From: a bacterium
Lineage (GTDB): Bacteria > UBA8248
NCBI GenBank assembly: GCA_965199855.1
Contig: OZ241326.1
Coordinates: forward strand, 2,208,001 to 2,272,000
Direction of reading: 5' to 3'
DNA: 64,000 nt
Of the stretch, positions 1 through 64,000 are shown one piece after another (position 1 is the stretch's first letter; every line of letters begins with the position of its first letter). The translations under genes and the position numbers were made by a program. The notes beneath the pieces were generated by a model, which was not told the origin of the DNA, made no database searches, and was given only the letters and a program-made list of their open reading frames with translations.

Positions 1-343
1 CGGTGACGTTGACCTCGAAGCAGTCGAGCCACTCCTCGCGCGATACGTCCTCGCACGCCTTCGTGGGGCCGGCGACGCCCGAGTTGTTCACGAGGACGTC
101 GATGGTTCCGAATTCGGCGAGCGTCCTCTCCACGAGGCGCCGAATCGCCGCCTCGTCCGTGAGGTCGGTGGGGACGACGAGGGAGGCGCCCGCGGGCATC
201 TGGGCGGCGGCGGCCTCCAGGTTCCGCGCGGTGCGCGCGGCGAGGACGACCCGCGCCCCCTCGCGCGCGAACGCCAGGGCGATGGCCTTGCCGATTCCCT
301 GCCCCGCGCCGGTGATGACGGCGACCTTGTCCTTCAGGCGCAT
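1..343 (-). CDS. SDR family oxidoreductase (partial, runs off the window start)
   Basis: Manual translation from ATG at 343: MRLKDKVAVITGAGQGIGKA, with the TGxxxGIG Rossmann motif and a later LVNNSG. Not in the ORF track. Confidence 0.85.
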   Translation of the reverse strand, partial: MRLKDKVAVITGAGQGIGKAIALAFAREGARVVLAARTARNLEAAAAQMPAGASLVVPTDLTDEAAIRRLVERTLAEFGTIDVLVNNSGVAGPTKACEDVSREEWLDCFEVNVT

Positions 344-389
344 TCCATTCCTCCCCCTGCGGCGTCGGCGAGCCTCCGCGAACGGATGC

Positions 390-812
390 TCACGCCTGCC
401 TGGGCAGATCCTCCTTCGCGAACCAGAAGCCGAGCTCGAAGGCGGCGGTGTCGGGCGCGTCGGAGCCGTGCGTGGAGTTTCGCTCGACGCTCTCGCCGAA
501 CTCCGCGCGAATCGTCCCCGGCGCGGCCTCCGCCGGATTCGTGGCGCCCATGACGTCGCGCCAGCGCCGGATGGCGTCCTCGCGCTCGAGCGCCAGCACC
601 ACCGCGGGGCCCGAGGACATGAACGCCGTGAGGCTCTCGAAGAAGGGGCGCTCGCGGTGAACCGCGTAGAAGCCCTCCGCCTGGGGCTTCGACATGCGGA
701 CGAGCCTCATCCCCAGGATCGAGAAGCCCTCCTCCTCGATTCGCGCGAGAATCTTCCAGGACAGGCCGCGCCCGACGGCGTCGGGCTTGATCATCGCGAA
801 CGTGCGCTCCAT
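390..812 (-). CDS. ndk: Nucleoside diphosphate kinase
   Basis: [13 protein letters not shown]...GTIRA...NSTHGSD catalytic His motif. Confidence 0.97.
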
Positions 813-836
813 GCGTCTCCTCTCCCGTATGACGGC

Positions 837-1733
837 TCAGGCGCGGCCCAGCGCCCTGGCCATGGTGAGGCCCATGTCGGCCGGGCTTTCGGCGACGTGA
901 ACCCCGCATTCGCTCATCACCCGCATCTTCTCGGCGGCCGTCCCCTCGCCGCCCGAGATGATGGCGCCCGCGTGGCCCATCCGCCGGCCCGGGGGCGCCG
1001 TCTGGCCCGCGATGAAGCCCGCGAGCGGCTTCGTGACGTTCTCCTTCGCCCAGCGCGCCGCGTCCTGCTCGGCGGAGCCGCCGATCTCGCCGATCATGAT
1101 GATGGCCTCCGTTGCCGGGTCGGCCTCGAACATGGCGAGAAGGTCGATATACATCGCGCCGATGACGGGGTCGCCGCCGATGCCCACGCAGGTGGACTGC
1201 CCGAGGCCCTGCCCGGTGAGCTGGGCGACGACCTCATAGGTGAGCGTGCCGCTCTTCGAGATGACGCCGACGGAGCCCGCCTTGTGGATGTGGCCGGGCA
1301 TGATGCCCATCTTGCAGGCGCCGGGGGTGATGACGCCCGGGCAGTTGGGGCCGATGAGGACGGCGCCGCTCCCCTCCATGTGCCGCTTGACGTAGACCAT
1401 GTCGCGCACCGGAATGCCCTCGGTGATGCACACCACGAGGGGAACGCCGGCGTCCACGGCCTCCACGATGGCGTCCGCGGCGAAGGGCGGCGGCACGAAG
1501 ATGAGCGAGGCGTTCGCCCCCGTCGCGTCCGCCGCCTCCGCCACCGTGTCGAACACGGGCGCGTCCACAGCCTCCCGGCCGCCCTTGCCGGGCGTCACGC
1601 CGGCCACCACCGCGCCGCCTCCCCCCGCGAACTCACGGCTGTATTTCTGGCACTGCGCGGCGTGAAAGCCCCCCTCGCGCCCGGTGATGCCCTGCACGAG
1701 GACGCGCGTGTCCCTGTCGATCAGAATGCCCAA
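837..1733 (-). CDS. sucD: Succinyl-CoA ligase subunit alpha
   Basis: [25 protein letters not shown] phospho-His motif. Confidence 0.97.
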
Positions 1734-1744
1734 GCCCGAACCCC

Positions 1745-2905
1745 CTAGCGTTTAAGGGCCGCGACCACCTTGCCGGCGGCGTCGGCCATGCCGTCGCCCA
1801 CGGTGAAGTCGAGGCCCGAGCCTTCGAGTATCTCGCGCCCCTTCTCCACGTTCGTCCCCTCCATGCGGATGACGACGGGCGCGCTCACCTTCACGCTCCG
1901 GACCGCCTCCACCACGCCCTCGGCCAGAACGTCGCAGCGCAGGATGCCGCCGAAGATGTTGATGAAGACGGCCTTCACGCCGGGATCGTCCATCAGGATG
2001 CGGAAGGCGTTCTCCACCATCTCCCTGCTCGCGCCCCCGCCCACGTCCAGAAAGTTCGCCGGCGCGGCGCCCGCCAGCTTGATGATGTCCATGGTCGCCA
2101 TGGCCAGGCCCGCCCCGTTCACCATGCAGGCGACCGAGCCGTCGAGCTTGATGTAGTTCAGATTGTGGCGGGACGCCTCGACCTCGAGCGGGTCCTCCTC
2201 GTCCTCGTCGCGCATCGCCGCCGCCTCCTCGTGGCGGTAGAGCGCGTTGTCGTCGAGGTTCACCTTGGCGTCGAGCGCGAGGAGGCGGCCGTCCCTCGTC
2301 TGCACCAGGGGGTTGATTTCCACCAGGGAGGCGTCCATCTCGTCGTAGAAGCGGTAGAGGTTCGTGACGAAGCGGACGCCCTCCCGAACGAGGCCGGCGG
2401 GCAGGCCCAGCCCGTAGGCGGCGCGGCGCGCCGTCGAGGGCCAGACGGAGAGCGCCGGGTCCACCGGAATTTTCAGGAGTTTTTCGGGCGTTTTCGCGGC
2501 GACCTCCTCGATGTCCACCCCGCCCTCCGCGCTCGCCATGATGGTGGGGCGGCCCGAGGCGCGATCCAGCGTGACGCCGAGATACAGCTCGCGCTCGATC
2601 TCGCTCGCCTCCTCCACGAGCGCCTTCTTCACCAGGCGGCCGCCGGGGCCCGTCTGGTGCGTCACCAGCGTCATGCCGAGAATGTCCGCCGCCGCCGCCC
2701 GCGCCTCCGCCGGCGTCCCCGCCGCCTTGACGCCGCCGCCCTTGCCGCGCCCGCCGGCGTGAATCTGCGCCTTGACGACCACCGGCCCGCCCAGTTCGGA
2801 GGCGACCCTTTCGGCCTCCTCCGCCGTCTCGGCCACCTCGCCCCTGGGCACGGCCACGCCGTATTTCGCCAGCAGTTCCTTGGCCTGGTGCTCGTGGATG
2901 TTCAT
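1745..2905 (-). CDS. sucC: Succinyl-CoA ligase subunit beta
   Basis: [47 protein letters not shown]. Confidence 0.97.
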
Positions 2906-2976
2906 CCAGCCTCCTCATCCGGAAGAGAAGCGAACCGCGCCGTCGGAGGGCGGCTCATCGCGCGCCGCAGCCCCTC

Positions 2977-3528
2977 TCATCCCTCTTTGGCGAACGCCTT
3001 CCAGCCCTCCGCGAAAATGTCGCGCCCCCGGCTGTCCACGGCGACCACGACGGGAAACCTCTCGACCACCAGCCGGCGAATCGCCTCGGTTCCCAAATCC
3101 TCGTAGGCGATGAGCTCGACCTGCCTGACGCGCCGCGCCAGCAGGGCGGCCGCGCCGCCGACGGCGGCGAAATAGACGGCGCCGTGCCGCGCGATGGCCT
3201 CGACCACCTCGGGGCTTCTGCCCCCCTTGCCTATCATGCCGGCGAGGCCGAGCTCCAGCATCCGGGGCGTATAGGCGTCCATCCGGCCGCTCGTCGTGGG
3301 CCCCGCCGAGCCGATGATCGCCCCGGGCCGGGGCGGCGTCGGCCCCACGTAGAAAATCACCTGCCCCCTGACCTCGATGGGGAGCACCTCCCCGCGCCCC
3401 GCCTCCTCCAGCATCCGCTTGTGCGCCGCGTCGCGCGCCGCGTAGAGGACGCCGCTCAGCTCGCACGCCTCCCCCATCTCCAGGGACTCCGCAACGCCCG
3501 CGCCCAGCGGCAGGTCGATGGCCCTCAT
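2977..3528 (-). CDS. Fe-S hydro-lyase (fumarate hydratase class I) beta subunit
   Basis: ARDAAHKR, GPTTSGRMD, IGKGG, DLGTEAI; TCA-cluster context. Confidence 0.9.
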   Translation of the reverse strand: MRAIDLPLGAGVAESLEMGEACELSGVLYAARDAAHKRMLEEAGRGEVLPIEVRGQVIFYVGPTPPRPGAIIGSAGPTTSGRMDAYTPRMLELGLAGMIGKGGRSPEVVEAIARHGAVYFAAVGGAAALLARRVRQVELIAYEDLGTEAIRRLVVERFPVVVAVDSRGRDIFAEGWKAFAKEG

Positions 3529-3529
3529 C

Positions 3530-4372
3530 CTAGAGCGCGGCCTCGGCGTGGCGATGCGCGTGGCACTCCACGTTCACGCAGATCGGCAGCGCCCCGATGT
3601 GGCAGGCGTAGGCTTCGACGTGGGCGGCGACGCAGGTAACCTCGCCGCCCATGCCCATCGGCCCCACGCCGGTCGCGTTCACCGCCTCCACGACGTCGCG
3701 CTCCAGCTCGGCGAGGAGCGAATCGGGGCTGGGCGCGCCCAGCTCCCGGAAGAGCGCCCATTTGGCCAGCAGCGCCGCCTTCTCGATCGAGCCGCCCAGG
3801 CCGATTCCCAGCAGAACGGGGGGGCAGGGATTGCCGCCCGACTCGAAGACGCGCTCGACGATCGTCCGGATGACGCCCTCGCGCCCGTCGGAGGGCTTGA
3901 GCATCCGCGCCATGCTCATGTTCTCGGCGCCCGTCCCCTTGGCGGCGAAGTAGAGCTTCAGGCGATCCCCGGCGACGACGCGGTAGTGGATGACGGCGGG
4001 CGTGTTGTCCTTCGTGTTCACGCGCCGGAGCGGGTCGTTCACCACCGAGCCGCGCAGGTAGCCGTCCCGGTAGCCCTGGCGAATCCCCTCGTTGATGGCG
4101 TCCTCCAGAAGCCCGCCCGTCACGCGGACGTCCTGCCCCAGCTCGACGAACACGATGGAGACGCCCGTGTCCTGGCAGTAGGGCACGCGCTCGGCGGAGG
4201 CGAGCGCCGCGTTCTCGGTGATCTGGTCGAGCACCATGAGGCCGAGGGCGGAGGTCTCGCGGCCCTTCGCCTCCTCGACCTTCGCCACGTAGGCGGGATC
4301 GACGCGGTAGTTCGACTCGATGGCCATCTCGCGGATCCTGGCCGTCACCTCGCCCGCGTCTATCGTTCGCAT
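3530..4372 (-). CDS. Fe-S hydro-lyase (fumarate hydratase class I) alpha subunit
   Basis: PYCQDTG, KGTGAENMS, GNPCPP, CHIGALP, CHAHRH; start trimmed to MRTIDAGEV (ATG 4372). Confidence 0.9.
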   Translation of the reverse strand: MRTIDAGEVTARIREMAIESNYRVDPAYVAKVEEAKGRETSALGLMVLDQITENAALASAERVPYCQDTGVSIVFVELGQDVRVTGGLLEDAINEGIRQGYRDGYLRGSVVNDPLRRVNTKDNTPAVIHYRVVAGDRLKLYFAAKGTGAENMSMARMLKPSDGREGVIRTIVERVFESGGNPCPPVLLGIGLGGSIEKAALLAKWALFRELGAPSPDSLLAELERDVVEAVNATGVGPMGMGGEVTCVAAHVEAYACHIGALPICVNVECHAHRHAEAAL

Positions 4373-4421
4373 GGCCCGCCCGTCCCCAAGGCGCTCGCCG
4401 CCCGCCGCGGAGGCGGCGCGC

Positions 4422-8166
<3,745 letters not shown>

Positions 8167-10299
8167 TCATGTCCCTCCCGCCTCGACGGCTTCAATGAAG
8201 CGGGCGAGCTCCTCGCCGATGCCTTCCAGCTCGTTATTGTCTGTCGGTCTCCCCGCGGCGTCATAGCCGATATCCCCGGCTACCGCCATGAATACCGGAG
8301 AATCGCCCAATACGCTTCGCTTTCGCTCCGCATATTCCCGCTCCATGGTTTCCCGGAGCGCATCGATTTTTCCCCGGCATTCGGCGCCGACCCGCTTTTT
8401 CCATTCCCTATAGTCTTCGGACAGGCTCAACGCTTTGCCTTCCAGCCCTTCCGGATTGTCAAAGCCTCTGAGTTCCTTGATCCGCCGCTTCTTCTCCGCG
8501 TCAATCTCCCGCAACTGCTCCGGAAAATCATGCTCTTCCCTGATTTCGTCCCGTATCTCCGCTTTCCGGTTGCGGATCTCGGCGGTTGCTTCCGAAGTCC
8601 GCTTTTTCAGGAACAGCACCGAGGTTTTCACCCCCGCCCCTTTCGCCTGAAACGCGGTTTGGGGCATGGACGCCACCGCCACGAGGCGGAAATTCTCCTC
8701 CATGCCCTCCCGCGCGTATTGGAGGCTGGAGTTGGTCAGGATGCCGTCGGGTATGACGATCGCCAGATAGCCTCCCTCGGCGAGAAACCTGTGGCATTGC
8801 TCGATAAACAGAATTTCGGAGCTCTGGCTGTCCCGGACTGTTTCCTTGCTCTTCGGGTTCAGCCAGTCGGCTTTCTTGAGCGCGTAATCGTAGTGGCGCA
8901 TGTAGGCTTGCTCGGTTCGCTTGATCTGGGAGCCGAACGGCGGATTCGTGATGATGAAGTGGAAGCGTCCGTAAACGAATCCGTTGTTTCTCGTGAGAGA
9001 AAAAATATCGTCAGCGGACATCAGCCCGTCGGCGGCGATCACGTTCGTATGGCCGTCATCGTGGAGAATCATGTTCATCTTGGCGGTTCTGGCGATTCGA
9101 TCGTTGATTTCGATGCCGAATATGTTTTTTTCCGCGAAGCTGCGCCAGTGCCTGTCATAGTCTCTTGATTCCGCCAGATCTGCTTCAAAATTCGGATAGT
9201 ATTCACTCGCCTGCCGCCTGACCTTGTCAAGCGCGTGAAGCAGAAACCCGCCGCTGCCGCAGGAGGTATCCAGAACCAGCGAGTCATTGGTTATCGGCAG
9301 CGCGTCCACGATGAACTTCACGATGGGGCGAGGGGTGAAGAACTGCCCGAACTCTCCACGAAAATAAGAACCCATGAAAGTTTCAAAGGCCTTGCCCCTG
9401 CTGTCCAGATCGGTTTTTCCAAAATCGACGCCTTCCAGATAGCCGACGACGGTGCGCAACTTTTCGCAGCCGAGGCGAATATCCTCCTGAAAGACTTCGG
9501 GGTCTTTTTGCCGCCCCTCGGCATACAGGGCGCGGACGCGCTTTTGCAGTCCCTTGTTCGTCTTGTCTTCCGTGCTTTCGGTGAACACCTGAAAATCGTA
9601 GGGTTCCCCCTTTCTCCTGGGCTTTTTCTCGTCCCACATTTTGCAGAAAATCAGCTTGTTCAACTCGTCGAAGGCTAGCGAGGGGTCGAGTTGCCCACCC
9701 CCCCAAAGCGCCTGATGCGCCTGTCTGAACCTTCTCGTCAGCGCGTCTTCCGTTATGGCTTCGAGCTCGAACAGCCTTTGTCCGTTGGCGGAACCCCCGC
9801 CCCGGGCGTATTTGAACCTGGCGAGCCGGCTGACGCCGTATTGCGGGATATCGGGAATGGGCAAGCGCTTCTTCGGCTCTTTTTCGGGAATCTCGAAGCA
9901 GGCGTCTTTTATTCGGGAGGTTACCCAGAAATACCTGGCCCGGACTGTTCCCGTGGCGGCGTAGCTGAAAGCCTGGGCGACGGCCTGCTCGAACTCGGCT
10001 TCGGAGACGTCCTCCGCCTTGCACTCGACGACGATATGGGCGGATTCACGCTCATCGTCGTTATAGACGATAATATCCGCCTCTCTGGTGTCCGCGCCGA
10101 TTTTTACCGGAACGAACTGCTCTATGCGCTCCGGGGCGTAGCGATAAACCAGAACCAGTTTGAGGAACGTCTCCGCCTGGACGGACTCTTCCGGCCGCGC
10201 GTAATTTCGCCTCTTGCCCTGGCGAACGTAGGTGATGTATTTCCCGTCGTCATCAAACGCGATCAAGCCTTTGTCTATTCCTTCGCGCAACAGATCCAT
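8167..10299 (-). CDS. N6-adenine DNA methyltransferase with N-terminal HsdR_N-like PD-(D/E)xK nuclease domain (type I-like/IIG R-M fusion)
   Basis: ADIIVY...VECK nuclease motif; GQFFTPR, DTSCGSGGFL (motif I), NPPFG (motif IV); lower GC than flanks. Confidence 0.9.
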   Translation of the reverse strand: MDLLREGIDKGLIAFDDDGKYITYVRQGKRRNYARPEESVQAETFLKLVLVYRYAPERIEQFVPVKIGADTREADIIVYNDDERESAHIVVECKAEDVSEAEFEQAVAQAFSYAATGTVRARYFWVTSRIKDACFEIPEKEPKKRLPIPDIPQYGVSRLARFKYARGGGSANGQRLFELEAITEDALTRRFRQAHQALWGGGQLDPSLAFDELNKLIFCKMWDEKKPRRKGEPYDFQVFTESTEDKTNKGLQKRVRALYAEGRQKDPEVFQEDIRLGCEKLRTVVGYLEGVDFGKTDLDSRGKAFETFMGSYFRGEFGQFFTPRPIVKFIVDALPITNDSLVLDTSCGSGGFLLHALDKVRRQASEYYPNFEADLAESRDYDRHWRSFAEKNIFGIEINDRIARTAKMNMILHDDGHTNVIAADGLMSADDIFSLTRNNGFVYGRFHFIITNPPFGSQIKRTEQAYMRHYDYALKKADWLNPKSKETVRDSQSSEILFIEQCHRFLAEGGYLAIVIPDGILTNSSLQYAREGMEENFRLVAVASMPQTAFQAKGAGVKTSVLFLKKRTSEATAEIRNRKAEIRDEIREEHDFPEQLREIDAEKKRRIKELRGFDNPEGLEGKALSLSEDYREWKKRVGAECRGKIDALRETMEREYAERKRSVLGDSPVFMAVAGDIGYDAAGRPTDNNELEGIGEELARFIEAVEAGGT

Positions 10300-10649
10300 T
10301 CGCTTCTCATTTTCAGGAGGGGCTCGACACTATACGGGGGACGGGAGGGCGGATTCGACCATGCCATGAAAGCGAACCCGGTCGCCCCTTCCATATCACG
10401 TTCGCGCGGCTGACGCCAACCCGATCGGCGGAAATTTTCGATTCCGATGGAGTTTCGCCCCTCGGCTGTGGTAGGGTGGCCGCGCGTCAGCGGGAGGCGC
10501 CGCCCTTGCTCTCGTCACAGCCGCTTCCCGGTTCTTCGCCCGCGAAACGGCGAACCGGCCCGAAAGGCCCGCCGCCCGCGCGCCGATGAGCAAAGTCCGC
10601 AGAATCAACCCGTTGCGCTCTCCTCCCCCGGCCCGAGGCACGGCCCGCC

Positions 10650-11480
10650 ATGACGCGCCCCGCCAGACGAAGGCTCGGCCAGCATTTCCTGCACGAGAAG
10701 AGGTATCTCTCGCAAATCATTGATTTGGCTGAAATCGCGCCTGGAGAGGACGTGCTGGAAATCGGCGTCGGCGAAGGGGCGCTCACGCGCTTCCTCCTTG
10801 ACGCGGGCGCGCGCGTCCACGGCGTGGAGATAGACGACGCGCTCATCCCCCCCCTGCGCTCCCTCGAAGCCGCCAGCGAGCGCTTCCGCCTGATTCACGC
10901 AGACGCCCTCGCCCTCGACTACGACGCGTTGCCCGCCAGGATGAAGGTGGCGGCGAACCTTCCCTACCAAATCGCATCAGGCATCATCCTGCAACTCATT
11001 GAAAAATATGAGAAATTTCCCTTCATGATCCTCATGGCGCAGCGCGAGGCGGGCGAGCGGATCTGCGCGGAGCCGGGCGGGAAGGACTACGGCGCGCTCA
11101 CCCTGCGGGTGGGCTACCGCTTCGAGGCGCGGCTGTGCGGGACGGTTCCTCCGGGGGCGTTCCGCCCCCCGCCCGGGGTGGATTCCGCCCTCGTCCGCCT
11201 CAAGGCGAGAGAAGCCCCCCAGGTGGAGGTGGGGGACGAGAGCCTCTATTTCCGGCTCATCCGGGCGGGCTTCGCCCACCGCAGAAAGACGCTGCTCAAC
11301 AATCTCAGGTCGCTGGATTCGGGCGGGCTTGAGAAAGGAGAGCGCCGGGGCTTGCGCCCGGAGGACTGGCGAGGTCTCCTCGAAGGGCTGGGAATCGACC
11401 CCGGAAGGCGCGCCGAGACCCTCTCGGCCGGCGAGTTCGCGCGAATCGCCCGCGCCGTCGAGTCGAGGGGGCGGCCTTGA
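10650..11480 (+). CDS. rsmA: 16S rRNA m6,2A dimethyltransferase
   Basis: LGQHFL, LEIGVGEGALT, ANLPYQI, FRPPPGVDSA, FAHRRKTL. Confidence 0.95.
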   Translation: MTRPARRRLGQHFLHEKRYLSQIIDLAEIAPGEDVLEIGVGEGALTRFLLDAGARVHGVEIDDALIPPLRSLEAASERFRLIHADALALDYDALPARMKVAANLPYQIASGIILQLIEKYEKFPFMILMAQREAGERICAEPGGKDYGALTLRVGYRFEARLCGTVPPGAFRPPPGVDSALVRLKAREAPQVEVGDESLYFRLIRAGFAHRRKTLLNNLRSLDSGGLEKGERRGLRPEDWRGLLEGLGIDPGRRAETLSAGEFARIARAVESRGRP

Positions 11481-12382
11481 GCGGCGGAATCCTGATCTAC
11501 CGCATGGGGGCGTTCGGGGACACGCTCCTGCTCGCGCCGCTGCTCGGACGCCTGCGGGAGGCGCGCCCGGGCGTTCGCCTCACCCTGGCGGCGAACCCCG
11601 CATACGCCGCTCCCCTGCTCGACGCGGGGCTGGCGGAGGAGATTCTGGACGGGGGCGCGCCTCCCTTTCATCTTCTCTATGACGGGCGGCCATCGGAGAA
11701 CGACGCGCTCGCCCGGCTCATCCGGCGGCATGACGCCTGCGTCTTCTACACCGCCGACCGCTCGGGAGAGCTGGCGAGGCGGCTGCGTTCATCGAGGCCG
11801 GAGAAATGCCGCGTCCACCCCCCTTTCCCGCCGGAGGGGGAGAGCGTTCACGTCTGCGCGTGGATGACGCGGGCGTGGCCCGGCCTGAGCGCGTCCGCGC
11901 CTGAAAGCATGAAGCTGACGCCTTCGGAAAACAGCCTGTCTGAGGCGGACAACCTATTGAAAAAAAATGGCTTGCGACCTTCCCGCTTCTTCATCCTCCA
12001 TCCCGGCGGAGGGGGCGAGAGAAAATGGCCGCCGCCCGACGTTCTCGCGGAGATGGGCCGCGCCCTCGCGCGCGAAACGGGGCATCAGCCGGTCGTGGCG
12101 GAAGGGCCGGCGGATTCGATCGCCAGCGAGAATTTCCAGAAGCTCCCGGGCGCGCCCCTGCCGGTCCTCAGGGAAACGCCGCCCGTCATCCTGGGCGCCC
12201 TGCTCTCGAGGTCGTCCGGGTATATCGGGGGCGATTCCGGCGTCTCCCATCTCGCCTCTCTCTACGCGCCGCGCGCCTCGATACTGTATGGCCCCCATTC
12301 CGACATGAGGGTCTGGCGACCGATAGGCTCCCGAACGCGCTGCCTGTCCTGGGAGGCGGAGCGGAGGAGCGCGTTCGGGTGA
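11477..12382 (+). CDS. Glycosyltransferase family 9 (heptosyltransferase-like)
   Basis: GAFGDTLL, LHPGGG..KWP, GGDSGVSHLA, LYGP...WRP. Confidence 0.85.
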   Translation: MSGGILIYRMGAFGDTLLLAPLLGRLREARPGVRLTLAANPAYAAPLLDAGLAEEILDGGAPPFHLLYDGRPSENDALARLIRRHDACVFYTADRSGELARRLRSSRPEKCRVHPPFPPEGESVHVCAWMTRAWPGLSASAPESMKLTPSENSLSEADNLLKKNGLRPSRFFILHPGGGGERKWPPPDVLAEMGRALARETGHQPVVAEGPADSIASENFQKLPGAPLPVLRETPPVILGALLSRSSGYIGGDSGVSHLASLYAPRASILYGPHSDMRVWRPIGSRTRCLSWEAERRSAFG

Positions 12383-12465
12383 CGGCGCGATCGGCGCGCG
12401 TCGGGAGATTTCCCGTCCCGCGGCGTTCATTCCGGCGGGGAGAGACTGCCGCGGCGCGGCGGGCC

Positions 12466-13176
12466 TCAGCCGAGGATGTTCGCCAGCCTGCCCCAGCGCG
12501 GCGAGCCCGAATCCCCGTTCCATGACCAGTAGATCATGAAGGCGGAGCCCCGAATCTTGTCGTCCCAGCAGGGCGCGGACCACAGCGAGCAGGGAAAGGG
12601 CAGGCCGAAGGAGTAATCCCAAAAGCGTATGGGGATGTGATCCGCGCGCTCGCCCACCTTCAGAAAGCCCCAGAAGCGGCTGTCCTGGCTGTTGTTGCGG
12701 TTGTCGCCCAGCATGAAGAGGTGGCCCGGCGGGACCTTGCGGGGGCCCCATTCGCTCTCGAGGCTCCCGGCGGCGCCGTTGGGCTTGAAGCGCGCGTATT
12801 TCTCCTCCAGCGGCTCGCAGTTTCGGGGCGCGTCCGGCGTCGCGCAGTTGATGAAGACCCTTTTTCCGCGAACCATCACCACCTCGCCCGGCAGCGCGAC
12901 CACCCGCTTGATGAAGTCCCGCCGCTCATCCTTGGGAAAGCGGAACACGATGATGTCCCCGCGCCTCGGCTTCCGCAGCCAGTAGATGAACTTGTTGACG
13001 AGTATGTGGTCTCCGACGAGGAGGGTGTTCTCCATGGAGCCGGAGGGTATCTTGAACGCCTGCACGACGAAGGCGCGCACGAACAGCGCCAGCAGCAGGG
13101 CGATGACGATCGCCTCGGCGTATTCCCGAAAAACGGATTTCGACTTTCGCCCGCGCCCCGCCTTCTCGTCCGACAC
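12466..13176 (-). CDS. lepB: Signal peptidase I
   Basis: IPSGSMENTL, FIKRVVALPG, GDNRNNSQDSRFWG; follows lepA. Confidence 0.95.
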   Translation of the reverse strand: MSDEKAGRGRKSKSVFREYAEAIVIALLLALFVRAFVVQAFKIPSGSMENTLLVGDHILVNKFIYWLRKPRRGDIIVFRFPKDERRDFIKRVVALPGEVVMVRGKRVFINCATPDAPRNCEPLEEKYARFKPNGAAGSLESEWGPRKVPPGHLFMLGDNRNNSQDSRFWGFLKVGERADHIPIRFWDYSFGLPFPCSLWSAPCWDDKIRGSAFMIYWSWNGDSGSPRWGRLANILG

Positions 13177-13180
13177 GCCC

Positions 13181-14983
13181 CTACTCCTTGCCCACGTCCA
13201 GAACCGCCATGAACGCCTCCTGGGGCACCTCGACGGTGCCGATGTTCTTCATGCGCTTCTTGCCCTCGCGCTGCTTTTCCAGCAACTTTCGCTTCCGCGT
13301 AATGTCGCCGCCGTAGCATTTCGCCGTAACGTCCTTCCGCAGCGCGCGAATCGTCTCCCGCGCGATCACCCGGTTGCCGACCGCCGCCTGAATGACCACC
13401 TCGAACATCTGCTTCGGGATGATCTCCTTCATCTTCCGCACCAGCGCGCGGCCGTGATAATAGGCCTTCTCCTTGTGGATGATGGTGGAAAACGGGTCGA
13501 TGGGCTGTCCGTTCAGCAGGACGTCCAGCTTCACCATCTCCGCCGGACGGTAGTCGAGGCGCTCGTAGTCGAAACTCGCGTATCCCCGGGAGGCGGACTT
13601 CAGCTTGTCGTAGAAATCGAAGAGTATCTCGCTGAAGGGCAGCTCATAGACGATCTGCACGGTATTCGTATCGATGTATTCCATGGAGCGCTGCGCGCCG
13701 CGCTTCTCCTGCGCCAGCCTGAGAACGCCGCCCACGTATTCGGCGGGCGCGAGGATGGTGCCCAGAATGAAGGGCTCCTCGATGGCCTCGATTCTCGACA
13801 GTTCGGGCAGCTTCGCGGGACTGTCGATTTCCGCGACCGTCGAATCGCTCAGCAGGACGCGGAAAATCACCGTCGGCGCCGTGATGATGAGCGTGAGGTC
13901 GTATTCGCGCTCGAGCCTCTCGCGGATGATCTCCATGTGCAGAAGCCCCAGGAACCCGCACCGGAAGCCGAACCCCAGAGCGACCGAGGTTTCCGGCTCG
14001 TAGGTGAAGGCCGAATCGTTGAGCCGGAGCTTCTCCAGCGCCGTCCTCAAGTCCTCATACTCGGCGCTGTCCGCCGCATACAGGCCGCTGTAGACCATCG
14101 CCTTCGGCTCCCGGAAGCCCTGAATGGCCTCGCGCGCGGGGTTTTTCGCCAGCGTGATGGTGTCGCCCACCCGGGTGTCGCTCACCTCCCGTATCGAAGC
14201 GGACAGGATGCCCACCTCGCCCGGCCCGATTTCCTCTCTCCTGATCTCGCGGGGCGTGAACGCGCCCAGACTCAGCACCTGGTATTCCTTGCCGGTGGCC
14301 ATGAAGCGGACGCCGTCGCCCTTGCGAATGGTTCCCTCGAACATGCGAAACAGCGGGATGGCGCCCTGGTAGGAATCATACCAGGAATCTATCACGAGCC
14401 CCCGCGGGGAGGCTTCCGGCTCTCCGCCCGGAGGCGGAATCCGCTCCACGATCGCCTCGAGGAGCGCGTCCACGCCCTCCCCCTGCTTCGCGCTCACCGT
14501 CAGGCACTCCTCCGCGGCGATGCCGATGACGTCCTCCACCTGCCGCATCACGCGATCGGGGTCGGCCGCCGGCAGGTCGATCTTGTTGATCACCGGTATG
14601 ATGACCAAGTCCTGCTCCAGCGCCAGATAGGCGTTCGCCATCGTCTGCGCCTGGATGCCCTGGGTGGCGTCAACGAGCAGCAGGGCGCCCTCGCAGGCCT
14701 GGAGGCTTCGGGAAACCTCGTAGCTGAAGTCCACGTGGCCGGGCGTATCGATGAGGTTGAAGACGTATTCCCCGCCCTTCGGCGACCTGTAGAGGATGCG
14801 GACCGTGGCCGCCTTGATGGTGATGCCCCGCTCCTGCTCCAGCGCCATCGAATCCAGCACCTGGGAGGACATCTCGCGCTCTGAAAGCGCTCCCGTCGTT
14901 TCGAGAATGCGATCCGCCAGGGTGGATTTTCCATGGTCGATATGCGCGATGATGGAAAAGTTTCTGATTCTCTCGATGCTCAC
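13181..14983 (-). CDS. lepA: Elongation factor 4
   Basis: [44 protein letters not shown]. Confidence 0.98.
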
Positions 14984-15191
14984 GGCCGGGAAAAATCTCT
15001 CAGGGAAGGCGAATGGCGCGAATGCCGGAACCGCGTGACGTCAGCTGAAAGCACCGCCCCTCACCTTCGGTTCCCGCGCGGATGACGAAAAGCGACGCCG
15101 AAAGAGGCGCTGAACCCCCCGGCATCGGGCGAACACGCTATATCAGACTTCTCCGCGCCCGGTCAAATGGATTGCCCCCCGGGAACGCGCG

Positions 15192-16667
15192 GTGCTAGGA
15201 TGCGCGAAGGGGCGCGCCTCGCTCACCCGCGCGCATTTCGCACCCGACGGAGCGGGATACCTTCAGCCCATGCGTCGCCGCGGCCGAGACACCCTCATCC
15301 GCTTTTCCCTGCTGTCCGCCTTCGTCCTGTGCGCGCCGCCCGCGTCGGCGGAGAAGGAGCGCCCCTTCGGCGGACGCCTCATCATCGAAGCGGTCAGGAA
15401 GCTGCGGCCCTCCGTCGCGCATATCCGCGCGAAGCCGGGAGGCGCCGCGGCGAATCCCCTGCTCGACTTCTTCGGCAGGGGCAGGCGAAGGGAGGGCCCG
15501 CCCCGGTTCGATCAGGACGAGGCCGCCTACGGCGTAGGCGCGGGGATCATCGTCTCGAAAGAAGGGCACATCCTGACGAACCACCACGTCGTCAGGAACG
15601 CCCAGGAGATTCTGGTCAAACTCCACCGGGGCGAGGAATTCCCGGCCCGCCTGCTCGGCGTGGACGAGAAAACCGACCTCGCCCTCCTGAAGATCAAGCC
15701 TCCCGCGGACCTCCGGCCGGCAACTCTCGGCGATTCCGACAAAGCGGAGGTCGGCCAGTGGGTTCTGGCGATCGGCAGCCCTTTCGGCCTGGCGAATTCC
15801 GTATCCGTAGGCGTCATCAGCGGCAAGGAGCGGGATTTGAAGGAAGGCCCCTTTGACGAGTATCTCCAGACGGACGCCTCCATCAACCCGGGCAATTCCG
15901 GCGGGCCGCTCGCCGACGCGAAAGGCGCCGTCATCGGCGTCAACACGGCGATATTCTCCCGCGGCTCGCGCGCCTGGAGCCTGGGCGTCGGCTTCGCCAT
16001 TCCGATAAACCAGGCCAGGGCCGTCATCGACTCCCTGCGCCACAGGGGCTATCCGATACGGGGCCGGCTGGGGGCGGCCGTGGCCGCCGTCCCCCCGAAG
16101 GAGGGGAAAGACCTGGGGCTGGCCCGCTCCCAGGGCGCGAAGCTCGCCGAGGTCGCGCGCGGCGGCCCCGCCCACCACGCCGGCCTGCGCCGGGGGGACG
16201 TGGTGGTCGAATTCGACGGCAAGCCGGTGAGCACCTGGCAGAGCCTTCCCCGCATCGTCGCCCGCGCGAAGCCGGATTCCCTCGTCCAGGTGAAGTTTTA
16301 CCGCGAAAAGCGCCTGGAGAGCGTCTATGTCCGCCTGGGGAGCCGGCCCGAGGCGCCGCATTCCCGAAAGACGCCGGGCCGGACGAGCCTGGGCATGAAG
16401 GTCGAGGCGCTCACCCCGCACCTCGCCCGCCGCTTCGGGCTGGATTACGGCGAGAGCAAACTGGTGGTTTCCTCGATTCTGCGGGGCGGGGCGGCGGAGC
16501 GCGGCGGAATCAGGCCGGGCGACGAGATAGCGGAAGCGAACCACAAGCCCGTCCGGACGATAGAGGAGCTTCGGGAGGCCATCGACGCGTCCCGGCTCGA
16601 CGGCTTCGTCCTCCTCCTTCTCAAGCGAAAAGGAACCAACCTCTTCGCCGCCCTCCAAATCAAATAG
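15192..16667 (+). CDS. HtrA/DegP-family serine protease with two PDZ domains (start uncertain)
   Basis: LTNHHVV, TDLALLKI, QTDASINPGNSGGPL, two PDZ-like segments. Confidence 0.92.
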   Translation: MLGCAKGRASLTRAHFAPDGAGYLQPMRRRGRDTLIRFSLLSAFVLCAPPASAEKERPFGGRLIIEAVRKLRPSVAHIRAKPGGAAANPLLDFFGRGRRREGPPRFDQDEAAYGVGAGIIVSKEGHILTNHHVVRNAQEILVKLHRGEEFPARLLGVDEKTDLALLKIKPPADLRPATLGDSDKAEVGQWVLAIGSPFGLANSVSVGVISGKERDLKEGPFDEYLQTDASINPGNSGGPLADAKGAVIGVNTAIFSRGSRAWSLGVGFAIPINQARAVIDSLRHRGYPIRGRLGAAVAAVPPKEGKDLGLARSQGAKLAEVARGGPAHHAGLRRGDVVVEFDGKPVSTWQSLPRIVARAKPDSLVQVKFYREKRLESVYVRLGSRPEAPHSRKTPGRTSLGMKVEALTPHLARRFGLDYGESKLVVSSILRGGAAERGGIRPGDEIAEANHKPVRTIEELREAIDASRLDGFVLLLLKRKGTNLFAALQIK

Positions 16668-16711
16668 CGCCTTCAGGACAGGCCCGGGCCGGCGCCCGCC
16701 GAACGGACGGC

Positions 16712-17275
16712 TTTCGCAGGGACAACCCCCGTGGTTGTCCCTCGCCGCGTTCGCGTCCCGACGACGCGCAACCATCCCGTAGGGGGCGTTCGGGAACGCC
16801 CCGCCGCCGCCGATGCGAATCTTTCCTGAAAACGGGCGGCCCCGGGGCCCCGCCCTTGCGGAACCGGCGCCCATGGGCGACCCACCCAAACGGGCGGTTC
16901 CCGAATTGCGGGGCGGCCTCGGGGAGGGGTCGCCCCTACGGAACCGTCGCCATCTCCCGCCGTCATTCCGGCGAAGGCCGGAATCCAGGGGATTGTGATC
17001 GTTCCCCATCGTCAATGAGAGACAACCATAGGGGGTTGTTCCTGCGAAATGATGAAACCCGCGGCCCCATGCCGAAGGACGGGCGGGGCGCATGAATGCG
17101 CCCCCTACGAAGGCGGGATCGCCGCCCGCCCCCGGAAAACCGGTTGCCTCGACCGTAGGGGACGCATTCATGCGTCCCGTTTCGATCGGTGGCCACGCGC
17201 GGGCGGTTCACGAACCGCCCCTACGGGAACCGTAGCCGCCCTCACCCATAGGGACGCCCCCCTGGGTCGCCCGAC
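16712..17275. repeat. Mosaic cluster of REP-like hairpins (GTAG/GCAG and CGTC classes)
   Basis: GCAGGGACAACC-N-GGTTGTCCCT, GTAGGGGGCGTTC-GG-GAACGCCCC, CGTCATTCCGGC-GAAG-GCCGGAAT, GGGGCGCAT-GA-ATGCGCCCC-CTAC, GTAGGGGACGCAT-TC-ATGCGTCCC, GGGCGGTTC-AC-GAACCGCCC-CTAC. Confidence 0.8.
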
Positions 17276-17742
17276 AATTCGGGAGCCGCCCGCGCGGGAA
17301 AATTCGCCGGGCGGAGGCGTTTCCCCGGGCGTTTGGAGAAGAACCGCCCGCTCGCCGAAAAGCCGCGCGTGAATGTCTACGAATTTCTGCAAAATCAGAC
17401 AAATTCACGGCCTTATCCCGCAAATAGAGAGCTGTTTTCCACCTTTTTAGAGACCCCTTTGACCATCCCGCCCGGTCCCCGATTCTTCCGTCTTCCTTCC
17501 CTCCGGAGGCGCAATTCCCCCACGCCGGAAATATAACCCGACCCGGCCGCCCCCGCGGAAGCGCAGATGCGCGCAAATGCGGGCAGGCGCGCGCGATTGT
17601 TCCACGTGGAACAATTCGGACGCGGAATTTTCGGAGGAAGCGTCCGGTTTTCGGCGCGGCCGCCGCTCCGCAAGCCTCGAAAAGGCGCGGTTCGCCCCGC
17701 CCGGCTCCGCTTTGCTGGCCATGCCCGCCGCCTACGCGCCGG
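17021..17742. repeat. Left copy of a 722-bp inverted repeat
   Basis: Reverse complement of 23912-24633. Both ends and several internal segments were checked by eye, and mirror ORFs appear in the track (e.g. 17447..17722- and 23932..24207+). Confidence 0.95.
17598..17613. promoter_or_regulatory. parS-type centromere palindrome
   Basis: TGTTCCACGTGGAACA (extends to a 20-bp perfect palindrome); matches the widespread bacterial parS consensus. Confidence 0.85.
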
Positions 17743-17777
17743 GAGGCTTCCGTCCCGCGCGCGCCGCCTCCGCCTGA

Positions 17778-17805
17778 TTGACATTCGGGCGTGGTGTCGT
17801 AATCT
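17778..17805 (+). promoter_or_regulatory. Putative sigma70 promoter for the transaldolase operon
   Basis: TTGACA-N16-TAATCT, about 55 nt upstream of ATG 17860. Confidence 0.5.
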
Positions 17806-17859
17806 GCGGGGCGTTTCGGGGCTACACGGGAGCGGACGAACGGACGGCGGGGAGCGGAC

Positions 17860-18510
17860 ATGAAGATTTTCATCGATACGGCGAGTCTGGAGGAAATCGA
17901 GGAGGCGGCCTCCACCGGCATCCTGGACGGCGTGACGACGAACCCCTCGCTCATCGCGAAGGAAGGCGCCGACCACCACGCGAGAATCAGGGAAATCTGC
18001 GGGCTGGTGGACGGGCCGGTGAGCGCGGAGGTGATCGCCGTGAAGTGGGAGGAGATGGTCGAGGAGGGGCGGGCGCTGGCCGCCATCCACGAGAACGTGG
18101 TGGTGAAGGTTCCGGTGGGCGTGGAGGGGCTGCGCGCCGTCAAGGCGCTGCGCGAGGAGAGCGTCGACACGAACGTCACCCTCATCTTCAGCCCCGCCCA
18201 GGCCATGCTGGCGGCGAAGGCGGGCGCCTCGTTCGTGAGTCCCTTCGTGGGGCGGCTGGACGACGTCTCAAACCCCGGCATGGAGATGGTGAGCGACATC
18301 GCCCGGATTTTTCACAACTACGACTACGCCGCCCAGGTTCTGGTGGCGAGCGTGCGCTCGCCGATTCACCTGCTCGAGGCGGCGAAGATGGGGGCGGACG
18401 CGGCGACGGTTCCCTTTCAGGTCATCGCCCAGCTGCTCAAGCATCCGCTGACGGATATCGGGCTGGAGAAATTCCTGGCGGACTGGCGCCGCGCCGGCGA
18501 GATGCGCTGA
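17860..18510 (+). CDS. fsa: Transaldolase / fructose-6-phosphate aldolase (FSA/TalC type)
   Basis: [43 protein letters not shown]. Confidence 0.93.
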
Positions 18511-18529
18511 CTTTCAGGGAGGTTCAGGG

Positions 18530-18760
18530 ATGATGCCGATGTATGAATTTCTGTGCGGAAGCTGCGAGAAGGATTTTGAGAAAATCGTGGCGTCCGTCGA
18601 GGCCGCCGACCGCGTGGAGTGTCCCGAATGCGGCTCGCGCGAGGCGCGCCGGAAACTCTCCCTGTTCGCCAAATCCGCATCGGGCGCCGCGGCCCAGGCC
18701 TCGGCCTTCAGCGGCTACTCCGCCGGCGGCGGCTGCGGCGGGGCGTGCTCGTGCCACTAG
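18530..18760 (+). CDS. FmdB-family zinc-ribbon protein
   Basis: MPMYEFLCGSC...CPECGS...KLS, Cys-rich tail. Confidence 0.88.
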   Translation: MMPMYEFLCGSCEKDFEKIVASVEAADRVECPECGSREARRKLSLFAKSASGAAAQASAFSGYSAGGGCGGACSCH

Positions 18761-18844
18761 CCCCGCGGGGGCGCTGAATCCGCGCTTCCGCCGGGCCGAT
18801 TCGCGCGCGATCCTTCGGGAATCTTTCAGCAGGGAGGAGAGACC

Positions 18845-20095
18845 ATGCCGCAAGAGGAGCAGGTCAGCGTCTTCGAGACCGCGAGCGCGCAGTTCGACGA
18901 GGCGGCGGCGCACGTCGATCTGGACGATGAGGTTCGCCACCTCCTCAAGACGCCCTTCCGCGAGGTGAAGGTAGAAATCCCCATCCGCAGGGACGACGGC
19001 TCTCTCGGCGTCTGGGAGGGATACCGCATCCAGTTCAACGGCGCGCGGGGGCCGTTCAAGGGCGGAATCCGCTACCACCACGAGGTGGACCCGGACGAGG
19101 TGCGCGGCCTCTCCGCGCTCATGGCGTGGAAGACGGCGCTCGTCAACATTCCGTTCGGGGGCGGCAAGGGCGGCATCTGCGTCAACGTGGGGGAGCTCAG
19201 CCGCTTCGAGCTGGAGCGGCTCACGAGAAAATACACCGCGCGCATCGGGCGCGTCCTGGGGCCCTACCGCGACATTCCCGCCCCCGACGTGAACACGAAC
19301 GCGCAGGTGATGGCGTGGATTTTCGATGAATACAGCAGCCGCCACGGCTACGCGCCGGCCTGCGTCACGGGAAAGCCCGTGTCCATGGGCGGCTCCCCGG
19401 GGCGCGAGGCCGCCACCGGGCGGGGCGCCGTGATGGCGTTCGGGGAGGTCGCCAAAAAGGAGGGCTGGGAGCCCGCCACCATGACGGCGGCGATTCAGGG
19501 CTTCGGGAACGTGGGCGCCTTCGCCGCCAGGTTCATCGGCGATCTGGGGGTGAAGGTGGTGGCGATATCGGGCAGCCGGGGCGCCTGCTTCAACGGGGAC
19601 GGCGTCGACGTCGAGGCGGCCGCCGCCCACCGCAGGGAGCACGGGACGCTGGAGGGCCTCGCGGGAGCGGAGGAGATCACCAACGAGGAGCTTCTCGCCC
19701 TCGACGTGGACGTCCTGGTTCCGGCGGCTCTCGGCGGCGCGATTCACGCGGGCAACGCGGCGGACGTGAAGGCGCGCGTCATCGTGGAAGGGGCGAACGC
19801 TCCCGTAACCGACCGGGGCGAGAAGACGCTGGCCGAGAGCGGCCGCGTCGTGGTGATACCCGACGTGCTGGCGAGCGCGGGCGGCGTCACGGTCTCCTAC
19901 TTTGAATGGGCGCAGAACATCCAGCAGTTCGCCTGGGACGAGGAGCGGGTGAACGCCGAGCTGGGCAGAATCATGGCGCGCGCCACGGCCGAGGTGCATG
20001 AGCTGGCGAAGGAGAAAGGCGTCTCGCTGCGCGCGGCGGCCTTCATCATCGCGATTGAAAGGGTGGCGGAGGCGGAGCGCCTTCGCGGCGTATAG
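18845..20095 (+). CDS. Glu/Leu/Phe/Val dehydrogenase (glutamate dehydrogenase)
   Basis: GPFKGGIRYH, PFGGGKGG, DIPAPDVNT, ATGRG, QGFGNVG, GGVTVSYFEW. Confidence 0.95.
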   Translation: MPQEEQVSVFETASAQFDEAAAHVDLDDEVRHLLKTPFREVKVEIPIRRDDGSLGVWEGYRIQFNGARGPFKGGIRYHHEVDPDEVRGLSALMAWKTALVNIPFGGGKGGICVNVGELSRFELERLTRKYTARIGRVLGPYRDIPAPDVNTNAQVMAWIFDEYSSRHGYAPACVTGKPVSMGGSPGREAATGRGAVMAFGEVAKKEGWEPATMTAAIQGFGNVGAFAARFIGDLGVKVVAISGSRGACFNGDGVDVEAAAAHRREHGTLEGLAGAEEITNEELLALDVDVLVPAALGGAIHAGNAADVKARVIVEGANAPVTDRGEKTLAESGRVVVIPDVLASAGGVTVSYFEWAQNIQQFAWDEERVNAELGRIMARATAEVHELAKEKGVSLRAAAFIIAIERVAEAERLRGV

Positions 20096-20121
20096 CGTCC
20101 GCCGCCCCGCTGGAGCTTTCG

Positions 20122-21036
20122 TTGGCTGGTCTCGTCATAGACGCCCGGGGCATCGAAAAATCCTTCGGAACCCTCCGGGCCGTCGCCGGCGTCTCGCTCC
20201 AGGTGGAGCCCGGAGAGTGCTTCGGCATTCTGGGCCCCAACGGCGCGGGCAAAACCACGACAATCAAGATGCTGCACGGCGCCGTTCAGCCCGACGCGGG
20301 CGTCCTGCGGGTGCTCGGCCTCGACGTGGCGACCCAGAGCCGGCTCGTTCGGGAGGGGATGGGCGTCGTATCGCAGGAGGACACGCTGGACCGCGATTTG
20401 ACGGTATATGAGAACCTCTGGGTCTATGCGGGATTTTTCGGCATCTCGAGGAAGGCGTCGCTCTCCCGCATCGAGCATCTGCTCGACTTCCTGCAGCTTC
20501 GGGAAAAGTGGGACTCGAAGATCAAGACCCTCTCGGGCGGAATGAAGCGCCGCCTCCACATCGCGCGCGCCCTGATCCATGAGCCGAAGTTCCTGATTCT
20601 GGACGAACCCACCACGGGCCTCGATCCGCAGGCGAGGCATCTCGTCTGGCGCAGGCTCCGGGAGCTCGGCGACCGGGGGCTGACCATTCTTCTCACCACC
20701 CATTACATGGAAGAGGCGGCGCGGATGTGCGATCGCATCGGCATCATGGACGGGGGGAGATTTCTTCTCGAAGGCGCGCCGCAGGCGCTGGTGCGCGAAC
20801 ATGTGGGCGATGAGGCGTATGAACTCAAGGGCGGCGCGCCGCGGGAACTGCTCGACTCCCTGAAAAGCCTCCACGTCGGCGCCGAGGTCGCCGCGGACAG
20901 GCTGTATCTCTACAGCCGCAACGGAGCGGGGCTGATGGAGCGCCTGATCGCCTCGGGGCGGAAGGATTTTCTGAGAAGGCCCGCGACCCTGGAGGATTTG
21001 TTCCTGCGGCTCACGGGCAGGGAATTGAGGGATTGA
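20122..21036 (+). CDS. ABC transporter ATP-binding protein (NodI-like)
   Basis: GPNGAGKTT, LSGGMKRR, ILDEPTTGLDPQAR, TTHYMEEA. Confidence 0.93.
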   Translation: MAGLVIDARGIEKSFGTLRAVAGVSLQVEPGECFGILGPNGAGKTTTIKMLHGAVQPDAGVLRVLGLDVATQSRLVREGMGVVSQEDTLDRDLTVYENLWVYAGFFGISRKASLSRIEHLLDFLQLREKWDSKIKTLSGGMKRRLHIARALIHEPKFLILDEPTTGLDPQARHLVWRRLRELGDRGLTILLTTHYMEEAARMCDRIGIMDGGRFLLEGAPQALVREHVGDEAYELKGGAPRELLDSLKSLHVGAEVAADRLYLYSRNGAGLMERLIASGRKDFLRRPATLEDLFLRLTGRELRD

Positions 21037-21809
21037 CGCTCCTCCCCCAGGCTCCGAGCCGCCGCGCCCTCCGCGTCTGGGTTCGCCATCTGGTCTATTA
21101 CCGCTCCTTCTATCTGGCGGAATGGGCGGGCAATCTGGGGGAGCACGTTCTGTGGCTCGTGGCGTTCGGCTACGGGCTGGGCAGGCTGGTGCCGAGCCTG
21201 GACGGCGTCTCATACGCGCAGTTCATCGGCCCCGGGCTGATGGTTTCCGTCGCGATGTGGAACGCGACGTATGAATCCACCTACGGCGCCTATTCGAGAA
21301 TGCGGATTCAGAACATCTACGAGTCCATGCTGATGGCCCCGCTCACGGTGGGCGACATCGTGCTGGGCGATCTTCTCTGGTGCGCGAGCCGCGCGCTGAT
21401 CGGCTCGACGCTGATGCTGCTCGTCCTGAGCCTGTTCGGGCTGGTCGGCTCGTGGTGGGCGGCGGCGATCCTTCCGGTTCTGTTCGTCGAGGCGGTGATG
21501 TTCGCGGCCCTGGGGCTGATCGCGACCTCGCTGGCGCCCAGCTTCTCGTTCTTCAACTTTTACTTCTCCGCCGTCGTCATGCCCATGTTTTTCTTCGCGG
21601 GCGCCCTGTTTCCCATCAAGGGCCTGCCGGCGTGGGTGGAGCGCATATCCGACGCCCTCCCGCTGACCCACGCCGTGAGAATCTCGCGCGGCCTGTTCCT
21701 TTACGGGCGGGTCGAGCATTTTCTCTGGCACTTTTCCTTCCTGCTCGGCTTCACGCTCCTGTTTCTCGCGGTCGCCTGCTTTCTGGTGGGCAGGCGCATG
21801 GCGGAATGA
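21033..21809 (+). CDS. ABC-2 permease (NodJ-like)
   Basis: Multiple TM segments; YAQFIGPGL, YESTYGAY, PMFFFAGALFP, LPLTHAV. Confidence 0.9.
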   Translation: MTLLPQAPSRRALRVWVRHLVYYRSFYLAEWAGNLGEHVLWLVAFGYGLGRLVPSLDGVSYAQFIGPGLMVSVAMWNATYESTYGAYSRMRIQNIYESMLMAPLTVGDIVLGDLLWCASRALIGSTLMLLVLSLFGLVGSWWAAAILPVLFVEAVMFAALGLIATSLAPSFSFFNFYFSAVVMPMFFFAGALFPIKGLPAWVERISDALPLTHAVRISRGLFLYGRVEHFLWHFSFLLGFTLLFLAVACFLVGRRMAE

Positions 21810-22777
21810 GCGTGGGCGCCGCGGCGAAAATCCTGCATCCGCCGGAGCCGTTCCTGTTCCATGAGAGTCTGCTGCGCTTTCGCGCGTCGAGCGGGGAGCT
21901 CGTCAATTCCTACGCGGACGGGGCGTATCGCAGGGTGGTGGAGACCGCCGCCGGCGCGCTGGTTCTCCTGGAGGCCAGGAGCGGGGAGGAGGGGCGAGGC
22001 GGCCCGATTCGGCTTCAGATGACCGCCGAGGGACGGATGAGCGAATCGCTCCAAGGCGCGGGGCTGGACGCCATCAGGCACATTCTGGCTTTTGATCTCG
22101 ATTTGAAGCCGTTTTACGGGATGGCGGGGCGCGACGCCGACCTGGCGCCGATTGCGAGGAAATTCAGGGGTCTCAGGCCGGTGCGCTACCCGAGCGCGTT
22201 CGAGGCGCTCGTTACGGCGATTACGGCGCAGCAGGTGAACCTGACCTTCGCCGGGACGATACGCGGGCGCATGGTGAAGCGATGGGGCGGAAAGCTGCGC
22301 GTCGGCGGACGGACGCGCTACGCCTTTCCGCGCCCGGAGCGCCTGGCGCGGGCGCGCGTCTCCACCCTGCGCGCCATGCAGTTCTCGGAGCGAAAGTCGG
22401 AATACGTGATTGGCGTGGCGCGCGCCGCCCTGGAAGGACGGCTGGACGAGGGCGAGCTGCGCGCTCTGCCCGTTGAGGAGGCGGTGGCCCGGCTCGCCGG
22501 AATACGGGGCGTGGGCCGCTGGACGGCGGAGCAGACGCTGTTTCGGGCGCTTGGCCGCGTGGAGGTTTTCCCCGGGGGCGACCTGGGGGTGCGGAAGGTC
22601 GTGGCGCGCTATTGCTTCGGAGAGGAGCGCGTGGACGAGGAGCGCGCGCGCGGGCGGGCGGACGCATGGCATCCCTGGGCTTCGCTGGCGACGACCTATC
22701 TGTTCGCCGCGTGGCGCGCGGGCGTTGCGCCCGCGGGCGAAGCGAAACGGCGCATCGGGAATCGGGCGCGCGGATGA
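21806..22777 (+). CDS. DNA-3-methyladenine glycosylase (AlkA-like, HhH-GPD)
   Basis: FEALVTAITAQQV, AFPRPE, IRGVGRWTAE, FPGGDLGVR; ATGA overlap with the permease. Confidence 0.9.
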   Translation: MSVGAAAKILHPPEPFLFHESLLRFRASSGELVNSYADGAYRRVVETAAGALVLLEARSGEEGRGGPIRLQMTAEGRMSESLQGAGLDAIRHILAFDLDLKPFYGMAGRDADLAPIARKFRGLRPVRYPSAFEALVTAITAQQVNLTFAGTIRGRMVKRWGGKLRVGGRTRYAFPRPERLARARVSTLRAMQFSERKSEYVIGVARAALEGRLDEGELRALPVEEAVARLAGIRGVGRWTAEQTLFRALGRVEVFPGGDLGVRKVVARYCFGEERVDEERARGRADAWHPWASLATTYLFAAWRAGVAPAGEAKRRIGNRARG

Positions 22778-23922
22778 GCGGCTTTCGGGCCTCCATCGAA
22801 CGGCGGGAAGAAGAGCTGCTGGCGCCCTGCGCGGCGCGCAGCGCCGAGAGTCTCGGGCGAAGGCACCCGGAAGCCGAGCACGGGATGCGGACGGCGTTTC
22901 AGCGCGATCGCGACCGGATCATCCACACGCAGGCCTTCCGGAGGCTTGAATACAAGACCCAGGTCTTCGTGAACCACGAAGGGGACCATTACCGGACGCG
23001 CCTGACGCACACCATAGAGGTGAGCCAGATCGCGCGCTCCATCGCCCGCGCGCTCTCCCTGAACGAAGACCTCGCCGAAGCGGTCGCGCTCGCGCACGAT
23101 TTGGGCCACCCCCCCTTCGGCCACGCCGGGGAGAAGGTTCTGGACGCCCTCATGGAGGAGCGCGGCGGGTTCGAGCACAACCTGCAGGCGCTGCGGATCG
23201 TCGAGGCGCTGGAGAGGCGCTACCCCGCCTTTCCGGGCCTGAACCTGACGTGGGAGACGCGCGAGGGAATCATCAAGTATCTGGATCGCTATGACGGCCC
23301 GATGCCCCGGGGGCTGACGAACGCGATCGCCCCCGGCCTGGAGGCCCAGGTGGTCGACGCGGCGGACGAGATCGCCTACAACAACCACGACCTGGACGAC
23401 GGCCTCTCCTCCCGGCTGTTCGGCCTTGAAGACTTGCGGGACGCCCGCCTTTGGCGCGAACACCACGAAAACTCGAAGAAAGCCTTTCCCGAAGCTCCCC
23501 GGCGGGAGCGCAAGCACGACGTCATCCGCCGCATCATCAACGCGCAGGTTCAGGACATCATCGCGTCCGCGCGCGAGCGCGTTCGGCGCCGGGGGCTGCG
23601 CCGCATCTCGGACGTGCGGGAAGGCGGGCATGACGCGGTTGTCTTCAGCGAGGAGATGCGCGGGAAGAACGCCGAGCTCAAGCGCTTCCTGATGGAGCGG
23701 ATGTACCGGAACGAGCGGGTGCTGAGACTGGAGGAAAGCGCCCGGGAAACGCTGAGCGGGCTGTTTCGCCTCTACGTCGCCGAGCCTCGCAGGATACCGG
23801 AGCACGCCCGCAGGCGCGAGGAAACGGACGGCCGGCATCGAATGGTCTGCGACTACGTCGCCGGCATGACGGACCGCTACGCCCTCCAGCAGCACGAGCG
23901 GTGGCTGGGCGCCGGCGCGTAG
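22774..23922 (+). CDS. dgt: Deoxyguanosinetriphosphate triphosphohydrolase-like HD protein
   Basis: FQRDRDRIIH, FRRLEYKTQVF, RTRLTHT, AHDLGHPPFGHAGE, DYVAGMTDRYA. Confidence 0.95.
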   Translation: MSGFRASIERREEELLAPCAARSAESLGRRHPEAEHGMRTAFQRDRDRIIHTQAFRRLEYKTQVFVNHEGDHYRTRLTHTIEVSQIARSIARALSLNEDLAEAVALAHDLGHPPFGHAGEKVLDALMEERGGFEHNLQALRIVEALERRYPAFPGLNLTWETREGIIKYLDRYDGPMPRGLTNAIAPGLEAQVVDAADEIAYNNHDLDDGLSSRLFGLEDLRDARLWREHHENSKKAFPEAPRRERKHDVIRRIINAQVQDIIASARERVRRRGLRRISDVREGGHDAVVFSEEMRGKNAELKRFLMERMYRNERVLRLEESARETLSGLFRLYVAEPRRIPEHARRREETDGRHRMVCDYVAGMTDRYALQQHERWLGAGA

Positions 23923-24633
23923 GCGGCGGGCATGGCCAGCAAAGCGGAGCCGGGCGGGGCGAACCGCGCCTTTTCGAGGCTTGCGGAGCGGCGGCCGCGC
24001 CGAAAACCGGACGCTTCCTCCGAAAATTCCGCGTCCGAATTGTTCCACGTGGAACAATCGCGCGCGCCTGCCCGCATTTGCGCGCATCTGCGCTTCCGCG
24101 GGGGCGGCCGGGTCGGGTTATATTTCCGGCGTGGGGGAATTGCGCCTCCGGAGGGAAGGAAGACGGAAGAATCGGGGACCGGGCGGGATGGTCAAAGGGG
24201 TCTCTAAAAAGGTGGAAAACAGCTCTCTATTTGCGGGATAAGGCCGTGAATTTGTCTGATTTTGCAGAAATTCGTAGACATTCACGCGCGGCTTTTCGGC
24301 GAGCGGGCGGTTCTTCTCCAAACGCCCGGGGAAACGCCTCCGCCCGGCGAATTTTCCCGCGCGGGCGGCTCCCGAATTGTCGGGCGACCCAGGGGGGCGT
24401 CCCTATGGGTGAGGGCGGCTACGGTTCCCGTAGGGGCGGTTCGTGAACCGCCCGCGCGTGGCCACCGATCGAAACGGGACGCATGAATGCGTCCCCTACG
24501 GTCGAGGCAACCGGTTTTCCGGGGGCGGGCGGCGATCCCGCCTTCGTAGGGGGCGCATTCATGCGCCCCGCCCGTCCTTCGGCATGGGGCCGCGGGTTTC
24601 ATCATTTCGCAGGAACAACCCCCTGTGGTTGTC
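23912..24633. repeat. Right copy of the 722-bp inverted repeat (includes the dgt stop codon)
   Basis: Reverse complement of 17021-17742; one mismatch seen near the outer end. Confidence 0.95.
24041..24056. promoter_or_regulatory. parS-type centromere palindrome (second copy)
   Basis: TGTTCCACGTGGAACA. Confidence 0.85.
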
Positions 24634-24667
24634 CTTCGCCGCGTTCGCCAGTCCGGGCGTTTCCCCC

Positions 24668-24949
24668 TTACCCGAACCGCCCGGCATTCAGCCGCCAATA
24701 GACCTCCGTCCCCTTGAGCGCGGCGTTCTCTTTGGCGTGATGCCACGGCGTCTTGCCCTCTTTATCCTCCGCCGCGGGATCGGCTCCGGCGGCGAGCAAC
24801 GCTTCCGCGACCGCGGGGGTTTTGCTGAACTTCGCCGCCGCCACATGCAGGGGCGTCCGTCCATCCTTGATCCGCGCGTTCGGGTTCGCCCCGGCGGCGA
24901 GCAAGCCTCCTCCGCCGCCCGCTCCCCCGCCGAAGAAGAAGTAAGGCAT
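24668..24949 (-). pseudogene. Ankyrin-repeat protein, probably a 5'-truncated remnant
   Basis: LLAAGANPNAR..DGRTPLHVAA...EALLAAGADPAAEDKEGKTPWH; low-complexity N-terminus. Confidence 0.7.
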
Positions 24950-24991
24950 CCGGTTCGGGAGGCTGAAGGGAGGAAGAACGCCCCCGCCCCC

Positions 24992-25252
24992 CTACTCCTC
25001 CGGCGGGCCGCCCCTTCGGGCGAACTTCTCCGCGCAGGCGCCGCTGCAGAAGGCGCGCCTGCCGCCGCCCGCCCGTCTGGAGACGCCCATGCGGGAGGGG
25101 AAGAAGGTCGCGCATTCGGGGCAGTTCAGCATTTCGTCGTCCACGTCCTCCCCCGCTTCGGGGGCGACCGCGCTCCCCGCGCCGGCGAACAGGCCGCGGA
25201 CGAGGCGGTAAATCCCCCAGGCCACCGCCATATAGAGCAGAAGTCGAAGCAT
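24992..25252 (-). CDS. Small membrane-anchored TRASH/YHS-like metal-binding protein
   Basis: N-terminal TM helix, CPEC...FCSGAC. Confidence 0.75.
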   Translation of the reverse strand: MLRLLLYMAVAWGIYRLVRGLFAGAGSAVAPEAGEDVDDEMLNCPECATFFPSRMGVSRRAGGGRRAFCSGACAEKFARRGGPPEE

Positions 25253-25382
25253 GGGCCTCAGCCTCGCCGCTTCTTCCGGGAACGGGGAGATTTCATCGCG
25301 CGTCCCGGCGTCCTCGGGCGGGCGGGGCCGCTCCGCGCGCGCTCCCTGAAAGGCGTTCGCCCCGGAAACTCCGGAAACCCTC

Positions 25383-25828
25383 TCATCGATACGTCTTTCC
25401 GCGATGGCGTATCCAGCCGCCCGCGCGCCCGCCCCTCGGGTCCCGGTGCGTCCAGTGGAGAACCCCGCCCTTGCGGTTCCACTCGTAGAGACCGCGCATC
25501 ACCACCTCGCTGCCCGCTTCCACCGGAACGCGGGGCGCCAGGTCGATGTTGTGCGCGGCGAGCAGGGTATGTCCGTCGGCAAGGCGCACGATGAAGCGCT
25601 GGTGCCGCCTCCCCCGGAGGTCGTCCTTCAAGATTCTGACGACCTCCCCGCGCGCGGTGAGCCAGACGCGCGAGCGGCGCGCCTCGAAGAGCGCGCGGGC
25701 GCGGGAGACTTCGCGCGCGGCGGGCGCGGCGGGAGGCTCGGCCGCCCGGGCGGGGTGAAGCGCGGCCGCCGACGCGAGAGCGAAGAGCAGGAGGCGCGCG
25801 GCGAGGCGGCCGGGGCTCGGAGGCGCCC

Positions 25829-25832
<4 letters not shown>
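25383..25832 (-). CDS. DUF3465-like secreted protein
   Basis: Signal peptide; [44 protein letters not shown]. Confidence 0.85.
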
Positions 25833-29080
<3,248 letters not shown>

Positions 29081-29186
29081 GGGCTACCTCCCCCCGGCCG
29101 GAGAGGACGCGGAAGCCTCCCCGCCCGGAAGAGGCCTTCCCCGCCCCGGCTTCGTCGAACCCGCGCGCGTCCGCCCGCCCACGGGC

Positions 29187-30278
29187 TCACTCCCCCACGC
29201 AGAAGCTGAAGAATTCGTCGAACAGCGCGCCCGCGTCATGCGGGCCGGGGCGGGCCTCGGGGTGATACTGCACGCTGAAGACTTTGGGGGCGTCCGAGCG
29301 AAGCCCCTCGCAGGTTCCGTCGTTCAGGGAGGAATGCGTGACGGCGACGCCCGCCGGCAGGCTTTCGGGGTCCACGGCGAAGGAGTGGTTCTGGGAGGTG
29401 ATGGCCACCTTCCGCGTGGCCGCGTCCCGGACGGGGTGGTTCGCCCCGTGGTGGCCGAACTTGAGCTTGTAGGTTCTGCCGCCCAGCGCCCGGGCGAGGA
29501 TTTGATGCCCCAGGCAGATGCCCACGACGGGAACCCGGCCGATGATGCGCCGCGCGCTCTCGACGACGTAGCCGAGGGCGGCGGGGTCTCCCGGGCCGTT
29601 CGAGAGGAAAACGGCCGCGGGCCTCCTCGCCAGGACGCTGTCCGCCTCCTCGGAGGCCGGCACGACCTCCAGGTCGAACCTTCGGCTGAGCTCCCGGAAG
29701 ATGTTGTCCTTCGCGCCCAGGTCGTAGGCCACGCAGAGCGGGCGGCCCCTTCTCTCGCCGTAGGCGCGCGCGGCGGCGCAGGTCACGTCCTTCACCAGGT
29801 CGCGCCCGTCCAGCCCGGGGCTCTCCCTGGCGCGCCTGACGAGGCCGTCCTCGTCCGGCTCCCGCGTGGAGAGCGCGGCGCGCAGGGCGCCCGCCTCCCG
29901 GATGTGGCGCGTGAGCGCGCGGGTGTCCACGCCCTCGATGCCGGGGACGCCCTCCCTCTTCAGGTAGGCGTCCAGGCTCTCGCTCGCCCGGAAGTTGCTG
30001 TGCCGCCGGCAGACCTCCTTCACGATGAACGCCTCGACCCAGACGCGGCGGGATTCCCCGTCGCCCGGAATGACGCCGTAGTTCCCGACGTGGGGATAGG
30101 TCATCACCACCATCTGGCCGCGGTAGGAGGGATCGGTGAGCGTCTCCTGATAGCCCGTCATCGCCGTGTTGAAGACGAGCTCGCCCTCGGCGTCCGCCTC
30201 CGCCCCGAAGCCCGCGCCCCGGAAGACCCTGCCGTCCTCCAGCGCCAGGAGCGCCGGCCTGGCTTTTCGCCCCCTCAT
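29187..30278 (-). CDS. carA: Carbamoyl-phosphate synthase small subunit
   Basis: FNTAMTGYQE, LSNGPGDP, GICLGHQ, QYHPEARPGPHD. Confidence 0.97.
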   Translation of the reverse strand: MRGRKARPALLALEDGRVFRGAGFGAEADAEGELVFNTAMTGYQETLTDPSYRGQMVVMTYPHVGNYGVIPGDGESRRVWVEAFIVKEVCRRHSNFRASESLDAYLKREGVPGIEGVDTRALTRHIREAGALRAALSTREPDEDGLVRRARESPGLDGRDLVKDVTCAAARAYGERRGRPLCVAYDLGAKDNIFRELSRRFDLEVVPASEEADSVLARRPAAVFLSNGPGDPAALGYVVESARRIIGRVPVVGICLGHQILARALGGRTYKLKFGHHGANHPVRDAATRKVAITSQNHSFAVDPESLPAGVAVTHSSLNDGTCEGLRSDAPKVFSVQYHPEARPGPHDAGALFDEFFSFCVGE

Positions 30279-31597
30279 GGCGCGAGCGCCCCCCGCGCGG
30301 AGATTCGGAGCTCCCCGTCGAGCCGGCTCATCCGCACCTCTCCGCCGACGACGGCGGCCGCGGCGCAGCCCCTGAGCCTCCAGCCCGCGAAGGGCGTGTT
30401 CCTGCCGCGGCTCTCGAAGGCGTCCGGCTCCACGACCACCTCGCGCGCGGGGTCGAGCAGGGTCGCGTCCCCGGGCGCGCCCTCCCGCAGGGTGCCGTAG
30501 GGCAGGCCCAGCGCCTCGCAGGGCCCGGTGGTGAACTTCGCTATCATCTCGGCGAGGGTGAGCGCGCCCGCGCCCACCAGCCTGTCCAGGGCGAGGGAGA
30601 CGGCCGTCTCCAGCCCCACGACGCCGAACGGCACGGCGTCGAACTCCCGCTGGGTCTCCGCCTCGTAGTGCGGGGCGTGGTCGGAGGCGATGACGGAGAT
30701 GGTCCCGTCCTTCAGGCCCTCCAGGAGCGCGCGCCTGTCCTCCTCGCCGCGGAGCGGAGGCGCCATCTTCGCGGAGGAGTCGAACCCGCGCGTCGCCTCG
30801 TCCGTGAGGGAGAAGTGGTGCGGCGTCGCCTCGCCCGTCACCCGGAGGCCGCGCGCCCGCGCCCGGCGAACCATGTCCACCGCGCCGGCGGAGGAGAGAT
30901 GCAGGAGGTGGAGCTTGCCCCCCGTCAGCTCCGCCAGCCGGATGTCCCGATAGACGCAGATGTCCTCGCTCGCCGCCGGGTTTCCGGCCAGGCCGAGCAT
31001 GGTGGACACCGCGCCCTCGTTCATCACCCGGCCGGCCGAAAGCGAGGCGTCCTCCGCGTGGTCGAGCACGCTCACCCCCAGCATTCCGGCGTATTCGAGC
31101 GCGGAGCGCATGAGCGCGGCCGTCCGCACCGGCACGCCGTCGTCGCTGAAGGCCACCGCGCCGGCCTCCACCTGCTCGGCCATCTCGCTCAGCGCCTCTC
31201 CCTCCAGCCCCACCGAAACCGAGCCGACGGGAAACACGCGGCACGCCCCCACCTCGCGCGCGCGCTTGAGGATGCGCTCGGTGATCGAACTCGTGTCGTT
31301 CACCGGGTCGGTGTTCGCCATGCACGCCACGCCGGTGAAGCCGCCGGCGGCCGCGGCGCGGGTGCCGCTTTCGATGTCCTCCTTGTATTCCTGCCCCGGC
31401 TCGCGGAAGTGGACGTGCATGTCGATGAAGCCGGGCGCCACGACGAGGCCCGCGGCGTCGAGCACCTCGTCCCCCTCGCGCGGGGCGATGCTCCTCTCCC
31501 TGCGCGCGACCCTGCCCTCCTCTATCAGGAGGTCGCTCTCCTCATCGACACCCTGGGAGGGATCGACGACGCGCCCGCCCTTAATGAGCAACGGCAT
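30275..31597 (-). CDS. pyrC: Dihydroorotase
   Basis: DMHVHFREPG, AAAGGFT, EATPHHF, KMAPPLR, ASDHAPH. Confidence 0.96.
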   Translation of the reverse strand: MPLLIKGGRVVDPSQGVDEESDLLIEEGRVARRERSIAPREGDEVLDAAGLVVAPGFIDMHVHFREPGQEYKEDIESGTRAAAAGGFTGVACMANTDPVNDTSSITERILKRAREVGACRVFPVGSVSVGLEGEALSEMAEQVEAGAVAFSDDGVPVRTAALMRSALEYAGMLGVSVLDHAEDASLSAGRVMNEGAVSTMLGLAGNPAASEDICVYRDIRLAELTGGKLHLLHLSSAGAVDMVRRARARGLRVTGEATPHHFSLTDEATRGFDSSAKMAPPLRGEEDRRALLEGLKDGTISVIASDHAPHYEAETQREFDAVPFGVVGLETAVSLALDRLVGAGALTLAEMIAKFTTGPCEALGLPYGTLREGAPGDATLLDPAREVVVEPDAFESRGRNTPFAGWRLRGCAAAAVVGGEVRMSRLDGELRISARGALAP

Positions 31598-32600
31598 CCC
31601 GCGCCCCCCTTCGCGCCCTCTCCGGGGCGGCGTCCGCCTCCCCATCCGGCTCCGCCTCCTCCCGCTCCTCCTCCCTCCTGCCCGAGAGGAGATAGAGAAT
31701 CGCCATGCGGCAGGCGACCCCGTATTCGACCTGCTCCAGAATGACGGAGAAGGGGCCGTCGGCCACGTCGGGAGCCATCTCCACCCCCCGGTTGATCGGC
31801 CCCGGGTGCATGATGAGCAGGTCCCGCCCGGCGTCCCGCAGCTTCTTCCTGGTGATCCCGTAGGAGCTGGCGTATTCGCGCTCGCTGGGAAAGGCGCCGC
31901 CGGCACCCCTCTCCAGCTGGATTCTGAGGGCGATGAGGACGTCCGCCCCGTCAATCGCCTCGTCGATCCGCGTCGTCGCGCGCGCGCCCAGGCATTCGAC
32001 CTCGGCCGGCAGCATCGTGGAGGGGCCGCAGAAGGTGACCTCGGCGCCGAGCTTCAGGAGGCCGGCCGCGTTCGAGCGCGCCACGCGGCTGCGCGCGATG
32101 TCTCCCACGATGGAGACGCGGAGCCCCTCGAACTTCTCCTTGTGCGCCCGGATGGTGTAGAGGTCGAGGAGCGCCTGGGTGGGATGCTCGTGGCAGCCGT
32201 CGCCCGCGTTCACGACGGCGCACCCGAGTTCGCGGCCCAGATAGGCGGGCGCGCCGGACGCCCAATGCCGCACGACGAGGACGTCCGTGGCCATCGCCTC
32301 GATGTTTCTCGCCGTGTCCCGCAGGGTCTCCCCCTTGCTCGCCGAGCTCGCGGCGACGGAGAGGTTGATGACGTCCGCCGAGAGGCGCTTGCCGGCGATC
32401 TCGAAGGAGGCGCGCGTCCTCGTGCTGTTCTCGAAGAACAGGTTGACGATCGTCTTGCCCCGCAGGGTGGGAACCTTCTTGACGGCGCGCTCGTTGATCT
32501 CGCGGAAGGAATCCGTCTGGTCGAGGAGAAACAATATCTCCCCGGGCTCGAGCTCCCGAATCGAGAGCAGATCCTTTCTCCGGTACGGCTCCGTTTTCAT
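31581..32600 (-). CDS. pyrB: Aspartate carbamoyltransferase
   Basis: FFENSTRTRASF, HEHPTQALLD, MHPGPINRGVE. Confidence 0.97.
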   Translation of the reverse strand: MKTEPYRRKDLLSIRELEPGEILFLLDQTDSFREINERAVKKVPTLRGKTIVNLFFENSTRTRASFEIAGKRLSADVINLSVAASSASKGETLRDTARNIEAMATDVLVVRHWASGAPAYLGRELGCAVVNAGDGCHEHPTQALLDLYTIRAHKEKFEGLRVSIVGDIARSRVARSNAAGLLKLGAEVTFCGPSTMLPAEVECLGARATTRIDEAIDGADVLIALRIQLERGAGGAFPSEREYASSYGITRKKLRDAGRDLLIMHPGPINRGVEMAPDVADGPFSVILEQVEYGVACRMAILYLLSGRREEEREEAEPDGEADAAPERARRGARDAVAH

Positions 32601-32622
32601 GGCGTCTCCCCCGCGGGCGTTT

Positions 32623-33159
32623 TCATTCCGGCTGCCGGAATCGCTTGAAGACGGCGTCCTCGCCGTCGGTCTCCTCAAGATGCACCCGCACCTCCTCGCC
32701 CCGCGCCGCCTCGACGTTCCTGCCGACGAAATCGGCGCGAATCGGCAGTTCGCGCCCCCCCCTGTCCACCAGAATCGCGAGCCGCGCCCTGCGGGGCCGG
32801 CCGAAGCTGACCAGCGCCGCCAGGGCGGCGCGCGCCGTCCGCCCCGTGCAGAGCACGTCGTCGACGAGAATCACGTCCTTCCCCTCGCAGGAGAAGGGAA
32901 GCTCCGTCTTCTTGAGCTTCGTCCGCGCGCCGCCGCCCCGGTTCAGGTCGTCCCGATAGAGGGTGACGTCGAGCGCGCCCACCGGCGGGCGCGAACCCGC
33001 CAGCGCGCGCAGCTCCCCGGCCAGCCTCTCGGCGAGCGGCGCGCCCCTCGTGCGGATGCCGATGAGCGCGAGCGCCGGCAGCTCCGCCGTCTGCTCGAGA
33101 ATCTCGTGCGCGAGGCGCCTCAGCGTCCGCCTCAGCTGCCCGCCGTCGAGCTGCTTCAT
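32623..33159 (-). CDS. pyrR: Pyrimidine operon attenuator protein / UPRTase
   Basis: GIRTRG, LDVTLYRDDL, LVDDVLCTGRT, DRGGRELPIRADFVG. Confidence 0.95.
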   Translation of the reverse strand: MKQLDGGQLRRTLRRLAHEILEQTAELPALALIGIRTRGAPLAERLAGELRALAGSRPPVGALDVTLYRDDLNRGGGARTKLKKTELPFSCEGKDVILVDDVLCTGRTARAALAALVSFGRPRRARLAILVDRGGRELPIRADFVGRNVEAARGEEVRVHLEETDGEDAVFKRFRQPE

Positions 33160-33197
33160 CTTCGGGGCGAAGGCCGCCGGCCTGCCGGCCGCGCGCG

Positions 33198-33231
33198 AAA
33201 AAAAACGCCACGCCCCGGGGGGCATGGCGTT
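33198..33231 (-). terminator. Attenuator terminator of the pyr leader
   Basis: Minus strand AACGCCATGCCCCCGGGGCGTGGCGTT followed by a T-run. Confidence 0.85.
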
Positions 33232-33271
33232 CGGACGATGAGCGAAAAGACACCGGGCATCCGCGCTTCCT

Positions 33272-33303
33272 CCTTCGCCGCCTCACGGGACGGCATTAAA
33301 GGG
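33272..33303 (-). ncRNA. PyrR-binding RNA loop
   Basis: Minus strand CCTTTAATGCCGTCCCGTGAGGCGGCGAAGG resembles the PyrR site consensus (UUUAA...RUCCnGnGAGGY) upstream of pyrR. Confidence 0.85.
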
Positions 33304-33355
33304 GAATCCCACGCTGTTCTCGTTCGGCGGCGGGCGCGCCGAGACTATTTGGCCG

Positions 33356-33384
33356 AACCTAGCAGTATTCTCCGCCGGGGGCAA
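33356..33384 (-). promoter_or_regulatory. Putative sigma70 promoter of the pyr operon
   Basis: TTGCCC-N17-TAGGTT with extended -10 TG. Confidence 0.55.
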
Positions 33385-33394
33385 GCGGAATTCC

Positions 33395-33709
33395 TTACGC
33401 GCGCTTCAGAAAATCCATCGCCTCGCCCGAAGCCTCCCCGCGCGCGTCCGCCGGGGGGGCGGATTCCTCCAGAATCTCGAACAGGGCGGCGGCTTCTTTC
33501 TTCGACATCCGGCGTCCGGCCTCGCCCAGCACCCGAACGCGCAGCGTCCTGCTTTCGAGCCGCACCCTCAGCACGTCCCCGACCTCGACCCGCGAGGAGG
33601 CTTTCGCCGCCCTTCCGTCGATGAGAACGGCGCCCTCATCCACGAGGCTCCTGGCCGCCGAGCGCCGCTTCACCAGGCGGCTGTCGCGCAAAAAGCGATC
33701 CAGGCGCAT
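33395..33709 (-). CDS. S4-domain RNA-binding protein (YabO/Hsp15-like)
   Basis: MRLDRFL..SRLVKRRS.A...KASSRVEVGD. Confidence 0.9.
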   Translation of the reverse strand: MRLDRFLRDSRLVKRRSAARSLVDEGAVLIDGRAAKASSRVEVGDVLRVRLESRTLRVRVLGEAGRRMSKKEAAALFEILEESAPPADARGEASGEAMDFLKRA

Positions 33710-33718
33710 CGCGCGCCG

Positions 33719-35197
33719 TCACCGGGAGATTGCTTTCGGGTCCGCCGAGATGCTGCGCGTCCTCTCCACCTCCGCCTCGAACTCGAACCGCGCGGAGCCG
33801 GTGTCCGTGCCGAACGCGAGATTCCTCTTTCCCTCGCCGTCGGCCCGCAGCGAGAACGCTTTGATGACGTCCGCGAAGCTTATCTTCCCCATATACGTGT
33901 TCGGCAGCAGGTAGCTGTGCCGGAACAGGTAGAGATTCGCGGCGGGGCTGGGGTTGACGAACAGCCGGTGCTTCGCGCCCAGCGCGTCGATGGCGTCCTT
34001 GTCCAGGCTGAGGGCGCGGCCCACGGTCAGCCTGTCGGACCGCCAGCGCGGGCTTTTCCGGTTCGAGCCATACGCCCAGAAAATCCTGCCCTGACCGAGA
34101 AGGGCCCCGCCCTTCGCCTCGGCGAGGGTGATTCCGACCAGACGGAAGGATATCTGCTCGCGCACGTCCCGGAAAAGGGAGGCGAGCCCGCCGCTCGCCG
34201 CGCCGGGGTCGTAGTTGATTTCCAGAAAGGCGCCCCGCCTGAGATCCGCCACCCACTCGCGGCGGCGCTTCGTGAATTTCTCGCCGAAAATCTTGCCGCG
34301 GATTTCGCCCGCCACGCGATCCAGGGTGACCGGCCGCCCCGGATTCACCTTCTCGACGCGGATGACGTGATAGCCGACCCTCGTTCTCGTGGGCCGGCTC
34401 GTCCCGCCCTCCTCCGTCGAGAAGACGAGCTGCTCCAGTTCCGGGAAAACCTCGCCCTTCTTCAGGGCGCCCAGCAGCCCGCCCCGGCTCGCGGCGGGGC
34501 CCTCGGAGGCCTTCCGCGCCACTTCGGCGAAATCCGCGCCGGGCGCGGCGGCCCGCTCGTAGGCGCGCTGCGCCTTCGCGCGCTGCGCCTCCGCGTCGGC
34601 GGCGGAGGCCCCCTCGGCGAGAGGAAAGAAAATCTGGCGCGCCACCCGGGTCTCGCCCTCGCGGTAGTCCTCCGAATGGGCGGCGTAGTAGTCCGCGACT
34701 TCCTGCTCGCCCACGGAGACGCGCGAGCCGACCTCCATGCGCTCCACCTTGCGCGCCAGCATCCTCCTGCGCATCTCCTCGCGGTATTTCTCGAACGACG
34801 TCCCCCGCGTCGAGAGGTAGCGGCGCAGCTGGGCGGTCGTCATCTTGTTCTTGCGGAGCATGTCCGCGATGGCGCTCTCGAGCTCCTTCTCATCGACCTC
34901 CGCGCGGATGGCGGCGGCGCGCGCCAGGATGAGCTTGTTCTCCACCATGGCGTCGAGCGCCCGGAGCTCCAGTTCGCGGACGCGGCGGTTCAGCTCCTCT
35001 CCCTTGTAGGCTTTCTTCAGCTTGTCGGCGTTCGGCTTGACCAGATCCTGAAGCTCGGACAGCGTGATGATCTCGTCGTTCACCTTGGCGATGATCCTCT
35101 CGATCGTCACCAGCGCCGGCATCGCCGGCGCTGGCGCTCCCGCGAGAGCGCACATCGCCATCCCCAGAATCCGGAGCCGCCTAGCCCGATGCGCCAT
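33719..35197 (-). CDS. SurA-like parvulin PPIase with an extra C-terminal domain
   Basis: ERIIAKVNDEIITLSEL, FAEVARKASEG...GGLLG, GYHVIRV; about 160-aa additional tail. Confidence 0.88.
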   Translation of the reverse strand: MAHRARRLRILGMAMCALAGAPAPAMPALVTIERIIAKVNDEIITLSELQDLVKPNADKLKKAYKGEELNRRVRELELRALDAMVENKLILARAAAIRAEVDEKELESAIADMLRKNKMTTAQLRRYLSTRGTSFEKYREEMRRRMLARKVERMEVGSRVSVGEQEVADYYAAHSEDYREGETRVARQIFFPLAEGASAADAEAQRAKAQRAYERAAAPGADFAEVARKASEGPAASRGGLLGALKKGEVFPELEQLVFSTEEGGTSRPTRTRVGYHVIRVEKVNPGRPVTLDRVAGEIRGKIFGEKFTKRRREWVADLRRGAFLEINYDPGAASGGLASLFRDVREQISFRLVGITLAEAKGGALLGQGRIFWAYGSNRKSPRWRSDRLTVGRALSLDKDAIDALGAKHRLFVNPSPAANLYLFRHSYLLPNTYMGKISFADVIKAFSLRADGEGKRNLAFGTDTGSARFEFEAEVERTRSISADPKAISR

Positions 35198-36167
35198 TTT
35201 CGAGATTTTCCCAATGATATTGAACGTTCGCGCTTCGCCTCAGTTTCCCGATCCAGTCCTTGAGCCTCTCCCTGCCCTTCTCGGCCAGCAGCCGCTTCCG
35301 GATATCCTCGCGCGCGGACGCCAGCGTCCGCAAGCTCGGCAGCCTTCTCTCCGAAACCTCCAGCAGGTGGAAGCCCAGGGGACTCTTGAATACCCGGCTC
35401 GTCCCGCCCTGCTTCAGGGACTTCACCACGCTTTCGATGTTCTCGGGCAACTCCCCTCTCTCAAAATACCCCAAATCGCCGCCCGCGTCACGCCCGGGGC
35501 CGCGGGAATGCCTTCGCGCGAGAGAGGCGAACGACTCGCCATCCAGAATCCGCTTCCTCAATTCGGAAGCCACCTTGCGCGAGCCGACGATGATCTGGCG
35601 GATCCGCCAGCGCCGCCCGACCCGGAATTCCTCCCTGTTCCGCTCGTAGTAGGCCGCTATCTCGGCCTCGGAGACGCTCAGGCCGGAATACACCTCTCTC
35701 TCCAGGAGCTGCTCGATCTCCAGCGTCTCGCGCATGGCCCTGAGCCACCGCTCCCTGTCGATTCCCTCCTCCTTCATCACCGCGTCCAGGTTCCGGCCGC
35801 CATACTGGCGGCGAACGAACTCGACGAAGCGCTCCACTTTGCCCTCGCTCACGTATTCGCCCGTCTCCCGGAAGCGCTGAAGCAGAAGGCGCTTCTCCAC
35901 GAGCTGCTCCACCGGGACCCTGGCGGCGGAGCCTCCGGCCGCGCCCGCGCGCCCGCCCCGCGCCATCAGGTGCGCGCGCACGTCCGCCCTGGTGATCGGC
36001 TCGCCGTTCACCTCCGCGACCAGCTCGCCCCCGCTCCCCGTCCGAAGCGGGGAGTCGCACCCGGCCAGCGCGAGCGGCGCCGCCAGGCAGAGGCGCGCCG
36101 CCCAGGCGCCGCCGCGCGAAAGCAGGCGCCGCGCGGCGATCCCGCCTTTCGATGACGCGATCCTCAT
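35181..36167 (-). CDS. Parvulin-type peptidylprolyl isomerase (lipoprotein)
   Basis: LAGC lipobox, VAEVNGEPIT, FASLARRHS, GGDLGYF, SPLGFHL. Confidence 0.88.
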   Translation of the reverse strand: MRIASSKGGIAARRLLSRGGAWAARLCLAAPLALAGCDSPLRTGSGGELVAEVNGEPITRADVRAHLMARGGRAGAAGGSAARVPVEQLVEKRLLLQRFRETGEYVSEGKVERFVEFVRRQYGGRNLDAVMKEEGIDRERWLRAMRETLEIEQLLEREVYSGLSVSEAEIAAYYERNREEFRVGRRWRIRQIIVGSRKVASELRKRILDGESFASLARRHSRGPGRDAGGDLGYFERGELPENIESVVKSLKQGGTSRVFKSPLGFHLLEVSERRLPSLRTLASAREDIRKRLLAEKGRERLKDWIGKLRRSANVQYHWENLENGASG

Positions 36168-39100
36168 GCCTCCTCCGCCGCCAATTCCTCCCCGGAGACC
36201 CTGCGCATCTCCAAAGCATCCATGACCTGGACGAGAAAGTCAAAATCCTCCGCCCAGCGCCCCCGGACGCCCGCGCGGAAGGCGCGCGCGTCGATGGGCT
36301 CCACCCCCGGCGCGTCCAGGAAGGCGGCCGCCAGCTCGTAGTCTCCCGGAAAAACCTCGAAGCGCGCCTCCTTCCCGCGCACGTGGATCGCCTTGATTCC
36401 GCAAAGGCGGGCGCGCAGGCGGATTTCCCCCAGCTGCAGGAGGTGGAGGGCGCGCGCGGGCAGCTCGCCGAACTTGTCCCGCAGCTCGACCGCCAGCTCC
36501 CGCAGCTCGCCCGGCGCTCGCGCGGACGCGATTCTCCGATAGACCTCCAGGCGCTCGGCCCGCGCCGGAATCCACGAGGAAGGCAGCGCGCCCGCCACCG
36601 GCGCGACGACGTCGGGCTCGAGGCGCTCGACGGCCTCGCCCTTCGTCTCCTGAACGACCTCCTCCAGCAGCCGGCAATACATGTCGAACCCCACGGCCGA
36701 GATTTGCCCCGACTGCCGATGCCCCAGCAGATGCCCGGCGCCGCGAATCTCCAGATCGCGCATGGCGAGCCTGAAGCCGCCCCCCAGCTCGCTCAGCTCC
36801 TCGAGCGCGCGCAGCCGCTCCTTCGCCCGCCTCGTCAGGGATTCCGCCGCCGAGACCAGCAGATAGGCGTGCGCCTGGAACCTGTCGCGCCCCACCCGGC
36901 CGCGCAGCTGGTAGAGCTGCGCCATGCCGAAGGTGTCCGCCCGGTTGATCATGATGGTGTTCACCGAGGGAATGTCGAGGCCGCTCTCGATGATCGTCGT
37001 GCAGAGCAGGACGTCGGCCCGGCGGGTGACGAACCGCTCCATCACCTCCTCGAGCTCCTTTTCCTTCATCTGTCCGTGCCCCACCAGAATGCGCGCGTCC
37101 GGCAGAAGCCTCGCCAGAAGCCTGCGCATGGCGGGCAGGCTGGTCACCCGGTTGTGCACGAAAAACGCCTGGCCGCCGCGGTCGATCTCCTTCGTGATGG
37201 CCTCCCGTATCAGCTTCTCGCTGAAGCGCGAGATGTAGGTGCGCGGCGCGACCCTGTGGAGCGGGGGCGTTTCGATGACGCTCAGGTCCCGCGCGCCGGA
37301 AAGCGCCATCTGCATGGTTCGGGGAATGGGCGTCGCGGTCAGGGTGAGAACGTCCACGGCCACGCGGAGCTTCTTGAGCTTCTCCTTGTGGGAGACGCCG
37401 AAGCGGTGCTCCTCGTCGACGATCAGCAGCCCCAGGTCGCGGAACGCCACGTCCTTCTGCAGGAGGCGGTGGGTGCCGATGACGATGTCCACGCTTCCAT
37501 GGGCGAGGCCCTCCGCCACCTCCTTCTGCTCCTTCCGGCTCCGGAAGCGCGAGAGCGTCTCCACGCGGACGGGCAGCGGCTCGAAGCGCTTCCCGAAGGT
37601 TTCGCGGTGCTGATGCGCCAGCAGCGTCGTCGGCACGACGACGGCGACCTGCTTGCCCGCCGAAACCGCCCGGGCGGCGGCGCGGAGCGCCACCTCCGTC
37701 TTCCCGTAGCCCACGTCCCCGCAAACGAGGCGATCCATCGGCCGGGCGCGCTCCATGTCCTCGAGCACGTCGCGAATCGCCTGATCCTGATCCGGCGTCT
37801 CCTCGAACTCGAAGCCGGCGGATATTTCCCGGTCGAACGCCCCCTCCCCCGAAAAGGCGTGCCCCCGGGCGGCGCTTCGCTCGGAGTAGAGGCGCACCAG
37901 GTCGCGCGCGATGCCCCGGAGCGACTTCTTGACGCTGTTCTTCGTCCTGCCCCAGCGGGTTCCCCCCAGCCTGTCCAGAGGCGGAGCGGCGCCCGCCCCG
38001 TGATACTTGTGGATGCGCTCCACGTCGTCCATCGGCACGTAGAGCCTGTCGCCGCCCGCGTATTGCAGGGTGAGAAACTCATCCTCCCCGTCCCGGTGCT
38101 CGATCACGCGCGTGCCCACGTAGCGCCCCACGCCGTGCTCCGCGTGCACCACCAGGTCGTTCTCGCTCAAGTCCCTGAAGCCCTCGCCGGGCCTCAAGCG
38201 GGGCGCGCTGCGGGCGCTCCCCCCCGGGGCGCCGGCCAGCAAATCCTCCGCGCGGAAGAACACCCTCCCCTCGTCGGGCAGCCGGAAGCTGGCGCCGAGC
38301 CTGCCCTCGACCAGGGCGGCGTCGCGGCGCTCGTCCAGCAGCGGGGCGCCCCTGGGCAGAATCTCCACGCCCAGCTCGTGTTCGCGCAGGAGCGTCCGGA
38401 CTCTCAGGGCGAGGGTCTTCTCCCCGGCCGCGATGACGACGCTTTCGTCCCGCTCGCGCCACGCGCGCAACTGCCGGACGAACGCCTCCACGCGCCCCCG
38501 GAAGGGATTGATGATTTCCGCGGAAAAAGTCTCGCCCGCCTCCGGCGCCTCCTCCCCGCCGCCGGAGTCCAGCCCCAGGGAGTCGAACGCGAGGCGCGGC
38601 CAGATGGAGAGCTCCTCCCGAACCTCCTCCGGCCCGAGCCACAGGAGGCCCGGCTCGAAGGAGACGAGGCCCCGCTCGGGCGCGAGCCGCAGCTCCTCGT
38701 TCACCTCCTCCCACAGGCGCTCCACCGCCTCGTTCAGGCTTTCCGGCTCGTTCAGAACCCACAGCGCGTCGCCGGGCGCGGCGTCGAACAGCGTGCTCAT
38801 CTCGGCGAGAAACATCGGCGCGAGGCCCTCGATGCCCGAAAAGCGCCCCTCCGCCTCCAGGTGATCGAGGAGGCGCTCTACCCTCGCGCCCGTCCCGGCG
38901 CCGGCGGCCTCCATGAGCGCGCGGCGGCCGTCTTCGAGCTCCTCCGGCGAGAGAACGATCTCCCGGGCGGGGAAAGCCTCGACGCTCCGCCGCGTGTTCA
39001 GGTTGCGCTGCGTCTGGGGATGGAAATCCCGCAGGGAGTCGAGCTCGTCGCCGCGAAACTCCAGGCGCGTCGGCCAGGCGCTCTGGGGGGAGAAGAAATC

Positions 39101-39634
39101 CAGAATGCCGCCCCTCACCGCGTATTCGCCGGGAGATTCCACGACCGATCTTCTCAGATACGTCAGCGACTCGAGCGAGCCGATGAACCCGTCGCGATCC
39201 AGCTCCATCCCCTCGCGCAGGGGAATCACGGCGGCGTCCAGCCGGGCGGGCGGAGGGATGCGCGTCGCCATCGCGGCGGCCGTCGTCAGGACGACGCCCC
39301 GCCCCCCGCCGCGCAGAAGCCGCAACGCGGCCATCCTCGCGCCGACGACCTCGCTGGAGGGCGACAGCCTCGAAAACGGATACGCATCCCACGCCGGGAA
39401 GCTCGCCGCCGGCAGGCCGGGCGCGCCCGGGTCGCCCACGAACAGCCTCATGCCCGCCTCTATCGTCTTGAGGCGGCGCGCGTCCTCCTCCACGAAAACG
39501 ACGGGGCCCTCGCGCTCGCGCGCGATTCCCGCCAGCCACCAGGCGATGGCCGCCCCGTTCGCCCCCCGCAGGCGAACGCGCTTCTCCCCCTCGAACGCCC
39601 ACCGAGAGGCCGGGGGCTTATCCGCCACGCGCAT
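36164..39634 (-). CDS. mfd: Transcription-repair coupling factor
   Basis: AVRGGILD, HGVGRY, CGDVGYGKTEVA, DEEHRFGV, TATPIPRT, QLRGRVGR, DLEIRGAG. Confidence 0.97.
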   Translation of the reverse strand: MRVADKPPASRWAFEGEKRVRLRGANGAAIAWWLAGIAREREGPVVFVEEDARRLKTIEAGMRLFVGDPGAPGLPAASFPAWDAYPFSRLSPSSEVVGARMAALRLLRGGGRGVVLTTAAAMATRIPPPARLDAAVIPLREGMELDRDGFIGSLESLTYLRRSVVESPGEYAVRGGILDFFSPQSAWPTRLEFRGDELDSLRDFHPQTQRNLNTRRSVEAFPAREIVLSPEELEDGRRALMEAAGAGTGARVERLLDHLEAEGRFSGIEGLAPMFLAEMSTLFDAAPGDALWVLNEPESLNEAVERLWEEVNEELRLAPERGLVSFEPGLLWLGPEEVREELSIWPRLAFDSLGLDSGGGEEAPEAGETFSAEIINPFRGRVEAFVRQLRAWRERDESVVIAAGEKTLALRVRTLLREHELGVEILPRGAPLLDERRDAALVEGRLGASFRLPDEGRVFFRAEDLLAGAPGGSARSAPRLRPGEGFRDLSENDLVVHAEHGVGRYVGTRVIEHRDGEDEFLTLQYAGGDRLYVPMDDVERIHKYHGAGAAPPLDRLGGTRWGRTKNSVKKSLRGIARDLVRLYSERSAARGHAFSGEGAFDREISAGFEFEETPDQDQAIRDVLEDMERARPMDRLVCGDVGYGKTEVALRAAARAVSAGKQVAVVVPTTLLAHQHRETFGKRFEPLPVRVETLSRFRSRKEQKEVAEGLAHGSVDIVIGTHRLLQKDVAFRDLGLLIVDEEHRFGVSHKEKLKKLRVAVDVLTLTATPIPRTMQMALSGARDLSVIETPPLHRVAPRTYISRFSEKLIREAITKEIDRGGQAFFVHNRVTSLPAMRRLLARLLPDARILVGHGQMKEKELEEVMERFVTRRADVLLCTTIIESGLDIPSVNTIMINRADTFGMAQLYQLRGRVGRDRFQAHAYLLVSAAESLTRRAKERLRALEELSELGGGFRLAMRDLEIRGAGHLLGHRQSGQISAVGFDMYCRLLEEVVQETKGEAVERLEPDVVAPVAGALPSSWIPARAERLEVYRRIASARAPGELRELAVELRDKFGELPARALHLLQLGEIRLRARLCGIKAIHVRGKEARFEVFPGDYELAAAFLDAPGVEPIDARAFRAGVRGRWAEDFDFLVQVMDALEMRRVSGEELAAEEA

Positions 39635-39715
39635 TTTCGGATTCGGCGCGGCGGCGCGCGGGAAGAGAGAGCGGGCGGATCGTTTCTGGCGGCATGAAAA
39701 TTTCCCGGAACCGGC

Positions 39716-40840
39716 CTAGTTCAGCGATTTTCTGGTGATGACGAAATCCCGAAGCACGTTGGAGGGGTTTTTGGGCAGGGCGACGTTCGCGCCGTTCAGC
39801 GATACCCGCGCTCCCGCGATGTTTCCCAGGGTGAGGGTGAATTTCCCGGACGCCCTCCAGCTCTTCTCCTCGCCCGCCAGCAAAAGGAATTCTTCCACGC
39901 CTTCCGCGTCGGCGATGATCCGCACCCACGTATCCCCGAGGGCGAAAATCCTCAGCGTGAGCGGAAAAGCGGCGGTCTCCGGGGTTCGACGCTCCCGCGG
40001 CGCGCCGGCAGCGGGAGGGTTCTCCCGCGTCGGGGGATTCCCGCCGGCCGGCGCGCTCGCCGCCGGGGGAGCGTCTTGAGCGGCAGGCGTCTTCTCCGCC
40101 GGGGCCCGCTCCGCGGGCGGAGAATTTCCCGGCGGGGCGCTTTCCCCGCCCGAAGCGTCCTCCCGCGCCCGCGGAGGCGCGCCGGGCGACGGGTTCTCCT
40201 TCTCCTCACCAGGGGACGCCTGCGGCGCGGCCGGGAGGGAGGAGCGAGCCCGCTCCGGCGCCTGCTCCTTCACCACGGAGGCGGTCGCCTCCCGCTCCCG
40301 CGCGTCCCGGCCGCCGTCCGCCTTCGTCATCAAGGGGGGAGCGTTGGCGGCGGGCGTGAGCGCGGCCCTGATTCTGGCGGGGAGCGACCCGACGAAAGCG
40401 AGCGGGTTCGTCTCTCCCTTCACGAGCCAGAGAGCCCCGCCGCCGGCGAGAAGAAAAAGCAGCACGGGCAGGGCGGCCGCCACGAATTTGACGCGCTGCT
40501 GCCGGCGGGAAGGACTGAAGCGGGCCTGGAGGTCGGAATCCGCCCCCGGCCGGTTCAACGCGGGGCCGAGCCCGATTTCCCGCCTGAAGGCGGCGGCCGC
40601 GGCGTCGGCGTCCACGCCAATCTCCTCCGCGAAGGCGCGAACGAACCCCACGCCGACCGGGCCCCTCGGCAGTCGGTCGAAAGACCCGCTTTCGATGCCT
40701 TCGAGATAATACGATCGGATTCGCGTCCGGTCGGATATGACGCGAAGGGACAGCGCCTTCTCCTCGCGGGCGCTCCGCAGGAAAGGCCCTATCCCCTCCT
40801 CTTCCATCCGCGCCATGATTTCCGGGTCGGTTTCCGCCAT
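39716..40840 (-). CDS. RodZ-like HTH / DUF4115 membrane protein
   Basis: N-terminal HTH (IGPFLRSARE...TRIR..YLEGIE), single TM, Pro/Ala linker, C-terminal TWVRI...LGN..G. Confidence 0.85.
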   Translation of the reverse strand: MAETDPEIMARMEEEGIGPFLRSAREEKALSLRVISDRTRIRSYYLEGIESGSFDRLPRGPVGVGFVRAFAEEIGVDADAAAAAFRREIGLGPALNRPGADSDLQARFSPSRRQQRVKFVAAALPVLLFLLAGGGALWLVKGETNPLAFVGSLPARIRAALTPAANAPPLMTKADGGRDAREREATASVVKEQAPERARSSLPAAPQASPGEEKENPSPGAPPRAREDASGGESAPPGNSPPAERAPAEKTPAAQDAPPAASAPAGGNPPTRENPPAAGAPRERRTPETAAFPLTLRIFALGDTWVRIIADAEGVEEFLLLAGEEKSWRASGKFTLTLGNIAGARVSLNGANVALPKNPSNVLRDFVITRKSLN

Positions 40841-40988
40841 CACCCGTCCCCTCTTCTCGAAGCCCAACGAAACAAGTCGGGGCCGGAAGGAGCAGTATAC
40901 GCGCAAGGAGGCCGAAAGTCAACGCTCGGGAGGCGCCGCCCCTTCGCGTCGGGGAGAATCCCCCCCGCGCGGCGCGCGAAGCGGCGGC

Positions 40989-41858
40989 TCAGGGAAGGAT
41001 GGAGAGAATCGCGGGCGTCACGTCGCGGATGCTGGGGTTCGCCGCGTCCGCGAGCAGGACGTCGGCGTGTTTGCCGTAGAGCAGTATCGGGACGGGGTTT
41101 TTCGTGTGGGAGGAGGTCGAGGCGTCCTCCACGTTTCCGTGATCGCTGCTCAGGACGAACGTATCCTCCCCCGCGTCGAGCCGCCGCAGCGCGGCGCGCA
41201 AAAACCCGTTCAAATCCCTTAAAACCTCGAAGGCGTCGTCCGCGCCTCCGCGGTGGCCGACGTGGTCGGTGTGAAAAAACTCGTAGATCAGCAAATCCCT
41301 TCTCTTCGCCAGTTTTCCGAGGCGATCGCCCGCCTCCGCGGCGTCGAGCCCCGCCACCTCGTGGCCCTGCTCCGCCGCGATCCCGTTCGTGTAGTCCCGA
41401 TAGACGGCCTCTCCCCGCGCGAGATCCTCCAGGCGGTTCAGGGGGATTCCCGCGCTTTCGGCCATCACCGTGGTCACGGAGCGTCTGCGGGCGCGCCCGC
41501 GCGCGAAGAAAGGGGGCGTATAGGCGTTGGCGAACCCGACGAGCGCGCCCCGCTCCCGCGCGCGCCTGAGCAGGCCGCTTCGGCAGACGAGGCGGCGCAG
41601 GCGCTCGTTCGGCAGCCCCTGGCGGTGGCCGCCCTCCAGTTCGGGCGCGTTCGCGCCCGTGAACAGCGCGGCGCCTCCCGTCGCGCTCTGGGGAACGCCC
41701 CCGACGCCGAGGCGGGCGTCCGCCTCGATGAGCCTGAAGCCGGGCGCCCGCCCGCCGCGCAAAAGCGCCAGCGGCGGCTCCTCCAGCCCCGAGAGGGGAT
41801 TGTCCGGCCCCGGCGGGGCGACGCCCAGGCCGTCCACGAACACGAAAAGAACGGCCAT
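40989..41858 (-). CDS. Metalloenzyme of the alkaline-phosphatase superfamily (phosphoglycerate mutase/phosphopentomutase-like)
   Basis: FVDGLG, PQSATG, TDHVGH, SSDHGNVED, HTKNPVP. Confidence 0.8.
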   Translation of the reverse strand: MAVLFVFVDGLGVAPPGPDNPLSGLEEPPLALLRGGRAPGFRLIEADARLGVGGVPQSATGGAALFTGANAPELEGGHRQGLPNERLRRLVCRSGLLRRARERGALVGFANAYTPPFFARGRARRRSVTTVMAESAGIPLNRLEDLARGEAVYRDYTNGIAAEQGHEVAGLDAAEAGDRLGKLAKRRDLLIYEFFHTDHVGHRGGADDAFEVLRDLNGFLRAALRRLDAGEDTFVLSSDHGNVEDASTSSHTKNPVPILLYGKHADVLLADAANPSIRDVTPAILSILP

Positions 41859-41859
41859 G

Positions 41860-42879
41860 CTAGAGCGTTCGTCCGACGGCCTCTGCGAACGCCCGCAGCT
41901 CCCCGAGCAGGGCGGCGAACCGCTCGGGCTTGAGCGACTGCGGCCCGTCGCTCATCGCCTTTTCGGGCTCGGGGTGGAGTTCGAGCATCAGGCCGTCCGC
42001 CCCGACGGCCACGGCCGCCTTCGCCAGGGGCGCGACGAACCGCCAGGCACCCGCCGCGTGGCTCGGGTCCACCACCACCGGCAGGTGCGTCTGCTCCTTG
42101 AGCACCGGCACGGCGCTGATGTCCAGCGTGTTGCGCGTGGCCGTCTCGAAGGTTCGTATCCCCCGCTCGCACAGCACCACGTTCGGGTTTCCCTGGCTCA
42201 TGACGTATTCCGCCGACATCAGGAACTCCTCGATCGTCGTGGACATGCCGCGCTTGAGGAAGATGGTCTTGTTCGTCCGGCCGACCTTCTTCAGCAGGGA
42301 GAAGTTCTGCACGTTGCGCGCGCCGATCTGCAGGACGTCCGCGTAGGCGCAGCACGCCGCGATGTCCTCGGAGTCCATCACCTCCGTCTGGACGGGAAGC
42401 CCCGTCCTCTCGCGCGCCTCCGCGAGGAGCCTGAGGCCCTCCTCCGCCATGCCCTGGAAGCTGTAGGGCGAGGTGCGCGGCTTGTAGGCGCCGCCCCGCA
42501 GCACGTGGCCGCCGCCCGCCTTCACGGCCTCGGCGGACTTCAGTATCTGCTCCCGGTTCTCCACCGAGCACGGCCCGCCGATGACGACGATGCGCTCGCC
42601 GCCGATTTCCACCCCCTCGCCCATCGGCAGACGGCTGGGCTCGGACCTGCCCTCCGCGCTCGCCAGCTTGAAGGGCTTGAGAATGGGCGTCACGCTCTCC
42701 ACGCCGTTCAGCGAGACGAGCGACTCCAGCATGTATTTTCCGCGCTCGTCCCCGATGGCGCCGATCACCGTGCGCTCCACCCCTTCCATGACGTGTTCCT
42801 TGTAGCCGAGTTCGTTGATGCTCCTGATGGCGTTTTTCACCTCATCCTTCGTCGCGCCGCGCTTCATCACGATAATCAA
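41860..42879 (-). CDS. aroF: DAHP synthase type I-beta with N-terminal regulatory domain
   Basis: TTG start (MIIVMK) after GGAAGGAGG RBS; [35 protein letters not shown]. Confidence 0.95.
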
Positions 42880-42923
42880 GCCGAACCTCCTTCCATCCGC
42901 GCGGAACCCGCGCGCGTCTCCCC

Positions 42924-42958
42924 AAAAAAATCGCCGCGAGGCCGGAAGCCCACGGCGA
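42924..42958 (-). terminator. Attenuator terminator upstream of aroF
   Basis: Minus strand TCGCCGTGGGC-TTCCG-GCCTCGCGGCGA followed by T7. Confidence 0.8.
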
Positions 42959-43015
42959 ACGTTCCTGCTCAGCGTCCGGTGGCGGGCGGCTCGTCCGCCC
43001 CCCGCCGCTCGGGTC

Positions 43016-43081
43016 TTACGAAACGGCGGGCGGACGGACGGTGATAAAGCCGAAAAAGAAGCGCCCGCCAATCGCCCGCAT
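43016..43081 (-). CDS. Phe-rich leader peptide [21 protein letters not shown]
   Basis: 21 codons with 4 Phe in 5 positions, upstream GGAG RBS, located between a promoter and the terminator before aroF. Confidence 0.8.
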
Positions 43082-43102
43082 CGCGTCCGTCTCCCGGAAA
43101 TT

Positions 43103-44473
43103 TCATCTTTCGCCGAAAAACAAGGGCTTACGATAATCCCGAAGGGAGGGAGCGTCAACCCCCGACGGCGGCGATTCCCGGATGGGCGGCGAGGGGGGCG
43201 ATCCCCGGTCATCGCCCCGCGCCCGAGGAGCCGCCGGAAAAGAGACGGGTTCGGGAGAAAAGCCGCCCGCCCGCGCGTGAAAAAACGGTCGGACGCGCGA
43301 ACCCCCGCGCGCTATTTCCTCGTTCTTCCCGCTCCGGCGGCTCCGCCCCGCCCGGGGCGGCCGGACGAGCCTGCCGCCCAGAACCACGTGCGCGGCCTCG
43401 AGCATCCGGCTCCCCGCGCGCCGCGCCCCCATGCAGTCCTCGAAGGAGAACCTGCCCTCCTTCATCCGGAACACGGCGACGTCGCCCCGGGCGCCCTTCT
43501 TGAGCGTCCCCACCTCGTCTTTCAGGCCAATCCACTCCGCCGCCGTCTGCGCGCTGAGCCGCACCACCTCGGAGAGGGGAAAGCCGAGCGCCAGAAACTT
43601 GCTCATCAGGGTCGGAAAGTCATACACCGGCCCATGAAGGCAGTGGGCATGGAGGTCGGTGCTCAGGTTGCCCGGCATGAGGCCCTGGGCCATGGCCCTC
43701 TCCAGAATCTCGAAGCTGAAGCTCGAGCGCCCGTGGGCTACGTCGAGCAGGACGCCCGCATCCCGCGCCTCCCACACCGCGCGGCGCACCCGGCCCCGCC
43801 TGTCCAGAATGTTCTCGCGCCGGCCGTGAAACGCATGGGTGAGCACGTCGCCCGGGCGGAGTTTCCTGAGAATTCTCGAGAGGGGGACGGGCGTATCCCC
43901 CACGTGCGCCATGAGCGGAACCTTGAGGAACTCCGCCGCCTCGAGCGCCGCGTCCAGGGGCCTGGCGCCGCTGCCCTCCACCACGTTGCGGCTCAGGCGC
44001 ACCTTCATGCCGATGAGATGCTCGCGGTTCCTCTCGTAGCACTCCACCGCCCTGTCCACCCGAAGCGCGCGCATGTCGACGTTCTCGCCCAGGCCGTCGA
44101 TGAGAAGCCCGCCCTCGGAGATGTTCAGATAGGCGCGAACCGTCGGCCGCGCCTTCTCCAGGAACCATTTCCGGAAGGCCGGATAGGTCTGCGCGCCGGC
44201 GCTGCCCGTGTCCACCGCCGTCGTCACCCCGCGCGCGAGCATCGCCGCCTCCAGGCTCACGCCGTAGTGGGTCACGCCCTCGTAGAAGTGGCAGTGGAGA
44301 TCGACCAGGCCCGGTGTGACGATTTTCCCCGCGGCGTTCAGGGCGCGCCTCCCCGCGGGATCGATGCGGGGCGCCACCCTCCGCACGCGGCCGCCGGCGA
44401 TTTCCACGTCCATCGTCCCCTCCAGCCCCTGGGAGGGATCGATGACGTAGCCGCCGCGTATGACGATGTCCAT
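43103..44473 (-). CDS. Amidohydrolase/deacetylase family metallohydrolase (dihydroorotase-like); 3' end doubtful
   Basis: [50 protein letters not shown]. Confidence 0.88.
43130..43158 (-). promoter_or_regulatory. Putative sigma70 promoter of the aroF leader
   Basis: TTGACG-N17-TATCGT. Confidence 0.65.
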
Positions 44474-44655
44474 CCCCGAAGCTCCCCGGAGAAGCGAGGC
44501 GCGCGCCGGAATCCCCGGCGAGGCCCGGCGCAATCCCGAATCGCCGGGACGCGGCGCCGCTCCGCCGGGCGCGTTGACACGCAATCGCCGCAGGGTGGAT
44601 CATGGCGGGCGTCGAGCGCAACCATCATCCCAAACCAGCCTGCGGGAGCCGCGAG

Positions 44656-45828
44656 ATGAGCCTGCAAACCGAAGCCGCGCTTCAGTTCGACCTGGACGAC
44701 ACGCAAAAGATGCTTCGCCGGACGGTGCGGGAGCTCTCCGAGCGCCACATCGCCCCGCGCGCCGCCGAAATCGACGAGAACGAGGAATACCCCGAAGACA
44801 TCTATCAGATGCAGAAGGAGCACGGCCTCCTCGGCATCTTCTTCCCCGAGGAATACGGCGGCGGCGGAATGGGCTTTCTGGGCGGCTGCGTCGCCATCGA
44901 GGAGATCGCGCGCTTCTGCTCGAACTCCCCGCTCTTCATCGTGCTCAACATGCTCTCGAGCCGCGTCATCGACCTGAGCGGCACGCCGGAGCAGAAGACG
45001 CATTATATGACGGGCCTCGCCAGGGGCGAACTTCGGGGCTCCTACGCCCTCACGGAGCCCCACGCGGGCTCCGACGCCGGGAACATCCGCACGCGCGCCG
45101 TCCGGGAGGGCGAGGAGTGGGTCATCAACGGGACGAAATGCTTCTGCACGGGACCCGACAAGGCGGACTTCATCACCGTCGCCGCCAAGACCGACCCCGG
45201 CGCGGGCGCGCGGGGCATCACCTACTACGTCGTCCCCACGGACGCGCCCGGCTTCAGCATCGACAAGCACGAGCGCAAGATGGGGATGCGCGGCATCTCG
45301 ACCTGCATGCTGCGCTTCGACAGCGTGGCCGTGCCCCTCGAGAACCAGATCGGCGAGCTGAACCAGGGCTTCAGAACCGCGATGATCGGCTTCAACCAGA
45401 TGCGGCCCGCCATCGGCGCGCGCGCGGTCGGCCTCGCCCAGGGGTGCCTCGACTACGCCGCGGGCTACGCGAAGGAGCGCGAGGCCTTCGGGAAGCCCAT
45501 CGCCCGCCACCAGGCCGTCCAGTTCATGCTCGCCGACATGTTCATGGACATCGAGGCGTCGCGCCTGCTCGTCTATCGCGCCGCCTCGATGGTGGACGCC
45601 GGACAAATCGGCAAGGAGAACGCCCGGTATTTCTCGACGGCCAAGACCTACGCGGCCGACATGGCGATGAAGTGCGCGATAGACGGCATCCAGGTGCTGG
45701 GCGGGGCGGGCTACATGAAGGATCACCCGCTCGAGCGCTTCATGCGCGACGCCAAGCAGATCCAGATCGTCGAGGGGACGAGCCAGATTCAGCGGATCAT
45801 CATCGCCCGCAACCTGCTCGACCTCTAG
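44656..45828 (+). CDS. Acyl-CoA dehydrogenase 1
   Basis: ALTEPHAGSD, INGTKCF, KMGMRG, REAFGKPI, QVLGGAGY, EGTSQIQR. Confidence 0.95.
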   Translation: MSLQTEAALQFDLDDTQKMLRRTVRELSERHIAPRAAEIDENEEYPEDIYQMQKEHGLLGIFFPEEYGGGGMGFLGGCVAIEEIARFCSNSPLFIVLNMLSSRVIDLSGTPEQKTHYMTGLARGELRGSYALTEPHAGSDAGNIRTRAVREGEEWVINGTKCFCTGPDKADFITVAAKTDPGAGARGITYYVVPTDAPGFSIDKHERKMGMRGISTCMLRFDSVAVPLENQIGELNQGFRTAMIGFNQMRPAIGARAVGLAQGCLDYAAGYAKEREAFGKPIARHQAVQFMLADMFMDIEASRLLVYRAASMVDAGQIGKENARYFSTAKTYAADMAMKCAIDGIQVLGGAGYMKDHPLERFMRDAKQIQIVEGTSQIQRIIIARNLLDL

Positions 45829-45840
45829 GAGCGCGCGGAG

Positions 45841-47010
45841 GTGGGGCCGGGGGCGGAGCCGCCCGCCGCGTTCGGGCTGAGCCGGGCGCAGCGAGCGCTG
45901 GGAGAGAGGGTCTATGCGCTGAGCCGCCGCCGCGTCGCGCCCCGCGCCGCCGACATCGACGAAAGCGGGGAATACCCCGAGGATATTTTCCAGCTCCTGA
46001 AGTCCCGCGGCCTCCTCGGCCTCTACGTCCCCGAAGAATACGGCGGGGCGGGCCTCGGCGTCCTGGAGACGTGCGTCGCCATCGAGCAGATGGCGCGCTT
46101 CTGCTCGAACTCTCCCCTTTTCTTCTCCGTCCACCTGCTCGCCACCCGCGCCGTCGCCATAGGCGGAACCGGGGCGCAGAAGAGCGTCTGGCTCCGCGGC
46201 GTAGCCCGGGGCGAGCTGCGCCCCGCCTTCTCGCTCACCGAGCCGCACGCGGGCTCCGACGCCGCGAACATATCGGCGCGCGCGGCGCGGGAGGGGGACT
46301 CGTGGGTCATCAACGGCCAGAAGTGCTACTGCACCGGCGCGAGCGTCGCCGACTTCCTCACCGTGGCGGCGAAGACCGAGGCCGGGGCGGGGGCGCGCGG
46401 CGTCTCCTTCTTCATCGTTCCCAAGGGCGAATTCCGGGTGGGCCGCCGCGAGAGGAAGATGGGGATGCGGGGAATCCCCACCTGCGAGGTGTTTTTGGAG
46501 AACGCCCACGTCCCCCTCGAAAACATCATCGGCGATCGGGCGACGGGCTTCAGAACCGCCATGCTCGGCTTCAACCAGGCGCGGCCCGCCATCGGCGCGC
46601 GCGCGGTCGGCCTCGCCCAGGGGTGCCTCGACCACGCCGCGGGCTACGCCAAGGAGCGCGAGGCCTTCGGGAAGCCCATCGCCCGCCATCAGGCCGTCCA
46701 GTTCATGCTCGCCGACATGTTCATGGACGTCGAGGCGTCGCGCCTGCTCGTTTACCGCGCCGCCTCGATGGTGGATAATGGGCGCTATCAAAAGGAGGAC
46801 GCGCATTTCATCTGCGCCGCGAAGTGCTTCGCGTCCGACGCGGCCATGAAGGCGGCCGTGGACGCGGTTCAGACCCTGGGCGGGGCGGGCTATACGAGGG
46901 ATCACCCGCTCGAGCGGTTTATGAGAGACGCCAAGCAGCTGCAAATCATCGAGGGGACGAACCAGATTCAGCGCATGGCGATCGCCCGGAATCTGCTGGG
47001 CCTGAACTGA
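45841..47010 (+). CDS. Acyl-CoA dehydrogenase 2
   Basis: SLTEPHAGSD, INGQKCY, KMGMRG, QTLGGAGY, EGTNQIQR. Confidence 0.95.
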   Translation: MGPGAEPPAAFGLSRAQRALGERVYALSRRRVAPRAADIDESGEYPEDIFQLLKSRGLLGLYVPEEYGGAGLGVLETCVAIEQMARFCSNSPLFFSVHLLATRAVAIGGTGAQKSVWLRGVARGELRPAFSLTEPHAGSDAANISARAAREGDSWVINGQKCYCTGASVADFLTVAAKTEAGAGARGVSFFIVPKGEFRVGRRERKMGMRGIPTCEVFLENAHVPLENIIGDRATGFRTAMLGFNQARPAIGARAVGLAQGCLDHAAGYAKEREAFGKPIARHQAVQFMLADMFMDVEASRLLVYRAASMVDNGRYQKEDAHFICAAKCFASDAAMKAAVDAVQTLGGAGYTRDHPLERFMRDAKQLQIIEGTNQIQRMAIARNLLGLN

Positions 47011-47040
47011 CGCCTCGCTTCCCGCCGCCGGAGGTTACGG

Positions 47041-47661
47041 ATGAGCCGGACCATTGAAATTCTCACGCCCACCTCGTTCGTCCGCGCGGGCGATCATCCC
47101 CTGGCGGCGCGGCCGGGAGAGCTCGGCGGACTCAGAATCGGCTTTTTCCACAACAACAAGCCGAACGCCGACGCCCTCCTGGAGCGCATCGAGGAGCTCC
47201 TCGCGCGGGAGGACGAAACCCTCCGCTTCGTCCGCTGGGGAAAGCCGAACCCGACGCTGCCGGAGGCGCGCCTCGGCGAGTTCATCAAGCAGGTGGACGC
47301 GGCCGTCTGCGCGGTGGGCGACTGAGGCAGCTGCACGTCGTGGAGTATCCACGACGCGGTGGAGATGGAGAAAGCGGGGATTCCGACGGCCACGTTCTGC
47401 TCCAGCGAATTCTCCGCCCTGGGCGCGAACGAGCGGGTCGCCCTGGGGATGCCGGGCCTTCCGATAGTCGTCGTGCCGCACCCCGTGGGGGGGATTCCGC
47501 CCGAACGGGCGCGCGCCCTGGGGGACGCGGCGCTGGACGAGGTTCGGCGCGTCCTCACGGAGGACGCGGAATCGCTGCGAAGGGAATACCGCGAGCGCGC
47601 CTACGCCCCGCCCCGCCGGACGGTGCGCCACAAGGCGCTTTTCGCCCGGGGGTCGGCGTGA
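47041..47661 (+). CDS. UGSC-family selenoprotein (TGA 47323-47325 read as Sec), 206 aa
   Basis: Track ORFs 47041..47325 and 47359..47661 are in one frame: ...AVGD-U-GSCTSWSIHDAVEMEKAGIP...PHPVGG; hairpin immediately 3' of the TGA. Confidence 0.88.
47336..47356 (+). promoter_or_regulatory. Putative bacterial SECIS hairpin
   Basis: CGTCGTGGA-GTA-TCCACGACG perfect 9-bp stem beginning 10 nt after the TGA, with G in the apical loop. Confidence 0.75.
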
Positions 47662-47707
47662 GACGCCGGACGGACGGGAGCGCGCGCGGCGCAAGCGGGA
47701 GCGCGGC

Positions 47708-48799
47708 ATGAGCGATCCCTCCTCCGAAGCGCCTCCAGAAGCGGCGTCCCTCCCGAGCGAGCGGGTGAAGGTTCGGGACGCGCCCGAGGCGCTCGCGCGT
47801 CTCCTCGAGGCGAGGGGATGGGGCGACGGCCTGCCCGTCGTTCCCCCCACGCCCGGGCGCGTCGCCCGCATGGTGGAGGGGGCGGGGCTGGCCGCTGGGG
47901 AGGAAATCGGCCGGATGCCGCCCCGCCAGGGAGTCGTCACGGTCGAGGCGCTCGCCGTCAACGCCGTGATGGCCGGATGCCTCCCGGCCTACATGCCCGT
48001 TCTCGTGGCGGCGGCGCGGGGGGCGCTCCAGCCGGAATTCTCGCTCCACGCGCTCCAGGCGACGACCCACCCGGTGGCGCCCCTGATCATCGTGAACGGC
48101 CCCGTCGCCGCGAGAATCGACATGAACGCGGCGTATGGATGCTTCGCCCCCGGAAACCGGGCGAACGCGACGATTGGCCGCGCGATGCGCCTGACGCTCC
48201 TGAACGTAGGCGGGGCGAGCCCGGGCGTTCTGGATCGCGCCACCCAGGGCTCGCCCGCGAAATACGCATTCTGCATCGCCGAGAACGAGGAGGAATCCCC
48301 CTGGGAGCCGCTGCACGTCGAGCGCGGCTTCGCGCCCGGGGAGAGCGCCGTCACGGTCGTGGGCTGCGAGGGGCCCCACAACGTCAACGATCACGTGAGC
48401 CACGCGGCGGAGGGCATTCTCGCCGCCGCCGCCGACACGATGTCCGTCATGGGCGGCAACAACTTCTATCTGAGGGGCGAGCCGCTCCTCGCGCTCGGCC
48501 CCGAGCACGCGGCGACGATAGCGGGGGACGGGCTGTCGAAGGCGGACGTGAAGCGAAGGATTTTCGAGCTCGCCCGAAAGCCCGCGCGCCAGCTCCGGCG
48601 CGGCGCCATGTGGGGGATGCAGACCTGGGGGGAGGAGATAGCGAGAAACGAGGGAGATGACGACTACGAGATTCCGCTTCTGGATCGGCCCGAAGACCTC
48701 ATCGTCATCGTGGCGGGCGGCGCCGGCAAGCACTCCTCCTACCTGCCGACGTTCGGCCCCACGCGCTCGGTGACCACCCGGGTCGATTCGCCGGCCTGA
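47708..48799 (+). CDS. Uncharacterised protein accompanying the UGSC selenoprotein
   Basis: GWGDGLPVVPPT, AVNAVMAGC.P.Y.PV, NRANATIGRA, AENEEESPWEPLH, VAGGAGKHS; good coding pattern. Confidence 0.85.
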   Translation: MSDPSSEAPPEAASLPSERVKVRDAPEALARLLEARGWGDGLPVVPPTPGRVARMVEGAGLAAGEEIGRMPPRQGVVTVEALAVNAVMAGCLPAYMPVLVAAARGALQPEFSLHALQATTHPVAPLIIVNGPVAARIDMNAAYGCFAPGNRANATIGRAMRLTLLNVGGASPGVLDRATQGSPAKYAFCIAENEEESPWEPLHVERGFAPGESAVTVVGCEGPHNVNDHVSHAAEGILAAAADTMSVMGGNNFYLRGEPLLALGPEHAATIAGDGLSKADVKRRIFELARKPARQLRRGAMWGMQTWGEEIARNEGDDDYEIPLLDRPEDLIVIVAGGAGKHSSYLPTFGPTRSVTTRVDSPA

Positions 48800-48913
48800 G
48801 CGAAAGCGGGAAAACGAGGCTTCGTCCCCGCCGGGAGCGCCCCCCCTCTCGCCCGGCTTCACGGATTCCCCAAAATCCCGCTCCGCGCGCGGCCCGCGAA
48901 TTGCGTCTTCGCG

Positions 48914-48943
48914 TTGCCCGCGGCTTCGCCTCCGTGCTAGATT
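48914..48943 (+). promoter_or_regulatory. Putative sigma70 promoter for the ridA-yqeB operon
   Basis: TTGCCC-N18-TAGATT with extended -10 TG. Confidence 0.45.
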
Positions 48944-48976
48944 CCCGCTTCCGTAGAGCCTCAGAGGGAGAAAGCC

Positions 48977-49378
48977 ATGCCGAAGCAGCAGATCGACTCG
49001 GAGAAGGTGAGGCCGGTGGCCGCGTATTCCACGGGCTGGAAGGTGTCGAACGGGCATCTCGTCATGCTGGCGGGCCAGGTGGCGACCGACACGGAGGGCC
49101 GCACCGTCGGCGGAGACGACATCAAGGCCCAGGCGCGGCAGGTCTATGAGAACGTCAAGGCCGCGCTCGAGGCCGCCGGCGCCGGAATGGAGGACGTCAT
49201 CCGCCTCACCGTCTATCTCACGGATCGGGCGAATTTTCCGGGAAGCGCGGAGGTGCGGCAAGCCTACTTCAGCCCGCCCTATCCGGCGAGCACGCTCCTC
49301 ATCGTGAGCGGACTGGCGAACCCGGAATGGCTCATCGAAATCGACGCCGTCGCCTTCGTGGAGGACGGGACGCCGTGA
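48977..49378 (+). CDS. RidA/YjgF family protein
   Basis: YS...LAGQV, QARQVYENVKAAL, YPASTL..V.GL..PEWLIEIDAVA. Confidence 0.92.
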   Translation: MPKQQIDSEKVRPVAAYSTGWKVSNGHLVMLAGQVATDTEGRTVGGDDIKAQARQVYENVKAALEAAGAGMEDVIRLTVYLTDRANFPGSAEVRQAYFSPPYPASTLLIVSGLANPEWLIEIDAVAFVEDGTP

Positions 49379-50232
49379 GAGGCGGCAGGGCGGTTTCCGA
49401 GACGCTCGTTCTCGTGAAGGGGGGCGGCGACCTCGCCACCGGCGCGGCGCACCGCCTGCGCCGCTCGGGCTTTCCCGTGATGATGACGGAAATCGAGCGT
49501 CCGACCATGGTCCGCCGCGCCGTCTCCTTCGCCGAATGCCTCTACGCCGGCGAATGGCGGGTGGAGGGCGTGGCTTCCGCGAGGGCGGAGGGCGGCTCCC
49601 TGGAGGAGAAAATCGCCGGCGCGCGCGCGCTGATGGAGGCGGGCGCCGTTCCCGTGATGGTCGATCCGCGCGCCGAGGCGGTCGCCCGCGTCCGGCCCGC
49701 CGTCGTGATCGACGCGATTCTCGCCAAGCGAAACCTCGGCACCCGCATCGAGGACGCCGAGGTGGTCATCGGCCTGGGGCCCGGCTTCACGGCGGGGGTC
49801 GATTGCCACGCCGTCATCGAGACCGCCCGGGGGCACGACCTGGGGCGGGTGATACTCGAAGGGGCGGCGAAGCCGGACACGGGCGCGCCGGGCGCCATCG
49901 CGGGCTACGCCGCCGAGCGGCTGCTGCGCGCCCCGCGCGCCGGCGCGTTCGCCTCCGCCGCCCGCATCGGGGACGCGGTGCGGGCGGGACAGGCCGTCGC
50001 CCGGGTGGACGGGGAGGAGGTGACGGCCCGCATCGACGGCGTCCTGCGCGGCCTGCTCAGGGACGGCATCGAGGTGAGCGCGGGCTTCAAGGTGGGCGAC
50101 GTCGACCCCAGGGCCGAGCCTTCCCACTGCGTGACGATATCGGACAAGTCGCGCGCCGTCGGCGGCGGCGCGCTCGAGGCCGTCATGATGTTCCTGTTCG
50201 GCGTCTCCCCGGCCGCGGAGCGCGCGAATTGA
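49375..50232 (+). CDS. yqeB: Selenium-dependent molybdenum hydroxylase system protein YqeB
   Basis: VKGGGDLATG, VRRAVSF, DAILAKRNLGT, GLGPGF, IETARGHDLGR, KVGDVDPR, ISDKSRAVGGGALEA. Confidence 0.9.
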   Translation: MRGGRAVSETLVLVKGGGDLATGAAHRLRRSGFPVMMTEIERPTMVRRAVSFAECLYAGEWRVEGVASARAEGGSLEEKIAGARALMEAGAVPVMVDPRAEAVARVRPAVVIDAILAKRNLGTRIEDAEVVIGLGPGFTAGVDCHAVIETARGHDLGRVILEGAAKPDTGAPGAIAGYAAERLLRAPRAGAFASAARIGDAVRAGQAVARVDGEEVTARIDGVLRGLLRDGIEVSAGFKVGDVDPRAEPSHCVTISDKSRAVGGGALEAVMMFLFGVSPAAERAN

Positions 50233-51113
50233 GTCCCGACATTCTGGCGGAAACGGTGGAAAGCGGCGCCTACCGCATCGGGCGCAGCGAAATCCCGATC
50301 AACCAGGCGAACGGCAACGCCTTCGTCCCCCCCGCGCAGTTCTATCTGGCGGCGGGCGACGCGCTCGAGCGCATCGCGTGGGCGGTGAGCCAGAACCTCC
50401 CCGTCCTGCTCGTCGGAGAGACCGGCGTCGGCAAGACGCTCTCGGTGCGCTACCTCGCCCACATGACGAACAACGGCTTCAGGCGCGTGAACCTCAACGG
50501 CATGACCACGGTCGATGAATTCGTGGGCAAGCTGATGATCAACGAGCAGGGCACCTACTGGGTGAACGGCATCCTGATCGACGCGATGCAGTCGGGAGAC
50601 TGGCTGCTCATCGACGAGATCAACGCCTGCCTGCCCGAAATCGCCTTCTGCCTCCACAGCCTGCTCGACGACGACCGCATGATCGTCCTCTCGGAGTATG
50701 ACGGCCGCGTCGTCAAGCCCCATCCGGACTTCAGGCTCTTCGCCAGCATGAACCCCCACGAGGACAGGAGATACGGCGGCACGAAGCCCCTGAACGAGGC
50801 GCTTCTGGATCGCTTCCCCGTCACCGTGAGGATGGACTACCTGCCCTTCGAGGCGGAGGTCGAGGTCATCATGCGGCAGAGCGGGAACGGCGACGAGGAG
50901 CTCGTCCGGCGCATGGTGCGCGTGGGCCACGACGCGCGCGAGGCCATGAGGAACGAAAAGGTGTTCTGCACCTTCAGCACCCGGCGCCTGATTGACTGGG
51001 CGCGCATGGCGGCGCGGTTCGACCCCATGGAGGCCGCCGTCTCGACCATCTTCAGCAAGGTCAACTCGTTCGACGCCAAGGTGCTCGAGGACATCGTGGA
51101 CAACCACTTCTAG
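50229..51113 (+). CDS. AAA+ ATPase, MoxR/CbbQ/NorQ type
   Basis: TTG start overlapping the yqeB stop; GETGVGKT (Walker A), LLIDEIN (Walker B), ASMNP, LLDRF, FSTRRL. Confidence 0.9.
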   Translation: MSPDILAETVESGAYRIGRSEIPINQANGNAFVPPAQFYLAAGDALERIAWAVSQNLPVLLVGETGVGKTLSVRYLAHMTNNGFRRVNLNGMTTVDEFVGKLMINEQGTYWVNGILIDAMQSGDWLLIDEINACLPEIAFCLHSLLDDDRMIVLSEYDGRVVKPHPDFRLFASMNPHEDRRYGGTKPLNEALLDRFPVTVRMDYLPFEAEVEVIMRQSGNGDEELVRRMVRVGHDAREAMRNEKVFCTFSTRRLIDWARMAARFDPMEAAVSTIFSKVNSFDAKVLEDIVDNHF

Positions 51114-51128
51114 CCGGGAGACGCAGGC

Positions 51129-52898
51129 ATGGAGCGCCGACGCGCCCGCCTCGAGACCCTCGCGCAGGTGACGGCGCGCGACTACGGCCTCGCCCTGCTG
51201 TTCGGCTCCCGGACGGAGACCGGGGACGACGCCGTCCTCGTCGAGGACCCGGAGCGGACCCTGGCGCGCCTGGGCGGCGGCCTCGACGACGAGCGCGTCC
51301 TGCGATACCAGAAGGGCATGACGCTCATCGAGGTGGCCCGCAGGCTCCAGGGGACGCTTCGCTGGGCGGGCCGCGCGGCCCTCGCCAACCGGGAGACGCC
51401 GGGCCTTTTCCACCTCTGGCGCGCCCTCGAGGACGCCAGATGCGAGAACCGCCTCGCCGAGTCGCTGCCCGGCACGAGAAAGAATTTCCGCGCCTTCGTC
51501 CGTCCCGCGATCGAGGACGCCGAGCGAAGCCACGCGCGGGGGGAGCTCCCCCTGCTTCTCCAGATTCAATGGGGCATCTACCTCGCCGGCGTCGGCCAGA
51601 CGCCCGGCGCCGCCTCCTCAAGGCCCGGGGATTTGCCCTCGGCCTGGTTCGATTCCGTCATCGCCCAGATTCTTCAGAGGCTCGTCCCGATCATCGACCG
51701 CGCCTGCGCGGCCAAAGAGCCGAAGACCGCCTTCGACTGCGCGAACGAAATCTACGACGCCGTGCGGCGCTTCCTCACCGAGGAGCAGCTCGCGCAGATG
51801 CGCGAGAGCGAGGAGCTCTCGGAGCTTCCGGATGAAATTCTGGAGAAAATCGAGAACCAGAAACTCCAGGGGGAGGAGTCCGAGTCGCCGGAGGCGCTCC
51901 ACCCGGAGGCGCTCGACGAGGTGGACGCGGACGAGGGCGAGCAGGTCGAGCTCACGCCCGAGGAGCTCGCCGCCCTGGGCCGCTGGGCGTCTCCCTGGTT
52001 CGAGATGGAGGGCGGCGGGAAGGAAGTCCACCCGACGGCGGAGCATCCCGACGAGCGCACCATCGTCCTGCCCCCGGAGGGCAAGGCGGAGGAATACGCG
52101 GCGATCATGGACGGCGCGGGCAGCCACATCAAGGTGCTGGCGTGGAAGCTCACGCAGATCATTCAGGAGAGAGCCTACGCCCGCTTCAGCGGCTCGCACC
52201 GCTCCGGCAAGCTGAACGTCCCGAAGCTCTGGAAGCAGCGCCTGGGCAAATTTCATCTTTTTCACCGCAAGGAGGAGCCCGAGAAGCTCGACGTCTGCTT
52301 CACCCTCCTCGTGGACGAGAGCGGCAGCATGAACCGCGAATCGAAATACGTAGCCGCCAGGGAGGCGACCGTGTTCTTCGCGGAAGTCCTCGACCGGCTG
52401 GACGTGCCCTTCGAGGTGATCGGCTACTCCACCGAGAGCTCGGAGGCGGCCATGGCGGCCGCGCTCGGCCACATCCCCGCCTTCAAGTTCAGGCACATCC
52501 GGCACTCCCCCCTTCAGCACCGCATCTACAAGGGCTTCGAGGACGCCTTCCCCCAGGTCAAGAACCGTCTCGTCAACATTTATCCGCGCTTCAACAACTG
52601 GGACGAGGAGCATCTGCTGTTCGCCTACCGAAGGCTCAGCCAGCGGCCCGAGGAGGAGAAGATCATCATCATCACCTCGGACGGCCAGCCCAACGGCGAC
52701 GCGGCCCACCTCGTGAGCGCGGTCGGCCGCCTCCAGGCGCTCGGCGTGCGGATCATCGGCGTCGGCGTGGTGGACCCCTTCGTCGAGCAGATCTACCCGA
52801 ACCACATCGTGGTGCAGGACCTCTCCCAGCTCTCCACGGAGCTGGTGAACATTCTGCGGCGCGAGCTGCTCGGGGGGGCGGAGGGCCGCCCTTGGTAG
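51129..52898 (+). CDS. vWA-domain partner protein (CobT/NorD/CbbO-like)
   Basis: ALEDARCE N-terminal motif, acidic linker, RSGKL, MIDAS LVDESGSM, ITSDGQP. Confidence 0.88.
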   Translation: MERRRARLETLAQVTARDYGLALLFGSRTETGDDAVLVEDPERTLARLGGGLDDERVLRYQKGMTLIEVARRLQGTLRWAGRAALANRETPGLFHLWRALEDARCENRLAESLPGTRKNFRAFVRPAIEDAERSHARGELPLLLQIQWGIYLAGVGQTPGAASSRPGDLPSAWFDSVIAQILQRLVPIIDRACAAKEPKTAFDCANEIYDAVRRFLTEEQLAQMRESEELSELPDEILEKIENQKLQGEESESPEALHPEALDEVDADEGEQVELTPEELAALGRWASPWFEMEGGGKEVHPTAEHPDERTIVLPPEGKAEEYAAIMDGAGSHIKVLAWKLTQIIQERAYARFSGSHRSGKLNVPKLWKQRLGKFHLFHRKEEPEKLDVCFTLLVDESGSMNRESKYVAAREATVFFAEVLDRLDVPFEVIGYSTESSEAAMAAALGHIPAFKFRHIRHSPLQHRIYKGFEDAFPQVKNRLVNIYPRFNNWDEEHLLFAYRRLSQRPEEEKIIIITSDGQPNGDAAHLVSAVGRLQALGVRIIGVGVVDPFVEQIYPNHIVVQDLSQLSTELVNILRRELLGGAEGRPW

Positions 52899-53719
52899 CG
52901 GAAGGCGGCCTCGCGCGGATGATCGGCGCCCGAGCGGGGCGGATCGTCGCGGCGGTCGGGGCGGGGGGGAAAACGAGCCTGCTCACGGCGCTCGCCCGGG
53001 AGTTTCACGCCCGAAGCGGCGCGCCCGCCCTCCTCACGACGACCACCAGAATTTTCGCGCCCCTGCCGGAGGAGGGGATTCCCCTCGCCCTGGGCGACGC
53101 CGCCGCCCTCTCGAGGAGGCTGCGCCCCTACATGAGAGCCTGCGGCGTCTCCTGGCTCGCCCGCGGACGCGAGGGCCGCGCGCCGGTTCCGGGCCGGGAG
53201 GGCGAGCGCCGCATGAAGCTGCGCGGCTTCGCGCCCTCCGAAATCGAGGGATTGCGTCTCGCGGAGGGCCTCACCCTCATCGAGGCGGACGGGGCGAGGC
53301 GCCTGCCCGTCAAGGCGCCCGGCGCGCGGGAGCCCGTCCTGCCCGAAGGCGTGGACGCCGTGCTGGGCGTCGTGGGGCTGGACGCCCTGGGCGCGCCCCT
53401 GGACGAGGCCCATGCGTTCCGCCCGGAGCTGCTCTCGCGGATATGCCGCCTGGACGCCGGCGCGGAGATCACGGCGGAGGCGATCGGGGCGCTGTGCGCG
53501 CACCCCGAGGGGCTGTTTCGCAAGGCGGACGGCGGCGCGCGCAGGTGGATCGTCCTCAACAAGGCCGATTTGGAAGCCTCGCTGGAAAAACGAAGAAAGA
53601 TCGCCTATACTATCCGGGAAATGGCGGGAAAGCCCCATGGGCCGGCGGACGGGGTTCTCCTGACCTCCTGCCTGAAGAACAGGCCGGAAGTTTTGCTGCG
53701 AATCGGGCCGGACGCCTGA
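52892..53719 (+). CDS. yqeC: Selenium cofactor biosynthesis protein YqeC
   Basis: VGAGGKTS, TTTTRI, LIEADGARRLPVKAP...EPV, VVGLDALG, HPEGLF, LNKAD; start TTG 52892 or ATG 52919. Confidence 0.88.
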   Translation: MVAEGGLARMIGARAGRIVAAVGAGGKTSLLTALAREFHARSGAPALLTTTTRIFAPLPEEGIPLALGDAAALSRRLRPYMRACGVSWLARGREGRAPVPGREGERRMKLRGFAPSEIEGLRLAEGLTLIEADGARRLPVKAPGAREPVLPEGVDAVLGVVGLDALGAPLDEAHAFRPELLSRICRLDAGAEITAEAIGALCAHPEGLFRKADGGARRWIVLNKADLEASLEKRRKIAYTIREMAGKPHGPADGVLLTSCLKNRPEVLLRIGPDA

Positions 53720-53749
53720 GAGGAGGCGGCCCGCCTGCGCGGAGGAGAG

Positions 53750-54895
53750 ATGAGCGAGGACGTTTTCAGGGAAATGGCGAGGATGAAGGAGAAGGGGCAG
53801 GCGGGCGCGCTCGCCACCGTCGTGGCCCGCAAGGGCTCCGCGCCCATGAGCGGCGACGCGAAGATGCTCGTGCGCGAGGACGGCAGCGCCGAGGGCACCG
53901 TCGGGGGCGGCTGCCTGGAGGCCGAGGTCTGGGAGACCGCGATGAGCGTCCTCGAAACGGGCGCGCCCGAGAAGCTCTCCTTCGACCTCACCCAGAAGGA
54001 GGCGGAGGACAGCGGCCACATCTGCGGCGGCGTGGTGGAGATACTGGTGGAGCCGCTCCGGGCGTTTCCCCGGGAGCTGCTCGATGAGATCAACCGCGTG
54101 AAAAACCGGGGCGGAAGTGCCGCGCTGGCGACCATCGTCCAGCCGGGGGCGCTCGACATCCCGAAGCCCGAGGCCGGGAAAATGCTCTTCAGGCGCGACG
54201 GCAGCTCCGTGGGGGAAATTCCGCGCTATTCGGCGGAAGTCTGGGCGGAGAGCGCGCAGGTGATTCGCCAGGGCAGCCCCACCCTCCTGCACTTCAGCCA
54301 GGGCGCCGCGCGCGGCGGAGGAAAGAAGCCCGCGCCCGGCGAGGCGACCGAAATTTTCGTGGAGCCCATCTCCGGCCAGCCGCTCGTCTATATCTTCGGC
54401 GGCGGGCACGTATCCTTCTGCGTCGCGCAGGCGGCCTGGCTCGCCGGCTTCCGGGTCGCCATCGTGGAGGACAGACCCTCCTTCGCCAACAAGGAGCGCT
54501 TCCCGATGGCCGAGGCGTTCCACGTGGGCGATTTCCCGGAAGTTTTCAGGGAAATTCCGGTGGACGAGGCGGACTACCTGGCCATCATCACCCGGGGCCA
54601 CGCGAACGACGAGGTCGTCCTCGAATGGGCGATGAAGACGAAGGCGCGCTACATCGGGATGATCGGCTCGAAGAGCAAGGTGCTGCTCACCTACCGCCAT
54701 CTTCAGGAGAAGGGCTTCGCGCGGAGCGAGCTCATCGAGCGCGTCCACGCGCCCATCGGCCTGGACATCGGCGCCGACACGCCGGGCGAGATCGGAATCG
54801 CCATCGCCGCCGAGTTCGTCCGCCATCGCCGCCGGGGCGAGGCGGAAAGCGAGGGCGCGGGCAGCAAGCGGGTGCGCCTGGGAAGAAAGGCGTAA
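53750..54895 (+). CDS. XdhC/CoxF-family Mo-cofactor chaperone
   Basis: ATVV...GSAP, GTVGGGCLE, ICGG, IFGGGHV, TRGH..D, YIGMIGS, HAPIGLDIGADTPGEI. Confidence 0.93.
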   Translation: MSEDVFREMARMKEKGQAGALATVVARKGSAPMSGDAKMLVREDGSAEGTVGGGCLEAEVWETAMSVLETGAPEKLSFDLTQKEAEDSGHICGGVVEILVEPLRAFPRELLDEINRVKNRGGSAALATIVQPGALDIPKPEAGKMLFRRDGSSVGEIPRYSAEVWAESAQVIRQGSPTLLHFSQGAARGGGKKPAPGEATEIFVEPISGQPLVYIFGGGHVSFCVAQAAWLAGFRVAIVEDRPSFANKERFPMAEAFHVGDFPEVFREIPVDEADYLAIITRGHANDEVVLEWAMKTKARYIGMIGSKSKVLLTYRHLQEKGFARSELIERVHAPIGLDIGADTPGEIGIAIAAEFVRHRRRGEAESEGAGSKRVRLGRKA

Positions 54896-54939
54896 AAGCC
54901 TCTCGCCTCCGGCCCCCGAGCGGGATTCGCCCGAACGCC

Positions 54940-55752
54940 ATGAGCCACCTGCGCGCGCTCGCCGCGGCGGCGACGGACTTCCTCATCCCCCCGAAATGCC
55001 TTTTGTGCGCGAGCGCCCTGGAAATCGGCGGCGCGCGGACGATATGCGCGCCCTGCGACGAGGCGCTCGATCGCTTCGAGCCGCCCTGGTGCCCCAGGTG
55101 CGGCGCGCCCTTCCCCTCCCACGCCGCCCTGTCGCACTCCCCCGCCCACCACTGCGCGGAGTGCGCGGAAAACGTCTTTCACTTCGACGGGGCGCGCGCC
55201 GTCGGCGCCTTCAAGGGCTCTCTCCGGGAGCTGGTCCACCTGTTCAAATACGGAGGCGTCACCAAGCTGGCGCACGAGTTCGCCCCCCGGCTCGCCGCGC
55301 TCGCCGCGGACGAGCTGGGCGTCGGGCGGGACGATCCGGACGTGATCGTAACCCACGTGCCGATAGCGTCCGCGCGCTGGCGGGAGCGGGGCTTCGATCA
55401 AACGCGCCTGCTCGCGCTCCGGACGGCGAAGAGCCTCGGAGCGCCGCACGCGGACTGTCTGGAGCGCGCGAAGGAGACCCGTCCGCAAACCGGGCTCTCC
55501 GCGAGCGAGCGGCGCCGCAACGTACGGGGCGCCTTCCGGGCGCGCCCGAAGGCGGCGCGGATGCTCGAAGGGAAGACGTGCATCCTCCTCGACGACGTCA
55601 TCACCACCGGCTTCACCGCCTCGGCCTGCGCCCGCGAGCTCAAGCGGGCGGGCGCCGCCGCCGTGCACGCGCTCACCATCTGCCGCTCGCGAGGGCCCGC
55701 GCCCCCGCCGCGCGCGGAGGGGGTCAACGAGAGGGCTACGCATAACCTGTAA
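54940..55752 (+). CDS. ComF-family protein (zinc ribbon plus PRTase)
   Basis: CLLC, CAPC, CPRC, CAEC; RGFDQ, LLDDVITTG. Confidence 0.9.
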   Translation: MSHLRALAAAATDFLIPPKCLLCASALEIGGARTICAPCDEALDRFEPPWCPRCGAPFPSHAALSHSPAHHCAECAENVFHFDGARAVGAFKGSLRELVHLFKYGGVTKLAHEFAPRLAALAADELGVGRDDPDVIVTHVPIASARWRERGFDQTRLLALRTAKSLGAPHADCLERAKETRPQTGLSASERRRNVRGAFRARPKAARMLEGKTCILLDDVITTGFTASACARELKRAGAAAVHALTICRSRGPAPPPRAEGVNERATHNL

Positions 55753-55780
55753 TTTTTCCCGCCCGTCAGGAGGAGCAAAA

Positions 55781-56587
55781 ATGCAGGATCGATACACGGG
55801 CGACGTAGGGGATTTCGGCAAATACGGACTGCTCCGCGCCATCACCCGGCCCGGGATTACGAAAAAAGACGGCCAGGAGACATTGAGCCTCGGCGTCGTG
55901 TGGTATCGCCATCCCGACGAGAAAGACACGAACGACGGCGAGCATATCGACTATCTCGGCCCTTCCGGGCGCGAGAATTTTCGGAAGTGCGATCCTGAAC
56001 TATATGATTGCCTGAGCAAGATCGTCAGATATGACTCCAAAACCAGGAAGGCAAAGGGTCGCAGGGCGATATCGAAGATCGAGAATAGCGAGATACTCGG
56101 TTCGCAAACTCGTTTTTTCGGCAGGCGATGTCCTTATGACGCGGATGCTCGTAAAAAATGGCGCCGAGAAGCGTTGAACGAAATGAAGGGATGCGATTTG
56201 GTATTCCTCGACCCGGACAACGGGCTCAGGTGCAACCAGAACCTTGACAGCGGAAAACACGCCTACCTTGAGGAAGTCTTGAGCTTTGTTCTTCAAGGCA
56301 GCGCAGTAATTTTCTATCATCATCCTGACAGGTGAAAAACGCATAATGAACAAATCAGAAAACTCGCTCAATATATTGCTCGCAAGTTGGATAAAAATCA
56401 CCGCGTATCCGCTTTCCGTTACCGCAGAGGGAACTCCCGGGCGTTTTTCATCATTTGGCCGCGGGATCGGCAGAAAGTATTCAAGCCCCGCATGAAGGCG
56501 ATTCGTGATGGCCTGTGGGGCCGGGAATGTCGCTTTGAACTCACGGCGCGTTCCATCTCCGGCAAAAGCAGGGGCAACCCGAGTTAG
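55781..56587 (+). pseudogene. Low-GC hypothetical gene interrupted by an in-frame TGA (56333-56335)
   Basis: MQDRYTGDVGDFGKYGLLR...VFLDPDNG; the same frame continues after the TGA: KTHNEQI...RYRRGNSRAFFI. Confidence 0.7.
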
Positions 56588-56611
56588 ATAAAGGGTTCCG
56601 CGCGTTTCCCC

Positions 56612-57646
56612 TCACCTCCTCCCGCTCCCGGCCATGCGGGCGGCGAGGAGGAGGGCGTCCACCATGCTGGCGTGATCCGCCGCGCCCTCCCCCGCGATGG
56701 GAAACCCCGTCCCGTGCTCCACCGAGGTTCTGACGATGGGCAGGCCCAGCGTCACGTTGACGCCGCGCACGGCGGCGCGCCCGCTCGCGTCGAAGCGAAA
56801 GCACATGAGCTTGCCGGGAATGTGTCCCTGGTCGTGATACATGGCCACGACGCCGTCGTAGCGTCCGCCCCGCAGCTCCGCGAAAATCGTGTCCGGCGGC
56901 GCGGGGCCATGCGCGTCAACCCCCGCCTCCCGCAAATCCGAGACGGCGGGGGCTATCTCCCGCGCCTCCTCCTCCCCGAACAGGCCGGATTCCCCCGCGT
57001 GGGGGTTGAGGCCCGCGACGCCGACGCGGGGCGCCCTGCGATCCAGCCGGCGCAGGGCGTCGGCCAGAACCCGCCCCACGTGGACGATTCGCTTCCTCTT
57101 CACGCGCCTGATCGCCTCCCGGAGCGGGCAGTGGGTGGAGAGGTGGGCGATGCGCATCCTCCCGCGCGCCAGCATCATGACGGGGCGCCCGCCGCCGCAC
57201 AGGTCGGCGAGCATCTCGGTATGCCCCGGATAGTCGTAGCCGCCGGCGCGCAGGGCCTCCTTGCTTATCGGCGCGGTCGCCACGGCGTCCGCCAGACCCG
57301 CGCGCGCCATCGAGACGGCCGCCTCGACGCATTCTCCCGCCGCCCTGCCCAGTTCGGGCAGGACTTTTCCGAAAACCCGGCTCCCGGCGGGGACGTTCCC
57401 CAGGTCCACCACCGGCGTCCGCGCGGACGCCGGACGCGGGGCGCGCGCCTCCTCGCGCGCGATGGATTCCAGCCGCGCGGGAATCCCCATCCTGCGGGCG
57501 TGCCTGCGAAGCGCCGCCACGTCGCCGACGATGAGGGGCGCGCATCTCTTCCGAACGCGGGGTTCGAGGACGGCTTTCAGGCACACCTCCGGCCCCACGC
57601 CCGCCGGATCGCCCATGGTCATCGCTATGACGGGTCGTCCCTTCAC
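56612..57646 (-). CDS. pdxA: 4-hydroxythreonine-4-phosphate dehydrogenase PdxA family
   Basis: TMGDPAGVGPE, TAPISK, GHTE, GLNPHAGE, AMYHDQGH, NVTLGLPIVRTSVEHGT. Confidence 0.93.
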   Translation of the reverse strand: MKGRPVIAMTMGDPAGVGPEVCLKAVLEPRVRKRCAPLIVGDVAALRRHARRMGIPARLESIAREEARAPRPASARTPVVDLGNVPAGSRVFGKVLPELGRAAGECVEAAVSMARAGLADAVATAPISKEALRAGGYDYPGHTEMLADLCGGGRPVMMLARGRMRIAHLSTHCPLREAIRRVKRKRIVHVGRVLADALRRLDRRAPRVGVAGLNPHAGESGLFGEEEAREIAPAVSDLREAGVDAHGPAPPDTIFAELRGGRYDGVVAMYHDQGHIPGKLMCFRFDASGRAAVRGVNVTLGLPIVRTSVEHGTGFPIAGEGAADHASMVDALLLAARMAGSGRR

Positions 57647-57783
57647 GGCGGCCCCTTCCCTCCCTTCGCCCCCTCGGCTCCGGGAGCGCATCGGGGGAAA
57701 CCCTTGACTTCGGCGGCGCGTCCTCCCCAAGATGCGCCTCGCACTATGAAGGCATCCGAAGCCCCCATCAAGAGGAAAACCCC

Positions 57784-58293
57784 TTGGGAGAGAAGGGCGC
57801 GAGCGCGCGGAGGACGACGCGCAAACTCCATGAGCTCGGCTTCACGCACGTCCTGATGATTCCGGACAGCGAGAGCCGGCTCCTTTACGAGGCGCTGGAG
57901 CGCGACGAGAGGATCGACCTCATCACCCCCTGCCGGGAGGGCGAGTCCGTCGCCATCGCCGCGGGGCTCTGGACGGGCGGCCAAAAGCCCCTGCTCGTGA
58001 TTCAGAACACCGGGCTGATGGAGGCGGGAGACGCCCTGCGGGGCTGCGGGACGGGCCCCGGGGCGCCTTTGCGGATGATGGTCGGCTGGCGGGGATACGG
58101 CGGGGCGACCGCCGGAAAGCTGCCGATTGATTCGGCCTACGCCTTCACGGAGCCCCTGCTTGAGGCTTGGAGAATCCCGACCTGGCGGCTCATGTCCGAC
58201 GACGACCTGGGGGCGCTCGACCTGATGGACGAGGCGGCGGCGTCCGCCTCCTACCCGGCGGCCGTCCTCACCGGCTACGGGTTCAGACCATGA
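57784..58293 (+). CDS. ThDP-dependent decarboxylase alpha subunit (ComD/phosphonopyruvate decarboxylase N-terminal-like)
   Basis: IPDS, CREGESVAIAAG, IQNTGL, GWRG. Confidence 0.8.
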   Translation: MGEKGASARRTTRKLHELGFTHVLMIPDSESRLLYEALERDERIDLITPCREGESVAIAAGLWTGGQKPLLVIQNTGLMEAGDALRGCGTGPGAPLRMMVGWRGYGGATAGKLPIDSAYAFTEPLLEAWRIPTWRLMSDDDLGALDLMDEAAASASYPAAVLTGYGFRP

Positions 58294-58306
58294 GGGGCGA
58301 ATCCTC

Positions 58307-58891
58307 TTGATAGAGCGCATGGAGCTGTTCCGGGCGCTGGCCGCGCGCAGGACGGACGAAATCGTGGTGATGACCATGACCGCCACCCTCCAGTGGCCGC
58401 TGGTCTCGAAGAGCGACCTCGATTTCGACTTTCTGGCGTTCGGCATGGGCCACGCCGCCGACTTCGGCCTGGGTCTCGCCCTCGCGCGTCCCGAGCGGAA
58501 GACCATCGTCTGGAAAGGGGACGGGGGACTCCTGATGAGCCTGGGTTCGCTGGTGACGCTGGCGCGCTACGCGCCGGGAAACCTCGTCGTCTTCCTGCTC
58601 GAGAACAGGAGCTACGAGATGGTGGGCGGGCAGGCGCTTCCGCCCCGCGCCGATTTCGTGGAGCTGGCGCGCGCCTCGGGCTTCGAGGGCGGCGGCGCGA
58701 CGGGCGCGGGCAAGGTCGCGCGCGTTGACTCTCTCGAAGGGTTTCAGGACGCCCTGCCGCGGATGCTCGCCGAGCAAGGCCCCCATTTCATCGTTCTTCC
58801 GGTCAAGAACAGCGAGGAGCTCCCGCCCGTGAACCATTCCGACCACGCCGGGAGAATCAGGACGCTGAGAGGGGCGCTGGGCGTCCAGTGA
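58307..58891 (+). CDS. ThDP-dependent decarboxylase beta subunit (ComE-like)
   Basis: MGHA...GLGLALARP, GDGGLLMSLGSL...LENRSY ThDP-binding motif. Confidence 0.82.
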   Translation: MIERMELFRALAARRTDEIVVMTMTATLQWPLVSKSDLDFDFLAFGMGHAADFGLGLALARPERKTIVWKGDGGLLMSLGSLVTLARYAPGNLVVFLLENRSYEMVGGQALPPRADFVELARASGFEGGGATGAGKVARVDSLEGFQDALPRMLAEQGPHFIVLPVKNSEELPPVNHSDHAGRIRTLRGALGVQ

Positions 58892-58934
58892 TCGGCGCGG
58901 GCGGAGAAAGCGCCCGGACCCGCGAGCCTGCGCC

Positions 58935-59624
58935 TCAGTCGAGAGTCAGGACGCTCTCCAGCTCGTCGAGCGAGCGGATTTCCGCGTCGATCTCGTGGGG
59001 AACGCGCTCTTTTTTCTGCGCGAGGCGATTCACCCAGACCACGCGGAACCCGAAGCAGGACGCGCCCGCAACGTCCCACCCGTTCGAGGAGAAGAAGCAG
59101 ATTCTCCCGGCGGGAACGCCGAGCCTGTCCGCCGCCAGCCGATAGGCGTCGGGATGCGTCTTGAAAACGCCCGCCTCCTCCACGGAGAGGACGGCTTCGA
59201 GGTATTCCCCGATTCCGGCGCTTTCCACCGCGCTGGCGAGCATTTCGGGCGATCCGTTCGAGAGAATCGCCGCCCGCGCCCGCTTCTCCCTCAGCCTTTC
59301 CAGGACGCCCCGCACCTCGGGATACGCGCTCAGCCGCCCGTAGAGCGCCATGAGCTCCTCCCGAAGCTTCGGGTCGCCCACGTCCAGCGCGTCCAGGGCG
59401 AAATCGAGCGCGTCGCCCGTCACCCGCCAGAAATCCGCGTGGCGGCCCATCAGGCTCCTCAGCCACGAGTACTCGATCTGCTTCGCGCGCCAGAGCGAGG
59501 AGAGCTCCCGCCACCGCTCGCCCAGCTCCGCCCGCTTTTCCTCCGCCGCCGCGGATACGTCGAACAGCGTGCCGTAGGCGTCGAACACGCAGGCGTCAAC
59601 TTCATGCTCGCCCAGCAGGATCAT
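58935..59624 (-). CDS. Haloacid dehalogenase type II
   Basis: FDAYGTLFDV, WRAKQIEYSW, ILSNG, SSNGWDVAGA. Confidence 0.92.
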   Translation of the reverse strand: MILLGEHEVDACVFDAYGTLFDVSAAAEEKRAELGERWRELSSLWRAKQIEYSWLRSLMGRHADFWRVTGDALDFALDALDVGDPKLREELMALYGRLSAYPEVRGVLERLREKRARAAILSNGSPEMLASAVESAGIGEYLEAVLSVEEAGVFKTHPDAYRLAADRLGVPAGRICFFSSNGWDVAGASCFGFRVVWVNRLAQKKERVPHEIDAEIRSLDELESVLTLD

Positions 59625-59658
59625 CTCGTCCTCCCCGCGTCGAGGCGCGCGCGCCCTC

Positions 59659-60633
59659 TCAAGGCGTCAGATTCACCTTGCCCAGAAACTTTTCGCCCAG
59701 CAGAAGCTCGTGGGAATCGTTCGCCCGCTCCAGGGGAAGTTCCCGCCCGACGTGGGGCTTGACGGCGCCTCTCTCCAGCAGGGGACGCAGGCGCTTGAGG
59801 ATGCCCGGGACGAGCGGATTCAGATTCCCCGAGGAGAGCGCGAGAATCCTGGCGTCGCGGCCCATGGCCGCCGGCAGGGAAATCGCCGCGTCGGGCCCCT
59901 TGCCCGTCCCCGTTCCGACGACGACGATTCGGCCGTTGACGGCGATGAGCTCCAGGTCCGCGGGCAGGTTCTCGCAGGCCGCGGTTTCGACGACCACGTC
60001 CGCGCCGCGTCCGGCACTCAGCTCCATGACGCGCCCGGGGACGCTCTCCTCCCTGTAGTTGACGACCGCCCCGGCGCCCGCCGCGAGGCAGAAATCCGCC
60101 TTCTCCTTCGAGCTCGCGGTGGCGAATACCCGGCAGCCCATCGCGCGCGCCAGCTGAATCGCCAGGTGGCCCACGCCGCCCGCGCCCCCCTGGACGAGGA
60201 CGCAGTCGCCCGGCGCCGCCTCTCCCTTGACGACCAGGGCGTTCCAGGCCGTGAGAAGCGGGATGGGCAGGGCGGCGCCCTCGGCGAAGGACATCGCGTC
60301 CGGGAGCCTCCCCGTGGAGGCCGCGGACAGGAGCGCCTTCCCGGCGTATGCCCCCGTCAGGGCGCGGCCCCACACCCGATCCCCCGGGGCGAACGCATCG
60401 ACGCCCTCGCCCACCGCCTCCACCTCGCCGGCTACGTCCGTCCCGCACGTGTAGGGCGGGCGCATCTCGCGGGCGCGCGGATGCTTCCCCGAACGAATGG
60501 CGATTTCCAGGGGATTCACCCCGGCGGCCGCCACGCGCGCGAGAATTTCGCCCGCGCCGGGCCGCGGCTCCTCCGCGTCTTCGAGAACCATGGGATGCTC
60601 AAGTCCGAACCGCGTCACCCGCACCGCCTTCAT
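59659..60633 (-). CDS. NADPH:quinone reductase (zeta-crystallin/MDR family) 1
   Basis: AAGVNP, TAWNAL, VQGGAGGVG, LGKV. Confidence 0.9.
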   Translation of the reverse strand: MKAVRVTRFGLEHPMVLEDAEEPRPGAGEILARVAAAGVNPLEIAIRSGKHPRAREMRPPYTCGTDVAGEVEAVGEGVDAFAPGDRVWGRALTGAYAGKALLSAASTGRLPDAMSFAEGAALPIPLLTAWNALVVKGEAAPGDCVLVQGGAGGVGHLAIQLARAMGCRVFATASSKEKADFCLAAGAGAVVNYREESVPGRVMELSAGRGADVVVETAACENLPADLELIAVNGRIVVVGTGTGKGPDAAISLPAAMGRDARILALSSGNLNPLVPGILKRLRPLLERGAVKPHVGRELPLERANDSHELLLGEKFLGKVNLTP

Positions 60634-60665
60634 GCCGCTCTCCTCATCGCGCCCGGCGCCGCGCC

Positions 60666-61640
60666 TTAGGGGATCAGGACGACCTTCCCGACGAACCGGC
60701 CCTCCAGCACGTGGTCGTGCGCCTCGTTCGCCTCCTCGAAGCGCGCCGTCCTGTCAACGTGGACGCGGAACGCGCCCTCGCGCAGCAGGGGCGCGAAGCG
60801 GCGCACCAGCTCCGGCAGCTTGGGAAACAGGTTCACCACGGCCAGCCCCAGCACCACGGCGTCCTTCGTCATCACGGCCGGAACCCGGAACTCCGCGCCC
60901 GGCCCCTTGCCCGTGCCCGTGCCGATGACGATGATTCTTCCGTCCACGCGGATGGCGTCCAGGTCCCTGTCGAAATTGTCGCACGCGCAAAGCTCGACGA
61001 TGACGTCAACGCCGCGCCCGCCGGTGAGCTCCAGGCAGCGCGCGGCGAAGTCCTCCTCGCGGTAGTTGATCACCGCGTCCGCGCCCAGGCTCCGGCAGAA
61101 TTCCGCCTTCTCCTCCGAGCTCACCGTCGCGAAAACGCGGCACCCCAGACGCCTGGCGAGCTGAATCGCCGCCATGCCGACGCCTCCCGCCCCGCCCTGC
61201 ACCAGCACCGTCTCGCCGGGGCCCGCCGCCGCCTTGATGACGAGCGCGTTCCAGGCCGTATAGAACGCCACCGTGACGCACGCTCCCTCCTCCCAGGAAT
61301 AGGCGTCGGGCAGCTCCGCCGCGGCGTCGGCCGCAAGCCGGACGCGCTCGGCGTAGCTTCCGCCGACGGCGCGGCCATAGACGCGCTGGCCGACTCGCCA
61401 GTTCTCCACCCCCTCGCCCAGGGCGATGACCTCCCCCGCCGCCTCGGCGCCGGGAACGTAGGGCGGCGAAACCAGTTTGGCGTAGGGGTGCCGGGCGGCG
61501 CGGATGGCCAGGTCCACCGGATTGACGCCCACTGCGCCGGTTCGTATCAGCACCTCGCCGGGCTGGGGCGCGGCGTCCTCCACGTCATCCACCCGCATGG
61601 GAACGTCCAGGTTGAATTCATGTACGCGCACCGCTTTCAT
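60666..61640 (-). CDS. NADPH:quinone reductase (zeta-crystallin/MDR family) 2
   Basis: MKAVRVHEF, GVNPVD, TAWNAL, VQGGAGGVG, GKVVL. Confidence 0.9.
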   Translation of the reverse strand: MKAVRVHEFNLDVPMRVDDVEDAAPQPGEVLIRTGAVGVNPVDLAIRAARHPYAKLVSPPYVPGAEAAGEVIALGEGVENWRVGQRVYGRAVGGSYAERVRLAADAAAELPDAYSWEEGACVTVAFYTAWNALVIKAAAGPGETVLVQGGAGGVGMAAIQLARRLGCRVFATVSSEEKAEFCRSLGADAVINYREEDFAARCLELTGGRGVDVIVELCACDNFDRDLDAIRVDGRIIVIGTGTGKGPGAEFRVPAVMTKDAVVLGLAVVNLFPKLPELVRRFAPLLREGAFRVHVDRTARFEEANEAHDHVLEGRFVGKVVLIP

Positions 61641-61736
61641 CAGCCGCTTCGCTCCTCCGTTCGGGAAATCGCCCCGCAAGCCGCCGGACGACAAAAGAGA
61701 CCTGAACCATATCCCATAACCGCGCGCGGGCGAAGC

Positions 61737-62606
61737 CTAGAACGCATCCGACCAGCTTCCGCGGCGGCGCTCGCCCGCGTCGCACGGCGGCGCCGCTCTC
61801 GACGCGGGGAGCGCTCCCGCCGCGGCCGCCGCTCCCGAAGCGAGAAGGGGGGTTCGCTTCGCGCTCCGCGCCGGGCGCGGAGCCGGCGCGCCGACGATCT
61901 CCAGCGCCAGCTTTCTCCTGACGGCGCGCCCGAAGGACCCGAAGCCGTCGGCGACCACCAGAAAGGAGCGCCTGCCCCCGATGACGCATTTTCGATAATA
62001 CAAATCCAGGTTCGGCATCGGGGCTCTCCCCCAGGGGCTGGGCCGGCCGTTCATGATGGGGAGTCCGTTGATCGTCACCCCCGCGCGCAGGGCCTTCGCG
62101 CGCGCCGCGGTCACGAAGTCCCCGCTGTTGTTGGGGCCGTCGCCGGAGATGTCGATGACGCGGCGCTCCCCCCTGAAGCCGCTGCCCTCGAACAGCGTCA
62201 GCGCGAACTCTATCGCGCCGCTTATGGAGGTGTAGGGCCCCCTGCCCACCGGCCTGCGGGCGAGGAGAGCGGCGAACGCCTCGGCACTCGCCCTGTCGTG
62301 AATCCCCCGCCAGCCCACCACGCTGGTCTGAAAATCGTAGCCTGCCCACTCCACGTAGGTCGCCGCGATGCGCTTTCGCCTGCCCGAGCGGATGGCGCGC
62401 AGGACGGAGGGGGAGCGAAAGGCGCTCACGTATCCCATGCGCTGGAGCTTCCCCTCTTCTTCGTCCACGCTGCCGGAGACGTCGATGGCGAGAACCAGCT
62501 CCAGGTCCACGGCGACCTCGGCGGAGCGCGCGAGACCCGCGTGAAGGGAGACAGCGAGCGCCGCCGCCAAAGCCGCCGGAGCGATTCGCGTGAAGGAGCG
62601 AGCCAT
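61737..62606 (-). CDS. DUF1194 vWA-like secreted protein
   Basis: Signal peptide; VDLELVLAIDVSGSVD, VIDISGDGPNN, TINGLPI, VIGG..SF. Confidence 0.88.
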   Translation of the reverse strand: MARSFTRIAPAALAAALAVSLHAGLARSAEVAVDLELVLAIDVSGSVDEEEGKLQRMGYVSAFRSPSVLRAIRSGRRKRIAATYVEWAGYDFQTSVVGWRGIHDRASAEAFAALLARRPVGRGPYTSISGAIEFALTLFEGSGFRGERRVIDISGDGPNNSGDFVTAARAKALRAGVTINGLPIMNGRPSPWGRAPMPNLDLYYRKCVIGGRRSFLVVADGFGSFGRAVRRKLALEIVGAPAPRPARSAKRTPLLASGAAAAAGALPASRAAPPCDAGERRRGSWSDAF

Positions 62607-62770
62607 CGCCTCTCCTGAAGCCTGCGCCTTTCCGCGCCGCGCGGGAACGGCCCGCTCCCCGCGGCGCGCCCCCGGCCGGACGCGGCGCCGGAGGCGCCCG
62701 GTTCGCTCGCGCCCGGAACCGGGCTATCGTAATATGAAACGCTGGGTTGCTTCACCATGGAGAGTTGGCG

Positions 62771-64000
62771 ATGCTCGACCTCAAGCCTCCCGACGCGGCG
62801 ATCGAAATCCTCCGCGCCCTGCGCGCCGCGGGCCACCGGGCGCTTCTCGCGGGAGGCTGCGTGCGCGACGCCCTCCTCGGCCGCGAGCCCAGGGACTGGG
62901 ACATCGCCACGGACGCGGGCCCCGAAGCCGCGCGGACCCTCTTCGAGAAGACCGTGGCCGTGGGCGCGCGGTTCGGCGTCTCGCGCGTCCTGCTGGACGG
63001 CCGGGAGTTCGAGGTGGCGCAGTTCCGGCGGGACGGCGCCTACGAGGACGGCAGGCGGCCCGCCTCGGTTCTTCCCACCAGCGAGGAGGAGGACGCGAGG
63101 CGGCGCGACTTCACCATCAACGGAATGTTCTACGACCCGTTCGAGCGCCGCGCGCTCGACTACGTCGGCGGCCTGCGCGACCTCGACGGAAAAATCATCC
63201 GCGCCATCGGGGACCCGAACCTCCGCTTCCGGGAAGATCATCTGCGGATGATGCGGGCGGCGCGCTTCTCGGCGCGGTTCGGCTTCGACATCGAGCCGGC
63301 GACCGCCGCCGCCGTCCGCGCCAACGCCGGGCGCATCTCCAGAATAAGCCCCGAGAGGATTCAGGAGGAGCTGACGGCGATGCTCACCGGGGAGAATCCC
63401 CATCGCGCCCTCGCCGCGCTGGATTCGCTCGGACTCCTCGAATGCGTCCTGCCCGAGGTCGCCGCCATGAAGGGGGTGGCGCAGCCGCCGGAATTCCACC
63501 CCGAGGGCGACGTCTGGACGCACGTCCTCCTCATGCTGGCGCTCATGCGCGCCCCCTCGCCCGCGCTCGCCTGGGGCGTCCTGCTCCACGACGTCGGAAA
63601 GCCCGCCACCTACGCGGAGGCCGACCGCATCCGCTTCAACGGGCACGACAGGGCGGGGGCGGAGATGAGCGCGAACGTCTGCGGCAGGCTGCGCATGTCC
63701 GGCGCGCGCGCGTCGAGGATTCGGGAGCTGGTCGCCAACCACATGCGCTTCATGCGCGTGGAGAAGATGCGGGAGAGCCGCCTGAAGCGGCTGCTCCGCG
63801 AGCCCTGCTTCGAGGAGCTCCTGGAGCTGCACCGCCTCGACTGCCTCGCCAGCCACGGCGATTTGAGAACCCATGAATTCTGCGTCCGGAAACGGCGCGC
63901 GCTCCGGGAGGAGGCCCTCCGCCCGCCGCGCCTGCTGGACGGCCGCGAACTGATGAAAATGGGCTATCCGCCGGGGCCGGGGCTGGGGGAGATTCTCGCC
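62771..64000 (+). CDS. CCA tRNA nucleotidyltransferase with HD domain (partial, runs off the window end)
   Basis: Manual translation from ATG 62771: AGGCVRDALLG, DWDIATDA, RRDFTING, EDHLRMMRA, HPEGDVWTH, LLHDVGKP. Not in the ORF track. Confidence 0.93.
   Translation, partial: MLDLKPPDAAIEILRALRAAGHRALLAGGCVRDALLGREPRDWDIATDAGPEAARTLFEKTVAVGARFGVSRVLLDGREFEVAQFRRDGAYEDGRRPASVLPTSEEEDARRRDFTINGMFYDPFERRALDYVGGLRDLDGKIIRAIGDPNLRFREDHLRMMRAARFSARFGFDIEPATAAAVRANAGRISRISPERIQEELTAMLTGENPHRALAALDSLGLLECVLPEVAAMKGVAQPPEFHPEGDVWTHVLLMLALMRAPSPALAWGVLLHDVGKPATYAEADRIRFNGHDRAGAEMSANVCGRLRMSGARASRIRELVANHMRFMRVEKMRESRLKRLLREPCFEELLELHRLDCLASHGDLRTHEFCVRKRRALREEALRPPRLLDGRELMKMGYPPGPGLGEILA

Follow-up and report, generated by a model that had tools for sequence, protein, structure and literature searches.

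The window analysed here, a stretch of 64,000 nucleotides from a bacterium of the GTDB lineage UBA8248 (GenBank assembly GCA_965199855.1, contig OZ241326.1, positions 2,208,001 to 2,272,000), holds two short open reading frames (ORFs) separated by a TGA codon, and raises the question of whether they form a single selenoprotein gene and what its product would do. Under translation table 11 the ORFs encode 94 aa (47041-47325) and 100 aa (47359-47661) in one frame, and the next in-frame stop after the TGA is at 47659-47661. Reading the TGA as selenocysteine (Sec) gives a single 206-aa protein with the segment VDAAVCAVGD-U-GSCTSWSIHD, and the first-pass annotation, which had joined the two ORFs through one in-frame TGA, was correct on this point. 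The features concerned are as follows.

47041..47661, + strand, UGSC-family selenoprotein gene (206 aa, U95 in D-U-G-S-C, ATG at 47041)
47323..47325, + strand, in-frame UGA for selenocysteine U95 (Cys in homologues, TGA in orthologues)
47336..47356, + strand, bacterial SECIS hairpin (9 bp, loop G23-U24-A25, numbered from the U of UGA)

Two checks had been proposed for the Sec reading, the presence of selA, selB, selC and selD and a Cys at the TGA column of homologues, and both gave positive results. The host genome, a single contig of 3.04 Mb that is 100% complete, carries selA (548 bits), selB (372 bits) and selD (344 bits), all above their cut-offs, together with a tRNA-Sec with the anticodon UCA; selD itself contains an in-frame TGA. 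Among 163 database homologues, position 95 is occupied by Cys in 143, by a gap in 11 and by another residue in 9, and the motif CGSC is present in 111. The TGA is unchanged in all 15 orthologues (80-88% identity, with third codon positions differing by about 33%). In these orthologues both halves of the gene and the 11 codons after the TGA change mainly at third positions, with 0/165 second-position and 49/165 third-position changes in the 11 codons from the TGA to the first downstream start. A GGAGG motif precedes the ATG at 47041 and is absent before the internal starts at 47359 and 47365. Related genomes (41, of which 27 have the family) gave 184 family matches, and one TGA was found in 150 of the 150 listed; the host genome has four members of the family, each with one TGA. 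As the contigs of a second study keep the TGA and the hairpin despite nine differences within the gene, the TGA is not a sequencing error.

It is thus almost certain that 47041-47661 is a Sec-encoding gene, in which UGA95 is read as Sec through a coding SECIS. Gene callers do split this stretch at the TGA into two ORFs, as would be expected of two separate short genes or of a pseudogene in which the TGA is a true stop, a reading made hardly credible by the full Sec machinery of the genome, the Cys found in the TGA column of homologues, the third-position bias past the TGA and the internal starts without a ribosome-binding motif. A Sec-form UGSC gene is likewise split or truncated at its TGA in the public annotations of a Paracoccus plasmid (6360-6929) and an Acidovorax plasmid (3365-3924), and in the Paracoccus plasmid selB lies 4 kb from the Sec-form UGSC gene.

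The 206-aa protein was also correctly placed among the UGSC-containing proteins by the first reading. It scores 136.4 bits against NF041046 (cut-off 125) and 161.8 bits against PF24696 (cut-off 25), and as these curated cut-offs are passed the gene belongs to the known family. UGSC-containing proteins, a name given by Zhang and Gladyshev (PMC1976440, PMC2398784), are described as a predicted selenoprotein family of unknown function (PMC1976440, PMC2398784, PMC9312934, PMC13188914) and are listed among the five most abundant selenoproteins in the Global Ocean Sampling data (PMC2398784, PMC13188914). With this gene the family, present in catalogues since 2007, gains a further member.

The hairpin was found as originally described, with a perfect 9-bp stem (47336-47344 paired with 47348-47356) starting 10 nt past the TGA and a GTA loop that provides the G. 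Its folding energy is low when the hairpin is folded alone (z = -4.9) and not significant with wider flanks (-0.38 and -0.33), so that folding energy alone is weak evidence. Position and loop go beyond chance: a stem of at least 9 bp at the same place with G in the loop follows 2 of the 1545 coding-like TGA stops in the host genome, and a 5-bp core with G23-T24 follows five, which are the four UGSC paralogues and one rhodanese-like gene. Synonymous recoding of the gene gave an equally good stem in 2.2% of 500 trials, and recoding of other family members did so in 0-44%, some paralogues being not beyond chance. As recoding sometimes yields equally good stems, the stem is partly dictated by the peptide, which alone accounts for about six of the nine pairs.

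In each of 45 distinct sequences from 63 loci, positions 17-21 pair with positions 27-31 to give the core (U of UGA = 1). At pair 18/30, 36 sequences have G-C and 9 have A-U, via two synonymous changes that represent one event in the orthologue clade, and at pair 21/27 the split is 25 C-G to 20 G-C. The loop bases G23-U24, named as fixed in the E. coli SECIS element (PMC8659212), are present in 45/45 and are encoded by AGT or TGT, which are rare choices in the host genome (1.6% for Ser and 5.6% for Cys, respectively). Judged from these sequences, the hairpin is a real SECIS, and 47041-47661 offers a very clean case of one. The rhodanese-like sulfurtransferase gene, named from its motifs, has its TGA at genome position 2480513 on the - strand, at the active-site position (Y-U-R), followed by a 9-bp hairpin with a G23-U24 loop like the UGSC SECIS; rhodanese selenoproteins are listed in PMC9312934.

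What the protein might do was approached through its resemblance to GrdB and PrdB, which the first-pass annotation had noted for the active-site context. When an alignment of 117 of the 163 UGSC homologues (near full length, under 260 aa) was compared with a GrdB/PrdB profile, residues 75-160 matched with an HHalign probability of 95.9% (E 5.5e-9, 77 columns), and with 92.9% after masking of the CxxC motif; 30 shuffles gave at most 0.87% and the reversed profile 0.55%. The GrdB/PrdB profile was built from nine sequences, six GrdB-like from relatives and three PrdB-like of the host genome, which were taken out of 33 loci by motif pattern. As the match exceeds the shuffled and reversed controls, the likeness reflects real homology of the Sec segment. 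TIGR01917 (GrdB) matches the 206-aa protein at E 1.3e-4, and at E ≤ 0.1 the matches among 118 members fell on GrdB (TIGR01917) in 50, GrdF in 25, TIGR01918 in 25, PrdB in 12 and GrdH in 12, with one or two for any other family. Residues 75-160 are thus homologous to the Sec segment of GrdB/PrdB, and the resemblance is real but partial.

The GrdB/PrdB context stands for this segment of 77 columns and does not extend to family membership. The cut-offs of TIGR01917, TIGR01918 and TIGR04483 are missed (21 bits vs 602; 15 vs 65), no PF07355 domain was matched in the 206-aa protein at E ≤ 0.05, and the STUG and UxxCxxC motifs described for GrdB (PMC10838667, PMC13188914) are absent, the sequence reading GD-U-GSCTSW. 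No GrdE/PrdA-type subunit (PF09338) was detected in the complete host genome, both control genomes being positive; GrdA (PF04723) gave no match in the host genome, and none in the positive control either. By these measures the UGSC protein is not a member of the GrdB family. Three PrdB-like selenoprotein genes, with UxxC and a hairpin after each TGA, are located near 480, 236 and 69 kb of the host genome, which is complete and lacks PrdA/GrdE.

The predicted structure of the UGSC protein (pLDDT 92.9) is a flavodoxin-like alpha/beta fold of five alternating strand-helix units, in which U95 lies where strand 3 ends and helix 96-111 begins. The 2008 paper on the family called the fold 'likely Trx-like' (PMC2398784), whereas the five-unit topology of the model argues against a thioredoxin fold, and no thioredoxin is among the matching structures listed. 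These are flavodoxin-like, azoreductase, Rossmann-type, small GTPase and binding-protein chains, none of which stands out, and the fold is generic, its best match (Z 10.6) being a designed protein. The methyl-CoM-reductase activation chain 8s7v_H (Z 10.2) was rejected as a relative, being tied with unrelated binding proteins. Sequence searches with UGSC, with the protein encoded downstream or with their alignments found no credible solved relative, and none was found for GrdB; a literature search gave no paper on a PrdB structure.

The gene that follows encodes a protein that recurs with UGSC.

47708..48799, + strand, partner subunit (363 aa, 'Unknown_1' of PMC2398784 Fig. S1A), next gene after UGSC

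The partner carries the Unknown_1 segment, with conserved C91, T119, N153, R158 and E192; C91, flagged already in 2008 (PMC2398784), is kept in 113 of 118 diverse partners and C189 in 98. It matches no family in Pfam or NCBIfam, has at least 7991 homologues and is 70% identical to a Nitrospinota MAG protein, which would probably put the host near that phylum. Its model (pLDDT 92.1) had no Foldseek match to solved structures at E ≤ 0.001; the best structural Z, 6.3, covers residues 217-351 only, with the N-terminal half barely tested. Homology to GrdE/PrdA was considered and rejected (0.14% against the GrdE profile).

In a survey of 78 loci from many phyla, which started from the partner and counted partner-less UGSC genes only in the host genome, a UGSC gene was located within 6 kb of the partner in 66 and was adjacent on the same strand in 61; several of the other 12 loci are short or cut contigs. 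The 77 UGSC genes near these loci comprise 67 with TGA, 5 with Cys and 5 unread. Partner sequence is fused in 25 of the 163 UGSC matches, and such a fusion is in print in the supplement of PMC2398784. Three of the four UGSC genes of the host genome touch a partner gene. UGSC and its partner therefore very probably constitute a two-subunit unit. The genome has nine partner genes for its four UGSC genes, as expected if the partner sets specificity.

Four partner genes in tandem (genome 383076-387204) group with two orphans in a well-supported clade, none of them adjacent to a UGSC gene. A UGSC gene of the G-U-G-S-C type (genome 392 kb) is located about 5 kb past the tandem genes, and a single Sec subunit may be shared by the six partners of this clade. 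UGSC-partner fusions in Vibrio and Sporomusa plasmids (6326-8011 and 3284-5008) have D-M-G-T-S instead of D-(U/C)-G-S-C, and both are beside aconitase X and DUF126 genes. With Met for U/C and the second Cys missing, these two indicate that the fold can function in the absence of the redox motif, and they form a subfamily with a possible separate role.

A source of electrons is suggested by thioredoxin reductase. Of 40 long partner homologues, 31 are fused to a thioredoxin-reductase domain, all with CxxC, a proportion that overstates the fusion frequency since only 8000 candidates were scored and the nearest kin of 28 of the 31 are in one clade. Five of the 31 were scanned against NCBIfam, with 201-337 bits for TIGR01292, under its cut-off of 343. 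In a tree that took in 12 of the 31, the fusions occupy three places kept apart by starred branches, which implies three fusions, or one gain and two losses. Among metagenome loci of the main fusion clade 13 of 38 reach the reductase domain. UGSC is directly upstream in all ten reductase-fusion loci with upstream DNA, six in Sec and four in Cys form, two of these ten being near copies and two carrying a frame change within the fusion.

Unfused reductase genes accompany the pair as well. In the plasmid loci examined (10 of 24), a trxB-like gene is beside the pair in four. It is annotated as trxB, in the gene run of the pair, in Roseovarius, Variovorax and Arthrobacter, with trxA also in Arthrobacter, and the fourth, that of Haloterrigena, has a trxB-like gene in the locus. 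The order is partner-UGSC-trxB in Roseovarius sp. THAF8 and trxB-trxA-partner-UGSC in Arthrobacter sp. ERGS1:01. Among the 78 genome loci two have such a gene beside the pair, compared with 0.3% of 13-kb windows of the host genome, which is not significant alone when counted over long loci (2/53, p 0.10). No trxB is near any UGSC locus of the host genome, whose single trxB is unlinked, and the electron path for the 47041-47661 copy is therefore drawn from its relatives. On these associations the pair is likely to be thioredoxin-fed. Neither the GrdB homology nor the thioredoxin-reductase link of UGSC was found in the literature searched, mostly without subscription papers, supplements and curators' comments.

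The genes on either side of the pair were inspected for a substrate.

44602..47010, + strand, two acyl-CoA dehydrogenase genes (30-nt gap to the UGSC ATG; promoter-like site at 44574-44603)
48977..54895, + strand, RidA-like, yqeB, MoxR-type AAA, VWA, yqeC and xdhC genes (selenium/molybdenum-hydroxylase maturation genes)

The acyl-CoA dehydrogenase genes are upstream in 15/15 orthologous loci, a link to the pair shown only within the genus, and they are probably in the same operon as UGSC. The maturation cluster has no hydroxylase gene beside it, and none of its genes is grouped as a recurrent neighbour in three or more of the 78 partner loci; it is probably a local neighbour with a separate function. 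Further downstream, at 55781-56401, lower-GC-looking ORFs follow a ComF-like gene amid GC-rich genes and are possibly an acquired fragment.

Across the 78 loci the neighbours are varied catabolic genes, including SDR (12 loci), TctC (10), CaiB (8), amidase (7), enoyl-CoA hydratase (7), luciferase-like (6) and acyl-CoA dehydrogenase (5), with no fixed third gene or substrate clue among them. CoA-related genes occur in 16/53 long loci against a background of 19% (p 0.03), the control being poorly matched and taken from the host genome only. The 392-kb paralogue is followed by hydratase- and dehydrogenase-like genes, named from motifs. An acyl-CoA substrate, with the thioester as activating group, is an attractive proposal and not an established one. 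A phosphosulfolactate synthase (ComA-like) gene near the pair in Arthrobacter and Natrinema plasmids may point to organosulfur substrates in part of the family. In Methanobacteriaceae the surroundings are not catabolic: a Cys-form UGSC and its partner are set among housekeeping genes that resemble, by their motifs, thiC and the gene for lysyl-tRNA synthetase. In several phyla DUF6282 (PF19799) is repeatedly encoded alongside UGSC and its partner or between the two.

Glycine reductase works with thioredoxin, its Sec forming a selenoether that is thiol-cleaved to a selenenyl-sulfide, and in proline reductase a dithiol serves for the cleavage of a C-N bond (PMC10298544); FarE and GrdI indicate that GrdB-type enzymes can lack a pyruvoyl subunit (PMC10838667). 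On the basis of this chemistry the pair is read as a reductase. UGSC would be the small, selenium-bearing subunit of a two-subunit oxidoreductase, and the partner would bind and polarise the substrate, as GrdE/PrdA do in the clostridial enzymes, although its fold is unrelated to theirs and nothing points to a pyruvoyl group in it. U95, as the selenolate, would attack a carbon with a heteroatom leaving group (C-N, C-S, C-O or C-halogen), and C98 would then release the product and form a selenenyl-sulfide, to be reduced by NADPH through thioredoxin reductase, directly or via thioredoxin; for the 47041-47661 copy that reductase would be encoded by the single, unlinked trxB. By analogy with the characterised enzymes, the chances are even that the pair is such a thioredoxin-fed, pyruvoyl-free Sec reductase, with substrate binding by the partner, attack by U95 and resolution by C98; GrdB-like bond cleavage by Sec, as the first reading had it, is about evenly poised as well. 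Paralogues probably differ in substrate, the likely candidates being small organic acids or acyl-CoAs of catabolic pathways.

The main rival, appreciably less likely, reverses the roles of the subunits: UGSC would be only an electron carrier or resolving subunit, like thioredoxin or GrdA, and the catalytic residue would be C91 of the partner, re-reduced by UxxC and thioredoxin reductase. The strong conservation of C91 noted above fits such an arrangement, as do the fusion of thioredoxin reductase to the partner and not to UGSC, and the possibility that one UGSC serves several partners. Set against these points, the homology of UGSC is to the catalytic Sec segment of GrdB/PrdB and not to thioredoxin, and one plasmid operon has its own trxA beside the pair. 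Outside the redox motif, UGSC has further conserved polar residues (N38, K40, D94, D105 and H147-P148), which suggests a substrate site in UGSC.

It is improbable that the pair works without redox chemistry or depends on a metal, with U95, C98 and the partner cysteines as ligands of a metal or cluster, as in an Fe-S hydro-lyase. Such a reading would draw on the best Foldseek match of the partner, the fumarate hydratase alpha subunit (E 1.2e-3, TM 0.30; Z 5.7), on the aconitase X genes beside the two motif-less fusions and on the conservation of C189; the fumarase-type matches are, however, at background level and confined to residues 221-352, and the repeated thioredoxin reductase links would be left unexplained.

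The stand-alone GrdB-like catalytic domain originally proposed was not borne out and is very unlikely, since the GrdB homology and the 392-kb gene, about 5 kb from its nearest partner gene, are outweighed by the adjacency in 61/78 partner loci, the 25/163 fusions and the three of four host paralogues that touch a partner gene. Still less likely is a role of UGSC in donating or handling selenium for molybdenum-hydroxylase cofactor maturation with YqeB, YqeC and XdhC, whose genes lie downstream on the same strand, as this link was seen in only one near relative among the 78 loci and is absent in the other paralogues and in the Cys forms of methanogens, haloarchaea and actinobacteria.

Returning to the two-subunit reductase, a wider reading, slightly less likely than not, can be put forward. 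UGSC and Unknown_1 might be a so far undescribed third branch of glycine/proline-reductase chemistry, a small, pyruvoyl-free selenoenzyme driven by NADPH and thioredoxin. In this scheme a shared Sec subunit would work with interchangeable partner subunits of a fold without a solved relative, and heteroatom groups would be reductively stripped from many organic substrates, in aerobes, archaea and symbionts. If true, this would give a function to one of the most abundant aquatic selenoprotein families. The question of the family's role is now testable, as a two-protein unit with a likely reductant (thioredoxin reductase) and a GrdB-like active segment, and compact operons with the Cys form occur in cultured hosts (Arthrobacter, Roseovarius and Natrinema).

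Compared with known systems, the product of 47041-47661 is closest to the UGSC family itself, with which it shares cut-offs passed across the whole domain, the UGSC motif, the Cys homologues and the Unknown_1 partner; as a gene, this copy has no distinguishing feature. In AhpF/AhpC and other thioredoxin-reductase-fed modules a flavin disulfide reductase is fused to, or encoded with, its client. The present pair differs from such modules in that a thioredoxin or peroxiredoxin fold is not apparent in either subunit.

With GrdB/GrdF/GrdH and PrdB the UGSC protein has in common a Sec segment made of a strand, U-x-x-C, a helix, E-x-x-G-x-P and then (P/G)-H, and with the glycine, sarcosine, betaine and D-proline reductases a two-subunit layout (GrdE/GrdG/GrdI; PrdA) and a dithiol or thioredoxin reductant. 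It differs from GrdB/PrdB in that the Sec is not preceded by a PF07355 domain, GD-U takes the place of ST-U and UxxCxxC is absent; moreover, its partner is unrelated to GrdE, and many UGSC hosts are not amino-acid fermenters. Fluoroacetate reductase of Synergistota, as described in PMC10838667, is composed of full GrdB and GrdE homologues (FarB and FarE) that feed GrdA/GrdC, whereas the UGSC pair has neither. The two systems would share a GrdB-type attack of Sec on a polarised bond, as proposed for FarB/FarE, and a second subunit that makes no pyruvoyl group (PMC10838667).
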